The translations under genes were made by a program, and so were the position numbers. A stretch of 64,000 nucleotides of DNA from Thermoproteota archaeon (lineage in GTDB: Archaea > Asgardarchaeota > Jordiarchaeia > Jordiarchaeales > Freyrarchaeaceae), in NCBI GenBank assembly GCA_029258835.1, contig JAPDJY010000035.1, positions 64,001 to 128,000 of the forward strand, in the 5' to 3' direction. The notes beneath the pieces were generated by a model. The model was given only the letters and a program-made list of their open reading frames with translations, searched no databases and was not told the origin of the DNA. This document shows, piece after piece, positions 1 to 64,000 of the stretch. How positions within the stretch are numbered: position 1 is the stretch's first letter; each line of letters opens with the position of its first letter.

Positions 1-337
1 TCAGCACTTCCGACATAATGGCTAGTACTTGCTGAAGGGTCTCCCACCTCTCAATCTCCATCTTTAGGAACGAATCAATTTTTCTTTCAAGTCTTTTAAC
101 TGCTTCCATGGCGGCTTCTGAGGAGACAACGGTGTTAGCGATCACCTTCTGAACACTTTTCACTTCAGCCATCAACAAGTTTAACGACTCCGAAAGCGAA
201 AGAGAGATTGCGTTTACATCTTCACTTAAGAGGTTTAGGCCATCCACTATCTTTTTTACACTTTCAACTGTTGGAACCTCACCAGCCGGGGTTTTTATTG
301 CATCGATTTCTATTTCAACTCTTTTCCCCTGTGACAA
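1..337 (-). CDS. Hypothetical helical/coiled-coil protein (3' end beyond window edge)
   Basis: Not in ORF track. Open frame from TTG at 337 (MSQGKRVEIEIDAIKTPAGEVPTVESVKKIVDGLNLL...) to position 1 with no stop; purine-rich RBS-like sequence upstream. Confidence 0.7.
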   Translation of the reverse strand, partial: MSQGKRVEIEIDAIKTPAGEVPTVESVKKIVDGLNLLSEDVNAISLSLSESLNLLMAEVKSVQKVIANTVVSSEAAMEAVKRLERKIDSFLKMEIERWETLQQVLAIMSEVL

Positions 338-757
338 AGAAAACAGCCATCCATCCTCTTTTCAACCAATAAACATTTACCTAAAACGGAAATTAAAAGG
401 TTTCCTTAAAAACACTTACCACTGTTCATACCTTCGCTATCTTATTCGATCTAAAAACCACCTGATAAACATGAAGAATACAACTGCAATTTAAACATTA
501 AGTAAGGATTCTCGTTCCCAAGTTCTCCATAAGGGGTTTAAAAAAGAGTTTAAAACGCCACCTAACAGGGCTACTCTTCAAAACCATGCAGGCTAAAGTG
601 AATGATCCGATCAACCAATGTAACCTCTTGTTTAAGACGAACCGTCCTCCAGCCAGCCACATCATTAGAACAATTCAGCTGAAGGTTAACCGAGTAGATT
701 ATTATACTATTTTTCCTTAGGTTTTTTAAGGCAGGATCCAATTTAGACGTTTAGAAC

Positions 758-1303
758 CTATAAAGGAAACCTTTCCAAGATTACTTCTAAGATCCTTTGT
801 GCACATTCTTCAGGATGAAGTTTATCAGACTCTACAACCACATCAGGGTTCTTGGGCTCCTCAAACGGTACACCGATGCCTGGCACGGTCTGACTTTCCC
901 CTGTTAGCCCTTTCTTGTAGATTTCCCTTGGTGCACCGTAAGTTTCCTTTCTAGTTGTTTCTCTCTCCATGCACACTTCTAGGGGGCATTTGACGTAGGC
1001 AAACAGGAGGTTTTTAATTTCTTTTCTACCACGCTCCCTGTAAGCTTCCCTGTTAGCCGTGGCATCTATTATAACGTTAACACCGTTATCGTTGAGAAGT
1101 TTTGCGATGAACACCAGAACGCCATAGACTATCTCACGCTCCTCCTCCGAGTACGTTGGGTTTGGAGTGACAACCTTCCTAAGGATATCCGTTGAAAGCA
1201 CCTGCACGTTAATACCTCTCTCCCTTAACATGGATTGAAGCGCCCTAGCGATGGTACTCTTACCCGAGCCCGGTAAACCCAGTATCCAAACGGACCATGC
1301 CAA
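758..1303 (-). CDS. Adenylylsulfate kinase-like P-loop kinase
   Basis: GLPGSGKST Walker A, YVKCPLEVC and PFEEPKNPD motifs typical of the CysC family. Confidence 0.75.
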   Translation of the reverse strand: MAWSVWILGLPGSGKSTIARALQSMLRERGINVQVLSTDILRKVVTPNPTYSEEEREIVYGVLVFIAKLLNDNGVNVIIDATANREAYRERGRKEIKNLLFAYVKCPLEVCMERETTRKETYGAPREIYKKGLTGESQTVPGIGVPFEEPKNPDVVVESDKLHPEECAQRILEVILERFPL

Positions 1304-1436
1304 GCATTTAATCCTCCATCATCTTTTAAGGCGGCGAGGAAACAAGACAAAAACTAAGTTAAAACTTTAATATTAAAAAGCTAACGTTCATAGAAGAAAG
1401 TGCGGGTTTAAAGTAGAAGCAACAGGAGGAAACGGC

Positions 1437-2327
1437 TTGAGCCTTGTTATTATAGGTGGGTCGTCGGCGCAAGCATTAGCCTTTAAAGTGGCTAAGGAGC
1501 TTAACGCACCCTTCATAGACTGTGAATACAAAAAGTTTCCTGATGGAGAAAAGTACATTCGAGTCGAGGAGGATGTTGAGGGGAAAAAGGTGGCACTCGT
1601 ACAGTCAATGTATTTAACCCCTGACGAGTACCTCCTAGAATATTTCCTCCTAGTAGACAATTTAAAGGACATGGGAGCAAGGGAGATCATAGGAGTAATA
1701 CCCTACTTCGCATATGCTAGACAAGATGCCCGATTTAAGCCAGGAGAAGCCTTAAGCCTCAAAACAATCGTAAACCTCATCGAAAAAACCGGAACAGACA
1801 AAGTTTTCACCGTAGATATGCACCTTCACCGCGTCGAAGACGTAAACAGGCTATTCAAAATCCCCGCTAAAAATTTAACAGCCATACCCCTACTAGGCGA
1901 ATACGTTAAAAAAGAATTCATCCTCCACGACACACTAGTAATAGGACCAGACGAGGAAGCCGAGCAATGGGCTAAAACCATGGCCGAAACACTTGGCACG
2001 GAATACGACATCCTCGAAAAAAAGAGGCTTAGCGCGACCGAAGTGGAGATAGCCCCCAGAGAACTCGACGTTAAAACCAGAGACTTGGTCATAGTTGACG
2101 ACATAATCTCCACAGGAGGGACATTAGCAAAAACCGTAGAGGTACTTAAAAAGAAAGGAGCAAAAAAAATAGTTGCAACATGCACCCATCCAGTACTTGT
2201 TGAAAACGCACTAAAAAGAATCTATAAAGCGGGAGGAGACGCCGTAATCGGTACAGACACCATACCTAGCCCAGTAAGCTACGTGTCCGTAGCACCCCTC
2301 ATAGCCGAAGCACTCAGAAAACTCTAG
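1437..2327 (+). CDS. prs: Ribose-phosphate pyrophosphokinase
   Basis: FPDGE, PYFAYARQD and VDDIISTGGT motifs. Confidence 0.97.
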   Translation: MSLVIIGGSSAQALAFKVAKELNAPFIDCEYKKFPDGEKYIRVEEDVEGKKVALVQSMYLTPDEYLLEYFLLVDNLKDMGAREIIGVIPYFAYARQDARFKPGEALSLKTIVNLIEKTGTDKVFTVDMHLHRVEDVNRLFKIPAKNLTAIPLLGEYVKKEFILHDTLVIGPDEEAEQWAKTMAETLGTEYDILEKKRLSATEVEIAPRELDVKTRDLVIVDDIISTGGTLAKTVEVLKKKGAKKIVATCTHPVLVENALKRIYKAGGDAVIGTDTIPSPVSYVSVAPLIAEALRKL

Positions 2328-2333
2328 GTGAGC

Positions 2334-4988
2334 CTACTTAACACTACGGCGAAGCAGAAACTTATCAATAATAGCGTCAATATTCACCGCCTTCCCGTGG
2401 TCACTCTTAGCAGGATCAACTCCGTCTTCCCCATACCTAAACTGGATGATTTCCCCAGACGGCGTCCTCACAGTTCCATCATACTCCACCTTCACATCCT
2501 GAAGCGCATTTATCAACCTCCTCTGCATATACCCGCTTGTACTGGTCCTCACAGCAGTATCCACCAGCCCTTCCCTGCCACCCATAGCATGAAAGAAAAA
2601 CTCTATCGGGTCCAACCCCTTCCGGTAACTGGAAGCCACAAACCCCCTCGACTTAGCGCTCAAGTCACCCTTCTTAAAGTGTGGGAGAGTCCTCCCCCTA
2701 TAACCTCTATGTATACGCTCACCCCTAACAGACTGCTGCCCTATGCAGGCAGCCATCATCGCAAGATTTAAGGGGTTACCCCTAGCCCCAGTCAAAGCCA
2801 TAATCACAGCATGATTATCCGAACCCAAATACTCACTTGCAACCTCGCCAGCCTTATCCCTCACATTAGCAAGCTCACGCATAATCAACATTTCAAGGCT
2901 TTCCTCAATGGTCCTCCCCGGCAACGCCTCCAATTCACCCCGCCTATACGTCTCAATCAACTCATTAACCTTACGCTCCCCCTCCTCCAAGATCTCTTTT
3001 ATCCGGTAAGTTGCCTCCTTAGGTATCTCCACGTCGTTAAGTCCCAACGTGAAACCTTTCTTCGTAATAAAACGAATCAGCATACGTGTCACCGAATCCA
3101 AAAACTCCCTCGCCGCATCAGTCCCAAACTCCTTCACAATCTTATGAAGCAAACTCTCCGGGACGCCAGCCCCAAAAGCAGCTTTATCAATCACACCCTT
3201 AATAAGAACGCCGTCGACAACTACCACATACGCATCATAGGGACACTCTTCCCCCAAGCAAGTATCACACTGCTTACACGCCTTAGACTTAAACCTTGCA
3301 TTAAGGCCCTTCGGCAAAGTCAAACTGAAGATCTGCTTACCCGTCCAGAGCTCCTCAGGCTCACTCACCGTTGGAGGAGGAAGGGAAGTTATACCTGCTG
3401 CAAGCGCCAGCTCACACGCCTCCTCCTTACTGAGGAGGGTTTGCTCTCTGGTTAAAAGATAGGCGGCAGAAATGAAGTCTTGAATCCCCCCTATAATTGG
3501 ACCACCATATCTAGGACTTAAAATATGCTCCTGAACCTTCATTAAAATATGAGCTTCAACACGCGCCTCCTCTGACTGGGGAACATGAAGATTCATCTCG
3601 TCACCATCAAAATCTGCGTTGTATGGTGGGCAAACGCAGAGGTTAAGTCTAAATGTTTTGTATGGCATTACCCGGACTTGGTGAGCCATGATGCTCATTC
3701 TGTGTAGGGAGGGTTGCCTGTTAAATAGGACTATGTCGCCGTCGTTTAGGTGGCGTTCGACTATGCTGCCTATTTCTATGGTTTCGGCTATTTTGCTCCT
3801 GTTTTTTACGAAACGTAGGTCAATGCGTCTGCCATCTGCTCGGATAATGTAGTTAGCTCCTGGGTGTTCGTCGGGTCCTCGCATTACCAGCTCTTTCATG
3901 TCTTCGATGTTTAGTTCTGTTACGCGTTCGGGTATTGTTAGGATCTTTGCGACTTCGATGGGGACGCCTACCTCGTTTATTCCGAGATTTGGGTCTGGAG
4001 ATATGACTGTTCTGGCTGAGAAGTCGACGCGTTTGCCTGAAAGGTTGCTTCTGAACCGTCCTTCTTTGCCTTTTAGTCTTTGGGTTAGTGTTCTTAGTGC
4101 TCGTCCTGAGCGGTGTCGGGCTGGTGGGATCCCTGAAATTTCATTGTCAAAGTATGTTGTTACGTGGTATTGAAGTAGTTCCCAAAGGTCTTCTACGATT
4201 AGTTGGGGGGCTCCTGCTTCTATGTTTTCTCTCAGCCGCTGATTGATCCTAATTATGTCGACGAGTTTATGTGTTAGGTCGTCTTCCGATCGGACGCCTG
4301 ATTCGAGTGTGATGCTTGGTCTAACGCATACGGGTGGGACTGGAAGGACTGTGAGGACCATCCATTCTGGGCGGGCGAAGGAGGGATTTATGCCTAGTAG
4401 TTTGCAGTCGTTGTCTGGTACGCGTTCGCATCGTTCCCTTACGTCGCTTGGGGTGAGCCTGATTGAGCCTATTTCTGTTTCTTCGTAGAATGTGGTTGGC
4501 TTTTCCAGCCTTATTTTGCGTTGGATTTCTCCGCAGTGGGGGCATGTTGATGTTCTGGATGCCCGCCGGAATACTTCTTCGGCTATTTCATCGCTCAGCC
4601 TTCCTGTTTCTTGCTCGTAGCGTTCCATTTCTGCTAGGAAGAATTCTATTTCGTCTTCAGGTAGTAGAAGGCGGGAGCAACGTCTGCAGGTGGCTCTTAA
4701 GACTTTATGGAGGACTTTGACGAAGCCTACGTGGATGACTGGACGGACGAGTTCTATATGTCCGAAGTGGCCTATGCATTCGCCGACTGGGTTGCCGCAT
4801 AGTTTGCATCGTCGTCCGGGTTCTACCGTGCCTAGACGCTCGTCCATGAGGCCTGTTTCGATCGGGGTGCCGTCTTCATCGTAGGTGTCGGGGGTGATTA
4901 TCCGCGTAGCGGACATGCGTCTTATTTCGTCTGGAGAGAGGACGCTGAATCTTATTGAACTGATTCTCTTAACAAACCGGAACGCCAA
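2334..4988 (-). CDS. rpo1N: DNA-directed RNA polymerase subunit A' (Rpo1N)
   Basis: NADFDGD catalytic motif, GHFGHIEL, GGREGLVDTAVRTSTSGYMQRRL; ends just after YGEDGVDP, as expected for split A'. Confidence 0.99.
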   Translation of the reverse strand: MAFRFVKRISSIRFSVLSPDEIRRMSATRIITPDTYDEDGTPIETGLMDERLGTVEPGRRCKLCGNPVGECIGHFGHIELVRPVIHVGFVKVLHKVLRATCRRCSRLLLPEDEIEFFLAEMERYEQETGRLSDEIAEEVFRRASRTSTCPHCGEIQRKIRLEKPTTFYEETEIGSIRLTPSDVRERCERVPDNDCKLLGINPSFARPEWMVLTVLPVPPVCVRPSITLESGVRSEDDLTHKLVDIIRINQRLRENIEAGAPQLIVEDLWELLQYHVTTYFDNEISGIPPARHRSGRALRTLTQRLKGKEGRFRSNLSGKRVDFSARTVISPDPNLGINEVGVPIEVAKILTIPERVTELNIEDMKELVMRGPDEHPGANYIIRADGRRIDLRFVKNRSKIAETIEIGSIVERHLNDGDIVLFNRQPSLHRMSIMAHQVRVMPYKTFRLNLCVCPPYNADFDGDEMNLHVPQSEEARVEAHILMKVQEHILSPRYGGPIIGGIQDFISAAYLLTREQTLLSKEEACELALAAGITSLPPPTVSEPEELWTGKQIFSLTLPKGLNARFKSKACKQCDTCLGEECPYDAYVVVVDGVLIKGVIDKAAFGAGVPESLLHKIVKEFGTDAAREFLDSVTRMLIRFITKKGFTLGLNDVEIPKEATYRIKEILEEGERKVNELIETYRRGELEALPGRTIEESLEMLIMRELANVRDKAGEVASEYLGSDNHAVIMALTGARGNPLNLAMMAACIGQQSVRGERIHRGYRGRTLPHFKKGDLSAKSRGFVASSYRKGLDPIEFFFHAMGGREGLVDTAVRTSTSGYMQRRLINALQDVKVEYDGTVRTPSGEIIQFRYGEDGVDPAKSDHGKAVNIDAIIDKFLLRRSVK

Positions 4989-5144
4989 CCTTGTACCCCC
5001 AAAATGGACAGAAGGAGGATTTCTTTTTCAATTACTACAAGTAGAGGTAATTTAAACTTTTCTTAACGGGAGGGTCTTCCTTATGTTGGTGCTTACATTG
5101 AGTTGGGTTTTTATGGTTGTTTTCGGCAGTTGGGTGGAGGAGGA

Positions 5145-6149
5145 TTAGGAGAGTTTGCTTTGAATTTTTTCGAGGGGGAGTACTTGCCTTGGTTCGTAGA
5201 CGACTATTCCTTGGGCTAGTTGCCGTAGATGTGGTATTATTTTTAGGAATTCGTCTTTGTGTATTACGGTGTTTAGGGCGTACCATCCTTCTTCCCCAGC
5301 GAGGGGGGATATGGTTGGCTTCTTCAGGGCTGGTAGGACTTTGAGTATTTTATCTAGGTTTTCGCCTTTTACGTTCATGAAGAGGTGTAGCCTTTCTCTT
5401 GCGTCGACAGCGCCTTCGATGAGAGTCATTACGTCTTTTATTTTTTCCTTTTTCCATGGGTGGGTTAGGGCGTCTTTGTTGGCTATTAGTACTGCTTGGG
5501 ATTGGCATATTTCTTCTATTACTTTTAGGTTATTGGATAGGAGGGTTGTTCCCGTTTCCGTGTTGTCGATTATGGCTTCGGCGTCCTCGGGCGGTTTGGC
5601 TTCGGTGGCTCCGAAGGACAGGATTATTTTCACGTTTGGGTTTTCTCCATACCTGTACCATGGAGTTATGACTTCGGGGAGCGTTCTATGGAAGCGTTTT
5701 TGGTATTCATGGTTTTCTAGTATGTGACGGAGTGTGATGTTTATATATTCTGTGGCAATTCGTATCGGTTTCCCTGCGTCTAAAAAGGATTTTATGAGGT
5801 CTGATAGGGAGTTTATTTGTGTCCAATGGCTTGGGACTGCTAGCACGATCTTAACTTTACCGTATGTGAGGTTTGATAGGACTTCCACGTCTGCTGATGT
5901 TTCTCTTACCCAGTCCAGTCCGGTTATTCCTATATCGTGGGCGCCCGCCTCAACGAGGTTTGGGATCTCTTGCGGTCTAAGTACTTTCAGGTTTATTTCG
6001 GGGTCGTTGATCCACGGCCGGTAGGAGCGCTCGCCTCCTTTTACTTCATAGCCAGCTTGCCTTAGGAGGCGTAACGTTGCCTCTTGCAGTGAACCTTTAG
6101 GGATTACGAAGTTTAGCTTCAAGGGGTTCACCTTTCCTAGGGCTTTCAA
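5145..6149 (-). CDS. hisG: ATP phosphoribosyltransferase (long form)
   Basis: PKGSL, RPQEIP, DIGITGLD, GATE and ETGTTL motifs; C-terminal regulatory domain (LPALKKPTISPL). Confidence 0.95.
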   Translation of the reverse strand: MKALGKVNPLKLNFVIPKGSLQEATLRLLRQAGYEVKGGERSYRPWINDPEINLKVLRPQEIPNLVEAGAHDIGITGLDWVRETSADVEVLSNLTYGKVKIVLAVPSHWTQINSLSDLIKSFLDAGKPIRIATEYINITLRHILENHEYQKRFHRTLPEVITPWYRYGENPNVKIILSFGATEAKPPEDAEAIIDNTETGTTLLSNNLKVIEEICQSQAVLIANKDALTHPWKKEKIKDVMTLIEGAVDARERLHLFMNVKGENLDKILKVLPALKKPTISPLAGEEGWYALNTVIHKDEFLKIIPHLRQLAQGIVVYEPRQVLPLEKIQSKLS

Positions 6150-6219
6150 GGGGGGGGTAGCAACGATTAAAATTTAAATGTTTGTAAAGGATAGTATGAA
6201 GTAAACGGTTTGAGGTGTT

Positions 6220-6642
6220 GTGATGTCAAAGGATAAGCTTTCGGCTTTAACCGAGATCCTAGATAATATGAACAGGCGGGGTGGCTTTTCGGCGAGTGTG
6301 ATATCCGGAGATGATGGGCTCGTGGTGGCTGAAGCTAGTAGTGCAGAGAACAAGCAGGTGATAGCAGCGATGGCTAGCTTAGCCCATTCGACGGCGATGA
6401 GGGTTAAAGACCAGATTGGGCTAGGGGACTTGGAGCAGGTTACTATTGAAACAACGGATGGGATCATCATTTTTAAAAGCGTGGAGACGCCCAGGAAGAG
6501 GTTGATATTAGCGACGATTTTACCCGTGTCTGCTAAGCGTAGGCTGGTTGATGCTGCGTCTGTACTTTTCTTTAAGGATCGACGTTACGAGCGCATAGTT
6601 GATGATGCTGTTAAGGAAATTCAGAGTGTTTTTTCCGAGTAG
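6220..6642 (+). CDS. Roadblock/LC7 domain protein
   Basis: SVISGDDGLVVA, IAAMASL and LEQVTIETTDG pattern of the Roadblock/LAMTOR2 fold. Confidence 0.85.
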   Translation: MMSKDKLSALTEILDNMNRRGGFSASVISGDDGLVVAEASSAENKQVIAAMASLAHSTAMRVKDQIGLGDLEQVTIETTDGIIIFKSVETPRKRLILATILPVSAKRRLVDAASVLFFKDRRYERIVDDAVKEIQSVFSE

Positions 6643-6827
6643 AAGACTAAAGGTTTCCTTCCTTTTTTAGGAGGAAGCTTTGCGAGGAAAGTAAATGGGA
6701 GGGGAAGTGCGTTAAAGTGTAAAAGTGTAATAATGCGTCTCCAGTATGAGGGGCTTCCATGCCCTCGTTGTTAAATTTAGAATTTAAGGTGTTCGAAGTT
6801 GAAACATTTTAGATCTAGTTTTCGTTC

Positions 6828-7844
6828 TTGAAGCATGGAATTTGCTGGGTTGGGGTGACGGATGTGGAGGGGTTTTCTCAGAGGCTTTTCGAGTTGATTG
6901 TGGATGCTTTAAGTGTTGAGAGGGGGGTAAGGGAGCTTTTAGAGGATTGCTTGTGGTTTACAGATAAGCTTGTTTCGGGTACGAGTGGCTTTGAAAGGGA
7001 GGGATACGTTGCTGTTAGGAGGGCTTTAATGCACTGGATTAAGAGCCTTAGCACCCCCTTTGATGAGAGAGGAGATTTAGAGTTTTTGGGCGAGAAAAAG
7101 GAGTGGGAAAAAGCGGTGGAGGCGTTTAGGAGGGCGGGGGATCAGAGAGGCGCGTATCGTGCTTTGTTAGTCATGACTGTTAGGAGAGGTGAAAGGTATG
7201 CCTTGGCCGGCGACTTGAACACAGCATGTAATGTAATGGCTGAAGCAGAGGAAATAGCTAAGAAAGCAGGGTTAAGTGCTAAACAGCTGATGCTTTTAAG
7301 GGCTAAACATCTCAGGCTCTTAGCGCTAAAGAAAGAAGTGGAAGGAGACTTCTTAGGTGTGGGGGAATCGTACTTAGAAATTGCACATATAATGGAAAAG
7401 TTAGGGTTGAATTGGAGGGCGGATAAGGTTGCAGCGCTCAGATTCCTGTCACGCCATGCTATGGCTGATGGGATATGGGGTAACGTGGCGAGGTACCAGA
7501 TGGAGATAAGTGAGTTAATGAGGGAGATGGGGGATGTGCAGGGAGCTATGGCTGCTGAGGCAAGGGGGCTGATGGCGATGGCGATTGACGCCGAAGGGAA
7601 AGGGCAGTGGGTTAGGGCGGGGGAGTGCCATAAAAGGGCCGAGGAGGTTTTATGTAAAATGGGAAGTAGGATAAATGCGCTTTATGCCAGGTTGAACGCA
7701 TACGTGTGCTTTAGTAAGGGAAAAGGTGAAAGGCCTCCTTGGATGGACGAGGCTGAAGAGCTCATTAGAAGGGCTAAACGTGAGGAGGATGTAAGGGTGC
7801 TTGAGAGGGAAGTGAAAAGATTGCTTAGAGAGATTGAAGGGTGA
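6828..7844 (+). CDS. Helical-repeat (TPR/SNAP-like) protein
   Basis: Repeated ~38-40 aa Ala-rich helical units (GDLNTACNVMAEA, GDFLGVGESYLEIA, GIWGNVARYQMEIS, GQWVRAGECHKRA); start codon uncertain. Confidence 0.55.
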   Translation: MKHGICWVGVTDVEGFSQRLFELIVDALSVERGVRELLEDCLWFTDKLVSGTSGFEREGYVAVRRALMHWIKSLSTPFDERGDLEFLGEKKEWEKAVEAFRRAGDQRGAYRALLVMTVRRGERYALAGDLNTACNVMAEAEEIAKKAGLSAKQLMLLRAKHLRLLALKKEVEGDFLGVGESYLEIAHIMEKLGLNWRADKVAALRFLSRHAMADGIWGNVARYQMEISELMREMGDVQGAMAAEARGLMAMAIDAEGKGQWVRAGECHKRAEEVLCKMGSRINALYARLNAYVCFSKGKGERPPWMDEAEELIRRAKREEDVRVLEREVKRLLREIEG

Positions 7845-8496
7845 TTAAGCCGGAGCGGAAGAGCCTACGATATTTTTCAAGAAGAAGGGCGGTCCTTGGC
7901 CCTGCCTTGACGTTTTCTACTGACAGGAGATCCTGTGGGTAATCTATGTCCGTTTTGATCCTTGGGGAAGCATATGTTTCCACGTGTACACCTTTAGCTC
8001 TTGCCCTAAGGATGTGCCTTTTGAAGCTGTCTTCTCCAAAGTCGGGAAGAATGGCTGTGGGAGGCTTTAAAAGCAAGGCATTTGTCCCTCCGCTTTTAGA
8101 TTCGGCAAGAACCACAACCTCTTCCTCGTTTTCGCCTTTTTCAATTATGGCGTTAATGTCGCTTACTTCTATGAAGGGTATGTCAGCTGGGAGTACAAGA
8201 ACTGCTTTGGCCCCTAATTTAATACAGAGGAGGATGCCATGTGCAATGGCATTGTTTAAACTATGGGGGGGAGGCTCAACGATTACGTTGATCTTTTTAA
8301 ATGGAAGCGTGAGGTCACGGTCTGGTGTAACTACGTGGATTCCATCAAAGGATCCGGTAGCCACTGCCACATCGATCACGTCTAGTAACATTGCAAGGCT
8401 CAGCTTCTGTCTTTCAGGATGGGGCAGAGAAGGGGAGAGCCTAGACTTTGCCTTTCCTACGCCCTTAAAAGGGATGATTAAGTGAAGGTTCTTCAT
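7825..8496 (-). CDS. cofC: 2-phospho-L-lactate/PEP guanylyltransferase
   Basis: IIPFK..AKSRLS, LPADIP, GGTNAL, FGEDSF..H and DIDYPQDL motifs; in the cof operon. Confidence 0.93.
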   Translation of the reverse strand: MKNLHLIIPFKGVGKAKSRLSPSLPHPERQKLSLAMLLDVIDVAVATGSFDGIHVVTPDRDLTLPFKKINVIVEPPPHSLNNAIAHGILLCIKLGAKAVLVLPADIPFIEVSDINAIIEKGENEEEVVVLAESKSGGTNALLLKPPTAILPDFGEDSFKRHILRARAKGVHVETYASPRIKTDIDYPQDLLSVENVKAGPRTALLLEKYRRLFRSGLITLQSL

Positions 8497-8508
8497 TTAA
8501 ATCCACCA

Positions 8509-9282
8509 TTAATTGCTGAGAGCTTCCTCCACTTTAAGTGCAATACGGCCGACGAGTGTTGGGTCGTGGATTGCCGCGCGGGCAATAGACACGGCATCAG
8601 CCCCGGAATTTAGCATTCTAATTGCACTTTCGAAGTCTCGGACTGAATTGTTTCCAATAAGGAAGACATCTACGTTTTCGGATAGCTTCCTTATTAGCCT
8701 TAAGTCTCCGCATGCTTCTCCGGGTTTCATTGCGTCGATGTGAATTGCGTCGACCCCAGCAGCCTCCGCTATTTTGGCCACATGCAAGTCGTCTACGACG
8801 TTTCCTCTCCACTTCAAGATCACGTTGAGGTTAAATGAGTCCTTTAAATGTTTAATCCATTCTGACAGCTCGTCCAGTCTTCCTAGGAGGGCTTGCCCAG
8901 CACCTACGGATAGCATTTCAGGCTGGCGGCAATGCGCGTTTATTTCTAAAACTGTGGCTCCACTTTGCGACACGGATTCGCCGGCAAAAATGATGCCTTT
9001 CATGGTCGCTGCCCTAACATTGACGGCGACAGGGGTTCCATTTATCGATGCTTTCCTTACTTCTCCTTTTAAATAGTCAGTAAGAAAGTGAAGGTCTATC
9101 TCAAACTCCCTTCGTCCTCTTTGACTTATTTTCCTGCTGGCAGTAAGGGTTTCCATGTCGAAGTTTAGCCCACCTAATGTGACCATGCCCGCTCCTGCCT
9201 TAGATGCTTTTGAGCAAAAATCGCCATTACAGATTCCAGCCATAGCTGCTAGAATTACGCGACTTCTTAATTTAAGCTTCAT
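8509..9282 (-). CDS. MJ0144-type Dus-like FMN TIM-barrel protein
   Basis: LAAMAGI, EINAHCRQPEM, IHIDAM, IGNNSV and VSIARA motifs. Confidence 0.85.
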   Translation of the reverse strand: MKLKLRSRVILAAMAGICNGDFCSKASKAGAGMVTLGGLNFDMETLTASRKISQRGRREFEIDLHFLTDYLKGEVRKASINGTPVAVNVRAATMKGIIFAGESVSQSGATVLEINAHCRQPEMLSVGAGQALLGRLDELSEWIKHLKDSFNLNVILKWRGNVVDDLHVAKIAEAAGVDAIHIDAMKPGEACGDLRLIRKLSENVDVFLIGNNSVRDFESAIRMLNSGADAVSIARAAIHDPTLVGRIALKVEEALSN

Positions 9283-10211
9283 CGTATCAGCCCCATAATT
9301 TCTGATGCCAAACGTATCGTGTCTTCACGGGTTACCATTAAAGTGTCCGTTACGTAGGTTGCAATACCGATGGAATTTACTGCTTTTTTGAGTGGTGCGT
9401 CTCGTTTATCAAAGACCAACGTGTCTATTAAGTTTTTATAAAAGAGAGCAACGCCGAAAGGTGATACTTCCATCTTAAGACCGCGCATTAGCTTAGCTGC
9501 TGGGCCACTCACAGCCTGTCCGCCGACTATTGGGCTGACAGCGATCTTCTTACAGTTGAGCCTTCTAATGGTGTCTTTTATTCCTCGCACTGCTAATATT
9601 GGCCCTATGCTTGTGATAGGGTTGCTGGGGCCAAATATGATTGCATCCGATGAAGTTAATGTTTCAATCACTTCGGGAGGGGGGTTAGCTTTCTCTGCGC
9701 CTCGATATTCGATGCCAAACACATCCGGCTCTCCCCGGTGCTTAACCCAGAACTCTTGAAAGGAAATAACCCCTAAGTCGGTTCTTACGTAGGTTTGAAC
9801 GCGATCATCGCTCATGGGTAGAACTCTTGCCTTAACGCCTAGCTGCTTACAAATTAGTTTTGTAATGGTAGACAAGGTCATTCCCTTCCTAAGAAGGAAA
9901 GTCCTCAAGATGTGGGTTGCTAGGTCACGGTCGCCTAAAGAGAACCATGTTTCTAATCCGTATTTTTCCATCATTTCGAGACAGTTGAAAGTGTCGCCTT
10001 TTATCCCCCAAAACTTTTCTTTGTCAAGTAAACCTGCTATTAGATAAACTGTGCTGTCTAGGTCCGGACTTATGTGGAGGCCGTGGAATTCTATGTCGTC
10101 GCCCGTGTTTACTATAATTGCAATTTCGTCTTGCGGGAGGATTTCGAGGAAACCTTCCAGGAGCTTTAATCCGCCTGTTCCCCCTGTAAGGAGAGAGATC
10201 AACTTGATCAC
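9279..10211 (-). CDS. cofD: 2-phospho-L-lactate transferase
   Basis: GGTGGLKL, NTGDD, SPDLD, LGDRDLATH, GPSNPITSIGPIL and SGPAAKLM motifs. Confidence 0.96.
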   Translation of the reverse strand: MIKLISLLTGGTGGLKLLEGFLEILPQDEIAIIVNTGDDIEFHGLHISPDLDSTVYLIAGLLDKEKFWGIKGDTFNCLEMMEKYGLETWFSLGDRDLATHILRTFLLRKGMTLSTITKLICKQLGVKARVLPMSDDRVQTYVRTDLGVISFQEFWVKHRGEPDVFGIEYRGAEKANPPPEVIETLTSSDAIIFGPSNPITSIGPILAVRGIKDTIRRLNCKKIAVSPIVGGQAVSGPAAKLMRGLKMEVSPFGVALFYKNLIDTLVFDKRDAPLKKAVNSIGIATYVTDTLMVTREDTIRLASEIMGLIR

Positions 10212-10960
10212 CTGAAGAGGTCTCTTTCAGGAGGTATTACTAGGTCCTTGCCGCTTCCTTCTCCTTCAATGTACTTATACCCTCTTACAATGACTGCAGG
10301 GATCCCTTCGTCCGCCTGTCCCATAACCAGCTCGGCCGCCGATGCAATTTCATCTGCAACGGCCACAATGGTTGAACGTAAAGTGTAGCCAAAAAGATCC
10401 CGGTCTCCACGTCGATCCCAAAGTGGCTTCATACCGGCTACACCTAACGCTACATTTACTGCTCCCTCCCTGAAGGGGCGGCCGTGGGTGTCTGAAATTA
10501 TTACAGCTACGTTGGCGCCCGTAAGTTTCAAAACAGTGTTTCTGATCTTTCTTGCAGACTCGTCAGGGTCTGAGGGAAGCAACGTAACATGGCCTCCACC
10601 GGATACGTTAGACTCGTCTACTCCAGAGTTAGCACAGATGAAACCGTGCCGTGTCTCTGTGATTATAACATGACGCATTTTAACTATTCGTTTGGCTTCT
10701 CTTAAGATTACTTCAACTAACTGAGGGGGTTTATTCACTTGCCTACTTACTTCCACAGCAAAAGGTGAGGGGGTCACCTGAGATAAGTTAATTACTTGCC
10801 CCTCTGACTTAGACACTATAGACTGCGCGACTACAAGTACATCGCCGTCTTTTATTTGCAATCCCTGTCTTTTTGCAGCTTCAACAATCAACTTTCCTAT
10901 ATCATCGCCATGCTTTACTAGTGGAATACCCTTAATTCCGATTATTTCCACCCGGTCCAT
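10208..10960 (-). CDS. cofE: Coenzyme F420-0:L-glutamate ligase
   Basis: VSKSEG, ANSGVDESN, IISDTHGRPFREG and VADEIASAA motifs; start set at ATG 10960 (MDRVEIIG), not 11110. Confidence 0.95.
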   Translation of the reverse strand: MDRVEIIGIKGIPLVKHGDDIGKLIVEAAKRQGLQIKDGDVLVVAQSIVSKSEGQVINLSQVTPSPFAVEVSRQVNKPPQLVEVILREAKRIVKMRHVIITETRHGFICANSGVDESNVSGGGHVTLLPSDPDESARKIRNTVLKLTGANVAVIISDTHGRPFREGAVNVALGVAGMKPLWDRRGDRDLFGYTLRSTIVAVADEIASAAELVMGQADEGIPAVIVRGYKYIEGEGSGKDLVIPPERDLFR

Positions 10961-11115
10961 TTTCGAGAAACCTCTTCTTAACATTGCAGTTCCTCGGATC
11001 ACTCCCTTATTTGTCTCCTTAATTTTAAGAATGGGATTCAAAAAAGATGAAATTATTTCATGCGGCATTAATTTAAAACTGAGAAATGAAATTTTTATCC
11101 TGAGTTTCATATCAT

Positions 11116-11517
11116 CTATTCTTCAGGCTGTAATTCACCTTTAACTATTTTTGATATGATTTCCTTTTGAGCTTCTTTAACGGCTCCAAGAAAATTGAAG
11201 CCGCGCGTGTCAGCGCCTAGTTCATCAATGGCATCGCCAAAACTATGTGTATTTACTAGCGATATGACAATGTCTGTTATGTTATACCGCTTACCTTTAA
11301 AACGGACAAATATTTTACGAGACTCCCAGTCAACTTCAGCACCATAGAGTTTCCTCTGGAGATTTATAGCTTCAGCAATTGTGAGATTTGGATTTGAAGA
11401 CATAAGTTCATCAACAGAGGGGATCTTAACACCTTCGATGGAAAGTAAAGAATGTTGGATGAACATGCTTATAAGCCAGCACCGGTTAAAACGCCCTTTC
11501 CATACATTAGCCTGCAA
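11116..11517 (-). CDS. Hypothetical protein
   Basis: 133-aa ORF with protein-like composition, no recognised motif; start uncertain. Confidence 0.55.
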   Translation of the reverse strand: MQANVWKGRFNRCWLISMFIQHSLLSIEGVKIPSVDELMSSNPNLTIAEAINLQRKLYGAEVDWESRKIFVRFKGKRYNITDIVISLVNTHSFGDAIDELGADTRGFNFLGAVKEAQKEIISKIVKGELQPEE

Positions 11518-11632
11518 GGAACTAACCCCTTTTTAACAACGCCTATCCATGTTTCTAATAAATTTCCAAGGGAAGAAAATATAAAGATTAAGGTGACGTT
11601 TTCGTTTAACTCTACCTCAAAAGTAAACACGA

Positions 11633-11839
11633 CTAAAAGAAACCATTAAACATGTTATTAATGTAATTAAAGAAATTATTGGCGATTCCGCTTGACCAAT
11701 TAAATATAGTGAACATGACATTTAACATTATGGCTAATCCCAACATTGCCAAACCAATCAAGATCGCCTCTTCGACTATTGGTGAGGCTCGCTCGTCTTT
11801 TATGAAGCTCAAGAGAAACACCCCCTTTCTAGCCTTCAA
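11633..11839 (-). CDS. Small type IV/Flp-like prepilin
   Basis: Class III signal-peptide pattern FIKDERA/SPIVEEAILIGLAMLGL with Glu at +5, followed by a hydrophobic helix; 68 aa. Confidence 0.65.
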   Translation of the reverse strand: MKARKGVFLLSFIKDERASPIVEEAILIGLAMLGLAIMLNVMFTIFNWSSGIANNFFNYINNMFNGFF

Positions 11840-12084
11840 CTATTGAGATAACAAAAACATATTTAAAATAAACACTTTTAGTGGCGATGTGGGTGCTTGG
11901 TTTACGTGAAGAATTTCCTTGAGAATTTTTTATTAGGTTTAAAAGAGATGTCAACTTTATCATCTATATTATTGATAAAAATGACATTTAAAAAAATTAA
12001 AATAGTAGTAAATCCAAATAAGTATACTGAAAAATTAGAAAAAATTGCTTTATCTTGATAAGATCTTAAAAGGGGAGATGGGAA

Positions 12085-13230
12085 ATGGCTTATGAGGAAG
12101 AAATGATTGCCGCGAAACCTCTCGTACTAGATAATGGCACAGGATTAACAAAGAACGGATTTGCAGGGGAAGATCAACCCCGTTCAGTTTGGCCTACATG
12201 TATAGGATATCCAAAGTACACTTCAATAATGACCGATGTAGAACACCACACAAGGGAATACTACATAGGCGAGGAAGCTCTAAACCTTAGAGGTGTGCTG
12301 AGGCTTGTGTATCCTATCGAACACGGGATAGTTTCCGACTGGGATGCTATGGAGAAAATATGGCACTATACATTCTTCAATGATTTACGTGTCGACCCAT
12401 CGGAGCACCCAGTGCTTCTAACTGAGCCACCGTTAAACCCTAGGGAAAACAGGGAGAAAATGGCAGAGATAATGTTTGAAACATTTAATGTACCGGCGAT
12501 GTATGTTGCAATGCAAGCTGTCCTATCCCTCTACGCGTCCGGCAGAACTACTGGGCTTGTAGTCGACTCGGGTGATGGGGTCACGCACATAGTACCCATC
12601 TACGAGGGATTTGCTCTAACGCATGCAATCACCAGAATAGACCTAGCAGGGAGAGACATAACAGAATATTTGAGGAGGCTTCTAAGGCAGCGTGGGTACA
12701 GCTTTGTTTCAACAGCTGAAAGAGAAATTGTTAGGGACATTAAGGAGAAGCTCTGTTATGTGGCTTTAGACCCAGAAAAAGAGTTGAAGCTTGCAGAGAA
12801 AGTTTCAGGAATCGAGAAAACATATGTACTCCCTGATGGAGAAACAATTACAGTAGGTGCTGAAAGGTTCCTTGCTCCAGAGGTTTACTTTAACCCAGGA
12901 GTTATTGGGCTCGATGCCCCACCACTAGATGAGGTCATAGTGGACGCTGTCAGGAAATGCGACGTTGACTTAAGAAGAGAACTCTACGGAAACATAGTAC
13001 TTTCAGGCGGCTCGACAATGTTCCCAGGATTAAAGGAAAGATTACACAAGGAGTTATCAGAACTGGTTCCAGAAAATGTCGAAATTAAAATAATTGCTCC
13101 CCCAGAAAGACACTATAGTGTATGGATCGGCGGGTCAATCCTGGCGTCACTAAGAACATTCCAGAAAATGTGGGTTACAAGGAAGGAGTATGAGGAAGGC
13201 GGAAGCGCCGTCATACACAGATGCTTCTGA
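12085..13230 (+). CDS. Eukaryote-like actin (Asgard actin)
   Basis: [84 protein letters not shown] and C-terminal IHRCF. Confidence 0.98.
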
Positions 13231-13394
13231 GCTGCGAATTACCGCCATTTCTCCCCATTTTTTAGAGCGATTTTCTTTAATAAATTTCCTTTAATAAACA
13301 CATTTAAAATATAAATTCTCAATTTTTCTTGGCAAAGTAAAACTTTAAGACAGGTTTTGCAGGGAATTCCTCAAGGGAATTAGGTGGCTTTAAC

Positions 13395-15014
13395 TTGAAA
13401 AAGCTCCTAGAAGTTAATACCATTAGAAAAGATAGACGGAAGGTAAAGCTTAGATTTGCATTATGCTACCCGAATACGTATATGGTAGGCATGTCATCTT
13501 TAGGCATACGTCTATTATATGCCCTTATAAATTTAAGAGAAGATGTAGCTTGTGAAAGATTTTTTTACGAGCCGGGGAAGGTGCCTCGAAGCGTTGAGTC
13601 AGGGTTTAAGTTATCTGAGTTTGAGGTAATAGGGGTTTCCCTTCAATTTGAGGAGGACTATGTAAGGTTCATCGAAATGATCCTCAATTCAGGGGTTCCA
13701 TTGAAAAGGTGGGAACGGGGAGAGAGGGACCCTATAGTCGTCGCTGGGGGGATCTGTGCTGTGGAAAACCCACAGCCATTATCAGATTTCGTTGACGTCT
13801 TCGTAATTGGAGATGGAGAAGCACTCATAGACCGGATATTGGACATTTGCATCGAAGAACGAGATAGAGAAACACGTATCGAAGCACTCTCAAACTTGGA
13901 AGGATTTTATGTTCCAGCTTATACGGAGGGGAAGGTTAAGAGAGTTTGGTGTAAAAACATTAATGAAATCTTTCATCCAACCAGTCAGGTGCTACCAGCA
14001 CGCGACAGTTCACCTGTTATGCCTGTTTTTGGTAGGTCTATTCTTCTTGAAGTTGCTAGAGGATGTGAAAAGGGCTGTAGATTTTGCTTAATAGGATTCT
14101 GTAATAGACCTAAACGCATTAGAAGCGGAAGAGTCCTTGAGGAAATTGTAGAGAGGGGAGTGAAGGAGAGTGCCACTAAGAAGGTAACTCTTATAGCGCC
14201 ATCCCTTTCAGAACACCCAAACATAACGGAATTGTGCTGGAACATGGTAAATTCCGGATTAGAAATATCGTTGCCTTCATTAAGCATAGACGTTATATCT
14301 GATGAGCTACTTAACGCATTGGTCAAAGGAGGACAAAGAACCGTAACCATAGCCCCCGAAACGGGAACAGAGGAGCTGCGAAAAAAGATTAATAAGCCAT
14401 TTTCCGATGATGAAATAATTTCTGCAGCTGACACCATATTAGAACAAAAATTGAATTTAAAAATGTATTTTATAGTTGGTTTGCCGTTTGAGAAGGAGGA
14501 GGACGTCGAAGGAATAGTGAAGATTGTTAGTAGGATTTCTAAATTAAGAAGGGGGACAAGTGTAAAAGTAAGTGTAAATCCGTTCGTGCCTAAACCTCAT
14601 ACGCCATTTGCATGGGCGCCTCAGCAGCCTCAAATGGTCCTTAAAGAAAAAATGAAGAAAGTACGTTCATTCTTAAGAAAAGAATCCGTTGTTTTTGAGG
14701 GAATGGACCCGCGGAAGGCAGCTATTGAGGCGATTTTATCCTTAGGAGGAAGAGAGTTAGGGGAAATAATAGAATTAGCAACGCTTTATGGAGGAGGATT
14801 CGGTGCATGGAGGCGGGCTTTAAGAGAAAAAACTACTAATTTAGAGGACTTGAGCAAGTTTAGGTCTATGGATGCAGAACAACCATGGGAAGTAATCGAC
14901 GTAGGAGTTAGCAGAAAATTTTTAATTAAGGAGTGGTATAAGGCGGTTGATGGTGTTCAAACATCGCCTTATAGTTGCTGTGATCAATGCGGGGTATGTT
15001 ACACTATAGACTGA
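13395..15014 (+). CDS. Radical SAM protein with B12-binding-like N-terminal domain
   Basis: YPNTY..GMSSLG, EVARGCEKGCRFC (CxxxCxxC), APETGTE, FVPKPHTPF and C-terminal CxxCGVC. Confidence 0.88.
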   Translation: MKKLLEVNTIRKDRRKVKLRFALCYPNTYMVGMSSLGIRLLYALINLREDVACERFFYEPGKVPRSVESGFKLSEFEVIGVSLQFEEDYVRFIEMILNSGVPLKRWERGERDPIVVAGGICAVENPQPLSDFVDVFVIGDGEALIDRILDICIEERDRETRIEALSNLEGFYVPAYTEGKVKRVWCKNINEIFHPTSQVLPARDSSPVMPVFGRSILLEVARGCEKGCRFCLIGFCNRPKRIRSGRVLEEIVERGVKESATKKVTLIAPSLSEHPNITELCWNMVNSGLEISLPSLSIDVISDELLNALVKGGQRTVTIAPETGTEELRKKINKPFSDDEIISAADTILEQKLNLKMYFIVGLPFEKEEDVEGIVKIVSRISKLRRGTSVKVSVNPFVPKPHTPFAWAPQQPQMVLKEKMKKVRSFLRKESVVFEGMDPRKAAIEAILSLGGRELGEIIELATLYGGGFGAWRRALREKTTNLEDLSKFRSMDAEQPWEVIDVGVSRKFLIKEWYKAVDGVQTSPYSCCDQCGVCYTID

Positions 15015-15124
15015 AGAAGCCACCCCTTCCTTTTTAAAAATCGAAACGAACGAGGGCTTTAAGCAAGTAAACATAATCTTTTTATTGTATTTCACAGAAA
15101 GTCTTTTGGGTAAGGGGAAGGTGA

Positions 15125-15463
15125 ATGAGGATTTGGGGGAGAGGAATGGAGTATAACATGAAGAAGTTAAGAGAGGAATTTCCTAATATCGCAAGGGAGC
15201 TTGAGAACAGAGAGGATATTAGAATACGAATAACAGGGGTTAGAACTTGCGAAATAAAGGACATAGATGTTGTAAGACTGATGAGAAGGTGCGACAAAGA
15301 GGAAGAGGCTATAGAGATCATCGAATACCTTACGAAGAGGGGAGAAATATCGAAAGAACATGCTGTCCGCATTCTTAAGCAACTTAAGGAAAAAGGATTA
15401 CGATCATTTGGAAGCAAAATAACTTGGGGTTTTTTCGAAAGAGAATATAGAAGAAATTTCTGA
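15125..15463 (+). CDS. DUF2095-like conserved archaeal protein
   Basis: FPNIARELE, RRCDKEEEAIEIIEYLTKRGEI and KGLRSFGSK motifs; true start may be the second Met. Confidence 0.75.
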   Translation: MRIWGRGMEYNMKKLREEFPNIARELENREDIRIRITGVRTCEIKDIDVVRLMRRCDKEEEAIEIIEYLTKRGEISKEHAVRILKQLKEKGLRSFGSKITWGFFEREYRRNF

Positions 15464-15630
15464 AAAATAGTAGAAGAAGGAACCTACTTAAGTTACTTTC
15501 ATTTTAATTAATTAAGTTGAATGAGAAGTTAGCTATCTAAAAAATAAATCAAGTTTTTAGGCCGTTTTTAATTAAATTTAGGAGGACTTTCTAGAGAATC
15601 TCTTTTAGAACGTAAAAGAGAGATGGGATA

Positions 15631-16842
15631 ATGGACATATTAATAGGGATTGTTGGGAAGCCAAATTCAGGCAAAACAACGTTCCTAAATGCTGCGAGCT
15701 TGACATCTTACAAGGTAGCGGACTACCCTTTCACAACGATAGATGCACAACAAGGAGTAGGCTACGTAAGGGTAAAATGTGTATGTGAGGAGTTAGGTGT
15801 GAAAGACAACCCACAAAACTCGATGTGCATAGAGGGCAATAGGTTTATACCAGTAAAGCTTTTGGACGTTGCAGGACTTGTCCCTGATGCATGGAAAGGA
15901 AGAGGACTTGGAAATCAGTTTCTTGACAGCCTTAGGAGAGCAGACGTCCTAATTCACGTTGTAGATGCATCTGGGTCATGTGACGCTGAAGGAAGGCCCG
16001 TAGAACCAGGATCGTGGAACCCTATGGATGACATTAAGTTTTTAGAGAGAGAAGTAGCAATGTGGTTTAAGCAGATAATAAGTAAAGACTGGCAGAGAAT
16101 TGTAAGACAGGTTGAGTCAGGTACTAAATCATTAGAAGAGATTCTTACAGAGAAACTGTCAGGTCTTGCAGTAAGACGCTACCATGTTAGAATGGCTGTT
16201 AAGTCTACTGGTTTTGACCCAACTAAGCCGAGCCGGTGGGGTGATGATGACCTTTACACGTTTTCCCACGAGCTCAGAAAAGTATCAAAGCCCATTTTGA
16301 TCTGTCTGAATAAAATAGACAGAAAGACAGCCAAAAAGAACATTGAAGCTTTTAAAAAAGAAAACATAAAATTTGTAGCAGCCAGCGCCCTCGCGGAGTA
16401 CTTCTTAAGAGTGCTAGCAAGAGACGATGTAATAAACTACCTTCCTGGCGATAACGATTTCGAAGTATTAAAGCCGCAAAAACTAACTGAAAAACAGAAA
16501 GAGGCGTTGGAGAAAATAAAAGAGGAAATACTTGACGTTTATGGTTCAACAGGCGTTCAAGACGCAATAAACAGAGCAGTTTTCGACGTTCTAGGCATGA
16601 TAACTGTTTATCCTGTAGAGGACATGAATAAATTTACAGATCATAAAGGAAATGTATTGCCAGATGCATTACTGGTCCCCAAGGGAACCACGGTAAGAGA
16701 GTTAGCGTATATGATACACACAGAGTTAGGAGAAACATTTATCTACGCTTTAGACGCCCGAACAAAACAGCGCCTTTCAGAGGAGCATAAATTAGAGGAT
16801 AAAAGCGTAATTAAAATCGTTTCAGCCAAAGCGTTAAGGTGA
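15631..16842 (+). CDS. ychF: YchF/Obg-family translation-associated NTPase with TGS domain
   Basis: GKPNSGKTT, YPFTTI, DVAGLVP, GRGLGNQFL and NKID motifs; C-terminal TGS domain. Confidence 0.93.
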   Translation: MDILIGIVGKPNSGKTTFLNAASLTSYKVADYPFTTIDAQQGVGYVRVKCVCEELGVKDNPQNSMCIEGNRFIPVKLLDVAGLVPDAWKGRGLGNQFLDSLRRADVLIHVVDASGSCDAEGRPVEPGSWNPMDDIKFLEREVAMWFKQIISKDWQRIVRQVESGTKSLEEILTEKLSGLAVRRYHVRMAVKSTGFDPTKPSRWGDDDLYTFSHELRKVSKPILICLNKIDRKTAKKNIEAFKKENIKFVAASALAEYFLRVLARDDVINYLPGDNDFEVLKPQKLTEKQKEALEKIKEEILDVYGSTGVQDAINRAVFDVLGMITVYPVEDMNKFTDHKGNVLPDALLVPKGTTVRELAYMIHTELGETFIYALDARTKQRLSEEHKLEDKSVIKIVSAKALR

Positions 16843-16869
16843 AGAGGAAAAGTAGTTAGGTGGTGAAGG

Positions 16870-17037
16870 ATGCGGAGAAAATGTCCTAAATGCGGAGGGG
16901 CAGGAAGGATCAAGTGTCCTGAATGCGGAGGGAGAGGAAACCTTGATCCATATAGTGGGCTAATTTGCAAGACTTGCTGGGGGACTGGACGGGTTTTATG
17001 CGATATGTGTAATGGAGAAGGAGTAATAATAGAATGA
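16870..17037 (+). CDS. Stand-alone DnaJ-type zinc-finger mini-protein (55 aa)
   Basis: Not in ORF track. MRRKCPKCGGAGRIKCPECGGRGNLDPYSGLICKTCWGTGRVLCDMCNGEGVIIE has four CxxCxGxG repeats; GGTGGTGA RBS upstream. Confidence 0.85.
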   Translation: MRRKCPKCGGAGRIKCPECGGRGNLDPYSGLICKTCWGTGRVLCDMCNGEGVIIE

Positions 17038-17242
17038 AAAGGAGAGTTTATCAGCTAATTTAGTTTAGCCACTCGATCCAATCTTAAGTGAAGCTTATCA
17101 CGTTTTACCATAGTTACAATCTGGATGGAATGAGAGAGCAGCTAAAATAACTACAGCCTCTTTTTATATCAGCCTTTAACTCGATTAAGAAACCGAGAAA
17201 CTTTTTAAATAAAATACTGCTCAATGAGTTAAGAAGTGCGAG

Positions 17243-18628
17243 GTGATGGAAGTGGTTAAGATAGTTATCATTGGGGCAGGTGCCGCAGGAACTACGGCGG
17301 GAATATGGGCTAGGAAAACTGACAGGAAAGCAGAGATAACATTAATAACTAGAGAGCCTTACCCAGAGTATTCCCGGTGCGGCCTTCCATACACGATCTC
17401 AAGGCGGATTCCAGAGTTCACGAACCTTATAACTCATGATGCAGGATGGTATTCACGTTTCGGAAAAATGAACCTGCTTCTTGAAACAGAGGCTGTCGAC
17501 GTGAACACCAGCGATAGGATGGTAACTATAAGAGACCTGAAAAGCGGACAGGAAAAAGAGCTTGAATATGATGCATTAGTGCTAGCCACAGGGTCAAAAC
17601 CTGCCTTTCCGCCTATAAAGGGTGTAGAGGGGAAAAACAACGTTTACTCGTTAAGGACAATAGACGATGCGAGGGCAATTCATGAAGCAGCAAAGAAAGG
17701 GAAAAACTGCGTCATAGTAGGGGCAGGGCTTATAGGAGTGGAAACTACGGAGGCATTAGTTGAGCTTGGAGTAAACGTAACGATCGTGGAATTCCTTCCG
17801 AGCGTTCTACCGTTAATGATCGACCAAGACGTGTCGGACATGATTCAGGGAGCGCTTGAAGAACATGGGGTGAGCGTTTATGTTAACACGGCAGTGACTG
17901 AACTTATAGGAGAGGAAAAAGCGGAAAAAGTTGTGATGAAAAACAGGGAGACAGGTGAAGAAACATCTGTTCCTGTAGACTTTGTCGTTATCTCTGCAGG
18001 TGTTAGACCTAATACAGAGCTAGCTGTGAAGGCAGGAGTTAAACTGGGCGATACGAAATACATAAAGGTGGATTCACGGGCAAGGACTAGCGTTGAGGGG
18101 ATATACGCTGCAGGAGACTGCACGGAGTATGTTGACTTCGTAACGGGACAACCTGTACCAATAGGAATGGGAACCATAGCGGTTAGGCAGGGTAAAGTAG
18201 CAGGTATTAATGCTGCTGGCGGAGACGCGACCATGCCTAAAGGAGTATTATTAACAAGGATAACAAAGGTGTTTGGTGTGGAAGTGGCGGCTGTTGGACC
18301 AATTACACGAAACTTAGAGCGTGCAGGTATAAAACCTGTAATAGGCAAAATGACGTACTCAAGCAAGCCGGAGTACATGCCAGGAGGTAAACCAATAAGG
18401 ATGAAGCTAATGGCGGACCAAGAGGGGCGAATATTAGGAGCTCAGATTGTCGGGTATGAAGATGTGCATCAGAAAATTAACGTTATAGCAGCAGCCATGC
18501 AGGCAGACATGAACGTGGAGGAATTAGAATGGCTTGAGACATGCTACGCACCTATAAGTTGCCCAACATGGGACATAATAACCCTGACCGCAGAACCCAT
18601 AGTAAAAAAATTACGGAGAAAGAAGTGA
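17243..18628 (+). CDS. FAD-dependent NAD(P)H oxidase / CoA-disulfide reductase family protein
   Basis: GAGAAG, YSRCGLPY redox Cys, ATGS, GAGLIGVE, YAAGDC and CYAP motifs. Confidence 0.9.
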   Translation: MMEVVKIVIIGAGAAGTTAGIWARKTDRKAEITLITREPYPEYSRCGLPYTISRRIPEFTNLITHDAGWYSRFGKMNLLLETEAVDVNTSDRMVTIRDLKSGQEKELEYDALVLATGSKPAFPPIKGVEGKNNVYSLRTIDDARAIHEAAKKGKNCVIVGAGLIGVETTEALVELGVNVTIVEFLPSVLPLMIDQDVSDMIQGALEEHGVSVYVNTAVTELIGEEKAEKVVMKNRETGEETSVPVDFVVISAGVRPNTELAVKAGVKLGDTKYIKVDSRARTSVEGIYAAGDCTEYVDFVTGQPVPIGMGTIAVRQGKVAGINAAGGDATMPKGVLLTRITKVFGVEVAAVGPITRNLERAGIKPVIGKMTYSSKPEYMPGGKPIRMKLMADQEGRILGAQIVGYEDVHQKINVIAAAMQADMNVEELEWLETCYAPISCPTWDIITLTAEPIVKKLRRKK

Positions 18629-18695
18629 GAGCAGGTGGCTTGAACCCTCTAATTTGATTTCTCTAATTTTTACGGTGTGCCATTTCAGCGTTGCG

Positions 18696-19787
18696 TTAAG
18701 TATCTTTAAGGTACGAGTTGACTTCTCTAGGGTTAAATACCTCGCATTCTAAAACGTTTCTTATGAAGTTTAGCAGTTTCCTCCTTGTTTTGGGTGTTAG
18801 AGTTGGATACCATTGAGGGTGCGATATTACAGCTCCTCTCCAAGCGTAAAATGGTTGAACAACTTTAAGGAGTTCTTCGTCTCCTGTCTTGTCGAGGTAA
18901 TTTTCGTAAAACAACTCAAATAATTGCTTAAATGGCCCTGTAAGCTCGCCGAACGTGATAACACTGAAGAAGAAGTAGTTTATTGACATAGATGTTACGT
19001 CGTCCGCCGGCTCACCCCACTCTCCCCTACTTCTATCTAGAAGAGTGAAGTCTGTTCCTTCCCTGAAAAGTACATTCCAAGGGTGGTAGTCGCCATGTAC
19101 AACACTTAACCTGTGTGTGAACTTTTTTAGTTTCCACCGCCACTCAACACACTTTTTCTCTATTTTAATGAGGTCCTCCGTGGTGGCGTATTCTGGACTT
19201 GGCATATAGGTGTCAAGCAGGCCCATGAGCCCTTCCCCATGCCCTACAAGGTCTCTAACCCTTCTTATGTAAAGGTTCGGCTCGTTTCTTTTAACCTTAT
19301 GAATTTCAACTAAGTAGTCTGAAAGGGCTCGTGCTCTTTCAATGTCTATTTGCTTCAGTTTTTTTTCCTCAGAAATCCTGTCGAGGTCTATTTTGTAAAG
19401 TGTTCCCTCAGCGTATTCCATAAGAACGAAGAATTCCTCAACATCGCCAACTGATATTAAGCGTCCATCGCTTGTTACTCCTCCACAGTCGAAGGATTTC
19501 ACATGTTTGGGAAGTTTATTATATGTTTTATGGGCAAGAAGTACTACCTGAGCGCGGTCAGGCATGTATTCGTGGCCATAAGGCCCAGGTGCAACAAAAT
19601 TCATGACAAACTTTCTCAGGCGTCCTCCAATCTCTGCCTCTATAAGCTGAGGAGTCCCGTATCCAACCTCCTTAATGTCCTCTCCCTCTCCACCAATCCG
19701 GCGTACATCCTTAACTCTAACTGCTTCTTTAAAAACGCCCTTTAGGTAACGTTCAAGCTCTTCCATCGCCAAAGACAAGAAAACCAC
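18696..19787 (-). CDS. Aminoglycoside phosphotransferase-like kinase
   Basis: VHGDYHPWNVLF Brenner motif and LLDRSRGEWGEPADD. Confidence 0.85.
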   Translation of the reverse strand: MVFLSLAMEELERYLKGVFKEAVRVKDVRRIGGEGEDIKEVGYGTPQLIEAEIGGRLRKFVMNFVAPGPYGHEYMPDRAQVVLLAHKTYNKLPKHVKSFDCGGVTSDGRLISVGDVEEFFVLMEYAEGTLYKIDLDRISEEKKLKQIDIERARALSDYLVEIHKVKRNEPNLYIRRVRDLVGHGEGLMGLLDTYMPSPEYATTEDLIKIEKKCVEWRWKLKKFTHRLSVVHGDYHPWNVLFREGTDFTLLDRSRGEWGEPADDVTSMSINYFFFSVITFGELTGPFKQLFELFYENYLDKTGDEELLKVVQPFYAWRGAVISHPQWYPTLTPKTRRKLLNFIRNVLECEVFNPREVNSYLKDT

Positions 19788-19944
19788 CTCCCACAGAGAA
19801 TTTACACGGCAACCATGCTTTAAGTCAAGAGGGACAGTTTAAGTTTTCGCTTCCTAAACTTCAAAAGAAAGTAAAAGTTAATAATTAAACTTAGGTGGTT
19901 TTTCGGTTCCTCGCTTGAGCAAGCAGAGAAGGGGATGATTACAT

Positions 19945-21006
19945 ATGAAAGTTAGAGTGAATGGTTCATTGAAAGAGTACTATACTGTATGGATGGAGGG
20001 TGATGTAGTTTGCATGATAGACCAAGCAATGCTTCCCTTTGAATTTTCTGTTTATAGGGCAAGTACGCCGGAACAGGTAGCTGACGCTATAAGAAATATG
20101 CGAGTGCGGGGGGCACCTGCTATAGGCGTCGCAGCTTGCTATGGATTAGCTCAAGCAGCAATCCAGAACGCTAATCTTCCGGCTGACGAACTCAAATCTC
20201 TTCTTAGAGAGAAAGCGTCTCTTTTCCTCTCGACAAGGCCGACGGCTGTAGACATGAAAAACATGGTTGAACGGGTGCTGAGAACGCTGAATAAGCGAAG
20301 CAACTCCCAGCAAATAGTTCAGGCAGTTCTTGAGGAAGCCCGTAGGATAGCTTGGGAGAACGCCGAGGCTTGCCGAAAAATAGGGGAGTTCGGAAGTCAA
20401 CTAATAACGAAGAATGCCAGGCTTTTAGTTCACTGCAATCCCGGAGCTTTAGGAACAGTGGATTACGGAACTGCTCTCAGCATAGTGCGTTTCGCCCATG
20501 CTCAAGGGAAGAACGTGTATGTCTACGTTACCGAGACGCGACCTTGGTTGCAGGGTAGACTTACCAGCTGGGAACTAGATCAGGAAGGTATACCCTACTG
20601 CCTAATCGCGGACTCTGCGGCGGGATACTATATCTTCAAAAAAGAAGTGAATGCTGTTCTTGTCGGAGCAGACCGCATACTCCCTGACGGAACAGTCATA
20701 AATAAGATTGGGACATACATGCTTGCAGTGGCGGCATATGAAAACGACGTTCCATTTATAGTCGCAGCGCCTACGACTACGTTCGACGCGGCAATCACTT
20801 GCCCAAAAATTGAAGAGCGAGCTCCGAGGGAAGTTACGCATGTAAAAGGTTATGATGATAGAGCTAAAAGGCACGTCCATGTTAGAATTCATCCCGATGT
20901 ACCAGCGAAGAACCCCGCATTCGACGTAACCCCGGCAAAATATGTTACAGCCATAGTAACAGAGAAGGGAATCTTGAAGCCAAACGAGTTAAAGCGCATC
21001 CTCTAA
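19945..21006 (+). CDS. mtnA: Methylthioribose-1-phosphate isomerase (eIF2B-like family)
   Basis: MRVRGAPAIG, TRPTAV, HCNPGAL, ETRP, GADRI, NKIGTY and NPAFDVTP motifs. Confidence 0.92.
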   Translation: MKVRVNGSLKEYYTVWMEGDVVCMIDQAMLPFEFSVYRASTPEQVADAIRNMRVRGAPAIGVAACYGLAQAAIQNANLPADELKSLLREKASLFLSTRPTAVDMKNMVERVLRTLNKRSNSQQIVQAVLEEARRIAWENAEACRKIGEFGSQLITKNARLLVHCNPGALGTVDYGTALSIVRFAHAQGKNVYVYVTETRPWLQGRLTSWELDQEGIPYCLIADSAAGYYIFKKEVNAVLVGADRILPDGTVINKIGTYMLAVAAYENDVPFIVAAPTTTFDAAITCPKIEERAPREVTHVKGYDDRAKRHVHVRIHPDVPAKNPAFDVTPAKYVTAIVTEKGILKPNELKRIL

Positions 21007-21040
21007 AGTCATTCTCTCTAAAACTTTTTGGGGGTTCTAA

Positions 21041-21838
21041 TTGGGAGAGCTTTTATTTGTCGGCTTAGGATTATGGGATGCTAGGGATATAACCCTTAAG
21101 GGTTTAGAAGCTGCTAGGTCTGCGGACGAGGTTTACATGGACGCTTACACAAGCTTAATGGGCGGCTTGAGAATCGAAGAGTTAGAAGATTTGATAGGTA
21201 AGAAAGTTCTTCCGTTAAGCAGGAAAGACGTTGAGGAGGAAGCGAGGAAGCTCGTACTTCGCGCTAAGAAGCGGCGCATCGCATTCTTAGTTCCTGGCGA
21301 CCCTATGGTGGCTACAACGCATATTGCCCTTAGGTTAGAGGCTGAAAAAAACGGGGTAAAAACCCGCGTGATTCACGGTGTTTCAATATACTCTGCAGCT
21401 CCAAGCATATGTGGACTGGAAAGCTATAAGTTTGGAAGGTCGGTGACAATACCTTTCCCTGAGGGAAACTACTTTCCAGAAACACCGTACTTGGTTATTA
21501 AAGAGAATTTTGAAAGAGGACTCCATACGTTAATTTTCCTTGATATTAAGAAAGAGAAGAAACGTTTCATGACGATTAATGAAGGATTGAAGGTTCTCGC
21601 AAAGTTAGAAGCTAAAATATCACCGTCAGAACCCATTTTAGAAAGAATACTTATGGTTGGAATGGCAAGGGTAGGATCAGAGGATCCCGCTGTTAAAGCA
21701 GGATACTTTCAACACCTGTTAAGTTACGATTTTGGACCGCCCCCTCACATCCTGATCGCCACAGGGAAGCTTCACTTTAAGGAGGCAAAGGCACTCTACC
21801 ACCTAGCTAATGCGCCAAGATCAGTTCTCTCGATCTAA
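21041..21838 (+). CDS. dph5: Diphthine synthase
   Basis: VGLGL..DITLKG, YTS, GDPMVATTH, YKFGRSVTIP, GLHTLIFLDI and DFGPPPH motifs. Confidence 0.96.
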   Translation: MGELLFVGLGLWDARDITLKGLEAARSADEVYMDAYTSLMGGLRIEELEDLIGKKVLPLSRKDVEEEARKLVLRAKKRRIAFLVPGDPMVATTHIALRLEAEKNGVKTRVIHGVSIYSAAPSICGLESYKFGRSVTIPFPEGNYFPETPYLVIKENFERGLHTLIFLDIKKEKKRFMTINEGLKVLAKLEAKISPSEPILERILMVGMARVGSEDPAVKAGYFQHLLSYDFGPPPHILIATGKLHFKEAKALYHLANAPRSVLSI

Positions 21839-21862
21839 AAGCGGTTATATTAAGTCTAAGAG

Positions 21863-22330
21863 CTACGCTTGATCCAGTAATCCCCACTCTCTAGCCTTCT
21901 CTATTATTCTTTTGACAATGATGCTTGAACTATTTAATTCGCCATACTTTGGAAGACGATGAACTTCTGCATGAATCCCTCTTCTTCTCAGTTCTTCTAG
22001 GAATTTTTCCATATCCTTTCTCTGGTCATATCCTAATACGATTATATCCGGCTTTTTTTCTTCAACGATCTTAAGCATGTCCTCTCCCTCGTACCCGAGG
22101 ACTGCCTCATCGACAGGCTTTAACCCTTCTATTAATCTTTTCCTTTCTCCCTCATTGAAAATTGGGGATCGGCCTCTTAGCCTGCGCACGGTTGAATCCC
22201 TAGAAATGACTACAGTGAGCTTAGCGTTTTCCCCTCCAAGCTTCTTTGCTTCCTCAAGGAACCTTAGGTGCCCCACGTGTAATATATCAAAAGTTCCGAA
22301 AACCATTACTTTCTTCATAACACCCACCAT
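21863..22330 (-). CDS. ribL: Archaeal FAD synthase (cytidylyltransferase family)
   Basis: FGTFDILHVGH and PDIIVLGYDQ; directly downstream of riboflavin kinase. Confidence 0.88.
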   Translation of the reverse strand: MVGVMKKVMVFGTFDILHVGHLRFLEEAKKLGGENAKLTVVISRDSTVRRLRGRSPIFNEGERKRLIEGLKPVDEAVLGYEGEDMLKIVEEKKPDIIVLGYDQRKDMEKFLEELRRRGIHAEVHRLPKYGELNSSSIIVKRIIEKAREWGLLDQA

Positions 22331-22345
22331 TTTTTAGCTTTCCAT

Positions 22346-23023
22346 TTAGCTCTCAAGAACTACGTCAACGGTTACCACGTCCCCGTCTTTTAGGGAAAGA
22401 GCTTCTCTTAGGTAAACGGGTGCGATCACCTCTATTACGTCTTCTCCATAATGAGTTCTATTAATAAGTAACACGCTTCCTTCGGTGCCTTCCACTATCG
22501 CTTTAAAGCACTTAACTCTGCCAAAGGTTCGCCCCCCTTCTTCAAATTCTTCTATTACTATGCCAGGGTAGGCCTTCAACATTCTCCGCGCCTGCATGTC
22601 CTGATATGTTCTTAACCTTAAGTTTAAAGTCCCAGGATACGGGGTGAAACCTAATTTTTCTTCGAACCTTTTCATGTACCCTTCAATAGAGACATAATAT
22701 TTCCCTTCACCCATCCCGCTAAAGACTTCTCCGCTTATCCTGAGGTGGCGAGGCTTCTCTTCGAAAACTTCTTTAAGTCCAAGATAAACTCTTAGAAGTT
22801 CATCCATCCCTTTACCATTCACTCTGATATATTGAGCTTTAGGAGTCATTTCCCTAGTAATTAAGCCTTCTCTTTCTAATTCCTGCAATCTCCTTGATGC
22901 TGTCTGCTGGCTGATACCTAAACGATTAGCGAGTTGAGTCGAAGACAACTTAACGGTTTCTCTGCATCCACCCATTTTAGCTATTTCAAACAAGGTGAAC
23001 CACAATTCCTCATTCACGACCAC
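22346..23023 (-). CDS. ribK: CTP-dependent riboflavin kinase with N-terminal wHTH
   Basis: ISQQTASRRL HTH; SGMGEG, PYPGTLN, RTFG, RTHY and LKDGD motifs. Confidence 0.94.
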   Translation of the reverse strand: MVVNEELWFTLFEIAKMGGCRETVKLSSTQLANRLGISQQTASRRLQELEREGLITREMTPKAQYIRVNGKGMDELLRVYLGLKEVFEEKPRHLRISGEVFSGMGEGKYYVSIEGYMKRFEEKLGFTPYPGTLNLRLRTYQDMQARRMLKAYPGIVIEEFEEGGRTFGRVKCFKAIVEGTEGSVLLINRTHYGEDVIEVIAPVYLREALSLKDGDVVTVDVVLES

Positions 23024-23049
23024 ACCCCCGCCGAGGAGAGAACACGCCT

Positions 23050-24606
23050 TTACCTGTTCAACCTAGCTGAAAAACCTATGAATACGGGCCCTCTAACATC
23101 AATTTTCTTGTTCTTTGAAGTTAAGTAAAACCTTATGTTATCCCTCACTAAGAGGTTAATGTCAGCTGCACTTTTAACCATTTTAACTCTCATGGAAAGT
23201 TCCATTTTTTCTCCGTTTAAAATCTCTTTCTCCACTTTTCTGGCGAATAAAGCAGCTAGCCCGTCTAAGTATCTTAACTTCGCCCTTACACCTTTTGCTT
23301 TCTCTAGGGGTAACCCAAGTATGTTTCCGTTTTCAACGCATATTACATTTAACGCCGCTGGACCAAGGAGCTTGACCCCCTTCTCGGTCTCGAAGACGGA
23401 GACTGTAAGTTCACCCTTACTAGTGTTTCCTTTCCAAGCAGTAAACTCGCATGGTGCATCTGCATCCTTATTGGCTTCAGCAGTGTTAATCAACGCGTTC
23501 ATTATTTCACGTCCTAACCCGGTTTCAGGATATTCCGCGTAGGAGAGGCTTTCAGCTATTTCCTCGTCAAGGTAAAATTCTCTCTTGTAAAAGTAGGGGT
23601 AAGTTAGCCTTCTTATGTCCGTTTCACCTGTTCTTATCATAACAAACCTTTCTAAACCGAATCCAGCGTTGAATACAGGGACGCCTATTCCATACTTTGC
23701 TAGACTCACAGGCGAGTAAAAGCCACAGTCACCAACTTCAATCCACTCCTTGGTTTCTGGATGCTGGATGAAAACTTCAAACTCTGTACGTGGCGCATAA
23801 TACTTTGATGTGGCATCCTTAATTCTAAATTCCGCTTTTGAAAAACCTATTTTCCTGAGGAATTCACGTACTACTTCTTTTCCGTCGTCTAACGTGATTT
23901 CATCGGTCATGATAACCAGCGAGGCCGTGAAGGAGCTGTAAAGGTGCACCGCATCAAGCCTCTGCTCCCGCCTAAACTTTTGTCCAACAGTGAATAACTG
24001 AACTGGAAGATCACGCCACCTATAAATTTCACTTAGTACGGGAAACCAGAGAGCAGTCATGTGTGATCTAAGAGTAAGCGATGATGGGATGGGTTTAAGC
24101 TCCTTGAACTCTTGGAAAACACCGTCGATTATTTTTGTGGCATCGCTTTCAGTTAGCTCTAATTCTTTAACCATGGCTTCAACCAGATCGTCAGCCTCGA
24201 TTTCTCCTTTTTTGTACCTTCTAAAGAGCCTCTGCAGCTCCCTAAACCTGTTAAAGGACGGAGTCATCTCCTTGATTTGCCTGATCTTATCCTTGCTAAG
24301 GCCTATGTCAGGTCGAGGCAATCCTGCCAAATAGAAAACCCTGTCTAAAATTATGGGCGCTTCAGGCCCATATTCCTTATAAACCTCACTTTCATTGACA
24401 ATCACCGGCAAGATCACTTCTTCAAAGCCCATTTCCACCAAAGTTCTTCTTACTTCTTCTATGAAATCCATTATTTCATTACTCTTGCCCAACGGCTTAA
24501 GTCTAAAGCACCGCCCTTCTATCCTGAGAAATCTGCGAGACTCCATCCAAGCGGACTCATAATCCTTCTTAGCCTTCTCCAGAAGTGCTTTAATGTTGAA
24601 CCTCAT
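23050..24606 (-). CDS. sepS: O-phosphoseryl-tRNA(Cys) synthetase
   Basis: YGPEAPIILDRVFYLAGLPRPDIG, TLRSHMT, FRREQRLD, SKYYAP, YSPVSLAKY, GFGLER and KKIDVRGPVF motifs. Confidence 0.95.
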   Translation of the reverse strand: MRFNIKALLEKAKKDYESAWMESRRFLRIEGRCFRLKPLGKSNEIMDFIEEVRRTLVEMGFEEVILPVIVNESEVYKEYGPEAPIILDRVFYLAGLPRPDIGLSKDKIRQIKEMTPSFNRFRELQRLFRRYKKGEIEADDLVEAMVKELELTESDATKIIDGVFQEFKELKPIPSSLTLRSHMTALWFPVLSEIYRWRDLPVQLFTVGQKFRREQRLDAVHLYSSFTASLVIMTDEITLDDGKEVVREFLRKIGFSKAEFRIKDATSKYYAPRTEFEVFIQHPETKEWIEVGDCGFYSPVSLAKYGIGVPVFNAGFGLERFVMIRTGETDIRRLTYPYFYKREFYLDEEIAESLSYAEYPETGLGREIMNALINTAEANKDADAPCEFTAWKGNTSKGELTVSVFETEKGVKLLGPAALNVICVENGNILGLPLEKAKGVRAKLRYLDGLAALFARKVEKEILNGEKMELSMRVKMVKSAADINLLVRDNIRFYLTSKNKKIDVRGPVFIGFSARLNR

Positions 24607-25243
24607 TCTTTTTCCACCCTAACTGCTTCATGAACTCTTCAAGTTTTCTTGTCAACCTTTCTTCTTGTAACACAAGGAGAAATTCTGCCCTAGTTTTCTC
24701 TAAGAGGCTACGGGCAACATCGCACTTATGCTTAAAGCCTAAAGCAATAACCTCAGGGTGGTCGATGAGCATCATGCTCAGGTATATTTCCTCCATTAGG
24801 TTCACCGCCCGCTCTGCATCACCAAACCTTTTTTCTTTCATGCTTATTAGGACGCTGCGGCGTAACTCCCCTACGAAGTCACCTAACGCCATTAGGTAAG
24901 AAACATTCGGCACATTCAATTCCTTAGGGGAAGGCATCCTTTCACCTTTCATGAAGGAGTGTAAAAGGCAAGCTTCCGCATACTCTTGAAACGCTGTGGA
25001 CGCAAAGCCCTTGAAAATGAAGTCTACGTATCTCTCCGCTACAGAAACCATTTCCTCTAAACACTTCTTCGCCTTCCTCAAGTTTTCCTCGGCGTCATCC
25101 ATTTTTCCTCTCTGCATGGACCTAATAGCAAAACCCGAATACCTGACAACATCCCTTGAAAGCGATAAAACCCTCTCTCTAACTTTATCACGTTCATCGA
25201 GCTCCCTTATTATCTCAAGGACTATGTCTCTCATGTTAAACAT
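24590..25243 (-). CDS. Translin/TRAX (C3PO) family protein
   Basis: RERVLSLSRDV, QEYAEA, YLMALGDFVGELRR and KCDVARSLLEKT motifs. Confidence 0.88.
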   Translation of the reverse strand: MFNMRDIVLEIIRELDERDKVRERVLSLSRDVVRYSGFAIRSMQRGKMDDAEENLRKAKKCLEEMVSVAERYVDFIFKGFASTAFQEYAEACLLHSFMKGERMPSPKELNVPNVSYLMALGDFVGELRRSVLISMKEKRFGDAERAVNLMEEIYLSMMLIDHPEVIALGFKHKCDVARSLLEKTRAEFLLVLQEERLTRKLEEFMKQLGWKKNEVQH

Positions 25244-25312
25244 AACATCACCTAGAAGGAAACGTTTTTACCCTTTTTCTTCTATCGATTGCATGGAAGC
25301 ACACGTTTCTTA

Positions 25313-26284
25313 TTACGCCACTTTCACGGGTTTATCAAGTTTGCTTAAGAGCACAACCCTACTTGCAATGGACGAGCCTATTACTTTATATCCTATCAAT
25401 TCCCCTATTTTCTCTGCGAAGGGCATCAACTCCTTAACCGATAACATGTTACCACTATTCAACCCTCGCCTAGTGGACATTCCAACAGAAACATAACTTT
25501 TACACTCTACATAGGTCGGTTCGGCTAAGTTTATTAGCTTTGCGTACCCTTCCGGGTCCATGAAATTTAATCCTTTAACTAGGGTAAGCCGGACGACTGT
25601 GGGACAGCTGAATCCCCTCATAAGGCTGAGGCTCTCCTTGACACGCTCCCAAGCATCCTTCAGGAGAGGCCTGCAGACCCTTCTATAAGTTTCCTCATCT
25701 GGAGCGTAGAGTGTAAGGTACAATTGAGTAGGATTCCTAATCTCCGCTAACCTTTCGGGCATGGTGCCATTGGTAACTAGAAACGTGGTCATGCCTTTCC
25801 TGTGGAATACTTCTATCAGCTCGCCTAGCTTAGGGTATAGGGTTGGTTCCCCCGCCAAACTTATAGCGGCGTGCTTCGGCTCGAGCGCCTCCTCCCACCT
25901 TTCCCGGCTGACTAATGGATGATGTACTGGATTAAAGCCGGTGAGGATCCTGCGTTGCGCCTCTATGCAGCCTTCAACTATCTCTTCAGGATCATCTACT
26001 TCTGCCCGCATTATCGCTAATTGGTCCCATTCAATACCAGCATCCCCTGGCTCTATGCGCCAACACGGAAGACACCTATTTGTACAGAAAACGGCACAAG
26101 GCGTCATCTGTAAGCATCTATGAGATTTGATATTATACCACTCCTGCTTGTAACAGTGCCCTCTTCCAGTTAGACCCTTATAAAACCAATGGCAGCGCTT
26201 CACCGCAGAGTGCCTTCCAACTAGCTGATACTTTTGCTTCCTCAAAATAGTTGAAAGGTCCTTCGGAATCAGGGTTTCCTGCAT
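25313..26284 (-). CDS. taw1: 4-demethylwyosine synthase TYW1/Taw1
   Basis: HSAVKRCHW, CYK..WYNIKSHRCLQMTP, CTNRCLPCWR, HAAISLAGEPTLY and TFLVTNG motifs. Confidence 0.96.
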   Translation of the reverse strand: MQETLIPKDLSTILRKQKYQLVGRHSAVKRCHWFYKGLTGRGHCYKQEWYNIKSHRCLQMTPCAVFCTNRCLPCWRIEPGDAGIEWDQLAIMRAEVDDPEEIVEGCIEAQRRILTGFNPVHHPLVSRERWEEALEPKHAAISLAGEPTLYPKLGELIEVFHRKGMTTFLVTNGTMPERLAEIRNPTQLYLTLYAPDEETYRRVCRPLLKDAWERVKESLSLMRGFSCPTVVRLTLVKGLNFMDPEGYAKLINLAEPTYVECKSYVSVGMSTRRGLNSGNMLSVKELMPFAEKIGELIGYKVIGSSIASRVVLLSKLDKPVKVA

Positions 26285-26333
26285 TTTTCAACCACCAATT
26301 TACGAGTGAAACATAAGTTAGAACTAAGCGACT

Positions 26334-27512
26334 CTAAATCACTTTTTCCTCTCTCAGCCTTTTAATCTCTTCCTCACTATAGCCTAGTTCTTTAAGGATC
26401 TCTTCCGTGTGTTCCCCTAGAAGAGGTGGATACCGCCTGATTACACTCCATTTCTCTGAAAATTTTAATGGGAATCCAACCTGCTTAATTTTTCCCGCCT
26501 TTGGATGTTCAACTTCCATTAGCATCTCACGGTGCAAAACCTGAGGATCAGAGAAGACTTCTTCTATCTCGTTAACAGGTCCGCAGGGCACGTCTGCATC
26601 CCCGAAAATCTTCAACCATTCATCTCTCGTCTTACTTCTGATTATTTGACGGATGATCCCGGATAGCTCTTCTCGTTTCTCAGGTGAAAGGTACGGATAA
26701 TTTTCAAGATCCAGCCTACCCACTGCCCTACAGAAGTTCCTCCAGAACGCCTCCTCCAGCATTCCCAAGGTGATGTACTTTCCATCACTCGTCTCGTAAA
26801 CGCCATAGCTACCCAGGCCCCCCGCTAAAATATTCTCCCCTCGCCTTGTAGCGACGCCACCTATAAGGTACATGCCAGCGTAGATTGAAAGCCATGAAAC
26901 CACTCCATCCAGCATCGAGACATCAACATATTGGCCTTTTCCAGTCTTCTCCCTCATAAGGAGGGCTGCCAGTATGCCTACGACCCCCATCATTCCCCCT
27001 CCACCTAAATCTGCTATGGGGACTCCTGGGATGATCGGAGGCTTACCCTTCTCTCCCGTTAAAGCGAGTATGCCGCCGATTCCTATGTAATTAATGTCGT
27101 GGCCGCTTTTTCTAGCATATGGCCCGTTTTGACCAAAGCCAGAAATAGAGCAGTATATTATACGTGGGTTCAACTTGCTAACAGTTTCATAATCTATCTT
27201 AAGCCTCTTTGCAACGCCGGGCCTAAACCCTTCAAGGACGACGTCGCTTTTCCTAATGAGCTTATAGAAGATTTCCCGTCCTTTCTCGCTCTTCAAGTTC
27301 AACGTGACACTTTTCTTGTTACGATTAACTGACATGAAGATTGCGCTTTCTCCATTAATGAAGGGCGGATTCCAGCGAGTCCAGTCTCCGCTCCCTGGTT
27401 CCTCGATCTTTATCACCTCTGCCCCTAGGTCGCCGAGAAACATGGAGCAGAAGGGGCCGGGAAGTAGCCGCGTTAAATCCAAGACGATGATCCCTTCCAG
27501 TGGAGCAACCAT
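26334..27512 (-). CDS. Family III CoA transferase (CaiB/BaiF)
   Basis: DLTRLLPGP, NRNKKS, EGFRPGV, SISGFGQNGP, GHDINY and LGEHT motifs. Confidence 0.93.
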   Translation of the reverse strand: MVAPLEGIIVLDLTRLLPGPFCSMFLGDLGAEVIKIEEPGSGDWTRWNPPFINGESAIFMSVNRNKKSVTLNLKSEKGREIFYKLIRKSDVVLEGFRPGVAKRLKIDYETVSKLNPRIIYCSISGFGQNGPYARKSGHDINYIGIGGILALTGEKGKPPIIPGVPIADLGGGGMMGVVGILAALLMREKTGKGQYVDVSMLDGVVSWLSIYAGMYLIGGVATRRGENILAGGLGSYGVYETSDGKYITLGMLEEAFWRNFCRAVGRLDLENYPYLSPEKREELSGIIRQIIRSKTRDEWLKIFGDADVPCGPVNEIEEVFSDPQVLHREMLMEVEHPKAGKIKQVGFPLKFSEKWSVIRRYPPLLGEHTEEILKELGYSEEEIKRLREEKVI

Positions 27513-27561
27513 AAGGGTTCACCTCAATTTTTTCAAGTACTTGAAAAATAATGTAACCATT

Positions 27562-29094
27562 TTAATGTTTAAAGTGACGTTTACCAGTATGTATCATGAC
27601 CATGTCATACTCGTTGGCTGCCTCTGTGACTTCTTGGTCACGCTTAGATCCTCCCGGCTGTATAATGCACGTGATTCCTGCCTCCGCTGCTGCGTCTACC
27701 GTGTCCCTAAACGGTATGAAGCCGTCTGATGCTAGGGCGCCTCCTTTTGCCCGGTCGCCTGCTTTCTCTAAGGCAAGCTTTGCGGAATCAACTCTGCTCA
27801 TTTGCCCTGCTCCCACTCCTACAATCCAGTCTGGCGTAGAAACCACTATAGCATTCGACTTAACATGCTTCACTATCTTCCAGCCGAAAAGTGCTGCTTG
27901 AAGCTCCTTCTCCGTCGGCTTTCTCAGGCTTACAACCTTAAAACCTTCTACTTGCTCGTCTACCACATCCTCTGTTTGAACTAGTAATCCACCAGTCACC
28001 CTCCTGAAGTCTATTCCAGCACTACGCGGATTAAGGCGTGGAAGTCTGAGTACCCTTAGGTTTTCTTTTCTCCTAAGCTCGTTTAACGCAGCCGGCGTGT
28101 AGCCGGGTGCGACAACCGCCTCGACGAATGTGGAGGTAATCTCCTTAGCGACTTCTAAGTCAGCTTCTCTGTTCAGCCCGACTATACTGCCGTAAGCAGA
28201 CAGTGGGTCGCTTTCCCTAGCCTTAACGTATGCTTCACGTATGGTTTCCCCTATTGCTGCGCCACAGGGGTTCGTATGCTTAATTACAACAGCCATTGGA
28301 GACGTAAACTCTCTGACTATCTCTATGGCTGCATTTAAATCCAACATATTATTGAAGGATAATTCTCTTCCGTGAAGCTGCTCGGCGTCAACTACCGTTG
28401 CGTCCTCACTGGGATACGCCTCTCTATACAACGCTGCTACCTGATGCGGATTCTCACCATATCTTAAATTTTGAACCTTAACGAATTTGAGCGTTAAAAA
28501 TTCAGGTAATACTTCTTCCTCGAAAAACCTCTTGGAAAGAGTATATGCTATGAAGTCATCGTACTCTGAAGTGTATGCAAACGCTTTCACTGCAAGACGC
28601 CTTCTCGTTTCCTCCTTAACTTCTCCGTGTTGCTTCAGTTCGTCTATGACTATCTTGTAATCTTTAGGATCTACGACAACCGTGACGCGTTCAAAGTTCT
28701 TTGCTGCAGCCCTAACAAGGCTTGGTCCACCAATGTCGATGTAATCAACGAGCTTCTCTAATCCTTCTCTCACGGCAGCCTCCTTGAAAGGGTACAGGTT
28801 GACGGCGACCAGGTCTATTGGCTTTACGCCTAGTTTTTCAAGTTGCTCTAAGTGATCTTTTCTATCTCTAGCCAAGACCGCACTGTAAATATACGGATGT
28901 AAGCTTTTAACTCTGCCATCTAGAAGCTCTGCGAACCCTGTTAGCTCAGACACCCTCTTGACGGGCAACCCCTTAAGCGCTTTAGCAGTTCCATCCGTTG
29001 CAATTATTTCAACGCCCATCTCATGGAGGGCGGCTGCAAACTCGTAAACTCCCTTCTTGTCCCAGACGCTTATTAGGGCCCGCTTAACCTTCAC
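27562..29094 (-). CDS. purH: Bifunctional AICAR transformylase/IMP cyclohydrolase
   Basis: RALISVWDK, GRVKSLHP, IDIGGP, LRYGENPHQ, KHTNPCG, GAGQMSRVDS, QPGGS and RHFKH motifs. Confidence 0.97.
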   Translation of the reverse strand: MKVKRALISVWDKKGVYEFAAALHEMGVEIIATDGTAKALKGLPVKRVSELTGFAELLDGRVKSLHPYIYSAVLARDRKDHLEQLEKLGVKPIDLVAVNLYPFKEAAVREGLEKLVDYIDIGGPSLVRAAAKNFERVTVVVDPKDYKIVIDELKQHGEVKEETRRRLAVKAFAYTSEYDDFIAYTLSKRFFEEEVLPEFLTLKFVKVQNLRYGENPHQVAALYREAYPSEDATVVDAEQLHGRELSFNNMLDLNAAIEIVREFTSPMAVVIKHTNPCGAAIGETIREAYVKARESDPLSAYGSIVGLNREADLEVAKEITSTFVEAVVAPGYTPAALNELRRKENLRVLRLPRLNPRSAGIDFRRVTGGLLVQTEDVVDEQVEGFKVVSLRKPTEKELQAALFGWKIVKHVKSNAIVVSTPDWIVGVGAGQMSRVDSAKLALEKAGDRAKGGALASDGFIPFRDTVDAAAEAGITCIIQPGGSKRDQEVTEAANEYDMVMIHTGKRHFKH

Positions 29095-29105
29095 CAGACA
29101 CCCTC

Positions 29106-29981
29106 CTAGGCCTCTCTTCTTAAACTTTTTTTGGCTGCGTCTAAAACATTTTTCAGTAACATTGCCACCGTCATGGGACCTACTCCTCCAGGTACAGGCG
29201 TGATAGCAGAGGCTTTCTCTTTCACCCTTTCAAAGTCGACGTCGCCCACTATCCGCCCCTCAACCCTGTTAATTCCAACATCTACCACCACAGCTCCATC
29301 CTTTACCATGTCTTCGGTGATGAACATCGGCTTCCCAACGGCAACAACCAGAATGTCTGCCGACCTTGTATGGTCCGTGAGGTTAACAGTCTTTGAGTGG
29401 CACACCGTTACGGTTGCGTCCCTATTAGTCATCATAACCATTAAGGGGCGCCCGACAATTTTGCTCCTGTTAATTATAACTACATGTTTGCCTCTGAGTG
29501 AAATTCCCTCCTTGCTAAGAAGGGTTATTATACCAGTAGGTGTACATGGGGTGATTGCTTCATCACCAAGCAGCAAGCGACCCATGTTAACAGGGTGAAG
29601 GCCATCAACATCCTTCTCAGGGGGGATTGAAGTGATTATCCTATTTTCATCTAGGTGAGGCGGTAATGGAAGTTGAACAATTATACCGTGAATGCTACTC
29701 TCACCATTAAGTTTCTGTAAAAGTTCGATTACGTCTTCTTCACCTACGTTTTCTGGTAACGAGTACTTTCTGAACTCGAACGACGCTTCTTCACATGCCT
29801 TCCTCTTTATCCTCAGGTAAACTTCAGAGGCAGGATCACTGCCGACGAGAATAGCCGCTAGTCCTGGACGCACACCGTGCTCTTCCCATAGCAGTTTAGC
29901 TTCCTCGGCAAGCTGCTTTCTAATCTCTGCCGCAATTCTCCTTCCATCAATCACCCGTGCGCCCATCCCCCTAACCTCCAA
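29106..29981 (-). CDS. folD: Methylenetetrahydrofolate dehydrogenase/cyclohydrolase
   Basis: VQLPLP, KDVDGLHP, PCTP, RSKIVGRP, DVGINR and TPVPGGVGPMT motifs. Confidence 0.97.
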   Translation of the reverse strand: MEVRGMGARVIDGRRIAAEIRKQLAEEAKLLWEEHGVRPGLAAILVGSDPASEVYLRIKRKACEEASFEFRKYSLPENVGEEDVIELLQKLNGESSIHGIIVQLPLPPHLDENRIITSIPPEKDVDGLHPVNMGRLLLGDEAITPCTPTGIITLLSKEGISLRGKHVVIINRSKIVGRPLMVMMTNRDATVTVCHSKTVNLTDHTRSADILVVAVGKPMFITEDMVKDGAVVVDVGINRVEGRIVGDVDFERVKEKASAITPVPGGVGPMTVAMLLKNVLDAAKKSLRREA

Positions 29982-30131
29982 AGCACTCTTATGTAAGCGT
30001 GATTTATAAGAGTGTGCGTAATCATCTTGCTTCCACGGAGATTTTACATGTTAACTTTCTCTACACGACGCAAGCCTTTTTAAATAGGTGCGTTTCCACT
30101 TCAACTCGAACACACCCGAAAAGGAGTGTGA

Positions 30132-30980
30132 GTTAGAACGTACGTTGCCTTAACCATAGACCTTGACAGGGACTACCCACTTCCGGTTAGGGGTAAGCTT
30201 GAAGCCTCCAGCTATATTCCAGACGGAAGACCAAACTTTACCTGTACAAAGACTGGATTAAGGGAAGTGATCCGCCTCTTGGAGGAAAACGGCATAAAAG
30301 CTTCCTTCTTCGTAGAAGCCGTAACTTTGCAGCACCTACAACTCCAAGAAGAAGAATCAATTAGACCAATCGCGGAGAACGAGGTTGGATGCCATGGACT
30401 AAACCATGAAGACCTCACCGGAAAACACACAGGTCTTCAACTCACGCCAACACAGCAACTTGAAAGTATTAAAAAAGCAACAGAAATTATAGCCCGTATA
30501 ACTGGCGTTAAACCGTTAGGGTTTAGGGCGCCTTACTTATCTATTAACCGTAGCATAGAAAGAATCCTTGCAGACTTAAATTACATGTATGATTCATCGA
30601 AGTATCTGGAAGTATTTAAGCCACCTCACCCATATTTTCTTGGGTGTAAGCTTATCGAGGTCCCTTTACCACTATATCCTATCGGCAAAAGGAAGGCAAC
30701 ACTTTACACTTGGACGCTGCTGGAGGGAAAAAGAACGCTTGAGGAATACAAGAATATTCTAACCACATATATAGAAAACGATGACGGAGGCATACTAATG
30801 GTTTCAACACATACGTGGCATCTAGCGTATAATATATCAAAATGTAAGAAGCTGCCTCCTAAACAAGTAAGAGAAAACATCTATAAGATACATGATCTTC
30901 TGGCGTACCTTGAATCCAAAGGAGCGCGCATAACCCCGATAGCAGAATATTTAAAGCAGAAGGGATTTTCCAAAGGATAG
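30132..30980 (+). CDS. Polysaccharide deacetylase family protein (start uncertain)
   Basis: ASFFV, EVGCHGLNHE, GFRAPY, YDSS and THTWH motifs. The frame is open back to 30132 and includes VALTIDLDRD, upstream of the track start at 30267. Confidence 0.8.
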   Translation, partial: VRTYVALTIDLDRDYPLPVRGKLEASSYIPDGRPNFTCTKTGLREVIRLLEENGIKASFFVEAVTLQHLQLQEEESIRPIAENEVGCHGLNHEDLTGKHTGLQLTPTQQLESIKKATEIIARITGVKPLGFRAPYLSINRSIERILADLNYMYDSSKYLEVFKPPHPYFLGCKLIEVPLPLYPIGKRKATLYTWTLLEGKRTLEEYKNILTTYIENDDGGILMVSTHTWHLAYNISKCKKLPPKQVRENIYKIHDLLAYLESKGARITPIAEYLKQKGFSKG

Positions 30981-31068
30981 GTTCTAACAGTCTAATTCTT
31001 TAAATTGAGTTTAAGTTTTATTTTTTAGAACGTGAAGGTTTCGCATAGGCGATTAATGAGGTGGTCTA

Positions 31069-31589
31069 GTGACCGTTTACTCATTTAGAGGGAAAACGCC
31101 TCAAATAGATCCTTCAGCCTTTATCGCCCCTAACGCCACGATAATAGGAAACGTTAGAGTTCTGAGAGATGCGAGCATATGGTTTAGCGCTGTGCTAAGA
31201 GGAGATCTTGAACTAATAGAGATCGGCGAACGAACAAACATTCAGGATAACGTGACTATACACGCTGATCCTGGATGCCCTTGCCGTATAGGCAACGATG
31301 TCATAGTAGGACATAACTCTGTTCTGCACGGTTGCACAATAGGAAATAACGTAGTGGTCGGTATGGGAAGTGTCATCCTTAACGGCGCGAAGATCGGGGA
31401 TGGAAGTATAGTTGGCGCGGGAACGGTAATAACCGAAAGAAAAGAATTTCCTCCAAATAGTCTTATAGTAGGAAACCCTGCCATACTTAAAAAGCAACTT
31501 TCTCCAGAGGTAATAGCTAGAATAAAAATGGTGCTGAGATCTACGTTCAATTAGCTCGAGATTACATAAAAATTCTCTCGGAAAAATAG
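31069..31589 (+). CDS. Gamma carbonic anhydrase family protein (apparent -1 frameshift near C-terminus)
   Basis: Hexapeptide repeats with LRGD, NIQDN..IH and GHNSVLHGC. The family C-terminal helix NGAEIYVQLARDY is in the -1 frame after the A5 run at 31524-31528. Confidence 0.85.
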
Positions 31590-31687
31590 AAGGTCCTTAT
31601 TAGAGCCGCCCATAAGAAAAACCCGAATATACAAGTAATTAAGAGGGCATTCGGCTACTAGCCTATAGTTTTAGAGGGCGCTTTAAG

Positions 31688-32251
31688 TTGGCATGTTATG
31701 ATATTGTGAGACGCGTCATAGAGGAGTTAGACGCTTTCGCTTCATTCAAACCTCCCTTATTTTCAAGTGTCCTGTTCAGTAACTCTACATATCTTTTTTT
31801 AAGAAAGAATGTGTTAAACGGGAGCATTTTCTCTCTTTTGAAGGGATTAAAGGAAATGCAGAAATTTTACAGGCGAACTCTACACTTTCGTGCTTTCATT
31901 TTCTCTTTACTCGCTTGCTTTATCACCTCCTTTTTTGCTCCCATCTTGGGATTAAACGAAGCTTTTACAATATTTCCTGTCACAGCATGCTTCTTAGCAA
32001 TCACCTTCATCTTCTTAGGTGACTACGTTATTTATAGGGCTCACATGCCGGTAGCTACTCGGCTATTTGCCCTGCAAGCAAAGGAGGCCAGAGCAGTAGC
32101 TCAACTTTTAATTTCTCTTCACTCGGGAAGTTTAAAAACACTGAAAGTTTTTTACCCAAGATACTATGATGTGACCGTGGTGGGAAGAGCCATCACATTT
32201 AACCCTTTCCTAATGGTGAAGCTGCTAGTAGCTACTAAGAGCCGCTCCTGA
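31688..32251 (+). CDS. Hypothetical membrane protein
   Basis: 187-aa ORF with two hydrophobic segments; no recognised family. Confidence 0.55.
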   Translation: MACYDIVRRVIEELDAFASFKPPLFSSVLFSNSTYLFLRKNVLNGSIFSLLKGLKEMQKFYRRTLHFRAFIFSLLACFITSFFAPILGLNEAFTIFPVTACFLAITFIFLGDYVIYRAHMPVATRLFALQAKEARAVAQLLISLHSGSLKTLKVFYPRYYDVTVVGRAITFNPFLMVKLLVATKSRS

Positions 32252-33533
32252 CCTTCTCCAGTAGGAGCTTGATTATTTCTGCGTCGCTAAGTACGCCTTC
32301 AGGTGGTTTTAAAAAGTCCTTCAATATTATTGGAATGGAATCCATCCTGTAGGCGATTCCTCCAGCTTCTATTCCTGTAATTGCTGCGGGGATAGCAACT
32401 TGTGCGTGCTCCACCGTAGCAGTCCTAAAGCAATCTATAACAATTAATGGTTTCCGGACGAGTTTTCTAACTAGTTCTATTGGAAAGCTGAATACAGGAT
32501 TGGAACCTATGATAAGTGCTGCGTCAAACTCGTCTCTTCCAAGCATTTCAGCAAACGTCGTCTCTCCGGGATTTGAATATGGTGCCCCTCGACTGAAATC
32601 GATTCCAAAGGGAAAGCCAACAGTCTGTGTTGCAACATGATTAAAGCCAATCATGTTGTAATGCCCTGCCATTGGTAAAACTACAAAACGTGTGTACTCG
32701 TTTAACTCCCAGACCAGTTTGATGAGCGCTGCCAAGTTACGATATTTCCCTTTACTAGCTAAAAGCCCCATCCCGTAAAAGACAGCTCCAAAATCCCTGC
32801 TTTTCCATTCATCAATAATTCTTCTTAACGTTTTAAGGGGTACACCTGCAATTTTATCTGACCGGACGTCTTTACCTTTTAAGAGCAATCTCATAGCAGA
32901 GATCAATTCGTAATCCCTGTTTGGCTCGACTTCAACCAAAAAATTAGCAACCTTCCCAACTCTAGTTTTCCTTATATCAAAAACGTAAACTTGCCTTTGC
33001 TCATAACCGCTCTGCGTATACGCCCCCCTAGGAAGAACACTATACCTGCCAAGATGGCGAGGATGAGAGTGTCCTGGATCACTTCCCCAGTAAACGATAA
33101 CATCCGCCTTGTTCAACACTTCACCCAGTGTAGCCGTCGGAAAACCACTCTCTGAGCCGGCGATCCAAGTAGCACTATGGCAAATGGAGCCGGTTCCATC
33201 GATGACGCCTCTTACTTCACGTGCTAATTCTATACCTAACAGTTGAGCCTCAACAGAGGAAGAGCTCCATCCCCAAAGCACGGGTCTCTCAGCATTAAGT
33301 AGAATCTCAGCAGCCTTCTCGATCGCTTCATCAATGGTTGCCTCTCTTTTTCCTCCATCCCTTATAAATGGTTTTAGAAGCCTTTCCTCGCTCTTTGCCT
33401 TTAAAAATTTCTCCTCACCATGGCCGCATAAGTTGAAAGTAGAAGTAATTTTCCCATCTTCGACCTCAACTATAACATCATCACATAACAAACCGCATCC
33501 GGTACAAACAGTTTTAACCTTCAACCATGCCAC
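32235..33533 (-). CDS. fwdB: Formylmethanofuran dehydrogenase subunit B-like
   Basis: CTGCGLLCDD..C, SICH, TLGEV, HSHPRH..RYS, GHYN, NPGET and YRMD motifs. Confidence 0.9.
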   Translation of the reverse strand: MAWLKVKTVCTGCGLLCDDVIVEVEDGKITSTFNLCGHGEEKFLKAKSEERLLKPFIRDGGKREATIDEAIEKAAEILLNAERPVLWGWSSSSVEAQLLGIELAREVRGVIDGTGSICHSATWIAGSESGFPTATLGEVLNKADVIVYWGSDPGHSHPRHLGRYSVLPRGAYTQSGYEQRQVYVFDIRKTRVGKVANFLVEVEPNRDYELISAMRLLLKGKDVRSDKIAGVPLKTLRRIIDEWKSRDFGAVFYGMGLLASKGKYRNLAALIKLVWELNEYTRFVVLPMAGHYNMIGFNHVATQTVGFPFGIDFSRGAPYSNPGETTFAEMLGRDEFDAALIIGSNPVFSFPIELVRKLVRKPLIVIDCFRTATVEHAQVAIPAAITGIEAGGIAYRMDSIPIILKDFLKPPEGVLSDAEIIKLLLEKVRSGS

Positions 33534-33683
33534 CCTTCATTAGCATTTAACTTAGGATGTGAAAACTTCTCATTTACCTATATTTAGGTTTTTATTTGAT
33601 GGCTCATAGGAGTTAAAGTAAACTTTAATTTGGTACGCCTTAGAAGCACTCTTCCCGTGAACTAGCGATTGTAAAAGACGAAG

Positions 33684-34238
33684 GGGTTAATAGCGATAGC
33701 TGATAGGTTAAAAGAGCATTCCATTGAGGCCGTGCATGAACTGAAAGAGATGAACTTAGAGGTCATCATGTTGACCGGAGACAATTGGAGGACTGCTAAA
33801 GCAATAGCGGACCAAGTAGGTGTGGACCATATACTAGCTGAGGTCCTACCTGAGGATAAGGCGCATGTGATAAAAAGGCTTCAAACGGAGGGAAAGACCG
33901 TGGCTATGGTTGGCGATGGAATAAATGACGCGCCGGCTCTTGCGCAGGCAGACGTAGGAATCGCTATAGGGTCGGGGACAGACATAGCAATCGAAGCGGG
34001 AGATATAATTCTCATTAAGGATGATTTAAGAGACATCGCCTTATCTATAAAGTTAAGTAGAAAAACTGTAAGTAAGATAAAGCAAAACTTGTTTTGGGCT
34101 TTCATATACAACGCAGCAGTCATCCCTATAGCCGCCGGCATCCTTTACCCCTTACTTTTACATCCTGCAATAGCAGCAGCTGCAATGGCTATGAGCTCTG
34201 TTAGCGTCGTAACAAACTCTCTTCTACTTAAAAGGTGA
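33684..34238 (+). pseudogene. copA: 5'-truncated Cu(I) P1B-type ATPase fragment
   Basis: [36 protein letters not shown] and MAMSSVSV are present. The N-terminal metal-binding, A and CPC/DKTG regions are absent and there is no room for them upstream. Confidence 0.85.
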
Positions 34239-34277
34239 ATATAGAGAAACTGAGAAGAGGAAGGGGGAGGCGATATA

Positions 34278-34439
34278 GTGGAAGATATAGGAAAGGTTAT
34301 AGACCCTGTATGCAAAATGGAGGTTGACAAGAGGACTGCTAAATGGAAAAGCGAGTATAAAGGTAGAACATATTACTTCTGCGCTCCCGGATGCAAACAA
34401 GCATTTGAAGAAGAACCTGAAAGATACTTAAAAAATTAG
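34278..34439 (+). CDS. YHS/TRASH domain metal-binding protein (53 aa)
   Basis: Not in ORF track. MEDIGKVIDPVCKMEVDKRTAKWKSEYKGRTYYFCAPGCKQAFEEEPERYLKN; GGAGG RBS; follows the copA fragment. Confidence 0.9.
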   Translation: MEDIGKVIDPVCKMEVDKRTAKWKSEYKGRTYYFCAPGCKQAFEEEPERYLKN

Positions 34440-34484
34440 GGAGTATAGGAAGTTTTATTCTTTCTTTTTTTTATTATACTTTTA

Positions 34485-34961
34485 TTATACTGTTCTTAGT
34501 TCGATAGCCCCGCTGAAGCAGTATAGTTCACACACCCTACACGTTTTAATGGGACCATATCGCCTGCACTTTGTAAGGTCTATCACCTTAATTTTCCCGT
34601 CTTCCACCCTGAAAACTACGTCGTCTTTTATTTCTCCTTTTCCGCTCCCTATAAGAGGGTGTTCCGCCGCTATAGCTGGGCAGCCAACCACACAATTGCC
34701 GCACCCGGTGCACTTTTCTGGATGTATTATAAGTCCCGTCTCCGCAACAGCGTCCTTAGGTGCAAATAACTCTCTAAGTTGTTGAAGCTTGTCTTTATAC
34801 TTTGGGTCTTCAACTAGTGGAGGGCAATCCTCTGGTTTCTTCTCTCCTTTAAGAAGTTGGACGGCAAAAACCATGCAGTTTGGCAGGCCACACTTTTTAC
34901 AGTTGGTTCCTGGGAGAAGCTTATAAATTTGATAGGCATTAAGTTTTGACATCTTTCCCAC
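34485..34961 (-). CDS. fwdG: FwdG-like ferredoxin with N-terminal FeS domain (RnfB/CdhE type)
   Basis: LPGTNCKKCGLPNC..CP plus CTGCGNCVVGCP and CRVCELYC; located in the fwd cluster. Confidence 0.7.
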   Translation of the reverse strand: MGKMSKLNAYQIYKLLPGTNCKKCGLPNCMVFAVQLLKGEKKPEDCPPLVEDPKYKDKLQQLRELFAPKDAVAETGLIIHPEKCTGCGNCVVGCPAIAAEHPLIGSGKGEIKDDVVFRVEDGKIKVIDLTKCRRYGPIKTCRVCELYCFSGAIELRTV

Positions 34962-34967
34962 CTTCTG

Positions 34968-36494
34968 TTACACGGAAGAAAGCGCGACTTTCAGTACTTT
35001 TTCCATTTCGCTTAGTTCTAAGTCGAAGGAGTAAAAACGCTCCATCAAAGCAAAGACATCGTCTGGGGGTTCTCCTTCCCTCTTAGCCCAGAGCGTTTTC
35101 CCCGCAGTTGAACGCATTACCTCCCCATTTTTGACTATAATTTCCCCGCCTTTTATAGTGTATGCTGTTTTGGATAGGGCTTTAACCAGGGCCTCATAGT
35201 CTTTACTTGGATCCGTACTCTCTGGGTTGAAGTCATACACTGCCACATCTGCTTCCGCGCCACGTGAGAGGTTTCCTTTCCCATTTAACCCTAAGGCCGC
35301 GGCTGGACTACACCTAGTTACCATGAACAATTCTTGTAAGGTGAGCTCTTGGTCTAACTGTGAGAGTTGCCCGTTCTTATCCATTTTTTCTCTTGCTTTT
35401 TTACTTACAAGCCACGCTGCTACAAGGGGGTAATCTGATGCTAACCCACAGTTTGGATGATTCACTGTTAATTGCACTTTTGAGAGATCTTTCACGTTGA
35501 GAAGTAGTTTAAGTCCTACTGCCCAAAGCTCACCCAGTTTTTCTCCTACTTTAATTAGGGTTGAAACGCCCTCTATTTCGATTTGATCCAGAAAACTTAG
35601 TCTTCCAAGATGAGCGTAGGCGAGATACGGGTCAGAAGACGTCATGATTTTTCCTGTTAACGTAGTCTGCCCTATCTCGGCCTCTATGTTCGAAGCTGAA
35701 TTTATGTACTTGGCGAGTTCCTCAGCTTTTTCTTCTTCCTCTCCGAACGTGTAGAGCTGTGCATGCGCCAAGTGTACTTTTCCAACTTCCCTTAACTTTT
35801 CTAACGTTCTAACTGCTTTTTCGTATCCTCCCTTCTGTAAGGCGCCATCTGGATGGATGTGGAGAGGGGACGGTAGGTTAAGGATTTGCGAGGCTTTCAA
35901 AATGAACTCGGCATATTCCAAGGGACTTACTCCTAAATGTCTTATTTTTTCTTCCATTCCTTTCCACTCTCTTTTCCATGTCCAAGCCTCGGCGCTCAGC
36001 GGATTAACAAGTTTAATTCCATACGTTTTTGTTGTTCTTAGAAGCCATGCTATAGTGTCAGCGGCGGCTTTAACGTCTCCCTGCTGGGCGAGCGTTAACA
36101 GAAACCAGTTGGAGTCGAGGAGGAGTAGGCATGCTTTATCTAGTGAGTGGGCTTCTTGAAGCCAAAGGTGTGTGTGGAGAGCTCTTGAAAAGAATGTCCC
36201 GGACTCCACTATGAAGGTGTAACCATTCTTGAGGTATACTTCACCTGTTTCTCTTGGAAGAGGTACTTTTAAATTGATCATTTTAGCGAAACTTAACGTT
36301 TGCGCCGCTAAGTGGGTGTGGCAGTCTATCCCTCCAGGAACGACCATTTTCCCCTTTACATCTAAAACCTTGCTTTCCCTTTCGTCCACTTGATCCACGA
36401 TGAAGCCGTCCTTAATCATAATATCCATTTTTTCTCCTTCTATTCCGTTAAGCGGGTCAAAAACGAACCCGTTCTTCAATATTATTCCGCTCAT
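34968..36494 (-). CDS. fwdA: Formylmethanofuran dehydrogenase subunit A-like amidohydrolase (divergent)
   Basis: NGFVFDPLNGI, PGGIDCHTH, GYT, YGIKLVNP, LHIH, NHPN, GAEADVAVY and YTIKGGEIIV motifs. Confidence 0.85.
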   Translation of the reverse strand: MSGIILKNGFVFDPLNGIEGEKMDIMIKDGFIVDQVDERESKVLDVKGKMVVPGGIDCHTHLAAQTLSFAKMINLKVPLPRETGEVYLKNGYTFIVESGTFFSRALHTHLWLQEAHSLDKACLLLLDSNWFLLTLAQQGDVKAAADTIAWLLRTTKTYGIKLVNPLSAEAWTWKREWKGMEEKIRHLGVSPLEYAEFILKASQILNLPSPLHIHPDGALQKGGYEKAVRTLEKLREVGKVHLAHAQLYTFGEEEEKAEELAKYINSASNIEAEIGQTTLTGKIMTSSDPYLAYAHLGRLSFLDQIEIEGVSTLIKVGEKLGELWAVGLKLLLNVKDLSKVQLTVNHPNCGLASDYPLVAAWLVSKKAREKMDKNGQLSQLDQELTLQELFMVTRCSPAAALGLNGKGNLSRGAEADVAVYDFNPESTDPSKDYEALVKALSKTAYTIKGGEIIVKNGEVMRSTAGKTLWAKREGEPPDDVFALMERFYSFDLELSEMEKVLKVALSSV

Positions 36495-36913
36495 TCTCTA
36501 TTCCCTTCTACCTCTTCAATCATTTTCTTGATTTCTTCTAACGTAGTTACTTCACTACTGGTAACTTCCAACGTTGCCTTTACAAGATAGTAATGTTCTC
36601 CCCATGTAACCTGAATGTCCTTTTCGGAGATGGCATTAAACCATGGACCATTCGGCATAAGTGCTAATCCAGGTTTGGTTTCATCGCTTTCATATGCCTT
36701 AACTACAACGTTCCCATGATCGGTTGTGACCTTAACCTTATCCCCATTTTTCACTCCATTCTTTCCCATGTCTTCCTTGCTTAGAAGGATAACTGCCGTG
36801 GTTTCAACATATCCTTCCATGCCTTTCTCTGCTTTCTCGATCGATTGCTCGACAGAGCGAACTCCACAAATGGTGACCTCAAATTTAGGAGCTAAAAGCC
36901 TGAGTAGCGACAT
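36491..36913 (-). CDS. fwdD: Formylmethanofuran dehydrogenase subunit D-like
   Basis: Molybdopterin dinucleotide-binding domain (GDKVKVTTDHGNVVV, MPNGPWFN); first gene of the fwd cluster. Confidence 0.85.
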   Translation of the reverse strand: MSLLRLLAPKFEVTICGVRSVEQSIEKAEKGMEGYVETTAVILLSKEDMGKNGVKNGDKVKVTTDHGNVVVKAYESDETKPGLALMPNGPWFNAISEKDIQVTWGEHYYLVKATLEVTSSEVTTLEEIKKMIEEVEGNRE

Positions 36914-37027
36914 TCTAAGACGCTCCTTTCATTCAGGCTATTTTAGGCAAGCTTAAAATAAAACTTTTACCGCTTTTAATCCTCGATAGTTAAAAGGGCC
37001 ATAATGTTTGCTGGAGGCGGGAGCATT

Positions 37028-37882
37028 GTGAAGGGATGGCTATTCGAAATCTTCTCCTCCTACCAATCCTTACTAAAATAAGGGGTGAAGGGGAGGGTGG
37101 AAGCGTAAAGGGGTCAAATTACGGGAAGCGGACGATATAGGCCATCCGAGGGGCCGTCGACTTATCCGCTTCTCGGGGTGTAACATATGGTTAGGAGAGT
37201 TTGGTAGGCGAGGGTGTGGGTGGTGCGACACCTTAAACGGCGCCAGACGCCCCACGCCGCTCAGCCTAAATCTGAATATTTGAAGATATCAACAGTTGAA
37301 GAAGGCATGTTTCAAGTGAAAAATCCCGTGGAGCCAGGACTAGTTGTAGAATACGTTAAACGTGTCCACTCACCAGATGTTCACGCGATTTCCCTGACAG
37401 GAGGGGAACCATTATTTCAACTAGAGTTCCTCGCTTCAATAATGAAAGCCCTTAAAGGGGAAGGATACAAAACATACTTGGAAACCAACGGTTCAATGCC
37501 GGAACGAATGGATAAAATAGCATTCTTAACAGACTATTGTTGCTGTGATATTAAAGATGAAACGGCAGGTGCAGCAGAAAACTGGAGACGGCTCGTTGAG
37601 CTGGAGCTAAAAACAATAAGTATACTTATAGATAATGGTGTCAGCGTCTTCGCTAAGGTTGTCGTTACTTCGGAGACGAAGCCTGAAAACGTTGAATGGT
37701 ATGCATCAAAGCTTTCAAGGATGGACTGCCCGCTATGTATTCAACCGGTAACGCCTATAAGGAATTATAGGCCGCCTTCACAACGCCAACTCTTCAGCTT
37801 CACGGAGGCGGCAGCAAAACATCTTGGGAGCGATAATGTGGCCATATCTGTTCAAGTACACAAGTTTTTGGGTATACCTTAA
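37028..37882 (+). CDS. queE: 7-carboxy-7-deazaguanine synthase, split into 4 exons: join(37028..37066,37090..37138,37162..37229,37247..37882)
   Basis: Joined exons give 792 nt and 263 aa: MKGWLFEIFSSYQGEGGSVKGSNYGKRTIFIRFSGCNIWLGEFGRRGCGWCDTPHAAQPK...SLTGGEPL..YLETNG..DIK..QPV..QVHKFLGIP. Clustered with DUF366 and queD. Confidence 0.9.
37067..37089 (+). other. BHB mRNA micro-intron 1 of queE (23 nt)
   Basis: TCCTTACTAAAATAAGGGGTGAA. Central helix UACC/GGUG, bulges AA^U and AA^G, intron stem CCUUA/UAAGG. Contains in-frame TAA; removal restores Q|GEG. Confidence 0.88.
37139..37161 (+). other. BHB mRNA micro-intron 2 of queE (23 nt)
   Basis: AGGCCATCCGAGGGGCCGTCGAC. Central helix CGAU/GUCG, bulges AU^A and AC^U, intron stem GGCC/GGCC, exon stem GAAGCGGA/UCCGCUUC. 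Removal restores TIFIRFSGCN. Confidence 0.86.
37230..37246 (+). other. Relaxed-BHB mRNA micro-intron 3 of queE (17 nt)
   Basis: ACCTTAAACGGCGCCAG. Central helix UGCG/CGCC (3 of 4 pairs), bulges AC^A and AG^A, intron stem CC/GG, exon stem GGUGUGGG/CCCACGCC. Removal restores CGWCD|TP. Confidence 0.78.
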
Positions 37883-37896
37883 GGGGAGGCACCCAC

Positions 37897-38532
37897 TTGA
37901 ACTTGAAAAACTTGGAAGTAGTGGAACAGGCTCCTTTAACTGTGGCATTAGTTCCCTTTACTCATCATTTTCCATATACCGGAAGGGAAATAGCGCCGCT
38001 GTGGGCTCTGAAGACATTCGGCATACAGGGGGATTCCATAATCGTTTTCCGTGGTCCCCTTAGCGTTTTAGAGTCCGAACTCGTAGACGTGAAAGACCTT
38101 GTCTTTGAAGGAGGAAAAGGACGCCCTGTTATTTCGTCTAAGGATGCCATAAGCTTTATCATAGAACATTTTGATCAGCAACCACCATCTCTACGGCTAA
38201 TGTATCATAGACTTAGGATCATAGCGTTCCTTTTTAAGGAGCTTGCCGAGGAAAAATGCGGCTTAAGGCTTCAACGTGACGGTACAGACACATACTTTAA
38301 TGGAGGAAAACTTAACGTTGGGGTGGCAACAGTTTCCTCGGGATCCGGAAAAATCCATTTTGCAATAAACATTTCCGTTGAGGGAGCGCCTCCCGGAATC
38401 AAAGTAGCAAGCCTCCTAGACTTAGGCGTTAGCGAAGGTGAAGTCGAGTCGTTTGCTGTTTCCCTCGCTAAACGTTACAGGCGTGAGATACTAGACGTTG
38501 AGAGTGACGTTGCGAAATCTAAAACCTTCTAA
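37897..38532 (+). CDS. DUF366 family protein (que-cluster associated)
   Basis: YTGREIAPLWA, GDSIIVFRGP, FIIEHFD, RDGTD, KLNVGVAT and KIHFAINI motifs. Confidence 0.85.
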   Translation: MNLKNLEVVEQAPLTVALVPFTHHFPYTGREIAPLWALKTFGIQGDSIIVFRGPLSVLESELVDVKDLVFEGGKGRPVISSKDAISFIIEHFDQQPPSLRLMYHRLRIIAFLFKELAEEKCGLRLQRDGTDTYFNGGKLNVGVATVSSGSGKIHFAINISVEGAPPGIKVASLLDLGVSEGEVESFAVSLAKRYRREILDVESDVAKSKTF

Positions 38533-38542
38533 GGGTGATAAG

Positions 38543-39004
38543 TTGCCCTACAGGCTTACGGTTGAAAGAGCAGACTTAACGTTTTCAGCTGCCCATTTCC
38601 TCCTCAAACATGAGAAGTGTGCCCGTTTACACGGTCATAACTATAAGGTTAGGGTGGAAGTTGCTTCCGACCTTTTAGATGGAAAACACATGGTGATCGA
38701 CTTCTTTTCCATAAGAGAGCTGGCTAGAAAGGCGTGCGAACCGTTGGATCATCGCGTTTTAATACCAGCTAAGTCTAATGAAATCTCGATTAAAGAATGT
38801 GAAAACGAGGTTGAAGTTGTTCTCACCGACCGGAGGTACGTTTTCCCCAGAAGCGATGTAGCGTTACTACCTTTAGAAGCCACAACTGTAGAAAAAATTG
38901 CTGAATATCTCTATGCGAAGATTAGGGAGAAGCTCCCGGAAGGTTTTAATCTTAAGGTCTCAGTAGAGGAAGCTGAAGGAGCTATAGCAACGTTTGAACT
39001 ATAA
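38543..39004 (+). CDS. queD: 6-carboxy-5,6,7,8-tetrahydropterin synthase
   Basis: FSAAHF, CARLHGHNY, VIDF, LDHRVL and TTVE motifs; start set at TTG 38543 after GGGTGA. Confidence 0.92.
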   Translation: MPYRLTVERADLTFSAAHFLLKHEKCARLHGHNYKVRVEVASDLLDGKHMVIDFFSIRELARKACEPLDHRVLIPAKSNEISIKECENEVEVVLTDRRYVFPRSDVALLPLEATTVEKIAEYLYAKIREKLPEGFNLKVSVEEAEGAIATFEL

Positions 39005-39832
39005 CTCCTCCAGAAAGACGAGTTTTAACTCCTGTATGCTTATCCTTTCTCCCCGCTTTAGCTTCTCCCTTATAGCTGCCGCTCTTTCCTTCATCATTTT
39101 CTTCTTTTTTCTCTCCTCTTCTTCTTTTCTTTTCTTCAATGCTTTATTATACAGCCGTCTATAAACGGCCTCCTCGTCTTCAAGCTTCACTAGCTCATTT
39201 TCTTTCTCAACGATCTTCCCAAAAACCTTTAAGAAGTTCTTATGTGCTTGCTCTGCCTGAGCCCTAAACTCCATCATTTTCTCCTGTAGCTCGAAGATTT
39301 TTTCATCAAGAAGCGCGATCCCCTCGCTTTTTTGCCTGATCTCGTCAAGAATCCTCTGTCTTCTCTTTTTAAGTTCTCCGATCTCTTCTCTCATCTTTTT
39401 TAACTTCTCCCAGATCTCGATTTCTCCCTCGAGCCTAGCGATTTCTTTTACTAGCATGTTTTCCTTTTCAAGAGGAAGCGGATTTGTCTGAATAACCCAT
39501 TCTAACTCTTCGATCCTTTCTCTAACCCGCTTCTCCCGAATGGCAGATTCCTTTCTTGACTTATTCTTAATCTCCTCCGACAGAACTCTTATCCTTTCCT
39601 TAACCTTTTTCAGCTCTTCTTTAATTTCTTTAATTTCCTCAACCTTTCTTTGCCTTTTCTTTCTGAGCTCTCTTATCTCTTGGAGTAGCTTTTTAGCCTT
39701 CATATTGCTTTTTTTTCTCGCTTCTTTATGTTTCTCAGCGTACTCCCGTAATCTTTTTAGTTCTTCCTGAACCTTTAGACGGTGCTTTTCGATCTCTGAC
39801 ATTTTCGCCCTGTAAAATTCTTCAGTCTGCAT
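38999..39832 (-). CDS. Archaeal long coiled-coil protein
   Basis: Lys/Glu-rich heptads with LEWVIQTNPLPLEKENMLV and KLKRGERISIQEL motifs; start set at ATG 39832. Confidence 0.8.
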   Translation of the reverse strand: MQTEEFYRAKMSEIEKHRLKVQEELKRLREYAEKHKEARKKSNMKAKKLLQEIRELRKKRQRKVEEIKEIKEELKKVKERIRVLSEEIKNKSRKESAIREKRVRERIEELEWVIQTNPLPLEKENMLVKEIARLEGEIEIWEKLKKMREEIGELKKRRQRILDEIRQKSEGIALLDEKIFELQEKMMEFRAQAEQAHKNFLKVFGKIVEKENELVKLEDEEAVYRRLYNKALKKRKEEEERKKKKMMKERAAAIREKLKRGERISIQELKLVFLEEL

Positions 39833-39950
39833 GTAATACTGGCCTCCATAGACAACTTTAATTACAACTTTAATTCTCAACTATATTAAAAAATCCTTGG
39901 TACTCCAACTTGCCTTTCAACGAGATGTAGTTAAGACACTGGGGGGAATA

Positions 39951-40532
39951 ATGTTACGTCGAAAAGACTATTACTACGTTAAAGCCCGCAGAGAAGGGTA
40001 TAGGTCTAGGGCAGCCTACAAGTTAAAACAGATCGCTGTCAAGTTTAAAATCTTTCAGGACGTAAAGAAAGTGATAGATTTATGTTGTGCCCCTGGAGGA
40101 TGGCTTCAGGTGGCACGAGAGTTCGTGGGGGAAGAAGGGCAGATAATAGGGGTCGACTTAGTGGACATACGAAGTATTCCAAGCGTCACCTTTATCAAAG
40201 GCGACATACAAAAGGAGGAGACACTCCAAAGGATTTTAGAAGTTGCCGGTGAAGTTGATTTAGTACTAAGTGACTGCTCCCCCAAAGTGAGTGGGGTATG
40301 GTGTCTGGATCATGAACGGCAGATACAATTGGCTAGGGCTAGTTTAAACATTGCTAAGCACACGCTGAGAAAAGGAGGAACACTCGTTTTGAAGGTGTTC
40401 CAAGGATCAGAGTATACAACGATCCTCGAAGAAATACGTAAAAGTTTTCGGAAAGTCTACACCACTAAGCCCGCTGCTTCTAGAAGGCGAAGCGCTGAAA
40501 TGTACGTGATAGCGAAGTACTTTATGAAGTAA
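39951..40532 (+). CDS. rlmE: 23S rRNA 2'-O-methyltransferase RlmE/FtsJ
   Basis: YRSRAAYKL, DLCCAPGGW, VLSDCSP, KVFQG and KPAASR..SAEMY motifs. Confidence 0.94.
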   Translation: MLRRKDYYYVKARREGYRSRAAYKLKQIAVKFKIFQDVKKVIDLCCAPGGWLQVAREFVGEEGQIIGVDLVDIRSIPSVTFIKGDIQKEETLQRILEVAGEVDLVLSDCSPKVSGVWCLDHERQIQLARASLNIAKHTLRKGGTLVLKVFQGSEYTTILEEIRKSFRKVYTTKPAASRRRSAEMYVIAKYFMK

Positions 40533-40592
40533 ATTTTATGGTTTAGAGAGAGGTAGCTTGAAAAGAATGATAAAAAGTGGAGAGCAACATTG

Positions 40593-40940
40593 TTAGATCT
40601 TACTAGCTTCCATGTTTATCCATTCCGTTAGTTTCCAGCACCGGATCGGAGAGATAGGTTGCCCTATGCCGCAGCGTGATATTTGTTTGCAGGTGAAGCA
40701 AGGACATCCGCCAAGTGTGTTCCATTTAACTTCCACATTTTCTTTTTCATTTGCGAAGATCCGGTAAGTCCATCTTCCCTTGTAGAGCTCTCTAAGCCTC
40801 CTTATAAGCCCTTTTTTCTCGAGCCTCATGGCAACCCTAGATCCTTCCCTACTATTTACGCCAAGCTTCCTCCACAGGTCGCTTTGAAGAAGTCCTTTTT
40901 CTCCTGCTTCCCGAATGATTTCGTAGGCCTTTTCTTCCAT
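40593..40940 (-). CDS. Transcription factor E beta subunit (C34/RPC39-like; wHTH plus FeS domain)
   Basis: GLLQSDLWRKLGVNSREGSR wHTH, GRWTY, and C-terminal PCFTC.....C....ISP..C..LTEW cysteine cluster. Confidence 0.85.
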   Translation of the reverse strand: MEEKAYEIIREAGEKGLLQSDLWRKLGVNSREGSRVAMRLEKKGLIRRLRELYKGRWTYRIFANEKENVEVKWNTLGGCPCFTCKQISRCGIGQPISPIRCWKLTEWINMEASKI

Positions 40941-41066
40941 TGGACTCCCTCACGGACAACATGGATAGAAAGCAATTAAAAAGATTTAGTTTTTAGTTTT
41001 CAGCTAACATTATAAAAAATAAAGAACCTTGTTTTTTCTTTCTAAAATTACTATTTTACTATTAAT

Positions 41067-42446
41067 TCAAAACGCTGCCAGCATTAGGATATCGTTAACG
41101 TTGGTTCCGGTTGGCCCAGTTACTATAAGTCCGTCACCTAACAATTCAAAGAAGCTTGTTGAGTCATGGCGTTTTAAAAAATCCTTAGCATTTAAACCCT
41201 TCCTTTCCCCCTTCCAAATCGTTCTTCCATCCACGAGTGCTCCTGCAGCATGGGAGAATCCGTCTATTCCGTCCGTGTCAAAGCTGGTTACAATCGCGTT
41301 TTTGATTCCAGACATTCTAAGCGCCGCACTTAAAGCAAGCTCTTGATTTCTTCCGCCTTTTCCTCCTTCCTTCTCGACGGTGACTGTTGTCTCCCCTCCC
41401 ATGATCATCAATGCAGGCTTTCGAAGCGGTTTTCCATAATATGCTAGGTCTTTCAGGATGCTTGCAGCTAAGCAGCCAACCTCCCTAGCTTCCCCTTCCA
41501 TATGAGTTGTTAAAACCATCGAGTGCACCCCTCTCCTAGCAGCTTCACGAGCAACTTCATTACAAGCAATCCTGTTGGTTGCTATGAGGATATTGCTCAC
41601 TCTCCGAAAGACGGGGTTTCCAGGCTTAGGGGTATCTGCAATTTTTCCTTCCTTACCCCTCTTAAGCAACGCTCTGACTTTACCGCTACACTTTTCCCAT
41701 ATTCCATATTTCCTCAGGATTATTATAGCGTCGGAGAAGGATGTTGGGTCTGGAGCCGTCGGACCCGAAGAGACGTCTTCCAGCGCATCACCTACAACAT
41801 CTGAGATTATTAAGCTTATAACCTTGGCTGGATGTGCATATTCGGCTAGCCGCCCACCTTTAATCTTAGAAAGATGTCTCCTTACAGTATTGACTTCTCC
41901 TATTGTTGCCCCGCTTCTGAGAAGCAGCAGCGTGATTTCCTGCATTTCTTCTAACCCTAAACCATCGGCGGGCATGGCCATCAGAGCCGAGCCGCCTCCA
42001 GATATCAAGCAGAATATGATGTCATTTTCTCCTGCTTTCTCGACTACCTTAAGTATTTCCCGTGCACAGTTAACACTCGCTTCGTCCGGAACAGGATGCT
42101 CCCCTTCGAGGAGCCTTACTCTCTTAACCCTGAATGTTCCGGCTGTACCGCGTTGAACACACACGACACCGCCACTTATGACATCCTTCAGGAGTTCCTC
42201 TAGGGCTTCAGCCATTGCTCCGCTAGCTTTACCCGCCCCAACAACGTAAACGTGCCCTACGTTCCTTAAAGACACACGTATATTTTTAACCCGGATAACT
42301 TCTCCGCTTAGTGAGACTGCGCGTCTAACGGCAACTCTAGGATCTGAAACTTTTATCGCTTTTTCAACCAGGTCTAAAATAAGACCTCGTGCTCTTCTTT
42401 CCTCACCATTAGCGGCATCTAAGAGGGATTCCCTGTTTTTTATCAA
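41067..42446 (-). CDS. Glycerate 2-kinase (MOFRL family)
   Basis: GAGKAS, HPVPD, LISGGGSAL, IISDVVGD, GGETTV, GGRNQE, TDGIDG and TGTNVND motifs. Confidence 0.93.
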   Translation of the reverse strand: MIKNRESLLDAANGEERRARGLILDLVEKAIKVSDPRVAVRRAVSLSGEVIRVKNIRVSLRNVGHVYVVGAGKASGAMAEALEELLKDVISGGVVCVQRGTAGTFRVKRVRLLEGEHPVPDEASVNCAREILKVVEKAGENDIIFCLISGGGSALMAMPADGLGLEEMQEITLLLLRSGATIGEVNTVRRHLSKIKGGRLAEYAHPAKVISLIISDVVGDALEDVSSGPTAPDPTSFSDAIIILRKYGIWEKCSGKVRALLKRGKEGKIADTPKPGNPVFRRVSNILIATNRIACNEVAREAARRGVHSMVLTTHMEGEAREVGCLAASILKDLAYYGKPLRKPALMIMGGETTVTVEKEGGKGGRNQELALSAALRMSGIKNAIVTSFDTDGIDGFSHAAGALVDGRTIWKGERKGLNAKDFLKRHDSTSFFELLGDGLIVTGPTGTNVNDILMLAAF

Positions 42447-42460
42447 AGCAAACCACCACT

Positions 42461-43864
42461 TTATAGGAGAAGCGATAATTCTTCTAAAGCCCGAAGGATC
42501 CTTTCTCCCTTCCGTGTCAACTTGAAGTATTTTCTACGTTTCCCAGTTATCTCTTCGATCAACCCTCTTGCTAAAAGATCCTCTAAGTGCTGATAGACTG
42601 CTTGAATGGAGAGGCGCTTTCCTAAAGCTTTCCATATTTCATAACCATAAGATTCTTCAACCTCGAGGAACCTTAATATTTCAAGCTTTGTTTTAAAGCC
42701 TCCCCTTGACCTCACCCCTCTCTTAGCGCCATTGGCCAAAGCGTCTATAACATATGGGTCCTTTAGCCCGCTGGCGGTAATCAGGCAAACAACGGTTTCA
42801 GAGGGATTTATTTCGCCATAATCTAAAAGCTTCTTGAAGCATGCTACTGATGCCGCACTGGCGGGCTCCGAGAAGATGCCTTCAGCCTTAGCTAGGATTC
42901 TTTCAGCAGTAATAATCTCCTCATCGGTAACTGTGACAACCTTCCCACCGCTCTCTCTTACAGCCTGCACCGCTAGCCCCCCATAAGCAGGGCTTGCAAC
43001 TAAAAGACCTAAAGCTATGGTTTTAGGATTCTTAACCTTTCTCACTTCTATTTTTCCTTCCTCGCTGATCAGGGTGGCACATCCCTCCGCCTGAGCGAGC
43101 ACCATTCCCGGAGGGTCTTCGATTAAACTTAAAGCTAAGCATTCCTTCACGCCTTTCCAAATGGAATATGCTGTGTTTCCGGTTCCTGTGGGAACAATAA
43201 CCCAATCCACACCTTTCACTTTTTCAAAAATTTCATGGGAAATCGTTTTCTGCGCCTCAACTGAAAGCGGGTTAAGCTCAGGCGTGGCTTGATAAGACTT
43301 AGCGCCCATTTTCTCTGCTTCAACTATTGCTTCATCGATTGTGTCGCCATTTCTTAGAATTTTCCCACCGTAAATGTGCATCTGAGCTAGTTTTCCGACG
43401 TTAACCTCTTTTGGGGTTACGATGGTGCAACCCATCTTCACTTTAGCACAGTATGCAGCGGCGGCGGCTCCGAAATTACCGTGTGAAGCACACACAATGG
43501 TTTTAGCTCCGAGATCCAAGGCGTTAGATACTATTAATGAAGCCGCCCTATCTCTATATGAGCTAGTTGGATTAACAGACTCGTCTTTAAGGTAGATATG
43601 TCTTCCGCCGATCCTATGTGCAAGCTCCCGGGCTTCTCTAAGGGGAGTACCTCCTTCACCCATACTTACAATACATTTATCGCTTACAGGGGGGAAAATG
43701 CGGCGATACCTCCAAAGCCCCTTTCCCTTATCATACGGAGAAGGCAATTCCTCGTAATTGTAAGTGTAATCTAGAATTCCTCCGCATATATCGCATCTAG
43801 CCACGGGGGGAAACATATTTTTCCTTCTACCACAAGTGGTACACTGTAGCGAGACAGACGCCAA
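42461..43864 (-). CDS. Threonine synthase-like fold-type II protein fused to a C-terminal PadR-like wHTH
   Basis: N-terminal Zn ribbon, SMGEGGTPL, KDESVNPTSSYRDR, PTGTG and EPASAA; C-terminal YGYEIWKAL..QAVYQHL..RKYFKLTRKG. Confidence 0.85.
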   Translation of the reverse strand: MASVSLQCTTCGRRKNMFPPVARCDICGGILDYTYNYEELPSPYDKGKGLWRYRRIFPPVSDKCIVSMGEGGTPLREARELAHRIGGRHIYLKDESVNPTSSYRDRAASLIVSNALDLGAKTIVCASHGNFGAAAAAYCAKVKMGCTIVTPKEVNVGKLAQMHIYGGKILRNGDTIDEAIVEAEKMGAKSYQATPELNPLSVEAQKTISHEIFEKVKGVDWVIVPTGTGNTAYSIWKGVKECLALSLIEDPPGMVLAQAEGCATLISEEGKIEVRKVKNPKTIALGLLVASPAYGGLAVQAVRESGGKVVTVTDEEIITAERILAKAEGIFSEPASAASVACFKKLLDYGEINPSETVVCLITASGLKDPYVIDALANGAKRGVRSRGGFKTKLEILRFLEVEESYGYEIWKALGKRLSIQAVYQHLEDLLARGLIEEITGKRRKYFKLTRKGERILRALEELSLLL

Positions 43865-43945
43865 CAGCGAACCCTCCTTCGCTTAAATCTTTATTTAGGA
43901 AGGAATGCAACAAAAAAATTACTTTAATAACTTGGAGGGACGAAA

Positions 43946-44476
43946 GTGCAAGGTGCACTGGGCAGCCTTCTCCTGCGCTCCCTTTTCCGTCTAGAGGAGC
44001 GTGAAGTACAAGTTATAGTAACGAAGAATATGCCTCAAATAGCATTGGATGACAGGGAAATAGGCCCCCTAATGGAGGGACAAACGGTATCCCTTCCGGT
44101 GTGGCAGGTGGCCCCCTTCATAAAAGCGAATGTAGTGCAGTGTAAACACGAGGAAGCCATTAACCTAGCGGAATTATATAATTACTTATGGAATGAAGAG
44201 CAGCAACCCCCCCTGCAGCCTCTCCCAGATGACTTTTACATACGACTAAAAATATTCATTGAATCCTCCTCCGAGGGTGACAGACGAAAAATAATCCCGG
44301 TCGTAAAAGACCTTCTCCTCAAAAGAGCTGAAAAGATCGTTAAAGCCGCCTTGAAAGCAGGACACACTAAAAAAGTATCAGAAAACATGCTCGGCGAAGA
44401 AAGGATACTTTACCAGCAACTAAGCAAGATGATAAGCCAGTGGCTAGCAACATTACATAACTTTTTAAATGTTTAA
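43946..44476 (+). CDS. GINS subunit (Gins23/Psf2-like)
   Basis: IGPL..GQTVSLPVW B-domain, LQPLPDDFY and R..KIVK; directly upstream of mcm. Confidence 0.8.
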   Translation: MQGALGSLLLRSLFRLEEREVQVIVTKNMPQIALDDREIGPLMEGQTVSLPVWQVAPFIKANVVQCKHEEAINLAELYNYLWNEEQQPPLQPLPDDFYIRLKIFIESSSEGDRRKIIPVVKDLLLKRAEKIVKAALKAGHTKKVSENMLGEERILYQQLSKMISQWLATLHNFLNV

Positions 44477-44515
44477 TGATAGAGCTATCATGAAGCTTCT
44501 AAAGGTGCCTTAACG

Positions 44516-46570
44516 ATGCTAATGGATCCACAGGAACGTTTTGAAACATTCCTGAAAGAGTATCGTTCAGAAGCTGGAACCCCCATTTACAGGGAGAAAA
44601 TAAACCAGTTAACAGTTACCGGGGACAGAAGCCTAATAGTTAACTTTAACCATCTTGTAGCGTTCGACCCAGAACTAGCAAGACGGACAATCCAGCATCC
44701 AGACCGCTTCCTCGCAGCAGCCAACCAAGCCCTAAGGAATATTCTTAAGCAAACAGATCCAGATTATTCGAGCAAAGTGGAGCGGCTCCACGTTAGACTC
44801 TCAAATTTCCCTGAAGAATACCATGTATCGCTAAGACGGCTAAGATCAGAACACATAGGCCGCTTAATAGTAATAAGTGGAATCCTGACACGTGCCACAG
44901 AAGTGAAACCCCGCCTTATCAAGGCAGTGTTTAAATGCCGTAGATGTGGAGAGCTAATAGCCATCCACCAAGAAGACCGAACCATAGTAACCCCTACAGA
45001 GTGCACGAACCCTAACTGTAGGCGTAGAGGCCCATTCGACCTTCAAATAGAAGAGTCGGACTTCATGGACTGGCAAAAAATAAGGATCCAAGAAAAACCT
45101 GAAGACCTTCCTCCAGGCCAATTGCCACGAAGCATTGATGCCACACTTACAGACGACATAGTAGATTTAGCCCGGCCAGGGGATCGCGTGACGATAACAG
45201 GGATCCTCAGGGCTGTTCCCGAAACGAGTACGAGAAAGGCAAAATTAACCACCTTCAGCACTATAGTGGAAGTCAATAACATAGAAACAGTGGGAGCGGA
45301 ATCTGAAAAACTCGAAATAAGCGAGGAGGACGAGGAGAAAATAACACAGTTAGCCCAAGACCCCTACATAATTCAAAAAATTATCCGTTCAATAGCTCCT
45401 AGCATTTACGGATATGAAACAATTAAAGAGGCGATAGCACTTCTTCTCTTCGGTGGAGTGCCCAAAGAGATGCCTGACAAGGTCAGGATCCGCGGAGACA
45501 TAAACGTGTTACTCCTTGGAGATCCAGGGGTGGGTAAGTCGCAAATCTTACAGTACGTTGCCAGAATAGCTCCACGAGGGTTATATACCTCAGGGAGAGG
45601 CGCTACAGCAGCTGGTTTAACCGCAGCTGTAATGAGAGATCCAGAAAGCGGGACAATGCTGCTCGAAGCAGGAGCACTAGTACTGGCTGACCAAGGTGTT
45701 GCATGTATTGACGAAATGGACAAAATGCGTGAGCAGGACCGGGTTGCCCTTCACGAGGCGATGGAAAGCGGGATGCTATCCATAGCTAAAGGAGGCATTG
45801 TAGCAACGCTTAACGCAAGAACATCTATTCTAGCAGCTGCAAACCCGGCTCTGGGACGTTACAACCCCTATAGGCCACCCTCTGAAAACTTTAGTCTTCC
45901 CCCAACGATTCTCTCTCGGTTTGACCTAATTTTCGTTTTAATCGATAAGCCTGCTAAAGAGCACGATGAACGAATGGCCAACCACATCCTTCACCTTCAT
46001 CGCGAGTATTCCAGTGAGGAGCCTCCACCGATACCACCGGATCTACTAAGGAAGTACATTGCATATGCTCGGAGGAACATTAAACCAAAGCTTTCGTCGG
46101 AGGCCGTGGAGAAGCTGCGTGATTTCTACCTTGAGATGAGAAGCAAAGGTGAGCAACCTGACGCTCCAGTCCCCATCACAGCAAGACAGCTTGAGGCTCT
46201 AGTCCGGCTTGCAGAAGCAAGGGCGAAAATGGCGTTAAGGAGTGAAGTAACTGTTGAAGACGCTGAAGCGGCTATACGTTTAATGAAGGCATCTTTACAG
46301 CAAGTTGGACGTGATGTGGAGTCGGGGCTTTTCGACATCGATACAATTTACCTTGGTAGCCCTAAGAGTCAACGGGACAAAATGCAAGTTATCCTAGATA
46401 TTATTAGCGGTTTGGAAGCTGAGCTTGGTGGCCCAGTACCGGTTGAACGAATAATAAGTGAAGCGGCATCGGAGAATATTGACAGGAAATTTGTGGAGAG
46501 AGCTTTAAGCCGCTTCCTGAACGATGGTTTACTCTTTGAACCCAAGCAGGGGCATGTAAAACGCGTGTAA
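44516..46570 (+). CDS. mcm: Replicative helicase MCM
   Basis: Zn finger, GDPGVGKSQ, IDEMDKM, AAANP, SRFD and TARQLE motifs; no intein. Confidence 0.98.
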   Translation: MLMDPQERFETFLKEYRSEAGTPIYREKINQLTVTGDRSLIVNFNHLVAFDPELARRTIQHPDRFLAAANQALRNILKQTDPDYSSKVERLHVRLSNFPEEYHVSLRRLRSEHIGRLIVISGILTRATEVKPRLIKAVFKCRRCGELIAIHQEDRTIVTPTECTNPNCRRRGPFDLQIEESDFMDWQKIRIQEKPEDLPPGQLPRSIDATLTDDIVDLARPGDRVTITGILRAVPETSTRKAKLTTFSTIVEVNNIETVGAESEKLEISEEDEEKITQLAQDPYIIQKIIRSIAPSIYGYETIKEAIALLLFGGVPKEMPDKVRIRGDINVLLLGDPGVGKSQILQYVARIAPRGLYTSGRGATAAGLTAAVMRDPESGTMLLEAGALVLADQGVACIDEMDKMREQDRVALHEAMESGMLSIAKGGIVATLNARTSILAAANPALGRYNPYRPPSENFSLPPTILSRFDLIFVLIDKPAKEHDERMANHILHLHREYSSEEPPPIPPDLLRKYIAYARRNIKPKLSSEAVEKLRDFYLEMRSKGEQPDAPVPITARQLEALVRLAEARAKMALRSEVTVEDAEAAIRLMKASLQQVGRDVESGLFDIDTIYLGSPKSQRDKMQVILDIISGLEAELGGPVPVERIISEAASENIDRKFVERALSRFLNDGLLFEPKQGHVKRV

Positions 46571-46725
46571 CAGTGCGCTCTTTAATTCATTAATGGGATA
46601 TTTATTTAGTATGTAAACTCGTACTTTTCTCATTTTCCTCTTTGAATGGATAAAAGGGCGTCTAGTTTTCTGAAAAATAAAAAGGCTGAAGTTTTATATA
46701 AGGGAACTTAGGCATCTTTTCTGAG

Positions 46726-47910
46726 GTGATTAATTTGAGTTCGCCTGTCAGCATTAATTTTGAAGCAAGGCTTAGAAGAATTAGAGGGAAGATGGAGGAG
46801 GAAGGAATCGATGTCATTGTAGGTACCCGTCTTCGGACGCTGGGCTACGTAACAGGCGCCTTTATTCCTTGGAGAAGTGCTGTGGTAATACCTTTAGAAG
46901 GCGAACCGGAGATATTCACCATTCTGCTTGATGTTGAGAGGGTTAAGGATGACAGTTGGATCAAGAACGTTAAGGGATGGGGGCCGGCGGAGGGAATGTA
47001 TCTGGAACCATTAATTGCTGAGGCCATTAGAAATTTTGGATATGAAAAGGGTAGAATAGGTGTGGAGTATGGACAGGAGTGGATCCTGGCTTCCGGACAC
47101 ATTCTTGCTTCTGAATATGACAACTTGAAGAAGCTTCTGCCTGATGCTGAGTTTAAGAACGCTACGCCGATAATAGACCATTTAACTCTTTACAAAGAGC
47201 CCGAGGAAATAAAACTTCTCAGGAGGGCGTCGGAAATTACTGACGTCGGACAGCAAGCTGTTAAAGAAGCCCTCGAGGTTGGAATGACGGAGACGGAGGT
47301 TGCTGGGGTGGCGGAGTACGCCATGCGAAAGGCAGGAAGCGATTGGGCTTGGACGCTAACCGGGGGGCAAGAAATTGCATCTGGATATAGAACTGCTTAT
47401 GCTTGGGGCGGATGTACTCCTGCGACAGATAAAATAATTCAGCCGGGAGATAATGTACTGGTTGATCTTCATGCCATGTATCGCCTCTACTATGGAGACC
47501 TTTCCCATAATTATATTATGGGGCGTCCATCCAAGGAACAAAAGAAGTTGTCTGACGCCTTCGTTGAAATTTCTTACGCTCTTATAGATGAAATGCAGCC
47601 GGGGGCAAAGATCGGTGATGTTGCAAAGAAAGCCATGAAGGTAGCTGAAAAACACGGATACGGAAATAATGTCCTTTTTGGTTTTGGCCATGGGATAGGG
47701 GGCGTAGGAAACGAGTCGTATCCCCTTATCTTAGACATGCCTCCTTGGGGTGACATGGAGCTGGAGGCTAACATGGTCGAAGTAGCAGCTGTTGTCTTAA
47801 ATAAACCTGGTGTCGGAGGGATGAGGCTGGAGGCGCCAGTCTGGATAAAAGAAAATGGGAATGAGGTGCTTCCGAAAACGCCGATAGAGCCGGACATAAT
47901 CGAAATTTAA
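46726..47910 (+). CDS. M24 family (Xaa-Pro peptidase/creatinase-like) protein
   Basis: Creatinase N-terminal domain, KEPEEI, YYGDLS, GHGIG and GGMRLE motifs. Confidence 0.85.
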   Translation: MINLSSPVSINFEARLRRIRGKMEEEGIDVIVGTRLRTLGYVTGAFIPWRSAVVIPLEGEPEIFTILLDVERVKDDSWIKNVKGWGPAEGMYLEPLIAEAIRNFGYEKGRIGVEYGQEWILASGHILASEYDNLKKLLPDAEFKNATPIIDHLTLYKEPEEIKLLRRASEITDVGQQAVKEALEVGMTETEVAGVAEYAMRKAGSDWAWTLTGGQEIASGYRTAYAWGGCTPATDKIIQPGDNVLVDLHAMYRLYYGDLSHNYIMGRPSKEQKKLSDAFVEISYALIDEMQPGAKIGDVAKKAMKVAEKHGYGNNVLFGFGHGIGGVGNESYPLILDMPPWGDMELEANMVEVAAVVLNKPGVGGMRLEAPVWIKENGNEVLPKTPIEPDIIEI

Positions 47911-48141
47911 AAAAGTATGGTACCACTTTTCTCCTTCTGATTTATTACGCTAAAATCTAAGCTAATAGCTAGAAGAACATTTCACTTTTGACCGTCTTAA
48001 GTTCCATGAAACATGACCTCGCCTCCAGCTTCAATGAATTTTTATTTTTATTAAGGTTAAGGGTGAATTAAAGGGAAAACCACATGCTTTATATTTTACT
48101 ATTTTTTAAGTTTTAGTAGACTTTATGTTGGTGGCCTAATA

Positions 48142-48927
48142 ATGAGCGGGCAGACTTTCATTGTAGACTTCTGGAGGACTGGAATTCACAGGGAGGAATT
48201 TGGCATCCGGCAAAAGGAATTTTTAATGTCTAAGTCTCGGCAGTTTACGCGTGACCTAGACTTATGTGGGCGCCTGAAACGTGGTTCAGAGGAGATTGGA
48301 TACATAGGTTATCGGAGGGGAGTGTGGGATCTCAAGGAGGCAGGGAGATTGGATAAACAGAGACTCGTTATCAAGGCTTTTTCGAATTCCTTCTCGTGGA
48401 TGGGTAGTATTGAGGAAGTTGTTAACCGAACCGTTTCAAAGTCTATTGGTGTAGGCGAAGTAATGCCTGTTTTCGCAGCGGTTTTGCCGGATAATAAGTT
48501 AGTTTATAACATTGAGAGAGTCTATAGGGGGCCGCTAAGAACCGTTACGTATGTTTTTTCCTTTATCGACGAGAAAAGTAAAACGTTTCAGCCGGTTAAG
48601 ATTGTGGGTAAACGTGTTTCCCTCGGAGCAGACTTCGACGTTTTCTACGGTGCTGATGAGCAACGTATAGGCCGCATTGATGGCAAGATAGCAGACTTAG
48701 GAGGAAGGTTTGAAGTAAAAATTTTAGATGAGACCTTGGTTAGGAATGAAGAGCTAATGCGTGTATTATTACTTTTCACGTCAACTCTAAAGTTTCATAG
48801 TGAGTTGGAGGAACGTGTGAAGAGGCTCTTAGAGGCTATGCGTAAAGGCGACTTGATTCCTGAGGTTCAGAGCGAGGAGCTGGGGCTTTTGGTTAATCCA
48901 CGCGTGCTTAGGAGCGCTGTATTTTGA
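48142..48927 (+). CDS. Hypothetical protein, possibly tubby/LURP-one/scramblase-like beta-barrel
   Basis: Beta-strand-rich body (KRVSLGADFDVF..RIGRIDGKIADLGGRFEVKI) followed by a hydrophobic helix. Confidence 0.5.
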   Translation: MSGQTFIVDFWRTGIHREEFGIRQKEFLMSKSRQFTRDLDLCGRLKRGSEEIGYIGYRRGVWDLKEAGRLDKQRLVIKAFSNSFSWMGSIEEVVNRTVSKSIGVGEVMPVFAAVLPDNKLVYNIERVYRGPLRTVTYVFSFIDEKSKTFQPVKIVGKRVSLGADFDVFYGADEQRIGRIDGKIADLGGRFEVKILDETLVRNEELMRVLLLFTSTLKFHSELEERVKRLLEAMRKGDLIPEVQSEELGLLVNPRVLRSAVF

Positions 48928-49143
48928 TTAAATATGAGTATTGCTCATTTTCCCCTTAATTTTTTAACACGTTTATGTTAATTTACCACCTGATTAATAA
49001 TCCTTATTTGTTTTTTAAGCATATATTCTTGTAAACCCTTACTTTAACTAACCGCTACTTTTTTAACCCTTCAGTTTTTAGGATAGTAGGAATATTGGCC
49101 TCCTTCAGTTTAAAAATAAAACCAGTCTGAAGAGGTAACTTGA

Positions 49144-50433
49144 ATGTATGCCCTCTTCCTAGGATGCATAATACCTTTCCGCCTTCCTTTTATAGAGAAA
49201 ACAGCTAGGACAATATTTGACCTTCTAGACGTTGAAGTTTGTGACATACCCCAATTTTCATGCTGCCCAAACACAAATCTCAAGCCCTTAGGAGAGATCA
49301 CGTGGCACACTATAGCTGCTAGGAACCTTGCCTTAGCCGAAAAGGAAAACCTAGACATAATATGCCTCTGCAGTGGATGTTCTAAAAACCTGAAAACCGC
49401 CAACGTTCACTTAAAAAACAATCCTGAACTTCTAGAAGAAGTTAACTCTCGCCTTTCAAGAATCAACCTTGAATACAATGGAACAGTAAAGGTTAGGCAT
49501 TTTGTAGAAGTTCTCCTCTCACTCGGACTTGAAGATTTAGAGCAAAAAGTGGTTTACCCGCTTACTGGAATAAGAGTTGCGCCTCATTACGGATGCCACC
49601 TTCTCAGGCCGAGCGAGGAGGTACTATTCGATGACCCGCTAAACCCTAAATCTCTTGACAAACTAGTAGAAATCTTAGGGGCTACAAGCGTTAACTATGA
49701 AACGAAAATGCTGTGCTGTGGAGGCGAGCTAAGCCCCGTTGATCCAGAGGAGTCGTTTAACATGGCGAGAAGAAAGCTTAAAGAAGTAAGGGATGTTGCA
49801 GACTGCTTAACGGTGGTTTGCCCGTTCTGCTTCACACAGTATGATTCTGGGCAGGTGAGGATGAAGTTCTCCCCAGGCGTCCCAATAATTCATTACTTAG
49901 AATTGTTAGCTTTAGCTATGGGTGTTCCCCTCTCTGAAATAGGTTTCAGCCATCATAGAGTTAAACCAGAAAACTTGATTGAGGAAGCGGTTAGAAGAAG
50001 GCAAGCCATAGACTACCTTTCCAATTTCTTTGATGTGGAATTGCTGAAGAGCTGCGTGTCTTGCGGTGCTTGCAGTGAGGTCTGCCCTATAGCAGGTCAA
50101 GATTACAATCCGCACTCGGTGGTTTCAGCGTTGCTCGAGGGACGGCTTGACGATGTGATCGAACAAGGAAATTATTGGAAGTGCGCTGAGTGCTACACGT
50201 GCCATGAAATGTGCCCTCAACGAATGGGACTCGTGGAAATTTTCTCTACTCTTAAAAGAATCGCCGTTGAAAGGCGGAAGCTCCCCCCTCATGTCGTAGA
50301 ACAAAGAAATGCTGTGATTAAGAACGGATTTGCCATTCCGCCAAGCATGGCTCTTAGAAAACGTTTTGGGCTTCCTGCCCCTCCCTCCCCGAACGTTGAA
50401 GAATTAAAGATACTGGTGAAGGAAGATGGGTAA
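49144..50433 (+). CDS. Heterodisulfide reductase B-C fusion protein
   Basis: Two CCG domains (FLGC, SCCP, CSGC, HYGCH, CCG, CPFC) followed by HdrC-type CVSCGACSEVCP and WKCAECYTCHEMCP. Confidence 0.9.
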   Translation: MYALFLGCIIPFRLPFIEKTARTIFDLLDVEVCDIPQFSCCPNTNLKPLGEITWHTIAARNLALAEKENLDIICLCSGCSKNLKTANVHLKNNPELLEEVNSRLSRINLEYNGTVKVRHFVEVLLSLGLEDLEQKVVYPLTGIRVAPHYGCHLLRPSEEVLFDDPLNPKSLDKLVEILGATSVNYETKMLCCGGELSPVDPEESFNMARRKLKEVRDVADCLTVVCPFCFTQYDSGQVRMKFSPGVPIIHYLELLALAMGVPLSEIGFSHHRVKPENLIEEAVRRRQAIDYLSNFFDVELLKSCVSCGACSEVCPIAGQDYNPHSVVSALLEGRLDDVIEQGNYWKCAECYTCHEMCPQRMGLVEIFSTLKRIAVERRKLPPHVVEQRNAVIKNGFAIPPSMALRKRFGLPAPPSPNVEELKILVKEDG

Positions 50434-51484
50434 AGACATTTCTGGATGTGGCATATTTGGTATGATGGATGTTACCGGGCGCCTAATATCTGGCGAAGAG
50501 GTTATTAAAGCGATAGATACGATGAACTACAGGTATAATGGTCTAGGCGGCGGCTTTGCGGGATACGGAATATATCCGAAATATGCTGACTGTTATGCCC
50601 TCCACGTTCACATAATGAACCCAGAGGCTAAACTTGCTGTTGAGAATTTCCTTTACGAACGCTTAACGGTAGTGAAAGATGAGGAGATACCCCATAGAAA
50701 AGTCGCTGAAATAGACGATAACGGCATAATAAACTGGAGGTACTTTGTTAAACCTCCTGAGGAGGAAGGTAACCCAGATGATTACATAGTGAAAATAGTT
50801 ATGCACATAAATATAAGCATACCTGACGCGTATGTTTTCTCTAGCGGTAAAAATATGGGAGTCTTCAAGGCCGTGGGATACCCGGCGAAGGTTGCAGAGT
50901 ATTATAAAATAGAATCTTACAATGCGTACACATGGATCGCTCATGGAAGATATCCGACGAACACTCCTGGATGGTGGGGGGGTGCTCATCCTTTTAATAT
51001 TTTAGACTGGAGCGTGGTTCACAATGGAGAAATAAGCTCTTATGGCACTAACAAAAACTTCTTGGAAATGTGGGGGTATAAGTGTACGTTGTTAACCGAT
51101 ACTGAAGTGGTCGCGTATCTCTTCGACCTTCTAGTAAGAAGGCATGGACTTCCTCTTGAACTTGCATGCAAGGCGATGGCGCCTCCTTTCTGGGCGCAGA
51201 TTAATAACAACTATGATAAGCAGGCTAAGGTGTTAAGAGCAATAAGAATGACATACCCCGGAGCACTTCTTAATGGTCCCTTCAGCATAATAGTTGCTAC
51301 CAATCGATTTATGCTAGGCTTAGGGGACAGGATAAAATTACGTCCTCTAATAGCCGCGCAGAAAGACAACGTATATTATATTTCAAGTGAGGAATGTGCT
51401 ATTAAAACGGTATGTCAAAACCCTGATAGAGTATGGGCGCCTAGGGCAGGAGAGCCGGTCATAATATACATGCAGCCATCATAA
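50426..51484 (+). CDS. Glutamate synthase, glutamine amidotransferase subunit
   Basis: Ntn Cys in GCGIFG, HGRYPTNT, GAHPF, VHNGEI, TDTEV and DRIKLRP motifs. Confidence 0.92.
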   Translation: MGKDISGCGIFGMMDVTGRLISGEEVIKAIDTMNYRYNGLGGGFAGYGIYPKYADCYALHVHIMNPEAKLAVENFLYERLTVVKDEEIPHRKVAEIDDNGIINWRYFVKPPEEEGNPDDYIVKIVMHINISIPDAYVFSSGKNMGVFKAVGYPAKVAEYYKIESYNAYTWIAHGRYPTNTPGWWGGAHPFNILDWSVVHNGEISSYGTNKNFLEMWGYKCTLLTDTEVVAYLFDLLVRRHGLPLELACKAMAPPFWAQINNNYDKQAKVLRAIRMTYPGALLNGPFSIIVATNRFMLGLGDRIKLRPLIAAQKDNVYYISSEECAIKTVCQNPDRVWAPRAGEPVIIYMQPS

Positions 51485-51504
51485 AAGGAGGAACGGATGG
51501 CGTC

Positions 51505-52998
51505 ATGTTCCCTCCAAGATTTAAAGTTGAAATAGATCAGGAGAAATGTATCAGATGCAAGCGATGTACGGTGAATTGCACCTATGACGCCCTTTCATAC
51601 GACCCAGAATTAGACCGTATAGTTCCTAATGATGAGAACTGTGTTGCCTGCCTCCGATGTGCAATGATGTGCCCTCAGAAAGCAATAACCATAACTAAGC
51701 ATCCAATGACCTTTGCGCCTCATGCTCATTGGAGTGAGCGTGTAAGACGTGATATAATCCAGCAAGCATCTACAGGAAGTGCACTTATATCTGGAATGGG
51801 AAACGACTTAGAGTACCCTACAATATTTGACCATTTGGTGATCGATGCTTGCCAAGTGACGAACCCAGCAATAGACCCTCTAAGAGAACCTATAGAGGTT
51901 ACAACTTTTCTGGGAAAAAAGCCAAAACAGTTGAGATTTGACGCAGACCTAAACTTAGAAACGGAAATAGCACCAAACCTGGTTCTGGAAACCCCTATTA
52001 TAATAGGGCATATTTCATATGGCGCCATAAACCTTAACGCCCATAAGGCGCTTGCCATGGCTGTGAAAGAAGCTGGAACCATACTTGGTTCAGGGGAGGG
52101 TGGGCTTCACCCCGAACTCTACCCTTACGCAGACCATATCATGGTACAGGTAGCTTCAGGAAGGTTTGGAGTACACCAGCAGTATCTTGAAGTTGCCGCT
52201 GCAGTAGAGATAAAAATAGGGCAGGGTGCTAAGCCAGGGCATGGCGGCACCCTGCCTGGAAGCAAGGTTCTCCCTCCCATAGCAGCTACACGTATGATTC
52301 CGCCTTTTACCGACGCCTTTTCCCCTGCCCCCCAAGAGGACATCTACAGTATAGAGGATCTCTCCCAGCTGGTTTACGCCCTCAAGGAAGCGACAGAATA
52401 CACTAAGCCGGTATCAGTAAAGATAGCTGCTGTTCATAATGTCGCATCTATAGCTAGTGGGATAGCGAGGTCAGGAGCAGACATAATAACGATAGATGGA
52501 TTTAGAGGGGGGACGGGGGCTGCACCAAGAATTCTGAGGGATCACGTTGGCATTCCTATAGAAGTCGCTATAGCAGCCGTTGATGAGCGTTTACGCAAAG
52601 AGGGAATAAGAAATGAAGTTAGCCTTATCGCCAGTGGAGGAGTAAGATCTGCTGCGGATGTGGTGAAAGCAATATGCTTAGGGGCGGATGCGGTGGCAAT
52701 AGTGACGCCGGCTATGATTGCTATGGGATGTACGGTTTGTCAGCAGTGTCACCGTGGATTATGCGCCCATGGAATAGCTACTACAAGACCGGAGCTTGCT
52801 AAGCGCCTTAACCCTGAAACTGCTTCGAAACGTGTTGTGAACCTTCTCTCAGCATGGACTAAGGAAATCAAAGAAGTTTTAGGTGCCCTAGGCGTTAACT
52901 CTATTGACTCAATTAGAGGCAATAGAGAGAAGCTGAGAGCTGTAGAACTACATGAAAGCACTATGAAGATTTTAGGCGTCAAACCTGCAGGAGAGTAG
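51505..52998 (+). CDS. Glutamate synthase FMN-binding subunit with N-terminal 2x[4Fe-4S] domain
   Basis: SGEGG, QVASGRFGV, EIKIGQGAKPGHGG, DIYSIEDL, DGFRGGTGA and CTVCQQCH..C motifs. Confidence 0.95.
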   Translation: MFPPRFKVEIDQEKCIRCKRCTVNCTYDALSYDPELDRIVPNDENCVACLRCAMMCPQKAITITKHPMTFAPHAHWSERVRRDIIQQASTGSALISGMGNDLEYPTIFDHLVIDACQVTNPAIDPLREPIEVTTFLGKKPKQLRFDADLNLETEIAPNLVLETPIIIGHISYGAINLNAHKALAMAVKEAGTILGSGEGGLHPELYPYADHIMVQVASGRFGVHQQYLEVAAAVEIKIGQGAKPGHGGTLPGSKVLPPIAATRMIPPFTDAFSPAPQEDIYSIEDLSQLVYALKEATEYTKPVSVKIAAVHNVASIASGIARSGADIITIDGFRGGTGAAPRILRDHVGIPIEVAIAAVDERLRKEGIRNEVSLIASGGVRSAADVVKAICLGADAVAIVTPAMIAMGCTVCQQCHRGLCAHGIATTRPELAKRLNPETASKRVVNLLSAWTKEIKEVLGALGVNSIDSIRGNREKLRAVELHESTMKILGVKPAGE

Positions 52999-53064
52999 CA
53001 TGGAAAAGTTTTTTAAAAAGAAGCTTGCGTCAGAACTATTCTAGAATTAGTTGGTGATGAGGGC

Positions 53065-53796
53065 TTGGCGCGTATTGATGCATCTAAGCTTTCCTTTAGG
53101 GAGCTTAACCAGCGGATTAGAGCACTTGCAATGGATGGAGCCAGCGAAATCGAAGTTGTTAACGTTAATGGTCAAAGATATATTGGAGCAGGATTGAGAG
53201 GAAACTTAACTATAAAAATATATGGTACCCCGGGGAACGACCTAGCAGTTTTCATGGATGGCCCCACAATTTTAGTTTATGGGAACGGTCAAGACGGTGT
53301 TTGCAACACCATGAATAATGGATTAGTAGTCGTTCATGGTGACGTACGTGATATTCCCGGGTATTCCATGAGAGGTGGAACCCTTCTGGTTAAGGGTAAT
53401 GCCGGTTACAGGGTTGGAATACACATGAAGGCGTATGGTGAAAGCGTCCCTAAGATCGTCATCGGAGGCGTCGGCAGCGATTTTCTAGGTGAATATATGG
53501 CTGGCGGAGTGATAGTCGTTTTAAACTTAAACGACGAGGAAAGCCCTGTTGGATTTTACACGGGAACTGGAATGCATGGAGGCGCAATATATATTAGAGG
53601 AAAAGTTAGAGAATCAGATCTCGGCGTGGGAGCGCGCATAGCTCCAATTAAAAAAAGCGAAATTGGAATGATCAACGAATTAGTGAAACTATATTCAGCT
53701 AGCTTTAACACTCCCTTGGAGATTTCTCCAACAGAATTCATGAAAGTCACCTTTAAAACCAGGAGGCCGTTCGGAAGCCTTTATGTTTTGGAGTGA
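53065..53796 (+). CDS. Glutamate synthase GXGXG-domain subunit
   Basis: GQRYIG, GTPGNDL, GEYMAGG and GTGMHGG beta-helix motifs; in the glt operon. Confidence 0.92.
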   Translation: MARIDASKLSFRELNQRIRALAMDGASEIEVVNVNGQRYIGAGLRGNLTIKIYGTPGNDLAVFMDGPTILVYGNGQDGVCNTMNNGLVVVHGDVRDIPGYSMRGGTLLVKGNAGYRVGIHMKAYGESVPKIVIGGVGSDFLGEYMAGGVIVVLNLNDEESPVGFYTGTGMHGGAIYIRGKVRESDLGVGARIAPIKKSEIGMINELVKLYSASFNTPLEISPTEFMKVTFKTRRPFGSLYVLE

Positions 53797-53840
53797 TAAT
53801 GAAGAGCCGCACTAAGGAAGAATAGTATTAATGTTTCTTT

Positions 53841-54092
53841 TCATTTTCCTTTGCTACTCATGTCTATTACAATGTAGCTTTTGATGTGTTCTACTCCCTG
53901 CACTCTTCTCGTTTCTAGAAGCCAGTTGTATAAGGAATCATAGTCCGGGAAATCCACTATTGAGATGAGGTCATGCTCACCCGCTATGACGTAGATTCTC
54001 TTTACGTTTCTGTCCTTTTTAAGTACGCTTATCACCCATTCTTCGAATCCTGGCCTCACATCGAAGATCATAAAGGATCTCATTTCCCCCAC
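53841..54092 (-). CDS. Stand-alone Lrp/AsnC ligand-binding (RAM) domain protein
   Basis: YVIAGEHDLI and RRVQGV motifs; no HTH. Confidence 0.85.
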   Translation of the reverse strand: MGEMRSFMIFDVRPGFEEWVISVLKKDRNVKRIYVIAGEHDLISIVDFPDYDSLYNWLLETRRVQGVEHIKSYIVIDMSSKGK

Positions 54093-54095
54093 CTT

Positions 54096-54335
54096 TCATG
54101 ATTTACAAACTTTAACTACAGGTAGTGTTTTTGTTTTAACTACTTCCTTAAGCCTCCTGACATTCATAACCACCTCAAAAACTCTTTCCATACTCTCAGT
54201 CTCAACTATCGCTATTATATCATGCCCTCCAGTAACCAAGTAACTTTCAACGATTTCAGGAAACGCGGCAAGTTTCTCAAAAACGATTTTTTCAGTTCCA
54301 GGGGTAACATCTATCTCAAGCAAAAGTACGAACAT
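54096..54335 (-). CDS. Stand-alone Lrp/AsnC ligand-binding (RAM) domain protein
   Basis: YLVTGGHDIIA and VVKTKT motifs; no HTH. Confidence 0.87.
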   Translation of the reverse strand: MFVLLLEIDVTPGTEKIVFEKLAAFPEIVESYLVTGGHDIIAIVETESMERVFEVVMNVRRLKEVVKTKTLPVVKVCKS

Positions 54336-54419
54336 CCATTCACCCCCATAGTTAGCGGAAAATTTTTAGCCTTAAAAACTTAAAAACCTCTTGCCATTAA
54401 GCTATAAGAGGGGCGTTCG

Positions 54420-54671
54420 ATGATCTCTGCATTCGTAATGATTAAAATCGAACGTGGTGAGGACATTAATTGGATTAGTATGGTTAAAGAGGTCCTCCAG
54501 AAGGCTCCCGGAGTTAAAGAGGTGCACGCAGTCTTTGGGTCCTGTGACTTCATAGTCAAAGTTGAGGCGGAAAACTTCCAGCAACTAAGCAACATTATAA
54601 TCGAAAAAATAAGAGGTGCACCAGGAGTAACATCAACCGAGACGTTTATAACACTTCCCTTCGACGAATGA
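54420..54671 (+). CDS. Stand-alone Lrp/AsnC ligand-binding (RAM) domain protein
   Basis: VHAVFGSCDFIVKV and IRGAPGVTSTETF motifs; no HTH. Confidence 0.88.
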   Translation: MISAFVMIKIERGEDINWISMVKEVLQKAPGVKEVHAVFGSCDFIVKVEAENFQQLSNIIIEKIRGAPGVTSTETFITLPFDE

Positions 54672-54722
54672 AATTTTCCATTCAAAATGAATTTTTAGCG
54701 CTATAAAAGAAAATGTGTTAAT

Positions 54723-56069
54723 TTATAAGATCGGAAGGTACCTCTTTATTTCCCACTCTGTGACGGTGATTCTAAACTCGTCCCACTCTCTGCGTTTTGC
54801 CTCTAAGTATTTATTGTAAACGTGGTCCCCCAGTGCCTCCCTTAACAAAGAGCTCTTAGATGCGTATTCGAGGGCTTCTCCCAAAGATCCCGGGAGCATG
54901 TCGATGTATAGCTCTTTAAGTTTTGCATCATCGAAGTGGTATATATCTTCCTCAACTGGTTCGGGTGGCTCTATCTTCTGCTTGATTCCTTCGAGGCCGG
55001 CTTTGAGCATCGCGGAGAAAGCAAGGTATGGGTTGCATGAAGGGTCAGGGCATCTTAACTCGGCTCTCATTGATTTTCCGCGGCCAATGAAGTATTCCGG
55101 CACACGGATCAGAGCAGACCTGTTACGGCGAGCCCAGCTAATGTATACTGGCGCCTCGTATCCTGGCACAAGCCTTTTATACGAGTTAACTGTTGGAGCA
55201 AGAGCGATTAAGATTTCTTTAATGTATTTAAGCTGCCCTCCTATGAAGTAATATGCTATATCAGAGAGGTTATACTTATCGTCGGGATCGAAGAAGGCGT
55301 TTTCTCCGTCCTTCCATAAGCTTTGATGGACATGCATTCCTGAGCCGTTCTGTCCAAAGATCGGTTTTGGCATAAAGGATGCGTGTAATCCATGCCTTCT
55401 TGCCACAGACTTGACGATAAACCTATACGTTATAACAGCATCCGCTATGGTCAATGCATCACTGTATTTAAAGTCTATTTCATGTTGTCCCGGCGCTACT
55501 TCATGATGACCCATCTCGACCGGTATTCCCATTTCCTGAAGTGCTTGTGTGGCTTCTGCCCGCACGTTAAATGCTTGGTCTAAAGGTGCTAGGTCAAAGT
55601 AGCCGCCATAGTCTTGAGGCTCCGGTGCAATTCCGTTTTCCATTTTGAAAAGGAAAAATTCAAGCTCTGGGCCTACATTGTAGGAGAACCCCATTTTGCG
55701 TGCTTCTTCCAAATTTCTCTTTAAGACGTACCTAGGGTCTCCTTCGAACGGTTTACCTTCCGGCCTGTAAACGTCACAGTACACGAGGGCTACTCCTCTT
55801 CCCATGGTTAACCCTGAGAGTACTCGGAAAGACGTTGGATCGGGTATTAGTCTCATGTCGCTTTCATAAATTCTAACGAACCCCTCTATGGACGAGCCGT
55901 CGAAGCCCACGCCCTCATTTAAGGTGTCTTCGAAGCGTTCAATTGGTATCGTGCATGCTTTTGGCGTGCCAAGAATGTCAACGAACTTTAGTAAAATTAG
56001 GCGGATATCCTTCTCCCTTGCTTCTCTAAGAACTTTTTCTTTAATTTCTTCTAGCTCCTGCTCCTTCAA
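54723..56069 (-). CDS. glnA: Glutamine synthetase type I
   Basis: FDGSSIEG, GPELEF, HHEVAPGQHE, FMPKP..NGSGMH, NSYKRLVPGYEAP, NRSALIR and ELRCPD motifs. Confidence 0.98.
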   Translation of the reverse strand: MKEQELEEIKEKVLREAREKDIRLILLKFVDILGTPKACTIPIERFEDTLNEGVGFDGSSIEGFVRIYESDMRLIPDPTSFRVLSGLTMGRGVALVYCDVYRPEGKPFEGDPRYVLKRNLEEARKMGFSYNVGPELEFFLFKMENGIAPEPQDYGGYFDLAPLDQAFNVRAEATQALQEMGIPVEMGHHEVAPGQHEIDFKYSDALTIADAVITYRFIVKSVARRHGLHASFMPKPIFGQNGSGMHVHQSLWKDGENAFFDPDDKYNLSDIAYYFIGGQLKYIKEILIALAPTVNSYKRLVPGYEAPVYISWARRNRSALIRVPEYFIGRGKSMRAELRCPDPSCNPYLAFSAMLKAGLEGIKQKIEPPEPVEEDIYHFDDAKLKELYIDMLPGSLGEALEYASKSSLLREALGDHVYNKYLEAKRREWDEFRITVTEWEIKRYLPIL

Positions 56070-56175
56070 ACCTCCAACCTGCCTCTTATTTGTTACATCT
56101 CGTAGTTCTTACATACATGAATATATTAATTCTGTTATGTTATCTGGTTAATCATCCTTATAATATTAATTAAAG

Positions 56176-56373
56176 CGAACATTTGTCTAGAAAAACCTAA
56201 TCTATTTCCTATATAGTGGACATTTGTCCATGTCCTTTTGTTTGAAACAACATGCCCCTTAGAAACCATATTTTTACGCATATACAAGTTTATTTTTGCG
56301 CATGCCATCATGTAAGTTTTTTAAATAATCTTTTATAATTTACTCTGGCTTTCCTTTAATAGACAAATGTTTT
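56176..56373. promoter_or_regulatory. Three copies of a semi-palindromic operator-like motif (core ACATTTGTC) between glnA and the divergent Lrp gene
   Basis: CGAACATTTGTCTA at 56176-56189, TGGACATTTGTCCA at 56217-56230, and inverted TAGACAAATGTTTT at 56360-56373. Confidence 0.6.
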
Positions 56374-56436
56374 TCATTAAAAACATTTAAGTAACATTTA
56401 TCTTATTTATTAAGTAAAAGGAAAATGTTAGCATAG

Positions 56437-56907
56437 GTGGTGCTTAACTTGTCGGCCACATTAGACGAGATTGACGTGCGAATTCTTGAAGAGTATTTAA
56501 AGGATGCTAGACGTTCATCGAGAGAAATAGCTAGGCGGGTGGGCGTTTCTACAACTACCGTTATAGCACGAACTAAGCGTTTAGAGCGTGAGGGAATAAT
56601 AAAGGGATATACTGTTATGGTTGACTATGAAAAACTAGGTTATGAAATTACAGCCATAACAGAAATTACTGTTTCTAAGGGAAAGCTTTTGGATGTAGAA
56701 AAAGAGGTTGCAAAGATCCCGTCTACCTGCGCGGTCTACGACGTGACGGGGGCGATTGACTGCATAGTCATCGCTAAATTTAGGAGCAGGAAGGAGCTAA
56801 GCGATTACACAAAACATCTTCTCTCGATACCATATGTTGAAAGAACGAACACACACGTCGTTCTAACCGTAGTTAAGGAAGATTTTAGAATGATGATCTC
56901 TAAGTAA
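56437..56907 (+). CDS. Lrp/AsnC family transcriptional regulator
   Basis: LDEIDVRIL..DARRSSREIARRVG HTH, GIIKGY and YDVTGAID motifs. Confidence 0.94.
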   Translation: MVLNLSATLDEIDVRILEEYLKDARRSSREIARRVGVSTTTVIARTKRLEREGIIKGYTVMVDYEKLGYEITAITEITVSKGKLLDVEKEVAKIPSTCAVYDVTGAIDCIVIAKFRSRKELSDYTKHLLSIPYVERTNTHVVLTVVKEDFRMMISK

Positions 56908-56950
56908 GAGCGGAAAGTAGGAAAGTTAAAGGCTGATAGGCTGCTGGATA

Positions 56951-57016
56951 GGCTCCGATGAGGAGGACTCGGGATTCTGAGTTGCAAGTGATGAGCTCGC
57001 GCAGGCCTGAGGAGCC
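56951..57016 (+). ncRNA. Box C/D guide sRNA
   Basis: Terminal stem GGCTCC/GGAGCC; degenerate box C (ccGATGA), D' CTGA 56977-56980, C' GTGATGA 56988-56994, D CTGA 57007-57010; GC-rich intergenic island. Confidence 0.85.
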
Positions 57017-57065
57017 CTGCTCCTAATCTCCGGCCCTTCTGCATTTTTGCTTAATTTTTTTCTCT

Positions 57066-57410
57066 TTAGAGGATCTCGTAGTCTAAGTCTCTGATTTTTT
57101 TAAGAGACTTCGGTTTTACTTTTGCCCTGCTCAAAATGGCTCCTTCCTCAAAAACGTCTTCTTTCTCTTCTTTTTTAGGCATATGCTTCTGACTTTTTTG
57201 AGTGGACATTCCACATGTTAGGTCTTTTTGCAGTTGCCCTCGGATGCATACTGCATATCTACATGAGGGGCCCTGACACGGGTCTTCGGCCCATTGACAC
57301 CAAATAATTTTCTTATTTCCTGAGTGTATTATTTTCATGCTTCTATTAGCGCATCTGAAAAACTTGCATAGGGGTGTACAACGTTTCTGGCTCAAGCCTA
57401 ATAGCCCCAA
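57066..57410 (-). CDS. Cys-rich conserved archaeal hypothetical protein
   Basis: CTPLCKFFRC..WCQWAEDPCQGPSCRYAVC..C (8 Cys) with a charged tail. Confidence 0.7.
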   Translation of the reverse strand: MGLLGLSQKRCTPLCKFFRCANRSMKIIHSGNKKIIWCQWAEDPCQGPSCRYAVCIRGQLQKDLTCGMSTQKSQKHMPKKEEKEDVFEEGAILSRAKVKPKSLKKIRDLDYEIL

Positions 57411-57485
57411 AACAAGCTTTCAAATTGAAAAAGTTAATTAAAACATAATAAACATTGCGATTGAAAGATGCTTACTGAACCATGT

Positions 57486-58055
57486 TTAACTTTTCCTCTC
57501 CTCATTCTCTCCCCATCTTCTGTAAAGGGTGTGCGTGATCCCTAACATATCAAGTATTTTTCCCACTATGAAATTAACAAGATCCTCTATTTTCTTAGGG
57601 GAATGGTAGAAGGCCGGCATTGCTGGCAGGATTATTGCACCCGCTTTCTTTGCACGGGCCATGTTTTCTATGTGTGTCAGGTTTAAGGGTGTTTCCCTTG
57701 GTACAAGTATTAGGCGACGCCCTTCTGCAAGGGCGCAGTCGGCAGCCCTCCTTATTAGCGTATCTGCACATCCCGTGGCCACGGCAGCGAGGGTAGACAT
57801 TGAACATGGAACTATGACTACCGCATCTACAGGGTAGGAGCCGCTGGCCACAGGTGCTGTTAGGTCATTGTTGTCGAATACTTCCGAAGCCAGCCTGCAA
57901 AGTTCATCTATACTTCCTAGTTCAAGGTTAACTATCTTTTTTGCGGCCTCGGATACTATGAGAATCACCTCTTTACCCTTCTTTTTCAATTCTTCTAATA
58001 GCTTATACGCGTAAACTACACCGCTTGCCCCTGTTACGCCTACAACGATCCTCAA
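57486..58055 (-). CDS. ubiX: Flavin prenyltransferase
   Basis: GVTGASG, ASGS, PCSMSTL, RETPL and PAFYHSP motifs. Confidence 0.96.
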   Translation of the reverse strand: MRIVVGVTGASGVVYAYKLLEELKKKGKEVILIVSEAAKKIVNLELGSIDELCRLASEVFDNNDLTAPVASGSYPVDAVVIVPCSMSTLAAVATGCADTLIRRAADCALAEGRRLILVPRETPLNLTHIENMARAKKAGAIILPAMPAFYHSPKKIEDLVNFIVGKILDMLGITHTLYRRWGENEERKS

Positions 58056-59335
58056 GGTTTCCTCTCGCCTCCACCCTCTAATTCGTTGACGGGTTTAAGT
58101 AATGTTACGGTGACTTCCTCCCCTTCTTCGATGAAGCTTTGTCCAACTTTTATTTCTACGTATCCATGGGTGGATGAAAGGGTTGTTATGGCCTCTGAGC
58201 CTGTAGCTGTAGGGTACGCCTTCAGCTCTCCGTCCTCTAAAATGATTTTTACGGGTTTAAACTCGTGTCGCCCCTCCTCTGAGAACATTTTAACTGCAGC
58301 TTTGGCTTTAACTTTCCTCAGCTCTCTTCTGGGGAGCTGGGACCACTTTCTTATGAAGGGGTCAACGATAATGTAATAAACTAGAAGGGCTGAAGTAGGA
58401 TATCCTGGAAGCATGAAAACAGGCTTACCATGATAGGCGGCTATGACAGTCGGCTTCCCGGGCTTCATTGCTACTCCATGAATTAAGAAATCAGGCGTGA
58501 ATACTTCTCTAAGAGCGGAAGGAACAGCGTCTCCAGGACCTTTAGACGTTCCTCCAGAGAAGACTACTACATCACATGTTGCAAGAGCCTTCTTGAGTGC
58601 CTCTATAAGTTCTTCCCTATCATCTCTTATTATTCCCATATAAACTGGGTTTCCTCCCGAGTCCCGAACCGCGTTGATGAGGGTAACAGAGTTTACATCG
58701 TATATTTTCCCGGGTTTCAACTTTTCCCCTAGCCTGACTAATTCGTCTCCAGTACTTGCCACAGCGACCTTAAGCTTAGAGTAAACTTTGACTTTTTCAG
58801 CTCCTGTAGCGGCTATTGCACCTAAATCTTGAGGGGTTAACACTACCCCTTTTTTCAGGATGAGGGAGCCACGCTTTATGTCTCTTCCCTCATCGATTAT
58901 ATGTTCTCTTGGGGCTACTGCCCTGTAAACTTCCACTTCCCCCCCTTTCTCGATGGTGTACTCTACCATTACTACGGCGTCAGCTCCACTTGGAATTAAA
59001 CCCCCCGTGGCAACCCTTACACATTGACCTGGTGAAACATGAGGGGCCTCTTCCTGCCCTGCCCTTACTTCCCCGATAAGCCTCAAAACAACGGGATTTT
59101 CCTCCCCTGCTCCAAAAGTGTCCTTTGAGATTATGGCGTAGCCGTCCCGTGCAGCCCTTCTAAAATGCGGTACATTTATAGGTGATCTGAGGTCTTCAGC
59201 TAAAACTCTGCCTGAAGCTTGCTGGATAGGCACTTCCTCAACACCAGGTTTAACATTTAAACTATCGAGTTTAGCGAAAACCTCTTCTAGGGATGAAACG
59301 GAATAAAATAGCTCCTTCAAATCAATTACCTCCAA
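58052..59335 (-). CDS. moeA: Molybdopterin molybdo/tungstotransferase MoeA (paralog 2)
   Basis: GRVLAED, DGYA, ATGG..P.GADAVVMVE, STGDEL, SGGTS, KPGKP and LPGYP motifs. Confidence 0.95.
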   Translation of the reverse strand: MEVIDLKELFYSVSSLEEVFAKLDSLNVKPGVEEVPIQQASGRVLAEDLRSPINVPHFRRAARDGYAIISKDTFGAGEENPVVLRLIGEVRAGQEEAPHVSPGQCVRVATGGLIPSGADAVVMVEYTIEKGGEVEVYRAVAPREHIIDEGRDIKRGSLILKKGVVLTPQDLGAIAATGAEKVKVYSKLKVAVASTGDELVRLGEKLKPGKIYDVNSVTLINAVRDSGGNPVYMGIIRDDREELIEALKKALATCDVVVFSGGTSKGPGDAVPSALREVFTPDFLIHGVAMKPGKPTVIAAYHGKPVFMLPGYPTSALLVYYIIVDPFIRKWSQLPRRELRKVKAKAAVKMFSEEGRHEFKPVKIILEDGELKAYPTATGSEAITTLSSTHGYVEIKVGQSFIEEGEEVTVTLLKPVNELEGGGERKP

Positions 59336-59338
59336 AGT

Positions 59339-60631
59339 TCAGAAAACATGGAGGAAAAGCTTAACCTTAACCCTTTCTCCCTCTTCGATTCCCTCAGCCT
59401 CTTCAGGGACTTCAAGCACTCCATCAGCTTTAGTCATGCTGCTAAGTATGCCCGAGCCAGCCACCCTTAGTGGAATTGCGATCAGTTTTCCATCTCTCTC
59501 TTCAAGTTTAACCCTAACAAAGTCCCTTCTACCGAGAGACGAGGGGACACGCCTAGCCAAAACTGCTTCTACAACTGGTCTGGGGTCTATGTTTTTCGCC
59601 CCAAGCATCGACCTTATCGTAGGGGCCACAATGCTTTCAAAAGAGATCATGGCAGCTACCGGAAAACCTGGAAGGCAGAAAACAGGTTTCTGGTCAACTA
59701 TGAACACAGCTGTTGGCCCACCCGGCCTAATGGTTATCCCGTGTGCAATGCATTCTCCCCCCATTTCTGCTATGACCTCAGGCATGTAATCGTACTTACC
59801 CACGGAGGTTCCACCCGAGAAAACTGCTATGTCAAATTTTAGAGCTTCCTCCACTGTCCTCCTCAGCTTTCCCGGTTCGTCTGGTGTGACGCCTAGATAT
59901 GTGGGCTCGCCGCCGTAGATTCTAGTTAGACCGGCTAACACGTATTCGTTAGAAGCTACTATCTGGCCCACCTTTGGCTCTTCATCAGTCTCAACAAGCT
60001 CACTTCCGGTTGAAGATATTGCCACCTTTGGCTTCATAGAGACATTTACTTCGTTAATTCCGCATTGCAGAAGTAATCCTACTTCTTGGGGTCTTATCGT
60101 GGCGCCATCAGGCAACACGATGTCTCCTATCTTAACATCCTCGCCTTTACGCGAGACGTTTTGGTATGGTGTCACCGGCCTATAAACATGCACGTATCCT
60201 TCATGCACTGACGTGTACTCCACCATAACAACCGCGTCGGCGCCTTGCGGCATGGCTGCACCTGTAGATATGTGGACGGCCTCCCCTCGCTTAACCCTAT
60301 GTTTCACTGGTTCTCCAGCGAGTGCTTCACCTACAATCTTTAGCTTTGCAGGGTTCTCCTGACTGCACCCGAAGGTGTCTTCTGCCACCACGGCGTATCC
60401 ATCCATAGCAGCCCTATCAAAATGAGGTACGTCTCTTTTGGCTTCTACGCTGCCATAGGCTATTCGGCCTAGAGCTGAAATGGTGGGTATCTTCTCAGGG
60501 GGCATACGCGCCACTTTCTTAAGGAGAGCCTTTAAGACGTCGTCTAGCCTTCTTCTTTCTTGGAAGCCCTTCATCCTAACGTGTTTAGGCTTCAACCAGC
60601 TACCTCCAAATCGCTTTAGCTCACTCAACAT
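59339..60631 (-). CDS. moeA: Molybdopterin molybdo/tungstotransferase MoeA (paralog 1)
   Basis: FDRAAMDGYA, TGAAMPQGADAVVMVE, STGSEL, SGGTSVGKYD and LPGFP motifs; true start may be a few codons downstream. Confidence 0.95.
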   Translation of the reverse strand: MLSELKRFGGSWLKPKHVRMKGFQERRRLDDVLKALLKKVARMPPEKIPTISALGRIAYGSVEAKRDVPHFDRAAMDGYAVVAEDTFGCSQENPAKLKIVGEALAGEPVKHRVKRGEAVHISTGAAMPQGADAVVMVEYTSVHEGYVHVYRPVTPYQNVSRKGEDVKIGDIVLPDGATIRPQEVGLLLQCGINEVNVSMKPKVAISSTGSELVETDEEPKVGQIVASNEYVLAGLTRIYGGEPTYLGVTPDEPGKLRRTVEEALKFDIAVFSGGTSVGKYDYMPEVIAEMGGECIAHGITIRPGGPTAVFIVDQKPVFCLPGFPVAAMISFESIVAPTIRSMLGAKNIDPRPVVEAVLARRVPSSLGRRDFVRVKLEERDGKLIAIPLRVAGSGILSSMTKADGVLEVPEEAEGIEEGERVKVKLFLHVF

Positions 60632-61145
60632 GGTATATTATATGGTTAATCTCTGGGAGGATAAGCTTGGTCAACGCTATGTGAGCCGCGTTAGGTGAGC
60701 CGGGGAGGCAAAAAACCGGGACGCCACGGTATATTCCTGCCTCGGCGCGCGTAAGCATGGCTGCAGGACCTATTTCCTTGTAGCTTTCAAACCTTAAAAG
60801 TTCACCAAACCCAGGTATTTTCTTCTCGAGTAAGGGTAAAACCGCCTCTACCGTTACATCGCGTTTAGCGAGGCCCGTCCCCCCTGAAGCAACCACGACA
60901 TCTACTCCCTTGCTAATTGCGGTGTTAATGGCTTTAACTATGGCTTTTTTCTCGTCTGGAACTACTATTCTGAACTTAACGCGGTGTCCTGCTCTTTCAA
61001 CTAGTTCCTTTACGATTGGGGTGGTCTCGTCTGTGCTTTCTCCTCCTTGTTTCTCTTCCTTATAGCGTGTATCACTAACTATTATGAGAGCAAAGTCTAG
61101 TTTTTTCTTTATTCTATGTTTGTGGTGGGTTGGTTCAGCTTTCAA
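60621..61145 (-). CDS. moaB: Molybdopterin adenylyltransferase MoaB/Mog
   Basis: IVSD, VPDE, SGGTG..RDVTVEA, PGFGE and LPGSP motifs; start set at TTG 61145. Confidence 0.92.
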   Translation of the reverse strand: MKAEPTHHKHRIKKKLDFALIIVSDTRYKEEKQGGESTDETTPIVKELVERAGHRVKFRIVVPDEKKAIVKAINTAISKGVDVVVASGGTGLAKRDVTVEAVLPLLEKKIPGFGELLRFESYKEIGPAAMLTRAEAGIYRGVPVFCLPGSPNAAHIALTKLILPEINHIIYHVE

Positions 61146-61146
61146 T

Positions 61147-61590
61147 TTATCCACCAGCTTTAGATTTACTGATGACACGTATTTCCTCTATCATTGTTTC
61201 AGGATACTGCCCCCTCTCGTCTTTTTCGTACTGTTTACACATATCCCAGACTGCTAACAGAGACGCAGATACGGCGGTTAACGCCTCCATCTCCACTCCT
61301 GTTTTTCCTATAGACTTAACAACAGCTTTCACCTTGACGAAGCTTCCACCTACATCCACATTTATGCTAATGCTGGTTATAGGTATTGGATGGCAAAGGG
61401 GAACTAATTCTGGAGTTTTCTTAGCGGCTAGGATCCCTGCTATCTGTGCAACTGCAATTACATCTCCCTTCTCGATCCTTCCTTCCTTTATTAGCTTAGC
61501 AGTTTCTGGTTTAAGCCTTATTTTTCCTTCTGCCTCCGCCATCCTGAAGACATCCTTTTTCTTTCCTATGTCGACCATACTCACATGCAA
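61147..61590 (-). CDS. moaC: Cyclic pyranopterin monophosphate synthase
   Basis: MVDI..K, KGDV, LVPLCHP, TGVEMEAL, WDMCK and KAGG motifs. Confidence 0.96.
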   Translation of the reverse strand: MHVSMVDIGKKKDVFRMAEAEGKIRLKPETAKLIKEGRIEKGDVIAVAQIAGILAAKKTPELVPLCHPIPITSISINVDVGGSFVKVKAVVKSIGKTGVEMEALTAVSASLLAVWDMCKQYEKDERGQYPETMIEEIRVISKSKAGG

Positions 61591-61704
61591 TTTCCCAAAC
61601 CTCTTTAGTTGTCAGGTGAGAAACAGTTAATGGTTAGATTTAAACTGTTTTTCCATAGGATTTAACTAAGGGAACATTTTACAGGATCCGTCGAGAGTAG
61701 ACTA

Positions 61705-62508
61705 ATGGAGGGAAGGTGCTTAAAAGTGTTCATTTTCCAGTTTGTAGGGGTAGAACGGCATACAGGTAAAACGTGGAATATAGTTCAATTGATACGTGCA
61801 TTTAGAAGTAAGGGATTGAGGGTTGGAGTGGTTAAGCATGCCCACGGTTACGATCCATCCTTTGATCTTAAAAGCGAGACGGCTGGTAAGGACACTTTAC
61901 GGTTTATGGACGCTGGAGCGGTAGCTGCAGTTGCTGTAACTGAGCAGCTGACTGCAACGCTCACCGACGCTAAATCTTTAGATGAAGTAGTAAGGTCGTT
62001 AATGCCGCTGGTGGATGTGGTTTTCTTGGAGGGTTTCAGGGAAATCGGCGGCTACCCGCGGGTTATCGTTGCTAACAGCGTCGAGGAAGTAACCAGCCTT
62101 ATCTCAGATAAGGTCTTAGCTGTGACGGGAAGCGTCGCTGAAACCAGTTTTGACGAGATTAAAGAATTATATCCTACGGTTACTGTGGCTAGAAATGTAA
62201 ATGAGCTAGTAACCGTACTTTACGAGTTCATGGTTGAAGAGGTGGCACGAAGGGTTGGAGGGAAAGGATGTGGAGTTTGTGGATACCATAACTGTGAAGA
62301 GTTTATTAGGGCTCTTAGAGCAGGGGGGGCTAAACCAACAATGTGCCCTCAAATATCGCCAAGAGTTATGATCTACCTTGACGGAGAAAGGCTTTCCATA
62401 AACCCGTTTGTACAAAGCATCTTTGAAAACGTTTTGAAGGGTGTGTTAAAGACACTTAAAGGCGTAGGAAATCCTAAACGTATAGAGATAATAATAAATT
62501 CATTTTAA
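61705..62508 (+). CDS. mobB: Molybdopterin-guanine dinucleotide biosynthesis protein B with C-terminal FeS domain
   Basis: TGKT, VGVVKH, GKDT.RF, LEGF, CGVCGYHNC..C and NPFVQ motifs. Confidence 0.85.
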   Translation: MEGRCLKVFIFQFVGVERHTGKTWNIVQLIRAFRSKGLRVGVVKHAHGYDPSFDLKSETAGKDTLRFMDAGAVAAVAVTEQLTATLTDAKSLDEVVRSLMPLVDVVFLEGFREIGGYPRVIVANSVEEVTSLISDKVLAVTGSVAETSFDEIKELYPTVTVARNVNELVTVLYEFMVEEVARRVGGKGCGVCGYHNCEEFIRALRAGGAKPTMCPQISPRVMIYLDGERLSINPFVQSIFENVLKGVLKTLKGVGNPKRIEIIINSF

Positions 62509-62519
62509 TTTTTTGAGAT

Positions 62520-63368
62520 ATGTTCATGTTCTTGGTGATTTTGTTGCGTTACGCTGTTAAATTAGCTTATCTTGGGACGAACTATTTCGGTTTTCAACGT
62601 CAGCCTTCTAAGGTTACTGTAGAGTCTGTTCTGTTAGAAGGGTTACGTAGGGCGGGGATGATAGGATCGGTTAGAGAGGCAAAGTATGCTTCAGCAGGAA
62701 GAACGGATAGAGGCGTTCATGCCGTTAGCCAAGTTATTGCGTTCAACACGGACAAGGAACCATGTCTTCCCGTGCTAAATGCGTTCCTTCCAAGGGATGT
62801 ATGTTGCTGGGCTTACGCTGAGGTGCCAGAAGAGTTTAACCCTAGAAGAGACGCCCTAGTGAAAACTTACAGGTACTACGCTGTTTGGAGAGGAGAGAAT
62901 TTAAAAAGTATGAGGAAAGCAGCGTCCTTTTTAATCGGGACACACGACTTTAAGAACCTATGTAAGCCACGGGGAGGGGAGTCAACTGTTAGAACTCTTA
63001 AGGAAGTCAAGGTTGAAAAAGTCGGCATCTTTCTTTGCTTTACTCTTTCAGCTAGGAGCTTCCTGTGGAAAATGGCTAGGAAGATAGTTTCAGCTCTTCT
63101 CATGGTTGGCAGAGGCTCAAAACCTCCCGAATTTATTACTCGTCTCCTAGACCCTAATTTTAAAGTCCAGGAAGGAGTGGAGCCGGCTAAACCTGAAGGC
63201 TTAATCCTATATGATATAATGTACCCTTTCGAGTTTAAGGTTTGTGAGAAAAGCAAGAGAACTTTCCTAAAATACTTGAATGAAATGCTTTATAGCACAC
63301 TCACATTATCTGCCGTTTATGACACGTTACGGGAAAAGCTGTGCGGTTCTCCTCTTATTCTCCCATGA
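62520..63368 (+). CDS. truA: tRNA pseudouridine(38-40) synthase
   Basis: AYLGTNYFGFQRQ, AGRTDRGVHA, GTHDFKN and SFLWKMAR motifs; no interruption; start uncertain. Confidence 0.94.
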   Translation: MFMFLVILLRYAVKLAYLGTNYFGFQRQPSKVTVESVLLEGLRRAGMIGSVREAKYASAGRTDRGVHAVSQVIAFNTDKEPCLPVLNAFLPRDVCCWAYAEVPEEFNPRRDALVKTYRYYAVWRGENLKSMRKAASFLIGTHDFKNLCKPRGGESTVRTLKEVKVEKVGIFLCFTLSARSFLWKMARKIVSALLMVGRGSKPPEFITRLLDPNFKVQEGVEPAKPEGLILYDIMYPFEFKVCEKSKRTFLKYLNEMLYSTLTLSAVYDTLREKLCGSPLILP

Positions 63369-64000
63369 TTTCAAGGATCTCCTTAGCTCGTTCTTTTGAC
63401 ACAATCCTCTCGATCATTTTTGCGTCTAAGTTAAGCCATTTTGCTATGGCAGCAGCGATTTGAGGGTTACATTCAAAGATGAACTTAAGATATGGGAGGT
63501 AGGAGGCGAGAGCTTCCTTGGTGGAAACATGACACTTTTCACCTATTTTTCCTGCTATGGATGCAAGAGCTTCCCGGTTAGCCTTTGCTACACTCATACT
63601 TTTAACCCAGCTTGGAAACTGATACTTCACGAACTTACCTTTAGAGAACTCCCTAGATAATGATACACCAGCAGACATTAAGGTGAAAACGTACGTTAAT
63701 AACCCCCAATGCTGCCTGTTTCTAATTCTTCCAAGAAAAACGTCAGCCCTAGACAGCATATCATACGCGTTAGCCAACTCTGCAGGATGCTGCATGTGTT
63801 GCCATGTGTTTTCACATATCCACTGCATGAGCAAACTATAATCCACGTCGGCAGCAGACACGGCTGAAATTATGGCTTTCGCGGTTTTACCGTGAAAAAT
63901 GGCTCCAAGAACATCGAAGACACTTCTCTCTTGATCTCTTAAAGAAAGAATTTCCAAGTCTTCTATGGTGATTTTTCTTTTTCCTTCCGCTACTGCTTGA
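63355..64000 (-). CDS. rfcL: Replication factor C large subunit (5' part beyond window edge)
   Basis: RDQERSVF, WICEN, AYDMLSRADVFLGR...QHWGL and KCHVS motifs; frame open to the window end. Confidence 0.9.
   Translation of the reverse strand, partial: QAVAEGKRKITIEDLEILSLRDQERSVFDVLGAIFHGKTAKAIISAVSAADVDYSLLMQWICENTWQHMQHPAELANAYDMLSRADVFLGRIRNRQHWGLLTYVFTLMSAGVSLSREFSKGKFVKYQFPSWVKSMSVAKANREALASIAGKIGEKCHVSTKEALASYLPYLKFIFECNPQIAAAIAKWLNLDAKMIERIVSKERAKEILEIMGE

What the first reader, a model, noticed from the sequence alone, without database searches (positions are those of the whole stretch)
37028..37882. queE mRNA carries three bulge-helix-bulge micro-introns: a multi-intron protein-coding gene in a probable Asgard archaeon
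Seen: the 5' 220 nt of queE encode the conserved N-terminal motifs in three different frames, separated by inserts of 23, 23 and 17 nt. Each insert, with its flanks, folds into the BHB motif (4-bp central helix, two 3-nt bulges, intron stem). Cutting after the second nucleotide of each bulge gives exactly the junctions that rebuild YQ|GEG, TIF|IRFSGCN and CGWCD|TP and a stop-free 263-aa protein. Established: archaeal EndA cuts BHBs at that position and RtcB ligates the exons; the textbook archaeal mRNA intron is the single one in crenarchaeal cbf5, also an RNA-modification gene. Inference: this is a functional, triply spliced mRNA that annotation pipelines would call truncated or pseudogenised. 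I do not know of a described three-intron queE, but I cannot check the literature.
Basis: partly seen in the sequence, partly recalled or inferred. Interest (0 to 1): 0.95.

Follow-up and report, generated by a model that had tools for sequence, protein, structure and literature searches.

The report
Three tRNA-type introns split Asgard queE
The queE gene of this Asgard (Jordarchaeia) archaeon is cut into four pieces by three tiny tRNA-type introns that all 11 related genomes keep at the same spots, so its mRNA almost certainly has to be spliced; published work has confirmed this for only one archaeal gene (cbf5, one intron), and I could not check any RNA data here.

Summary
Removing 37067-37089 (23 nt), 37139-37161 (23 nt) and 37230-37246 (17 nt) gives a stop-free 263-aa radical-SAM protein. 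It aligns without gaps to intact Asgard and Thermococcus QueE across all three joints.

The inserts are not an assembly artefact: contigs from four independent public runs carry them unchanged.

All 11 genomes of the class (Jordarchaeia/Freyarchaeia) have inserts at the same three codon positions.
- Exons 2 and 3 are always 49 and 68 nt.
- Insert lengths drift: 20-26, 18-30 and 15-30 nt.
- The intron-1 stem shows compensatory changes at all 5 pairs.
- Exons 1-3 have dN/dS of 0.05-0.13 in the spliced frame.
- The 51 QueE-bearing Asgard genomes sampled outside the class are uninterrupted.

The genome encodes two EndA paralogues (one without the catalytic His), an intact RtcB, and the rest of the archaeosine pathway. 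I also verified BHB introns in its EF-1alpha, aIF2gamma, cbf5 and ahcY genes.

Caveats:
- No RNA data could be found.
- Intron 3 is a relaxed BHB (3 of 4 central pairs, 2-bp stem).
- The 3' bulge of intron 2 is 5 nt.

This scan had already noted BHB introns in other protein genes of this genome and of related ones. I found no published report. Verdict: a real, class-wide, triply interrupted gene, with splicing inferred.

The parts
37014..37018 (+). GGAGG, a likely ribosome-binding site 9 nt upstream of the GTG start
   Evidence: Read directly from the sequence. Orthologues start at the same codon with ATG, GTG or TTG.
37028..37066 (+). Exon 1 (39 nt, codons 1-13, M/V-KGWLFEIFSSYQ). Its last 6 nt supply central-helix strand UACC (37061-37064) and bulge nucleotides AA.
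37067..37089 (+). Intron 1 (23 nt, phase 0). U, stem CCUUA (37068-72), loop CUAAAA, stem UAAGG (37079-83), central-helix strand GGUG (37084-87), then AA. It carries an in-frame UAA, so unspliced RNA would give only a 17-aa peptide.
   Evidence: In 11 genomes 99 of 99 cells are paired and all 5 inner pairs show compensatory changes.
37090..37138 (+). Exon 2 (49 nt, GEGGSVKGSNYGKRTI plus the first base of the Phe codon). It is 49 nt in all 11 genomes.
37139..37161 (+). Intron 2 (23 nt, phase 1). A, stem GGCC, loop AUCCGAGG, stem GGCC, central-helix strand GUCG (37156-59), then AC. GUCG pairs with exon CGAU (37133-36). The outer helix is 37123-37132 with 37165-37174, after a 5-nt 3' bulge.
   Evidence: 92.9% of cells are paired across the genomes, against at most 59% for slid controls.
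37162..37229 (+). Exon 3 (68 nt, (F)IRFSGCNIWLGEFGRRGCGWCD). It holds the three radical-SAM cluster cysteines and is 68 nt in all 11 genomes.
37230..37246 (+). Intron 3 (17 nt, phase 0), a relaxed BHB. A, CC, loop UUAAAC, GG, CGCC, then AG. CGCC pairs with exon UGCG (37224-27) at 3 of 4 positions. The outer helix is GGGUG (37218-22) with CGCCC (37248-52). Cuts shifted by +1 or +2 give the same product.
   Evidence: The central helix is 4/4 in 9 of 11 genomes. The inner stem is 4-5 bp in 5 of the 6 Freyrarchaeaceae genomes (2 bp in the sixth) and 1-2 bp in Jordarchaeaceae.
37247..37882 (+). Exon 4 (636 nt including the TAA stop). This is the radical-SAM core and C-terminus. Gene callers report this part as an N-terminally misframed or truncated 188-222 aa protein.
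   Evidence: A custom HMM scores the 222-aa ORF at 261 bits and the spliced protein at 355.8 bits.
37897..38532 (+). DUF366 gene directly downstream
   Evidence: Pfam PF04017, 174 bits
38498..39004 (+). queD (6-carboxytetrahydropterin synthase), which makes the substrate of QueE
   Evidence: TIGR03367 at 80.8 bits and PF01242

Best explanation
queE of this Jordarchaeia archaeon is a functional gene interrupted by three protein-spliced (bulge-helix-bulge type) introns.

Proposed mechanism:
1. The pre-mRNA folds so that the last nucleotides of each upstream exon pair with the 3' end of the intron, forming a 4-bp helix.
2. That helix is flanked by two bulges, and a hairpin inside the intron closes the far side.
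3. The tRNA-splicing endonuclease cuts after the second nucleotide of each bulge. It is probably an (alpha-beta)2 heterotetramer built from the two EndA paralogues.
4. RtcB joins the exons.
5. The ligated mRNA encodes the 263-aa enzyme, including the QGEG motif and the three Fe-S cluster cysteines. These lie on the small exons 1-3.
6. Unspliced RNA terminates after 17 codons.

Shown here: the inserts, their exact fit to homology-defined joints, their class-wide conservation and covariation, selection on the spliced frame, and the presence of the enzymes.

Inferred: the cleavage and ligation themselves, and the enzyme architecture.
For: 1. Splicing restores an end-to-end match. The spliced protein covers HMM positions 1-261 of 262 at 355.8 bits, against positions 62-261 at 261 bits for the longest ORF. 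It aligns gaplessly across all three joints.
2. All 11 genomes of the class carry inserts at the same three codon positions. Exon 2 is 49 nt and exon 3 is 68 nt in every one. The inserts vary from 20-26, 18-30 and 15-30 nt.
3. In intron 1 the central and inner helices are 100% paired, and all 5 inner pairs changed on both sides. Slid controls reach at most 67%. In intron 2, 92.9% of cells are paired.
4. dN/dS of exons 1-3 in the spliced frame is 0.05-0.13, with pS of 0.5-0.87.
5. All 51 QueE-bearing Asgard genomes sampled outside the class have one open, uninterrupted frame.
6. The genome has a single queE. QueD and DUF366 lie next to it. QueC, arcTGT and an ArcS-like gene are intact.
7. There are two single-unit EndA paralogues. 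One has the Y/H/K catalytic residues and the other has Ala at the His position. RtcB is intact.
8. Contigs from four independent runs carry the inserts without indels.
9. The same cut rule restores EF-1alpha, aIF2gamma, cbf5 and ahcY in this genome.
10. The lineage is known for tRNA genes that are 92-98% intron-bearing, often at non-canonical sites (PMC11291895; bioRxiv 10.64898/2026.10.13.758758).
Against: No RNA evidence of any kind exists for this gene.

Several folds depart from the strict BHB:
- Intron 3 of the window has only 3 of 4 central pairs and a 2-bp inner stem.
- Intron 2 needs a 5-nt 3' bulge, and in Freyrarchaeaceae its central helix is 3/4.
- The outer helix of intron 1 has no conserved register, and RNAalifold prefers one that would bury the 3' cut site.

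A BHB-like fold alone carries little information in this genome. True-handed and mirror-image motifs are equally frequent, so structure by itself proves nothing.

The rule that EndA cuts after the second bulge nucleotide is from my own knowledge. Here it is supported only by its consistency across seven introns.
Confidence: 0.86

Rival explanations
1. The inserts are removed from the RNA, but not by EndA/RtcB. Some other nuclease and ligase, or an unknown small-intron pathway, does it, and the BHB-like folds are incidental hairpins.
For: The relaxed geometry of intron 3 and of the 3' side of intron 2. BHB-like folds are frequent by chance.
Against: In seven introns of five genes the frame-restoring joint falls exactly after the second nucleotide of a bulge that follows a 4-bp exon-intron helix. 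The central helix is conserved even though it links coding and non-coding sequence. The genome's two EndA paralogues (one lacking the catalytic His) are consistent with an (alpha-beta)2 enzyme, and (alpha-beta)2 and epsilon2 EndAs are reported to accept relaxed and BHL substrates (PMC5829648, PMC12397907).
Confidence: 0.06
2. queE is a decaying pseudogene, or a tolerated broken gene, and the inserts are never removed.
For: Gene callers and public annotation report only truncated or misframed proteins. No RNA data exist.
Against: The same three breaks are kept in 11 species-level genomes of two families. There are no indels in exons 1-3 but free indels in the inserts. dN/dS is about 0.1 in the spliced frame while synonymous sites are near saturation. 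The rest of the pathway is intact.
Confidence: 0.03
3. The ribosome skips the inserts (translational bypassing as in T4 gene 60, or programmed frameshifts), so no RNA splicing is needed.
For: The inserts are short hairpins, and intron 1 has an in-frame stop just after the take-off point, as the gene 60 gap does.
Against: There are no matching take-off and landing codons. For intron 1, CAA is followed by a landing context of GAA|GGG. For intron 3, the only downstream GAC lands in the wrong frame and meets a stop. Three bypasses of variable length (15-30 nt) in every species would be needed. Intron 2 lies inside a codon (phase 1).
Confidence: 0.03
4. Assembly or sequencing artefact, or a chimeric contig.
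For: The source is a metagenome-assembled genome with 6% estimated contamination.
Against: Contigs of four runs from different studies cover the inserts with no gaps or joints. One of them spans the whole stretch at depth of about 62. Ten other genomes show the same architecture.
Confidence: 0.01

Closest known systems
BHB intron in the cbf5 pre-mRNA of Crenarchaeota (Desulfurococcales and Sulfolobales; Watanabe 2002; Yoshinari 2006; Yokobori 2009, PMC2738675)
   Same: A short protein-spliced intron inside a coding sequence, with a BHB formed from exon and intron nucleotides. It occurs in a lineage with a hetero-oligomeric EndA, the gene belongs to RNA modification, and gene callers misread it as a frameshift.
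   Different: cbf5 has one intron per gene and the case is confined to a single gene family. Here three introns sit within 220 nt of one gene, in a metabolic radical-SAM enzyme. They occur in Asgard archaea, are conserved across a whole class, and stand beside further interrupted genes (EF-1alpha, aIF2gamma, ahcY and this genome's own cbf5). Splicing has been shown experimentally for cbf5, not here.
Multiple non-canonical tRNA introns of Freyarchaeia/Jordiarchaeia and Atabeyarchaeia (PMC11291895; bioRxiv 10.64898/2026.10.13.758758)
   Same: The same lineage, the same presumed enzymes, the same tiny sizes, relaxed motifs and several introns per gene.
   Different: Those substrates are tRNAs. 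Neither paper reports introns in protein-coding genes: the terms 'mRNA', 'cbf5' and 'queE' are absent from the preprint.
BHB intron in the 5' UTR of Haloferax volcanii HVO_1309 mRNA (PMC7714728)
   Same: EndA acts on an mRNA.
   Different: That intron lies in the untranslated leader and does not interrupt the reading frame.
Unconventional HAC1/XBP1 mRNA splicing in eukaryotes (Ire1 plus a tRNA ligase such as RtcB; from my own knowledge)
   Same: A protein endonuclease cuts at RNA stem-loops, a tRNA ligase joins the exons, and the step changes the reading frame.
   Different: The nuclease (Ire1) and its recognition motif are different, there is a single stress-regulated intron, and no BHB is involved.

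Membership tests
Archaeal BHB (EndA-spliced) intron | A 4-bp central helix flanked by two 3-nt bulges on opposite strands, each 3' of its helix strand | tested here: inconclusive
   Intron 1 meets the central helix (4/4) and both 3-nt bulge positions, but the register of its outer helix is unclear. Intron 2 has 4/4 and a 3-nt 5' bulge, but a 5-nt 3' bulge. Intron 3 has 3/4 and a 2-bp inner stem. These are relaxed forms (hBH / BHL-like) rather than the strict motif.
Archaeal BHB (EndA-spliced) intron | Cutting after the second nucleotide of each bulge and joining the ends gives the mature functional sequence | tested here: met
   All three joints restore the frame and align gaplessly to intact QueE. 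The same rule restores EF-1alpha, aIF2gamma, cbf5 and ahcY.
Archaeal BHB (EndA-spliced) intron | The helices are maintained in evolution (covariation) | tested here: met
   Intron 1: 99 of 99 cells paired and 5 of 5 inner pairs compensatory. Intron 2: 92.9% paired with one compensatory pair. Intron 3: central helix 4/4 in 9 of 11 genomes, with CGCA, CGUA and CGCG variants.
Archaeal BHB (EndA-spliced) intron | The organism encodes a splicing endonuclease and an RtcB ligase | tested here: met
   Two EndA paralogues at 105.7 and 82 bits, and RtcB at 606.9 bits. The paralogues are 32% identical, and the second lacks the catalytic His.
Archaeal BHB (EndA-spliced) intron | Demonstrated cleavage and ligation (spliced RNA, circular intron, or an in vitro assay) | not testable with these tools
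   No RNA run was listed. No spliced form was found in the protein or contig collections.
QueE (7-carboxy-7-deazaguanine synthase, radical SAM) | A score above a curated QueE family cut-off | tested here: not met
   The C-terminal part scores 21-32 bits on QueE equivalogs whose cut-offs are 200-300 bits. Intact archaeal homologues named QueE by NCBI also stay below these cut-offs at 44-54 bits, so this archaeal clade is not captured by the models. The spliced protein itself was not scanned, because I did not type long sequences into the tools.
QueE (7-carboxy-7-deazaguanine synthase, radical SAM) | The radical-SAM cysteine triad and the N-terminal QGEG motif | tested here: met
   Both are present only after splicing: QGEG spans joint 1, and C-x12-C-x2-C lies in exon 3. 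Pfam Radical_SAM hits exon 4.
QueE (7-carboxy-7-deazaguanine synthase, radical SAM) | Genomic context with other preQ0/archaeosine genes | tested here: met
   queD and DUF366 lie directly downstream. QueC, arcTGT and an ArcS-like gene are found elsewhere in the genome.

The most novel reading that the evidence does not exclude
Jordarchaeia run a general, obligatory mRNA-splicing system on the tRNA-splicing enzymes, with true multi-intron genes. In this reading the introns were actively gained at invariant protein motifs, for example by reverse splicing into sequences that can supply the exon half of a BHB. Supporting hints are the QGEG and Cys motifs of queE, the same P-loop codon in EF-1alpha and aIF2gamma, and the catalytic Asp codon of cbf5. 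The three queE introns might also couple supply of the tRNA-modification precursor to EndA/RtcB capacity. This would be a working model of intron gain and of interrupted genes in close relatives of the eukaryotic ancestor.
Probability: 0.15. Interest if true: 0.95.

Novelty: new variant of a known kind. Interest (0 to 1): 0.82.

Why it matters
In the papers I could search, cbf5 of Crenarchaeota is the only archaeal coding sequence with a confirmed protein-spliced intron, and it has just one (PMC2738675; PMC7714728). I found no report of a multi-intron gene.

A gene with three such introns, conserved across a whole Asgard class and accompanied by interrupted essential genes such as EF-1alpha and aIF2gamma, has several consequences:
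- An archaeal lineage close to eukaryotes routinely separates transcription from productive translation by an RNA-splicing step.
- Current annotation of these genomes systematically truncates or misframes real proteins. Public QueE entries for the class are 188-264 aa artefacts.
- Intron gain, exon-intron co-evolution and the substrate range of EndA become testable on a compact three-intron substrate about 220 nt long.

Tried and rejected
- **RNA evidence.** No RNA holder was listed for the stretch, whether I asked for any kind of run or for RNA only.
- **Spliced or intron-less forms in public collections.**
  - Ten 90% clusters of the class's QueE proteins hold only truncated or read-through forms.
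  - A search with a 62-aa spliced N-terminal peptide of relative L018 found only intron-less QueE of other lineages.
  - A degenerate pattern for joint 3, run on the metagenome contigs, hit only unrelated DNA and bacterial queE.
  - None of this is evidence either way.
- **Genome-wide counts.** Three BHB-plus-ORF-repair scans with frame-shifted controls gave no enrichment over controls. They used open-frame length, then added codon-usage scoring, then added bulge composition. A frame-compatibility test also showed no enrichment. A mirror-image control gave equal counts. The motif is too degenerate and gene boundaries too numerous, so I give no genome-wide intron number. The scan did recover introns 1 and 2 of queE and a few convincing sites.
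- **Alignments.** RNAalifold on MAFFT alignments of introns 2 and 3 gave poor consensus folds because the loops were misaligned. I used a position-anchored parse instead.
- **tRNAs.** ARAGORN found no tRNA in the window.
- **Not attempted.** I did not predict the structure of the spliced protein or scan it against families. It is not encoded letter for letter in the window, and I did not type long sequences into the tools.
- **Considered and rejected.** Inteins, group I/II introns and MITE-like insertions do not fit. The inserts are far too short, are not in frame, and have no terminal repeats or target duplications.

Full report
**What is in the sequence.** On the + strand a GTG at 37028, preceded by GGAGG, opens a frame that reads MKGWLFEIFSSYQ and then meets a UAA. 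The longest ORF gene callers see is 37214-37882 (222 aa). It is a radical-SAM C-terminal core without the cluster cysteines. Deleting 37067-37089 (23 nt), 37139-37161 (23 nt) and 37230-37246 (17 nt) gives 792 nt, a stop-free 263-aa protein.

The N-terminus of this protein aligns without a gap to intact QueE of Helarchaeota, Heimdallarchaeia, Hydrothermarchaeales and Thermococcus across all three joints: FSSYQ|GEGGS, KRTIF|IRFSGCN and GCGWCD|TP. I built an HMM from 82 intact homologues. It scores the spliced protein at 355.8 bits over positions 1-261 of 262, and the 222-aa ORF at 261 bits over positions 62-261. No further insert exists in the C-terminal part. Downstream lie a DUF366 gene and queD.

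**The folds.** Taking the cut after the second nucleotide of each bulge (my own knowledge of EndA), I get the following.
- Intron 1: UACC-AA|U-CCUUA-(loop)-UAAGG-GGUG-AA|G. The central helix is 4/4 and the inner stem is 5 bp.
- Intron 2: CGAU-AU|A-GGCC-(loop)-GGCC-GUCG-AC|U. The central helix is 4/4 and the inner stem is 4 bp. The 10-bp outer helix only starts after a 5-nt 3' bulge.
- Intron 3: UGCG-AC|A-CC-(loop)-GG-CGCC-AG|A. Only 3 of 4 central pairs form and the inner stem is 2 bp, so it is a relaxed motif close to a bulge-helix-loop.

So 'each folds into the BHB motif' is accurate for intron 1, nearly so for intron 2 and generous for intron 3. BHB-like folds are common in this genome. My loose scanner found 95,171 of them, and true-handed and mirror-image motifs are equally frequent. 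What cannot be chance is such a fold sitting exactly at a joint fixed independently by protein homology. The per-site, per-length frequencies are 1.8e-4, 4.5e-4 and 2.1e-2 for introns 1, 2 and 3.

**Not an artefact.** Logan contigs of four runs from different studies cover the inserts with no indel and no joint. One 23.9-kb contig at depth of about 62 spans the whole stretch. Others cover introns 1-3 or introns 1-2.

**Comparative evidence, the core of the case.** The nearest relatives are Jordarchaeales, Jordarchaeia and Freyarchaeota. Their deposited QueE proteins are 175-227 aa truncations or misframed proteins of 236-264 aa. The GTDB class holds 11 species-level genomes in two families, and each has exactly one queE.

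In all 11 the gene carries inserts at the same three codon positions.
- Exon 2 is 49 nt and exon 3 is 68 nt in every genome.
- The inserts measure 20-26, 18-30 and 15-30 nt, with many lengths that are not multiples of three.
- After removal, all 11 give closely similar N-termini.

The structure also co-varies.
- The inner stem of intron 1 has several different sequences (CCUUA, CUUCC, CCUUCCU, UCCCCC, UCCCU). All five pairs changed on both sides and 99 of 99 cells are paired, against at most 67% when partners are slid.
- In intron 2, 92.9% of cells are paired, against at most 59% for slid controls. Its stem grows from 3-4 bp to 9-10 bp in five of the six Freyrarchaeaceae genomes (3 bp in the sixth).
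- The central helix of intron 3 is 4/4 in 9 of 11 genomes, with CGCA, CGUA and CGCG variants.

In the spliced frame, exons 1-3 have dN/dS of 0.05-0.13 while synonymous sites are half to fully saturated. Indels are therefore free inside the inserts and forbidden in the exons, and the exons are under protein-level selection in a frame that exists only after removal. This excludes a pseudogene.

In a sample of 301 Asgard genomes, the 51 QueE-bearing genomes outside the class all have one uninterrupted frame covering residues 1-4 to 258-261. The three introns are therefore a shared derived trait of the class.

**Machinery and need.**
- The genome has two single-unit EndA paralogues (N-terminal plus catalytic domain each, 32% identical). 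One keeps the Tyr/His/Lys residues and the other has Ala at the His position.
- This is what an (alpha-beta)2 enzyme would look like. That type is reported to accept relaxed motifs (PMC5829648, PMC12397907) and was linked to cbf5 splicing (Yoshinari 2006, cited in PMC12397907).
- RtcB is intact.
- QueC, arcTGT and an ArcS-like gene are intact, so the pathway needs QueE.

**The gene is not alone.** Leads came from earlier notes of this scan. I checked four other genes of the same genome myself.
- EF-1alpha: a 43-nt insert splits GHVDHG-K|S, with CGGC-AA|U...GCCG-AA|G and a 10-bp stem.
- aIF2gamma: a 30-nt insert sits at the homologous P-loop codon, in the same CAC GGC AA| context.
- cbf5: a 27-nt insert lies inside the catalytic Asp codon (CACU-AG|A...GGUG-AA|A).
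- ahcY: the family model is split at positions 179|180 by a 23-nt insert (UGGG-AA|A...CCCA-AA|U).

In all seven introns the frame-restoring joint obeys the same cut rule. Since EF-1alpha is indispensable, mRNA splicing must be efficient in this organism; this is an inference.

My own genome-wide scans could not count such introns, because controls matched the signal.

**Literature.** The confirmed archaeal case is the single cbf5 intron of Crenarchaeota (PMC2738675). A 2020 study still calls it the only coding example and adds one 5'-UTR intron in Haloferax (PMC7714728). Freyarchaeia/Jordiarchaeia are known for tRNA genes that are 92-98% intron-bearing, many with several non-canonical introns (PMC11291895; bioRxiv 10.64898/2026.10.13.758758). 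Neither paper mentions protein-gene introns. Five searches found no report of mRNA introns in Asgard archaea.

Earlier follow-ups of this scan describe the same kind of intron in other genes of related genomes, some with RNA support. I did not verify those.

**What is missing.** No RNA run holds this stretch. No spliced or intron-less form turned up in the protein clusters, in a peptide search or in a junction-pattern scan. Cleavage, ligation and the enzyme's architecture are inferred.

**Verdict.** It is a new variant of a known kind: cbf5-type mRNA splicing, but with three introns in one metabolic gene, conserved across a whole Asgard class, and part of a wider set that includes essential translation genes.

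Noticed in passing
G000 C27:28832-28874 (-) and C27:26080-26109 (-): EF-1alpha (43 nt) and aIF2gamma (30 nt) each carry a strict BHB intron at the homologous P-loop codon (GHVDHG-K), in the same exon context CAC GGC AA|. This looks like parallel insertion at one sequence context in two ancient paralogues.
   Followed up: partly
G000 C27:11929-11955 (+): This genome's cbf5 has a 27-nt BHB intron with two in-frame stops, inside the catalytic Asp codon (GTL-D-PKVTG). I did not compare its position with the crenarchaeal cbf5 intron.
   Followed up: partly
G000 C4:24354-24376 (-): ahcY (SAH hydrolase) is split by a 23-nt BHB intron. The family model matches positions 1-179 and 180-416 in two different frames.
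   Followed up: yes
L006:1210-1782 (+) and L007:862-1788 (+) (G000 C1 and C6): There are two single-unit EndA paralogues. The second lacks the catalytic His and sits in a 308-aa ORF whose first ~130 residues are low-complexity and may not be translated.
   Followed up: partly
L010 (G003), L013-L015, L017 and L018 (Freyrarchaeaceae), intron 3: In several relatives intron 3 is a multiple of three: 15 nt in L010, 27 nt in L013-L015 and L017, and 30 nt in L018. For the 15-nt and 27-nt forms, gene callers read straight through it and deposit 'QueE' proteins with a spurious 5-9 aa insert after the CxxCD motif (for example P0003 and P0154). Intron retention there would not break the frame.
   Followed up: partly
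window 37897-38532 (+): A DUF366 gene is wedged between queE and queD and overlaps queD by 35 nt. Its role in deazapurine metabolism is unassigned.
   Followed up: no
G000 C8(+) 63575 (30 nt), C82(-) 2378 (30 nt), C6(-) 51458 (36 nt), C12(-) 662 (27 nt); strand-oriented scan coordinates: My scan turned up further strong candidates for BHB introns in coding regions, with inner stems of 5-10 bp and bulges starting with A. I did not check their homology.
   Followed up: no
Asgard phylum sample: Only 62 of 301 sampled Asgard genomes matched this QueE type. Whole families (for example f7, 0 of 76) had no match with this query, so they may use another QueE type or lack it.
   Followed up: no

What the first reader, a model, noticed from the sequence alone, without database searches (positions are those of the whole stretch)
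37055..37097. queE intron 1: canonical BHB splitting the QGEG motif
UACC (37061-64) pairs with GGUG (37084-87). The bulges are AAU (37065-67) and AAG (37088-90), and the intron stem CCUUA/UAAGG closes a 6-nt loop. The intron is AU-rich relative to its flanks and carries an in-frame UAA at 37079-81, so unspliced mRNA stops after 17 codons.
Basis: seen in the sequence. Interest (0 to 1): 0.8.

Follow-up and report, generated by a model that had tools for sequence, protein, structure and literature searches.

The report
tRNA-type mini-intron in Asgard queE
A 23-base insert breaks the queE-like gene of an uncultured Asgard (Jordarchaeia) archaeon, has the shape cut by the tRNA-splicing enzyme, and sits at the same spot with compensating mutations in every related genome, so the mRNA is very probably spliced, which the papers I could search report for only one archaeal coding sequence (cbf5).

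Summary
Observation confirmed and interpretation supported, by sequence comparison only.

- **Structure.** Window 37067-37089 is a 23-nt insert between the Q and GEG codons of a QueE-like radical-SAM gene. It folds as a bulge-helix-bulge: central helix UACC/GGUG, bulges AAU and AAG, inner stem CCUUA/UAAGG, and an outer helix 37055-60 / 37091,37093-97 with G37092 bulged.
- **Splice product.** Cutting after the second base of each bulge joins CAA|GGG and restores ...FSSYQGEGGS..., which aligns without gaps to intron-free homologues.
- **Conservation.** All 11 species of the class, plus extra metagenome contigs, carry an insert at this codon boundary. Lengths run from 19 to 26 nt and cover all three classes mod 3. 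All five inner-stem pairs show compensatory changes, and 98.8% of cells are paired.
- **Selection.** Exons 1-3 give dN/dS of 0.06-0.22.
- **Other introns.** Two more mini-introns follow at 37139-37161 and 37230-37246.
- **Machinery.** The genome encodes two EndA paralogues and RtcB, and has no second queE.
- **Caveat.** The BHB pattern alone is not rarer than chance in this window. The weight comes from its position, the restored frame and the covariation.

This scan had already noted the same kind of intron in other genes of this genome.

The parts
37004..37066 (+). queE exon 1 (MFAGGGSIVKGWLFEIFSSYQ). The start may instead be GTG 37028, as in relatives.
   Evidence: ORF list; alignment to relatives and intron-free homologues
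37055..37060 (+). 5' strand of the outer (exon-exon) helix, UCCUCC
   Evidence: Consensus fold; pair counts 97% paired, with one covarying pair at synonymous sites 37057/37095
37061..37064 (+). Central 4-bp helix, exon strand UACC
   Evidence: Paired in 11 of 11 species, U-A or U-G at the first pair
37065..37067 (+). 5' bulge AA|U; predicted cut after 37066
   Evidence: Sequence; the BHB cutting rule was checked against the restored protein
37067..37089 (+). Intron 1, 23 nt: inner stem 37068-72/37079-83, loop 37073-78, in-frame UAA 37079-81, central-helix strand GGUG 37084-87
   Evidence: Homologous inserts of 19-26 nt in all relatives
37088..37090 (+). 3' bulge AA|G; predicted cut after 37089
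37091..37097 (+). 3' strand of the outer helix: G37091 and GAGGG 37093-97, with G37092 bulged
37090..37138 (+). queE exon 2, 49 nt (GEGGSVKGSNYGKRTI plus the first base of a Phe codon)
37139..37161 (+). Intron 2, 23 nt: central helix CGAU/GUCG, inner stem GGCC/GGCC. It splits a Phe codon T|TT and gives TIFIRF.
   Evidence: Inserts of 18-30 nt in relatives.
37162..37229 (+). queE exon 3, 68 nt, carrying the three cluster cysteines (CX11CX2C)
37230..37246 (+). Intron 3, 17 nt, relaxed BHB or bulge-helix-loop: central helix UGCG/CGCC is 3 of 4 paired, and the junction is ambiguous by 2 nt
   Evidence: Inserts of 15-32 nt in relatives.
37247..37882 (+). queE exon 4, the radical-SAM core up to the stop
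   Evidence: Pfam Radical_SAM; alignment
37897..38532 (+). DUF366 gene, downstream neighbour (context)
   Evidence: Pfam PF04017, E 2.6e-51
38498..39004 (+). queD-like gene (6-pyruvoyl tetrahydropterin synthase family), downstream neighbour (context)
   Evidence: Pfam PF01242, E 3e-24

Best explanation
37067-37089 is a bulge-helix-bulge (tRNA-type) intron inside the coding sequence of a QueE-like radical-SAM gene (probable 7-carboxy-7-deazaguanine synthase, preQ0/archaeosine pathway) of a Jordarchaeia (Asgard) archaeon.

Proposed mechanism, inferred rather than shown:
- In the pre-mRNA, exon bases 37055-64 pair with 37084-97 and the intron forms a 5-bp hairpin. [quoted passage not shown]
- The splicing endonuclease EndA cuts after the second base of each bulge (37066|37067 and 37089|37090).
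- RtcB joins the exons to give CAA|GGG, that is ...SSYQGEGG....
- The 23-nt intron is released, probably as a circle.

Two further mini-introns (37139-61, 37230-46) must be removed in the same way to give a 263-271 aa protein. Unspliced mRNA ends at UAA 37079.

Shown here: the structure, the exact restoration of frame and motif, conservation with covariation across the class, purifying selection on the exons, and the presence of the enzymes.
For: 1. **Geometry.** The window has a 4/4 central helix, two 3-nt bulges, a 5-bp inner stem and a 6-bp outer helix.
2. **Splice product.** The BHB cutting rule, with no free parameter, gives a protein that aligns without gaps to intron-free homologues at all three junctions: QGEG, QIF(I/V)RF and WCD(S/T)P.
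3. **Distribution.** All 11 species of the class have an insert at the same codon boundary. Two further metagenome variants have it, and two independent assemblies are identical to the window. At least 26 homologues from other lineages are uninterrupted.
4. **Lengths.** Intron 1 lengths are 19, 20, 21, 22, 23, 24, 25 and 26 nt, so all three frame classes occur, yet the spliced frame is always restored.
5. **Covariation.** All 5 inner pairs carry double changes and are 100% paired. The central helix is 100% paired. The whole structure has 98.8% of cells paired, against at most 67.5% when the partners are slid, and 0 of 500 shuffles reach the observed score. RNAalifold finds the same inner stem, three of the four central-helix pairs and the same outer-helix register on its own; it pairs U37061 with G37090 instead of with G37087, which shifts its 3' bulge by one base.
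6. **Selection.** dN/dS of exons 1-3 in the spliced frame is 0.06-0.22, with synonymous sites near saturation between the two families.
7. **Machinery and need.** There are two EndA paralogues. One is 190 aa and most similar to chain B of PDB entries 3p1z and 3ajv (E about 1e-45). RtcB scores 607 bits. No second queE was found and queC is present.
8. **Lineage.** Published work reports the heaviest known tRNA BHB-intron load in this class (PMC11291895; bioRxiv 10.64898/2026.10.13.758758).
Against:
- The BHB shape alone is as frequent as in shuffled sequence.
- The single-sequence MFE has z of only -1.78 and puts the outer helix in another register.
- The outer helix is made of conserved coding sequence (FSS / GEGG), so most of its conservation could come from the protein. 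It also has a one-base irregularity.
- In one species (G007, and contig L039) the 24-nt insert is in frame with no stop, so read-through cannot be excluded there.
- Translation coupled to transcription would compete with splicing.
Confidence: 0.9

Rival explanations
1. Translational recoding: the ribosome bypasses the insert (as in T4 gene 60 or the mitochondrial 'byp' elements), or it frameshifts across it. The mRNA is never cut.
For: The insert is a short hairpin with an in-frame stop, which superficially resembles bypass elements. Intron 3 of the window contains C UUA AAC, a near-slippery heptamer.
Against: - There is no matching take-off and landing codon: CAA or CAG before the insert, and GAA, AAA or AAG before exon 2.
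- Intron 2 splits a Phe codon (T|TT). Only excision reproduces the conserved QIF(I/V)RF; a landing-codon reading gives RRL instead.
- Lengths cover all three classes mod 3, so no single frameshift rule works.
- What is conserved is the exact EndA geometry (3-nt bulges, 4-bp helix), which bypassing does not need.
Confidence: 0.04
2. Decaying pseudogene: queE is dead and the inserts are indel debris.
For: Gene callers would see only a 222-aa C-terminal ORF, with frameshifts and stops upstream.
Against: - The same three interruptions occur at the same positions in 11 species of two families.
- dN/dS is 0.06-0.22 on the small exons.
- The cluster cysteines and the QGEG motif are intact after splicing.
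- This is the only queE-like gene in the genome, next to intact queD and DUF366 genes, and queC is present.
Confidence: 0.02
3. Assembly or sequencing artefact in this MAG.
For: The genome is a 91-contig draft with 6% estimated contamination.
Against: Two other metagenome assemblies contain the identical sequence (L029, L030). Every relative has a homologous insert.
Confidence: 0.005
4. The intron is real, but splicing is conditional: a regulatory gate that ties preQ0/archaeosine synthesis to the capacity of the tRNA-splicing machinery. This is a refinement of the best explanation, not an alternative to excision.
For: There are three introns in one tRNA-modification gene, all inside conserved motifs, and they have been kept since before the two families split. 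Covarying synonymous sites in the exon helix suggest selection for the structure.
Against: - Earlier notes of this scan report the same kind of intron in many unrelated genes of this genome, which suggests a general property of the genome rather than a queE-specific device (not tested by me).
- The '3n+2 with stop' pattern of the window is not conserved. Some relatives have in-frame, stop-free inserts.
Confidence: 0.1

Closest known systems
BHB intron in the cbf5 pre-mRNA of Crenarchaeota (Watanabe 2002; Yoshinari 2006; Yokobori 2009, PMC2738675)
   Same: A short bulge-helix-bulge intron inside a protein-coding sequence. It is removed by the tRNA-splicing endonuclease of the hetero-oligomeric type and is conserved across a clade, with gains and losses.
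   Different: Here the gene is a metabolic and tRNA-modification gene and the phylum is Asgard. There are three introns within 250 nt, leaving micro-exons of 49 and 68 nt, whereas cbf5 has one. Splicing has been shown experimentally for cbf5 but not here.
BHB introns of tRNA genes in Freyrarchaeaceae, Jordiarchaeaceae and Atabeyarchaeia (PMC11291895; bioRxiv 10.64898/2026.10.13.758758)
   Same: Same lineage, same motif, same presumed enzymes, similar short lengths, and several introns per gene.
   Different: Those papers describe tRNA genes only. Neither mentions introns in protein-coding genes.
BHB intron in the 5' UTR of HVO_1309 mRNA, Haloferax volcanii (PMC7714728)
   Same: An mRNA that is a substrate of the archaeal splicing endonuclease.
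   Different: It lies in the untranslated leader, so it does not interrupt a reading frame.
HAC1/XBP1 unconventional mRNA splicing in eukaryotes (from my own knowledge)
   Same: Non-spliceosomal cut-and-ligate splicing of a short frame-changing mRNA intron at paired stem-loops. In animals the ligase is RtcB.
   Different: The endonuclease there is IRE1, not EndA/TSEN. That system is a stress switch, and no such role is shown here.
Translational bypass elements (T4 gene 60; yeast mitochondrial byps; from my own knowledge)
   Same: Short hairpin-forming inserts, with stops, inside coding sequence.
   Different: Those need matching take-off and landing codons and no RNA cutting. Neither requirement fits here.

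Membership tests
Archaeal BHB intron (EndA substrate) | [quoted passage not shown] | tested here: met
   UACC/GGUG, with bulges AAU and AAG, in the window. The central helix is 4/4 paired in 11 of 11 species.
Archaeal BHB intron (EndA substrate) | Flanking helices on both sides (hBHBh') | tested here: met
   The inner stem is 5-7 bp in all species, with 5 of 5 pairs covarying. The outer helix is 6 bp with one bulged base and 97% of cells paired.
Archaeal BHB intron (EndA substrate) | Cuts after the second bulge base on each strand yield a functional joined product | tested here: met
   The joined sequence restores the frame and the QGEG motif in all 11 species, although lengths range from 20 to 26 nt. 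This is in silico only.
Archaeal BHB intron (EndA substrate) | The host encodes the splicing endonuclease and the RtcB ligase | tested here: met
   Two proteins carry PF01974 + PF02778 (190 and 308 aa). RtcB scores 606.9 bits.
Archaeal BHB intron (EndA substrate) | Excision and exon ligation observed in RNA | not testable with these tools
QueE (7-carboxy-7-deazaguanine synthase) | Score above the curated cut-off of an NCBIfam QueE equivalog | tested here: not met
   The best scores of the two intron-free homologues tested, L012 and L027, are 49-51 bits, against cut-offs of 200-300. Exon 4 alone scores 24-32 bits. I therefore call the gene QueE-like.
QueE (7-carboxy-7-deazaguanine synthase) | Closest solved structures are QueE, including the N-terminal signature region | tested here: met
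   A profile of 8 intron-free homologues has QueE structures as its top three hits: 4njg (E 3.6e-11, profile positions 10-59), 6nhl and 5tgs.
QueE (7-carboxy-7-deazaguanine synthase) | Three-cysteine radical-SAM cluster motif and the QGEG motif | tested here: met
   CX11CX2C lies in exon 3, and QGEG is rebuilt across intron 1.
QueE (7-carboxy-7-deazaguanine synthase) | Pathway context (queD, queC) | tested here: met
   A PTPS/queD-like gene lies about 600 nt downstream of the queE stop. QueC is on contig C4. No other queE-like gene was found.
Programmed translational bypass element | Matching take-off and landing codons flank the insert | tested here: not met
   CAA or CAG lies before the insert, and GAA, AAA or AAG lies before exon 2. 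Intron 2 splits a codon.

The most novel reading that the evidence does not exclude
queE is one instance of routine, obligatory EndA/RtcB splicing of messenger RNAs in Jordarchaeia. In this Asgard lineage, ordinary protein genes are split by several tRNA-type micro-introns that have been kept since before its two families diverged, and exon codons are under selection to maintain the splice helices (covarying synonymous sites 37057/37095). If so, current gene calls and metabolic reconstructions for these archaea are systematically wrong, and a prokaryote has a eukaryote-like dependence on mRNA splicing through a different machinery.
Probability: 0.7. Interest if true: 0.88.

Novelty: new member of a known kind. 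Interest (0 to 1): 0.78.

Why it matters
In the papers I could search, endonuclease-spliced introns inside an archaeal coding sequence are reported for one gene only, cbf5 in Crenarchaeota. One further case lies in a 5' UTR, in Haloferax.

Here a metabolic and tRNA-modification gene of an Asgard archaeon, from the group closest to eukaryotes, needs three such splices to make its only QueE-like enzyme. The introns predate the split of the two families of the class.

- **Annotation.** The gene is called as a truncated 222-aa ORF that lacks its iron-sulfur site. Pathway reconstructions would therefore score preQ0/archaeosine synthesis as missing or broken.
- **Biology.** The known substrate range of the tRNA-splicing machinery would extend to ordinary mRNAs in the lineage with the heaviest known tRNA-intron load.
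- **Testability.** It gives concrete, experimentally testable substrates (23-nt introns, 49- and 68-nt exons) for asking how splicing is coordinated with translation in a cell without a nucleus.

Tried and rejected
- **Motif frequency.** I tested whether the BHB shape alone is significant. It is not: 46 hits in the window against 48.9 +/- 8.9 in shuffles.
- **Single-sequence fold.** The fold gave a different outer-helix register and a weak z-score. The alignment settled the register. The ungapped outer register I tried first is only 72.7% paired.
- **A fourth intron.** My first idea, that LGEFGRRG in exon 3 was another in-frame intron, was dropped. Intron-free homologues have the same long spacer between the cysteines.
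- **Intron 3 as a frameshift.** My first reading of intron 3 as a 2-nt frameshift or a -1 slippery site (C UUA AAC) was dropped. Relatives have unalignable inserts of 15-32 nt there, with the same central helix UGCG/CGCR.
- **Genome-wide scan.** A crude scan for BHBs that join two long open frames has low power, because gene boundaries swamp it. With at least 5 inner pairs it found 316 observed against 261 expected, and with at least 6 it found 132 against 99. This fits some tens of real cases but is not decisive. One search was a failed placeholder script.
- **Other scans.** ARAGORN and Rfam found nothing in the window.
- **Literature.** Searches for BHB introns in Asgard protein-coding genes found none.

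Full report
**What is in the sequence.**
The region 37004-37882 (+) encodes a QueE-like radical-SAM enzyme. Only the C-terminal 222 codons form a long ORF. Upstream, the conserved N-terminal motifs lie in three other frame pieces. The neighbours on the same strand are a DUF366 gene and a queD-like PTPS gene.

- UACC 37061-64 pairs with GGUG 37084-87.
- The bulges are AAU 37065-67 and AAG 37088-90.
- The inner stem is CCUUA/UAAGG, around a 6-nt loop.
- UAA 37079-81 is in the exon-1 frame.
- Intron GC is 0.35, against 0.49 and 0.55 for the flanking exons.

'17 codons' holds for a GTG 37028 start. From ATG 37004 it is 25 codons.

**Is it more than chance?**
Taken alone, no. The single-sequence fold has z = -1.78 and puts the outer helix in another register. 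A BHB of this quality occurs 46 times in the window, against 48.9 +/- 8.9 in dinucleotide shuffles. That is about 8e-6 per specified pair of positions. The weight comes from where the motif sits and from comparison with other genomes.

**Comparison.**
The genome search found the orthologue in all 10 other species of the class, which has two families. Record titles name them Candidatus Jordarchaeum, Jordarchaeales and Jordarchaeia. The two-family class with very heavy tRNA-intron load matches published Jordiarchaeia (PMC11291895).

In all 11 species the gene is interrupted at the same three places. Intron 1 always lies between the Gln codon and GGN of QGEG. Its length is 23, 22, 22, 26, 22, 25, 24, 26, 26, 20 and 21 nt, and two further metagenome variants have 19 and 20 nt. 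All three classes mod 3 occur, and the downstream frame moves accordingly. Cutting after the second base of each bulge always restores the frame.

The spliced proteins (263-306 aa; 271 aa in the window) align without a gap at any junction to intron-free homologues from other Asgard lineages. At least 26 homologues outside the class have a contiguous QGEG. Two independent metagenome assemblies contain the window's sequence unchanged, which excludes an assembly artefact.

**Structure conservation.**
On the 11-sequence alignment A1:
- The inner stem is 100% paired, and all five pairs show changes on both sides.
- The central helix is 100% paired (U-A or U-G, then A-U, C-G, C-G).
- The ungapped outer register is only 72.7% paired.

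RNAalifold proposed an outer helix with one bulged base. With that register the whole BHB has 98.8% of cells paired, against at most 67.5% for slid partners, and 0 of 500 shuffles reach the observed score.

In the window this helix is U55-G97, C56-G96, C57-G95, U58-A94 and C59-G93, then G92 bulged, then C60-G91. That is exactly the span of the finding. One outer pair (37057/37095) covaries (C-G in 4 species, U-A in 5), and both sites are synonymous third positions (Ser TCY, Glu GAR).

**Selection and need.**
Read in the spliced frame, exons 1-3 give dN/dS of 0.06-0.22, with synonymous sites near saturation between the families. This excludes a pseudogene.

The gene is the only QueE-like one in the genome, and queC is present. 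It does not reach the NCBIfam QueE cut-offs. However, a profile of intron-free homologues hits QueE structures first: 4njg at E 3.6e-11, over the very N-terminal region that the small exons encode. I call the gene QueE-like.

**The other two introns.**
- **Intron 2 (37139-37161, 23 nt).** It has central helix CGAU/GUCG, inner stem GGCC/GGCC and a long outer helix. The BHB rule splits a Phe codon (T|TT) and yields TIFIRF, matching QIF(I/V)RF of the homologues. This is an independent check of the cutting rule.
- **Intron 3 (37230-37246, 17 nt).** It is relaxed: the central helix is 3 of 4 paired, the inner stem is 2 bp, and the form is bulge-helix-loop-like. Its junction is ambiguous by 2 nt. 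Relatives have 15-32 nt at this position.

The exons between the introns are 49 and 68 nt long.

**Machinery.**
The genome encodes two EndA paralogues with both Pfam endonuclease domains, 190 and 308 aa long. The first is most similar to chain B of 3p1z, 3ajv and 2zyz. From memory, those are catalytic subunits of the crenarchaeal heterotetramers, the broad-specificity type. The second is most similar to 5x89 and 1a79. RtcB is present. A two-subunit enzyme is an inference.

**Mechanism.**
The pre-mRNA folds into the BHB, EndA cuts at 37066|67 and 37089|90, and RtcB ligates the exons to give CAA|GGG. This is inferred from the known enzymology of archaeal tRNA and cbf5 introns and was not observed here. 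Because exon 1 and the intron both end in AA, three cut registers give the same mRNA.

**Rivals.**
- Translational bypass or frameshifting fails on codon matching, on the split Phe codon and on the mixed length classes.
- A pseudogene and an artefact are excluded, as shown above.
- A queE-specific regulatory gate cannot be excluded. It is weakened because the window's '3n+2 plus stop' pattern is not conserved: G007 intron 1 (24 nt), G002 intron 3 (15 nt) and G009 intron 3 (27 nt) are in frame and stop-free. Earlier notes of this scan also report similar introns in many unrelated genes of this genome (leads only, not tested by me beyond a low-power scan).

**Novelty.**
The searchable literature reports BHB introns inside an archaeal coding sequence only for cbf5 of Crenarchaeota, plus one 5' UTR case. 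The two papers on Asgard tRNA introns do not mention protein genes. Intron 1 is therefore a new member of a known kind, in a new gene and a new phylum. The three-intron, micro-exon arrangement goes beyond the known case.

The missing piece is RNA evidence.

Noticed in passing
window 37139-37161: Second mini-intron of queE (23 nt). It splits a Phe codon and carries an in-frame UAG at 37138-40. The MFE fold gives an 11-bp outer helix with a 5-nt 3' bulge. Relatives have 18-30 nt here.
   Followed up: yes
window 37230-37246: Third mini-intron (17 nt), a relaxed bulge-helix-loop form with one U-C mismatch in the central helix. Relatives have 15-32 nt. The 15-nt version in G002 (L003) is among the shortest conceivable BHB introns, and it is in frame without a stop.
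   Followed up: partly
window 37057 and 37095: Two synonymous third-codon positions (Ser TCC/TCT and Glu GAG/GAA) covary as a base pair of the exon-exon helix: C-G in 4 species, U-A in 5, unpaired in 2. This suggests that RNA structure constrains codon choice.
   Followed up: partly
L007, L003, L008 (G007, G002, G009): Some orthologous introns are a multiple of 3 in length and have no stop: intron 1 of G007 (24 nt), intron 3 of G002 (15 nt) and intron 3 of G009 (27 nt). Gene callers read straight through these. The window's '3n+2 with stop' pattern is therefore not a conserved design.
   Followed up: partly
whole window, both strands: BHB-shaped patterns (4-bp helix, two 3-nt bulges, at least 5 inner and at least 3 outer pairs, G-U allowed) are as common as in shuffled sequence: 46 against 49. 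Motif scanning alone will produce many false introns in this genome.
   Followed up: yes
L029 and L030 (metagenome contigs Ga0180301_10004011, Ga0190363_1001775): Two independent metagenome assemblies carry the queE region, including all three introns, identical to the window. They could point to samples suitable for RNA work.
   Followed up: no
window 37897-39004: The DUF366 ORF and the queD-like ORF overlap by 35 nt if queD starts at TTG 38498. The true queD start may lie further downstream.
   Followed up: no
G000:C6:39796-40056 (L022 862-1785): The second EndA paralogue is 308 aa, with both endonuclease domains in its C-terminal half and about 135 N-terminal residues that match no Pfam family.
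   Followed up: no
window 34968-36913 (- strand): Amidohydrolase (FwdA-like) and molybdopterin-binding (FwdD-like) genes lie divergently upstream of queE. Only the Pfam domains were checked.
   Followed up: no

What the first reader, a model, noticed from the sequence alone, without database searches (positions are those of the whole stretch)
37125..37172. queE intron 2: BHB splitting the Phe codon of FIRFSGCN
CGAU (37133-36) pairs with GUCG (37156-59). The bulges are AUA and ACU, the intron stem is GGCC/GGCC, and an 8-bp exon stem GAAGCGGA/UCCGCUUC is offset by 2 nt. The BHB rule picks the T|TT (Phe) junction, matching family consensus, over the alternative Leu junction. Retention gives UAG at 37138-40. 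Its sequence is unrelated to intron 1 despite equal length, which suggests an independent gain.
Basis: partly seen in the sequence, partly recalled or inferred. Interest (0 to 1): 0.75.

Follow-up and report, generated by a model that had tools for sequence, protein, structure and literature searches.

The report
tRNA-type mini-intron in Asgard queE-like gene
A 23-base hairpin that breaks a radical-SAM (QueE-like) gene of an uncultured Asgard archaeon has the shape cut by the tRNA-splicing enzyme. Every known relative of its class keeps it at the same codon, so the mRNA is very probably spliced, which papers report for hardly any archaeal protein gene.

Summary
Window 37122-37175 folds as described: an 11-bp exon helix, a 4-bp helix CGAU/GUCG, a 5' bulge AUA and an intron stem GGCC/GGCC. 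The 3' bulge is 5 nt (ACUUA), not 3.

Removing 37139-37161 (23 nt) joins T|TT and gives GKRTIFIRFSGCN. This aligns without gaps to seven intronless Asgard orthologs, where the Phe is invariant.

All 11 genomes of the class, plus 4 extra contigs, have an insert at exactly this point:
- Insert lengths are 18, 19, 21, 23, 30 or 38 nt.
- The boundaries are invariant (GAUAU|AGG ... GUCGA(A/C)|U).
- The inner stems covary.
- The spliced frame is under purifying selection (dN/dS 0.07-0.16).

The gene carries two more such mini-introns. The genome encodes a two-subunit, Aeropyrum-like EndA that has the loop giving broad substrate range, and one RtcB. Its single EF-1alpha gene is split in the same way.

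Best reading: an EndA/RtcB-spliced pre-mRNA intron of the relaxed HBh' class (confidence 0.85). No RNA evidence could be obtained. The "queE" name is provisional. Independent gain relative to intron 1 cannot be judged, and the equal length is coincidence.

This scan had already noted similar mRNA introns elsewhere in this genome and in other archaea. The closest published cases are the crenarchaeal cbf5 intron and the Haloferax HVO_1309 5'-UTR intron.

The parts
37028..37066 (+). Exon 1 of the QueE-like radical-SAM gene. It starts at GTG 37028 (an in-frame ATG at 37004 is the alternative) and ends ...EIFSSYQ.
   Evidence: Three-frame reading. Relatives start at the equivalent (M/V)KGW.
37067..37089 (+). 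Intron 1, 23 nt. Central helix UACC/GGUG, cuts AA|U and AA|G, inner stem CCUUA/UAAGG.
   Evidence: Removal gives SSYQ|GEGG, matching intronless orthologs. The scanner finds it at exactly this position and length. It is 20-26 nt in relatives.
37090..37138 (+). Exon 2 (GEGGSVKGSNYGKRTI plus the first base of the Phe codon).
37122..37132 (+). 5' strand of the outer (exon) helix, CGGGAAGCGGA. It pairs with 37165-37175.
   Evidence: MFE structure. The helix is kept in the same register in family f1 but formed by other codons in family f2.
37133..37136 (+). Exonic strand of the 4-bp central helix (CGAU).
   Evidence: Pairs with GUCG 37156-59. Three pairs are invariant in all 11 genomes. The first pair is C-G in f1 and A.G in f2.
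37137..37139 (+). 5' bulge AUA. The predicted cut is 37138|37139.
   Evidence: GAUAU|AGG is invariant in 15 of 15 sequences.
37139..37161 (+). Intron 2, 23 nt: inner stem GGCC (37140-43) with GGCC (37152-55), 8-nt loop, and the intronic strand of the central helix, GUCG (37156-59).
   Evidence: Excision restores ...GKRTI F IRFSGCN.... It is 18, 19, 21, 30 or 38 nt in relatives, at the same junction. The inner stem covaries.
37160..37164 (+). 3' bulge ACUUA (5 nt). The predicted cut is 37161|37162.
   Evidence: GUCGA(A/C)|U is conserved in 15 of 15 sequences.
37162..37229 (+). Exon 3 (last two bases of the Phe codon, then IRFSGCNIWLGEFGRRGCGWCD, which holds the radical-SAM cysteines). Bases 37165-37175 form the 3' strand of the outer helix.
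37230..37246 (+). Intron 3, 17 nt (the junction can slide by up to +2). Central helix UGCG/CGCC with one U.C mismatch, cuts AC|A and AG|A.
   Evidence: Removal gives WCD|TPH, matching WCDSP in intronless orthologs. It is 15-30 nt in relatives, and UGCG pairs with CGCA, CGUA or CGCG there.
37247..37882 (+). Exon 4 (TPHAAQPK ... LTGGEPLFQ ... KFLGIP, stop TAA 37880-82).
   Evidence: Pfam Radical_SAM. Orthologs.

Best explanation
Window 37139-37161 is a 23-nt archaeal (tRNA-type) intron inside the coding sequence of a QueE-like radical-SAM gene.

Proposed mechanism:
1. In the pre-mRNA, exon and intron sequence fold into a relaxed bulge-helix-bulge motif of class HBh'. This is a 4-bp helix CGAU/GUCG, a 3-nt 5' bulge closed by the intron stem GGCC/GGCC, and a 5-nt 3' bulge closed by an 11-bp helix made of coding sequence.
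2. The splicing endonuclease EndA cuts two nucleotides 3' of each strand of the 4-bp helix, at 37138|37139 and 37161|37162.
3. RtcB joins the exons. This creates the Phe codon U|UU and the reading frame ...GKRTIFIRFSGCN....
4. Without excision, translation stops at UAG 37138-40.

The intron is one of three mini-introns in this gene. It was already present in the common ancestor of the class (Jordiarchaeia).

Shown here: the structure, the exact junction, the conservation, the covariation, purifying selection on the spliced frame, and the presence of the enzymes.
Inferred: that EndA and RtcB are the enzymes that act, and that the 5-nt bulge is cut at the canonical distance from the helix.
For: 1. 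Structure. The MFE fold gives exactly this motif. All three hairpins of the gene form together in the 341-nt fold.

2. Junction. Removing the three inserts yields open frames with 0 stops in this genome and in 10 relatives. These align gap-free with 7 intronless orthologs, and Phe is invariant at junction 2.

3. Conservation. All 11 genomes of the class carry the insert, as do 4 further contigs. Lengths are 18, 19, 21, 23, 30 and 38 nt, which covers all three frame offsets, with in-frame stops (two in L008). The boundaries GAUAU|AGG and GUCGA(A/C)|U never change.

4. Covariation. The inner stem has 4 of 10 pairs changed on both sides and 91% of cells paired. Sliding the partners drops pairing from 81% to 32-51%.

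5. Selection. dN/dS of the spliced CDS is 0.07-0.16. The first 55 codons also have dN well below dS. The Ile codon before the cut is AUA in 11 of 11 intron-bearing genes but varies (ATT or ATA) in intronless ones.

6. Chance. An HBh' motif at a given position and length has probability about 1e-3, or about 3e-5 with the outer helix. The scanner hits introns 1 and 2 at exactly the protein-defined coordinates.

7. Machinery.
- One EndA paralog keeps the Tyr/His/Lys triad. Its best match is the A. pernix alpha subunit (3p1z_B, E 4e-46). It aligns gap-free through the Crenarchaea-specific loop, including the equivalent of Lys44. In A. pernix that loop confers cleavage of non-canonical motifs (PMC3241643).
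- A second paralog has Ala in place of the catalytic His, which suggests an (alpha-beta)2 enzyme.
- There is one RtcB.

8. Same genome. The only EF-1alpha gene over the TIGR00483 cut-off has its P-loop Lys codon split by a 43-nt hairpin with helix CGGC/GCCG and cuts AA|U and AA|G. mRNA splicing of this type must therefore work in this organism.

9. Lineage. Jordiarchaeia are reported to have about 2-2.4 intervening sequences per tRNA gene (bioRxiv 10.64898/2026.10.13.758758; PMC11291895).
Against: - No RNA-level evidence exists.
- No protein in the 5.8-billion-protein set shows the spliced N-terminus; all close homologs are truncated or read-through gene calls.
- The 3' bulge is 5 nt instead of 3, and the exon helix is offset by 2 nt. 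In family f2 the central helix has only 3 of 4 pairs. The motif therefore fails the strict hBHBh' definition.
- BHB-like motifs of this looseness are common by chance. [quoted passage not shown]
- Covariation rests on 10 distinct, related sequences.
Confidence: 0.85

Rival explanations
1. Translational recoding. The ribosome deals with the insert by frameshifting, stop-codon read-through or a gene-60-like bypass, and the RNA is never cut.
For: A stop codon (UAG) directly follows the last sense codon and is followed by a hairpin, which superficially resembles the T4 gene 60 take-off site.
Against: - Insert lengths of 18-38 nt cover all three frame offsets, so no single frameshift rule fits.
- In-frame versions carry one or two stops.
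- A hop from AUA to the next Ile-like codon (AUC 37164-66) would delete the invariant Phe and one more residue, whereas the excision model aligns without gaps.
- Three different sites in one gene, plus EF-1alpha, would all need recoding.
- The conserved features are those of a BHB motif, not matched take-off and landing codons.
Confidence: 0.04
2. A real RNA intron, but removed by something other than EndA/RtcB, or cut at a different phosphodiester. This would give Leu/Ile (ATA|CTT) or Tyr instead of Phe.
For: The 3' site lies in a 5-nt bulge, so the ruler that places the cut is inferred rather than shown. Any 23-nt deletion in this neighbourhood restores the frame.
Against: - Only the cut predicted by the BHB rule gives Phe in every genome: T|TT or T|TC in 15 of 15 sequences. 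Phe is invariant in intronless orthologs.
- The same rule predicts the protein-defined junctions of introns 1 and 3.
- No other small-intron splicing system is known in archaea (established knowledge).
Confidence: 0.06
3. A decaying pseudogene or an assembly artefact. The inserts are damage and no functional protein is made.
For: Gene callers see only a truncated 219-aa ORF (P0001). The gene does not reach any QueE equivalog cut-off.
Against: - The same three interruptions occur in 11 independent species-level genomes and 4 other contigs.
- Exons have 0 stops after excision and dN/dS of 0.07-0.16.
- The inserts have conserved ends and compensatory stem changes.
- The gene keeps its conserved neighbours, fwdD upstream and DUF366 or a PTPS/QueD-family gene downstream.
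Confidence: 0.02

Closest known systems
BHB intron in the cbf5 pre-mRNA of Crenarchaeota (Desulfurococcales, Sulfolobales; Watanabe 2002, Yoshinari 2006, Yokobori 2009 = PMC2738675)
   Same: - A short intron inside a protein-coding sequence that splits a codon.
- An unconventional (relaxed) BHB motif.
- Cuts predicted between the second and third bulge residues agree with the protein-defined borders.
- The host has a hetero-oligomeric EndA with the Crenarchaea-specific loop.
- The intron is conserved across an order-level clade, with gains and losses.
   Different: - A different gene (a QueE-like radical-SAM enzyme) and a different lineage (Asgard, Jordiarchaeia).
- Three introns in one gene instead of one.
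- The 3' site lies in a 5-nt bulge.
- Splicing of cbf5 was shown by cDNA and in vitro cleavage; here it is not shown.
Non-canonical tRNA introns of Jordiarchaeia/Freyarchaeia and Thermoproteales (hBHBh', HBh', hBH and relaxed classes; Marck & Grosjean 2003; bioRxiv 10.64898/2026.10.13.758758; PMC11291895)
   Same: The same motif grammar (4-bp helix, cuts two nucleotides into each bulge, flanking helix h'), the same size range, and the same intron-rich lineage.
   Different: [quoted passage not shown] No sequence similarity to anything else in the genome was found.
BHB intron in the 5' UTR of Haloferax volcanii HVO_1309 mRNA (PMC7714728)
   Same: An mRNA that is a substrate of the archaeal splicing endonuclease.
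   Different: That intron lies in the untranslated leader and does not interrupt the reading frame. Here excision is required to make the protein at all.
HAC1/XBP1 unconventional mRNA splicing in eukaryotes (IRE1 cleavage, RtcB or Trl1 ligation)
   Same: A tiny, spliceosome-independent, frame-changing intron in an mRNA (26 nt in XBP1, from my own knowledge). It is presumably sealed by the same ligase family (RtcB).
   Different: The nuclease and recognition motif differ: IRE1 cuts in two 7-nt loops. This comparison rests on my own knowledge, is an analogy only, and was not tested here.

Membership tests
Archaeal BHB intron (EndA/RtcB-spliced) | A 4-bp central helix between the two cleavage sites | tested here: met
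   C-G, G-C, A-U and U.G (37133-36 with 37156-59) in the MFE. Three pairs are invariant in 11 genomes. The first pair is C-G in family f1 and an A.G mismatch in family f2.
Archaeal BHB intron (EndA/RtcB-spliced) | A 3-nt bulge at the 5' splice site, closed by an intron helix h' of at least 2 bp | tested here: met
   Bulge AUA, and h' = GGCC/GGCC. In relatives h' is 3-11 bp, with 4 pairs changed on both sides.
Archaeal BHB intron (EndA/RtcB-spliced) | A 3-nt bulge at the 3' splice site, closed directly by an exon helix h (strict hBHBh') | tested here: not met
   The bulge is 5 nt (ACUUA). The 11-bp exon helix starts 2 nt late, and only 1 bp could form directly next to a 3-nt bulge. The motif therefore belongs to the HBh' or relaxed class, which broad-specificity EndA enzymes cut (PMC3241643, PMC5829648).
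Archaeal BHB intron (EndA/RtcB-spliced) | Cuts after the second nucleotide of each bulge give a functional product | tested here: met
   The junction T|TT gives Phe. The alignment to 7 intronless orthologs is gap-free, and Phe is invariant in 18 of 18.
Archaeal BHB intron (EndA/RtcB-spliced) | The host encodes the splicing endonuclease and the RtcB ligase | tested here: met
   Two EndA paralogs: one catalytic with the specificity loop, and one with His replaced by Ala. One RtcB at 607 bits.
Archaeal BHB intron (EndA/RtcB-spliced) | Cleavage and ligation observed (cDNA junction, circular intron, or in vitro assay) | not testable with these tools
Two scans of metagenome contigs for the spliced junction returned nothing.
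QueE, 7-carboxy-7-deazaguanine synthase | Score above an NCBIfam QueE equivalog cut-off | tested here: not met
   The QueE models are among the top hits (the very top for all three orthologs), but scores are 24-62 bits against cut-offs of 200-300. This holds for exon 4 and for three intronless orthologs. No locus in the genome passes TIGR03963 or TIGR04508.
QueE, 7-carboxy-7-deazaguanine synthase | Radical-SAM cluster motif with an insertion (Cx14CxxC-like), N-terminal QGEG motif, and queD context | tested here: inconclusive
   The spliced protein has EIFSSYQGEGG and CNx10CxxC. A QueD/PTPS gene and a DUF366 gene follow. The PDB QueE match is weak (4njg, E 8e-6). Sources name the orthologs QueE. 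I therefore call it QueE-like.
Programmed translational bypass (T4 gene 60 type) | Matched take-off and landing codons that give the conserved protein | tested here: not met
   The take-off codon would be AUA. The nearest Ile codon downstream is AUC 37164-66, and landing there would delete the invariant Phe.

The most novel reading that the evidence does not exclude
The three obligatory mini-introns may not be passive passengers. They may make synthesis of this 7-deazapurine/pterin-pathway enzyme depend on the cell's EndA/RtcB capacity, acting as a splicing-gated switch. This gene would then be one visible part of a class-wide set of spliced protein genes that includes EF-1alpha. That would make Jordiarchaeia prokaryotes with routinely split, RNA-spliced coding genes.
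Probability: 0.15. Interest if true: 0.9.

Novelty: new member of a known kind. Interest (0 to 1): 0.78.

Why it matters
In the literature I could search, published archaeal mRNA splicing amounts to one coding gene (cbf5, Crenarchaeota) and one 5' UTR (Haloferax). [quoted passage not shown] The gene holds three such introns, and they are conserved across a whole class.

- It shows that coding sequence can supply half of the splicing motif and stay under double constraint.
- It explains why databases hold only truncated or chimeric gene calls for these genes.
- It gives exact junctions that can be tested in existing metatranscriptomes.
- Together with the EF-1alpha case in the same genome, it suggests that tRNA-type splicing of mRNAs is a regular part of gene expression in this lineage.

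Tried and rejected
- Spliced or intronless DNA or cDNA: exact-pattern scans of JGI metagenome contigs for the spliced junction of family f1 and of family f2 each gave 0 hits.
- Spliced proteins: among 71 homologs in the 5.8-billion-protein set, all close ones are truncated at intron 3 or read through an in-frame insert, such as P0003 and the frame-hopping P0002. None is spliced.
- Intron transposition from tRNA introns: blastn-short of the intron and of the whole motif against the genome found only itself. The best other hit was 16 nt with E = 1.5.
- ARAGORN found only 25 tRNAs, 20 of them with introns, so a proper comparison with tRNA introns was not possible.
- Motif enrichment: the window does not hold more BHB-like motifs than its shuffles (89 against 89-111), so motif counts alone were rejected as evidence.
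- A loose scan of the window for a BHB motif plus ORF merging mostly returned junctions between neighbouring genes and was dropped.
- My first guess for intron 3 (23 nt, 37233-37255) was wrong. Relatives show that the TPHA codons are coding and that the intron is 17 nt (37230-37246).
- Structure prediction of the spliced protein was not attempted, because a joined sequence has no reference.

Full report
**Observation.** RNAfold on 37115-37182 returns the proposed structure as the MFE and as the centroid:
- a 4-bp helix CGAU (37133-36) with GUCG (37156-59);
- a 3-nt bulge AUA (37137-39);
- an intron stem GGCC/GGCC with an 8-nt loop;
- a 5-nt bulge ACUUA (37160-64).

The energy is -28.7 kcal/mol, z = -2.63, and 3 of 200 shuffles fold as well. 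The '2-nt offset' therefore means that the 3' bulge is 5 nt, not 3. TAG at 37138-40 is in the frame of the upstream exon.

**The gene.** The ORF that gene callers see (P0001, 219 aa) is only the C-terminal part of a radical-SAM protein (Pfam PF04055). The missing N-terminal motifs lie just upstream in three other pieces, in different frames. Removing three short inserts gives one open frame...EIFSSYQ|GEGGSVKGSNYGKRTI-F-IRFSGCNIWLGEFGRRGCGWCD|TPHAAQ.... The inserts are:
- 37067-37089 (23 nt);
- 37139-37161 (23 nt);
- 37230-37246 (17 nt).

Homologs carry names from Jordarchaeales/Freyarchaeota, that is Asgard archaea. The neighbours are fwdD and fwdA upstream, and DUF366 and a QueD-type gene downstream.

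The name queE is provisional. QueE models rank among the top NCBIfam hits but score far below their cut-offs, both for exon 4 and for intronless orthologs. No locus in the genome passes the two QueE models I searched genome-wide.

**Comparative test of the junction.**
- The gene was found in all 11 species-level genomes of the class. That is this genome, 4 of the same family (f1) and 6 of a second family (f2).
- It was also found in 7 genomes of other Asgard families. Those 7 have an uninterrupted gene.
- All 11 class genomes are interrupted at the same three points.
- After excision, each of the 11 gives a frame with no stop. All align without a gap to the intronless proteins at all three junctions, and the residue made by junction 2 is Phe in 18 of 18.
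- Intron 2 is 23 nt here, 18 or 19 nt in f1 relatives and 30 nt in f2. It is 19, 21, 30 and 38 nt on four further contigs.
- The inserts therefore shift the frame by 0, +1 or +2, and the in-frame ones contain one or two stops.
- The ends never change: GAUAU|AGG at the 5' side and GUCGA(A/C)|U at the 3' side.
- The split codon is T|TT or T|TC, which is a synonymous difference. The alternative Leu junction would give Ile in most relatives.

**Is it an RNA structure under selection?**
- The inner stem differs in sequence and length between lineages but always pairs. Examples are GGCC/GGCC, GGC/GCC, GGCCU/AGGCC and 10-11-bp stems in f2.
- On the 11-sequence alignment, 4 of its 10 pairs change on both sides and 91% of cells pair. 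Sliding the partners lowers overall pairing from 81% to 32-51%.
- The central helix is invariant in three pairs. The first pair is C-G in f1 and A.G in f2.
- The outer helix is made from different codons in the two families.
- The Ile codon before the cut is AUA in all intron-bearing genes but ATT or ATA in intronless ones. This fits a constraint from the RNA motif.
- The spliced reading frame is under purifying selection, with dN/dS of 0.07-0.16, and the first 55 codons show the same pattern.

**Chance.** A BHB-like motif is not rare by itself. My scanner finds about 3,800 HBh' patterns per 128 kb in the window and equally many in its shuffles. With an outer helix of at least 5 bp it finds about 95. 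A preprint on Asgard tRNA introns makes the same warning for relaxed classes.

The evidence is the coincidence. The scanner reports introns 1 and 2 at exactly the exon end and length that the protein alignment requires. The chance of this is about 1e-3 per position-and-length pair, or about 3e-5 with the outer helix, and it then repeats in every relative.

**Machinery.**
- The genome has one RtcB and two EndA-family ORFs.
- The 190-aa ORF keeps Tyr, His and Lys. Its best match is the catalytic alpha subunit of the Aeropyrum pernix (alpha-beta)2 enzyme (3p1z_B, E 4e-46).
- It aligns without a gap through the Crenarchaea-specific loop, with Lys at the position of K44. In A. pernix this loop and this Lys allow cleavage of non-canonical bulge-helix-loop motifs (PMC3241643).
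- The second ORF has Ala where the catalytic His should be, so it looks like a structural subunit.
- A two-subunit, broad-specificity enzyme is my inference. It is the enzyme type linked to cbf5 pre-mRNA splicing (PMC2738675).

**Support from the same genome.** The only locus above the TIGR00483 cut-off starts at model position 19. The P-loop GHVDHG|KST is split in the Lys codon by a 43-nt hairpin. It has helix CGGC/GCCG, cuts AA|U and AA|G, and a 10-bp inner stem. An essential single-copy gene broken this way implies that this kind of mRNA splicing works in the organism.

**Rivals.**
- Translational recoding does not fit the range of lengths and frames. It also does not fit the extra stops or the gap-free alignment that needs the Phe.
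- A pseudogene or an artefact does not fit 15 independent sequences with conserved ends, compensatory changes and low dN/dS.
- A different cut site or a different enzyme cannot be excluded without RNA data. However, only the BHB rule gives Phe everywhere, and the same rule predicts the junctions of introns 1 and 3.

**What remains open.**
- No RNA evidence was obtained.
- Two scans of metagenome contigs for the spliced junction were empty.
- No spliced protein is in the large protein set.
- The intron has no relative elsewhere in the genome, so its origin is unknown.
- 'Independent gain' relative to intron 1 cannot be tested, since both predate the split of the two families. Their equal length here is coincidence.

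**Comparison with what is known.** The papers I could search report BHB introns in archaeal mRNAs only for cbf5 of Crenarchaeota (coding) and HVO_1309 of Haloferax (5' UTR). The papers on intron-rich Asgard tRNAs do not mention mRNA introns. This case works like the cbf5 intron but lies in another gene and another lineage. It comes with two sister introns and has a 5-nt 3' bulge. I file it as a new member of a known kind. Earlier notes of this scan describe similar introns in other genes of this genome and in other archaea. Apart from EF-1alpha and the two sister introns, I did not check them.

Noticed in passing
window 37067-37089: Intron 1 of the same gene (23 nt). It splits SSYQ|GEGG, with central helix UACC/GGUG and inner stem CCUUA/UAAGG. 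It is 20-26 nt in the 10 class relatives, at the same junction.
   Followed up: partly
window 37230-37246: Intron 3 (17 nt; the junction can slide by up to +2), directly after the radical-SAM WCD. It is 15-30 nt in relatives. The exon UGCG pairs with CGCA, CGUA or CGCG at the intron's 3' end; here that end is CGCC, giving one U.C mismatch.
   Followed up: partly
G000 C27, about 28874-28832, minus strand (L026): The single EF-1alpha gene has its P-loop Lys codon (GHVDHG|KST) split by a 43-nt BHB-like hairpin, with helix CGGC/GCCG and cuts AA|U and AA|G.
   Followed up: partly
L019 1210-1782 (G000 C1) and L020 862-1788 (G000 C6): There are two EndA paralogs. One is catalytic, Aeropyrum-alpha-like and carries the Crenarchaea-specific loop. 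The other has the catalytic His replaced by Ala and a 130-aa low-complexity N-terminal extension in its ORF. This suggests an (alpha-beta)2 enzyme in an Asgard archaeon.
   Followed up: partly
P0002 and P0003 (L002 and L003): Public gene calls for orthologs are artefacts of the unspliced DNA. P0003 reads through the in-frame 15-nt intron 3 (adding SKKRK). P0002 starts in a wrong frame and re-enters the true frame at intron 3. Most others are truncated at intron 3.
   Followed up: yes
window 37837-39004; L022-L025: The QueE-like gene lies next to fwdD, DUF366 and a QueD/PTPS gene, and each of four other contigs keeps part of that neighbourhood. The gene does not reach any QueE equivalog cut-off, so it may be a distinct QueE-like subfamily of unknown substrate.
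   Followed up: partly
whole genome G000: ARAGORN recognises only 25 tRNA genes, 20 of them with introns, some implausibly long. This is consistent with heavily interrupted tRNA genes that standard tools miss.
   Followed up: no

What the first reader, a model, noticed from the sequence alone, without database searches (positions are those of the whole stretch)
37067..37283. All three introns are 3n+2 and each retention hits a stop: an AND gate tying archaeosine-precursor synthesis to tRNA splicing
Seen: the lengths are 23, 23 and 17. Keeping intron 1 stops at 37079, keeping intron 2 stops at 37138, and keeping only intron 3 stops at 37281. All three sit in conserved motifs. Established: QueE and QueD make preQ0 for archaeosine (G15 of tRNA). 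Inference: QueE output depends steeply on EndA/RtcB availability, a possible post-transcriptional link between tRNA maturation and tRNA modification. Alternatively these are neutral parasites that persist in sites where imprecise loss would destroy function.
Basis: inference. Interest (0 to 1): 0.7.

Follow-up and report, generated by a model that had tools for sequence, protein, structure and literature searches.

The report
Three tRNA-type introns split queE
A gene for a tRNA-modification precursor enzyme in an uncultured Asgard archaeon is broken by three tiny introns of the kind normally cut out of tRNAs; they look real and conserved, but nothing shows they act as a regulatory switch.

Summary
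The QueE-like radical-SAM gene (window 37028-37882, + strand) is interrupted by inserts of 23, 23 and 17 nt (37067-37089, 37139-37161, 37230-37246). All are 3n+2, and retaining any one gives a stop at 37079, 37138 or 37281.

All three fit the bulge-helix-bulge (BHB) rule of archaeal tRNA splicing: cutting after the second base of each bulge rebuilds YQ|GEG, KRTI(F)IRFSGCN and WCD|TPHAAQ. The same three sites are interrupted in all 11 genomes of the order (Jordarchaeales/Freyarchaeia, Asgard). The same rule restores a 263-275 aa frame in each, and the stems carry compensatory changes. EndA (two paralogues) and RtcB are present. No RNA data were available.

The "AND gate" reading is not supported:
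- In relatives the insert lengths fall in all three classes (15 are 3n, 8 are 3n+1, 10 are 3n+2), and 3 of the 33 can be read through without a stop.
- I confirmed the same kind of intron in 17 other genes of this genome, including ppsA, ahcY, leuC, dnaG, EF-1alpha and cbf5.

One point stays unexplained: three introns in one gene is unlikely under uniform insertion.

Earlier reports of this scan had already noted this intron system elsewhere in the same genome. In the papers I could search, only cbf5 is published as a spliced archaeal coding sequence.

The parts
37028..37882 (+). QueE-like radical-SAM gene (probable 7-carboxy-7-deazaguanine synthase): four exons, 792 nt spliced, 263 aa from GTG 37028 (an upstream in-frame ATG lies at 37004), stop TAA at 37880-82.
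   Evidence: Uninterrupted orthologues score best on the five NCBIfam QueE models but far below their cut-offs.
37028..37066 (+). Exon 1 (39 nt), ending ...EIFSSYQ.
37067..37089 (+). Intron 1, 23 nt, canonical hBHBh'. Central helix 37061-64 with 37084-87; bulges 37065-67 and 37088-90; inner stem 37068-72 with 37079-83; in-frame TAA at 37079-81.
   Evidence: Across 11 genomes 165 of 165 cells are paired, and all 5 inner-stem pairs show compensatory changes.
37090..37138 (+). Exon 2 (49 nt): GEGGSVKGSNYGKRTI plus the first base of the Phe codon.
37139..37161 (+). Intron 2, 23 nt, relaxed BHB. Central helix 37133-36 with 37156-59; bulge 37137-39; 5-nt second bulge 37160-64; inner stem 37140-43 with 37152-55; 11-bp outer helix 37122-32 with 37165-75. 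TAG at 37138-40 straddles the 5' junction.
37162..37229 (+). Exon 3 (68 nt): (F)IRFSGCNIWLGEFGRRGCGWCD, carrying the radical-SAM cysteines.
37230..37246 (+). Intron 3, 17 nt, the weakest BHB of the three. Central helix 37224-27 with 37041-44 read as 37241-44 (3 pairs plus a U.C mismatch); bulges 37228-30 and 37245-47; 2-bp inner stem. If retained, the frame runs to TGA at 37281-83.
   Evidence: Its position was fixed by relatives, where the helix is a perfect UGCG/CGCA and the same rule restores WCD|TPHA.
37247..37882 (+). Exon 4 (636 nt including the stop): TPHAAQPKSEY... to the C-terminus.
37897..38532 (+). DUF366 gene, uninterrupted (context).
   Evidence: PF04017, E 2.6e-51.
38498..39004 (+). 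QueD/PTPS gene, uninterrupted (context; preQ0 pathway).
   Evidence: TIGR03367, 80.8 bits; PF01242.

Best explanation
The gene encodes the only QueE-like radical-SAM enzyme of an Asgard archaeon (Jordarchaeia/Freyarchaeia). Its pre-mRNA carries three bulge-helix-bulge micro-introns. They are most likely cut by the tRNA-splicing endonuclease EndA (two paralogues, probably an alpha-beta heterotetramer) after the second base of each bulge. RtcB then most likely joins the exons, giving a 263-aa reading frame. I read the introns as constitutive passengers. They were gained in the common ancestor of the order, in a lineage whose tRNA genes, and at least 17 other protein genes, are full of the same intron type. 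They are kept because the exon half of each BHB lies in slowly evolving, motif-coding sequence where imprecise loss would destroy the enzyme. All three must be removed, but that is true of any multi-intron gene and is not evidence of a regulatory gate. Shown: anatomy, conservation, covariation, restored frames, presence of the enzymes. Inferred: actual splicing, constitutive efficiency, neutrality.
For: - BHB geometry places the cuts exactly where the conserved motifs are rebuilt.
- In all 11 genomes of the order one structural rule restores a 263-275 aa frame, although intron lengths vary: intron 1 is 20-26 nt, intron 2 is 18-30 nt, intron 3 is 15-30 nt.
- For intron 1, 165 of 165 cells are paired and all 5 inner-stem pairs show compensatory changes, against 57-68% paired in the slid controls.
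- The spliced product aligns without junction gaps to uninterrupted orthologues from other Asgard families.
- Identical DNA occurs in contigs from four other studies.
- EndA (two copies) and RtcB are present and intact.
- Length classes in relatives are 15, 8 and 10 for 3n, 3n+1 and 3n+2, and 3 of the 33 introns can be read through.
- The same intron type is found in ppsA, a small GTPase, dnaG, ahcY, L44e, Tes, hypD, leuC/hacA, pimt, gatE, cbf5, aIF2gamma, EF-1alpha, kae1 and others.
- ARAGORN finds 25 tRNA genes, 20 of them with introns. PMC11291895 reports that 92-95% of tRNA genes in Freyarchaeia and Atabeyarchaeia carry introns.
Against: - No spliced RNA has been seen.
- Intron 3 in this genome has only three pairs plus a U.C mismatch in its central helix, and the minimum-energy fold prefers another register.
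- Intron 2 has a 5-nt second bulge.
- Three introns within 180 nt of one gene is improbable under uniform insertion. In my census 18 of 705 genes have one intron and none has two, which gives about 0.008 genome-wide, or 0.06 if half were missed. Something beyond neutral drift, either site preference or selection, may therefore act on this gene.
- The census is biased towards genes shared with one relative.
Confidence: 0.68

Rival explanations
1. Regulatory gate. Because three introns must all be removed, QueE output rises steeply with EndA/RtcB capacity. This would couple preQ0/archaeosine supply to tRNA maturation.
For: All three retentions truncate the protein here, as do 30 of 33 in relatives. 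The clustering of three introns in one gene is unlikely by chance. QueE feeds a tRNA modification, and two other RNA-modification genes (cbf5, kae1) also carry introns. Yokobori et al. raised a down-regulation role for the cbf5 intron (PMC2738675).
Against: The 3n+2 pattern is not conserved, and three introns in relatives are stop-free 3n. Most intron-bearing genes have nothing to do with RNA modification. QueC, arcTGT, QueD and DUF366 are uninterrupted. Sister Asgard lineages run the same gene without introns. There are no expression data.
Confidence: 0.17
2. Decaying pseudogene or assembly artefact. The inserts would be frameshifting damage or errors, and no protein is made.
For: Taken alone, the unspliced reading frame is broken three times.
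Against: The same three sites are interrupted in 11 genomes, with the protein conserved at 52-67% identity and the frame restored by one rule. Compensatory changes are present. Independent contigs carry identical DNA. It is the only QueE-like copy, and the pathway partners are intact.
Confidence: 0.03
3. Translational recoding. Ribosomes would frameshift or bypass the inserts without RNA splicing.
For: Yokobori et al. note that other researchers confused the gene prediction for the cbf5 intron genes with translational frameshifting (PMC2738675).
Against: Bypassing 15-30 nt three times, including inserts with in-frame stops, has no known signal here. The covarying BHB geometry, with cut sites that fit the splicing rule, is left unexplained by recoding.
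Confidence: 0.02

Closest known systems
BHB intron in the cbf5 pre-mRNA of Crenarchaeota (Watanabe 2002; Yokobori 2009, PMC2738675)
   Same: A short intron (16-44 bp there, 15-30 nt here) inside a coding sequence and in a catalytic motif. It has a BHB or relaxed BHB, is cut between the second and third bulge bases, and occurs in organisms with a hetero-oligomeric EndA. Lengths vary between species, including 3n forms.
   Different: There are three introns in one gene instead of one. The gene is a QueE-like radical-SAM enzyme and the phylum is Asgard. Splicing is not yet shown by cDNA. This genome's own cbf5 also has a 27-nt intron, at G|AC of the catalytic Asp codon, the same spot as in Crenarchaeota.
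Archaeal tRNA and rRNA BHB introns (EndA cleavage, RtcB ligation)
   Same: The same motif, the same cut rule and the same enzymes. The lineage is extremely rich in tRNA introns (PMC11291895).
   Different: The host RNA is an mRNA. The exon arms of the helices are made of codons, so correct excision is also constrained by the reading frame.
HAC1/XBP1 unconventional splicing (Ire1 cleavage, tRNA-ligase or RtcB joining)
   Same: It works alike in outline: a small non-spliceosomal intron is removed from an mRNA by an endonuclease plus the tRNA ligase. In XBP1 a 26-nt (3n+2) intron causes a frame switch. This comparison rests on my own knowledge.
   Different: That system is a stress-regulated switch with a dedicated sensor nuclease and twin stem-loops, not a BHB. 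No regulation is shown here, so it is an analogy and not membership.
BHB element in the 5' UTR of Haloferax volcanii HVO_1309 (PMC7714728)
   Same: An mRNA substrate of the archaeal splicing endonuclease.
   Different: That element lies in an untranslated region. The ones here interrupt codons.

Membership tests
Archaeal BHB intron in a pre-mRNA (cbf5 type) | Two bulges separated by a 4-bp helix, flanked by helices. | tested here: met
   Intron 1 is canonical 3-4-3 with both flanking helices. Intron 2 has 4 bp plus an inner stem but a 5-nt second bulge. Intron 3 has 3 bp plus a U.C mismatch here and a full 4 bp in the sister genus. Introns 2 and 3 are relaxed forms.
Archaeal BHB intron in a pre-mRNA (cbf5 type) | Cutting after the second base of each bulge gives an in-frame junction that restores the protein. 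| tested here: met
   This holds for 33 of 33 introns in 11 genomes, giving frames of 263-275 aa. There are no junction gaps against intron-free orthologues.
Archaeal BHB intron in a pre-mRNA (cbf5 type) | Structure conserved through compensatory change while sequence and length drift. | tested here: met
   Intron 1: 165 of 165 cells paired, all 5 inner pairs compensatory, slid controls 57-68%. Introns 2 and 3: stems differ between genera in the register table. The automatic alignments for these two were poor.
Archaeal BHB intron in a pre-mRNA (cbf5 type) | Splicing endonuclease and RtcB ligase encoded in the genome. | tested here: met
   Two PF01974 (EndA) genes at 105.7 and 82 bits, and RtcB at 606.9 bits. 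That one copy is catalytic and the other structural is my reading of the sequences.
Archaeal BHB intron in a pre-mRNA (cbf5 type) | Spliced RNA observed (cDNA or RNA-seq junctions, or circular intron). | not testable with these tools
   No RNA run was listed for this DNA.
QueE (7-carboxy-7-deazaguanine synthase) | Score above the curated cut-off of a QueE equivalog model. | tested here: not met
   Uninterrupted orthologues score at most 47-49 bits against cut-offs of 200-300. The QueE models are nevertheless the top or near-top hits. PDB QueE 4njg matches at E 8e-6 over the N-terminus only. I therefore call the gene 'QueE-like'.
QueE (7-carboxy-7-deazaguanine synthase) | N-terminal E-x-F-x-S-x-QGEG motif, the F-x-R-x-x-GC strand and a C...CxxCD[ST] cluster motif. 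| tested here: met
   The spliced sequence reads EIFSSYQGEG...RTIFIRFSGCN...CGWCDT. That these motifs are typical of QueE is from my own knowledge.
QueE (7-carboxy-7-deazaguanine synthase) | Pathway context: QueD, QueC and archaeosine tRNA-guanine transglycosylase. | tested here: met
   QueD lies two genes downstream. QueC scores 181.6 bits and TGT 274.4 bits, with a second TGT-like gene, elsewhere in the genome.
Regulated unconventional mRNA splicing (HAC1/XBP1-like switch) | Splicing efficiency changes with a signal and controls protein output. | not testable with these tools
   No transcriptome data. The comparative data give no support.

The most novel reading that the evidence does not exclude
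The triple intron is not a passive passenger. By requiring three independent EndA/RtcB events within the first 220 nt, the cell would make QueE output an ultrasensitive read-out of spare tRNA-splicing capacity. That would be a primitive splicing-based control of a tRNA-modification pathway in the closest prokaryotic relatives of eukaryotes. More broadly, this would be the first multi-intron protein-coding gene in Archaea.
Probability: 0.15. Interest if true: 0.85.

Novelty: new member of a known kind. Interest (0 to 1): 0.6.

Why it matters
In the papers I could search, cbf5 is the only archaeal coding sequence shown to be spliced by the tRNA machinery (PMC7714728, PMC2738675). A gene with three such introns, conserved across an Asgard order and sitting in a genome where at least 17 other genes carry one, suggests that this kind of mRNA splicing is routine in this lineage. 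That affects gene calling, because such genes are annotated as fragments or pseudogenes. It also bears on how tolerant the archaeal relatives of eukaryotes are of interrupted genes. Finally, it offers a compact substrate (263 nt, three sites) for testing EndA/RtcB splicing of mRNA in vitro. The specific 'AND gate' claim would matter only if isoform data showed regulated splicing.

Tried and rejected
1. Genome-wide de novo scans for BHB plus ORF restoration. I tried strict and relaxed motifs, ORF-length tests, codon and hexamer coding models, start-codon filters and bulge-base filters. Observed counts never clearly exceeded position-shifted nulls, because gene boundaries dominate, so I abandoned this route. 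I replaced it with homology to a fetched relative genome, G011.
2. RNA evidence. No RNA holder was listed for this stretch, so splicing could not be observed.
3. First placements of intron 3 (17-20 nt around 37239-37261, giving WCDTLNGAQ or WCDTLNAQ). I rejected these because no register fitted the cut rule. Relatives instead fix the junction at WCD|TPHA.
4. Automatic alignment and RNAalifold for introns 2 and 3 across both families misaligned the variable stems. I used the register-based table instead.
5. Literature searches for queE introns or Jordarchaeia mRNA introns found nothing specific.
6. A candidate intron in the gene matching G011 ORF o1692 (C10:52731-52758) and several weak split-HSP cases were left out of the census as unconvincing.

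Full report
**What is there.** Window 37028-37882 (+) holds a radical-SAM gene whose N-terminal 220 nt switch frame three times. It lies between the formylmethanofuran dehydrogenase genes fwdA/fwdD (minus strand) and a DUF366 gene followed by queD. The inserts are 37067-37089 (23 nt), 37139-37161 (23 nt) and 37230-37246 (17 nt). Spliced, the exons (39 + 49 + 68 + 636 nt) give a 263-aa protein. It aligns over residues 2-262 with uninterrupted orthologues (50.6% identity, E 6e-95) and has no gap at any junction.

**Are they BHB introns?** The archaeal rule is a cut after the second base of each 3-nt bulge flanking a 4-bp helix (PMC2738675 states it for cbf5).
- Intron 1 is textbook. The helix is UACC/GGUG, the bulges are AA^U and AA^G, there is a 5-bp inner stem and an outer helix, and the junction is YQ|GEG.
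- Intron 2 has the helix CGAU/GUCG, the bulge AU^A, a GGCC/GGCC inner stem and an 11-bp outer helix. Its second bulge is 5 nt. It splits the Phe codon of KRTIFIRFSGCN.
- Intron 3 took the relatives to place. In the sister genus the exon bases UGCG (the Cys codon plus the G of Asp) pair with CGCA or CGUA in the intron. Cutting two bases after each strand gives WCD|TPHA in every genome. In this window the matching helix has three pairs plus a U.C mismatch.
- The minimum-energy fold of the whole 263-nt leader contains BHB 1 and BHB 2 as drawn, but uses another register at intron 3.

**Comparative test.** The ten other genomes searched in the same order all carry interruptions at the same three sites (family f1 genus g2, family f2 genus g3). 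Record titles name them Jordarchaeum, Jordarchaeales and Jordarchaeia.
- With one set of structural anchors, every genome gives an open 263-275 aa frame. Intron lengths differ: 20-26, 18-30 and 15-30 nt.
- Frame restoration across all three length classes cannot be explained by pseudogenes or sequencing error.
- For intron 1, RNAalifold recovers the BHB unaided. In it 165 of 165 cells pair and all five inner-stem pairs show compensatory changes, while slid controls pair at 57-68%.
- Orthologues in other Asgard families, including two Helarchaeota records, have no insert at any site. The three introns therefore date to the ancestor of the order.
- Contigs from four other studies hold the identical DNA.

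**Machinery and pathway.** The genome encodes two EndA paralogues and an intact RtcB. From their sequences, one paralogue keeps a Tyr/His/Lys-like set and the other lacks the His. I read this as an alpha-beta heterotetramer, the type known to accept relaxed BHBs (PMC5829648 abstract). That reading is an inference. QueC, arcTGT and a second TGT-like gene are present and uninterrupted. The enzyme is best called QueE-like. The QueE models are the best or near-best NCBIfam hits, but at 47-49 bits against cut-offs of 200-300. The QGEG, FxRxxGC and CxxCD motifs and the queD neighbourhood support the function.

**Testing the 'AND gate'.**
- First, the 3n+2 pattern is peculiar to this genome. Over the 33 introns the classes are 15 (3n), 8 (3n+1) and 10 (3n+2). 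Three introns are stop-free 3n (L003 intron 3, L007 intron 1, L008 intron 3).
- A stop after a non-3n insert is expected by chance. Any insert in these motifs would probably inactivate the enzyme anyway.
- Second, I asked whether such introns favour RNA-modification genes. De novo scans were too noisy. I therefore fetched a 1.42-Mb relative, G011, and looked for G000 genes whose alignment to a G011 protein is broken by a short insert with a 4-bp BHB helix.
- That search, together with motif reading in contig C27, gave introns in the genes listed below. Names come from NCBIfam hits of the uninterrupted G011 orthologues, except kae1, hypD and the PflX-like gene, which I named from sequence motifs; two other genes have no name.
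- Two of these 17 modify RNA (three of 18 with queE), and four more serve translation. The rest are metabolism, lipid synthesis, replication, signalling and repair.
- The census is biased towards conserved genes and is too small for a formal enrichment test. It does show that the introns are a genome-wide feature and not a device of the archaeosine pathway.

| Gene | Intron length (nt) |
|---|---|
| PEP synthase (ppsA) | 19 |
| small GTPase | 32 |
| DnaG | 31 |
| AhcY | 23 |
| L44e | 29 |
| PflX-like radical SAM | 27 |
| LIMLP_15305-like protein | 27 |
| Cbf5 | 27 |
| GatE | 30 |
| tetraether lipid synthase Tes | 55 |
| small zinc-finger protein | 20 |
| LeuC/HacA | 29 |
| PIMT | 25 |
| HypD | 17 |
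| aIF2gamma | 30 |
| EF-1alpha | 43 |
| Kae1 | 14 |

- Without queE, the lengths split 5, 5 and 7 over the three classes.
- ARAGORN finds only 25 tRNA genes, 20 of them with introns. This fits the report that 92-95% of tRNA genes in Freyarchaeia and Atabeyarchaeia are interrupted (PMC11291895).

**What remains odd.** Among the 705 genes with a G011 orthologue, 18 candidates carry one intron (one of them, o1692, unconvincing) and none carries two. The queE-like gene carries three within 180 nt. A Poisson model gives about 3e-6 per gene, about 0.008 over the genome, or about 0.06 if I missed half the introns. Either intron gain and retention favours runs of highly conserved, helix-forming motif codons, or selection acts on this gene. 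In favour of site preference, introns here sit in the P-loop of EF-1alpha and aIF2gamma, in the catalytic Asp codon of cbf5, in the CGTH motif of hypD, and at or beside the Cys-cluster motif of three radical-SAM genes.

**Comparison with the literature.** The papers I could search report coding-sequence BHB introns for cbf5 only, plus a 5'-UTR element in Haloferax (PMC7714728, PMC2738675). Searches for queE or Jordarchaeia mRNA introns found nothing. Earlier reports of this scan had already noted BHB introns in other genes of this same genome. I re-derived ten of those cases independently.

**Verdict.** These are real BHB mRNA introns with about 0.9 confidence, with RNA proof still missing. 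The regulatory 'AND gate' has no support beyond the unexplained clustering, and I put it at about 0.15-0.2.

Noticed in passing
G000:C27:11929-11955 (+), outside the window: This genome's cbf5 carries a 27-nt BHB intron between the first and second base of the catalytic Asp codon (GTL D|P). Yokobori et al. describe exactly this position for the crenarchaeal cbf5 intron (PMC2738675). The orthologue in G011 is uninterrupted. This points to either an ancient shared intron or a repeated gain at one site.
   Followed up: partly
G000:C27:28832-28874 and C27:26080-26109 (-): The paralogous GTPases EF-1alpha (43 nt) and aIF2gamma (30 nt) are both split at the same P-loop position, GHVDHG|K. Both use the same central helix CGGC/GCCG and AA bulges.
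   Followed up: partly
G000:C27:22172-22185 (-); G011 ORFs o2205 and o1377: kae1 has a 14-nt intron (FSQGPG|LGPC). In the 1.4-Mb relative G011 of another family, kae1 is also split into two adjacent ORFs at the same place. mRNA introns therefore reach beyond the order.
   Followed up: partly
G000:C19:4619-4673 (-), C1:136638-136664 (-), window 37139-37246: Three different radical-SAM genes (tetraether lipid synthase Tes, a PflX-like gene, and the QueE-like gene) each have an intron at or next to the cysteine-cluster motif.
   Followed up: no
Whole genome G000: ARAGORN finds only 25 tRNA genes in a 95%-complete genome, 20 of them with introns. Many tRNA genes are probably too interrupted to be detected.
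   Followed up: no
All BHB introns listed: The first base of both bulges is A in nearly every intron (AA^, AG^, AT^, AC^). This may be a lineage-specific preference of the endonuclease.
   Followed up: no
window 34968-36913 (-): Genes for formylmethanofuran dehydrogenase subunits A and D lie directly upstream of the queE-like gene, on the other strand, in a non-methanogen lineage.
   Followed up: no
G000:C6:39796-40056 region (L040:862-1785): The second EndA paralogue sits at the C-terminus of a 308-aa open frame whose first ~130 residues are low-complexity and Ser/Thr/Pro-rich. The true start may lie further downstream.
   Followed up: no
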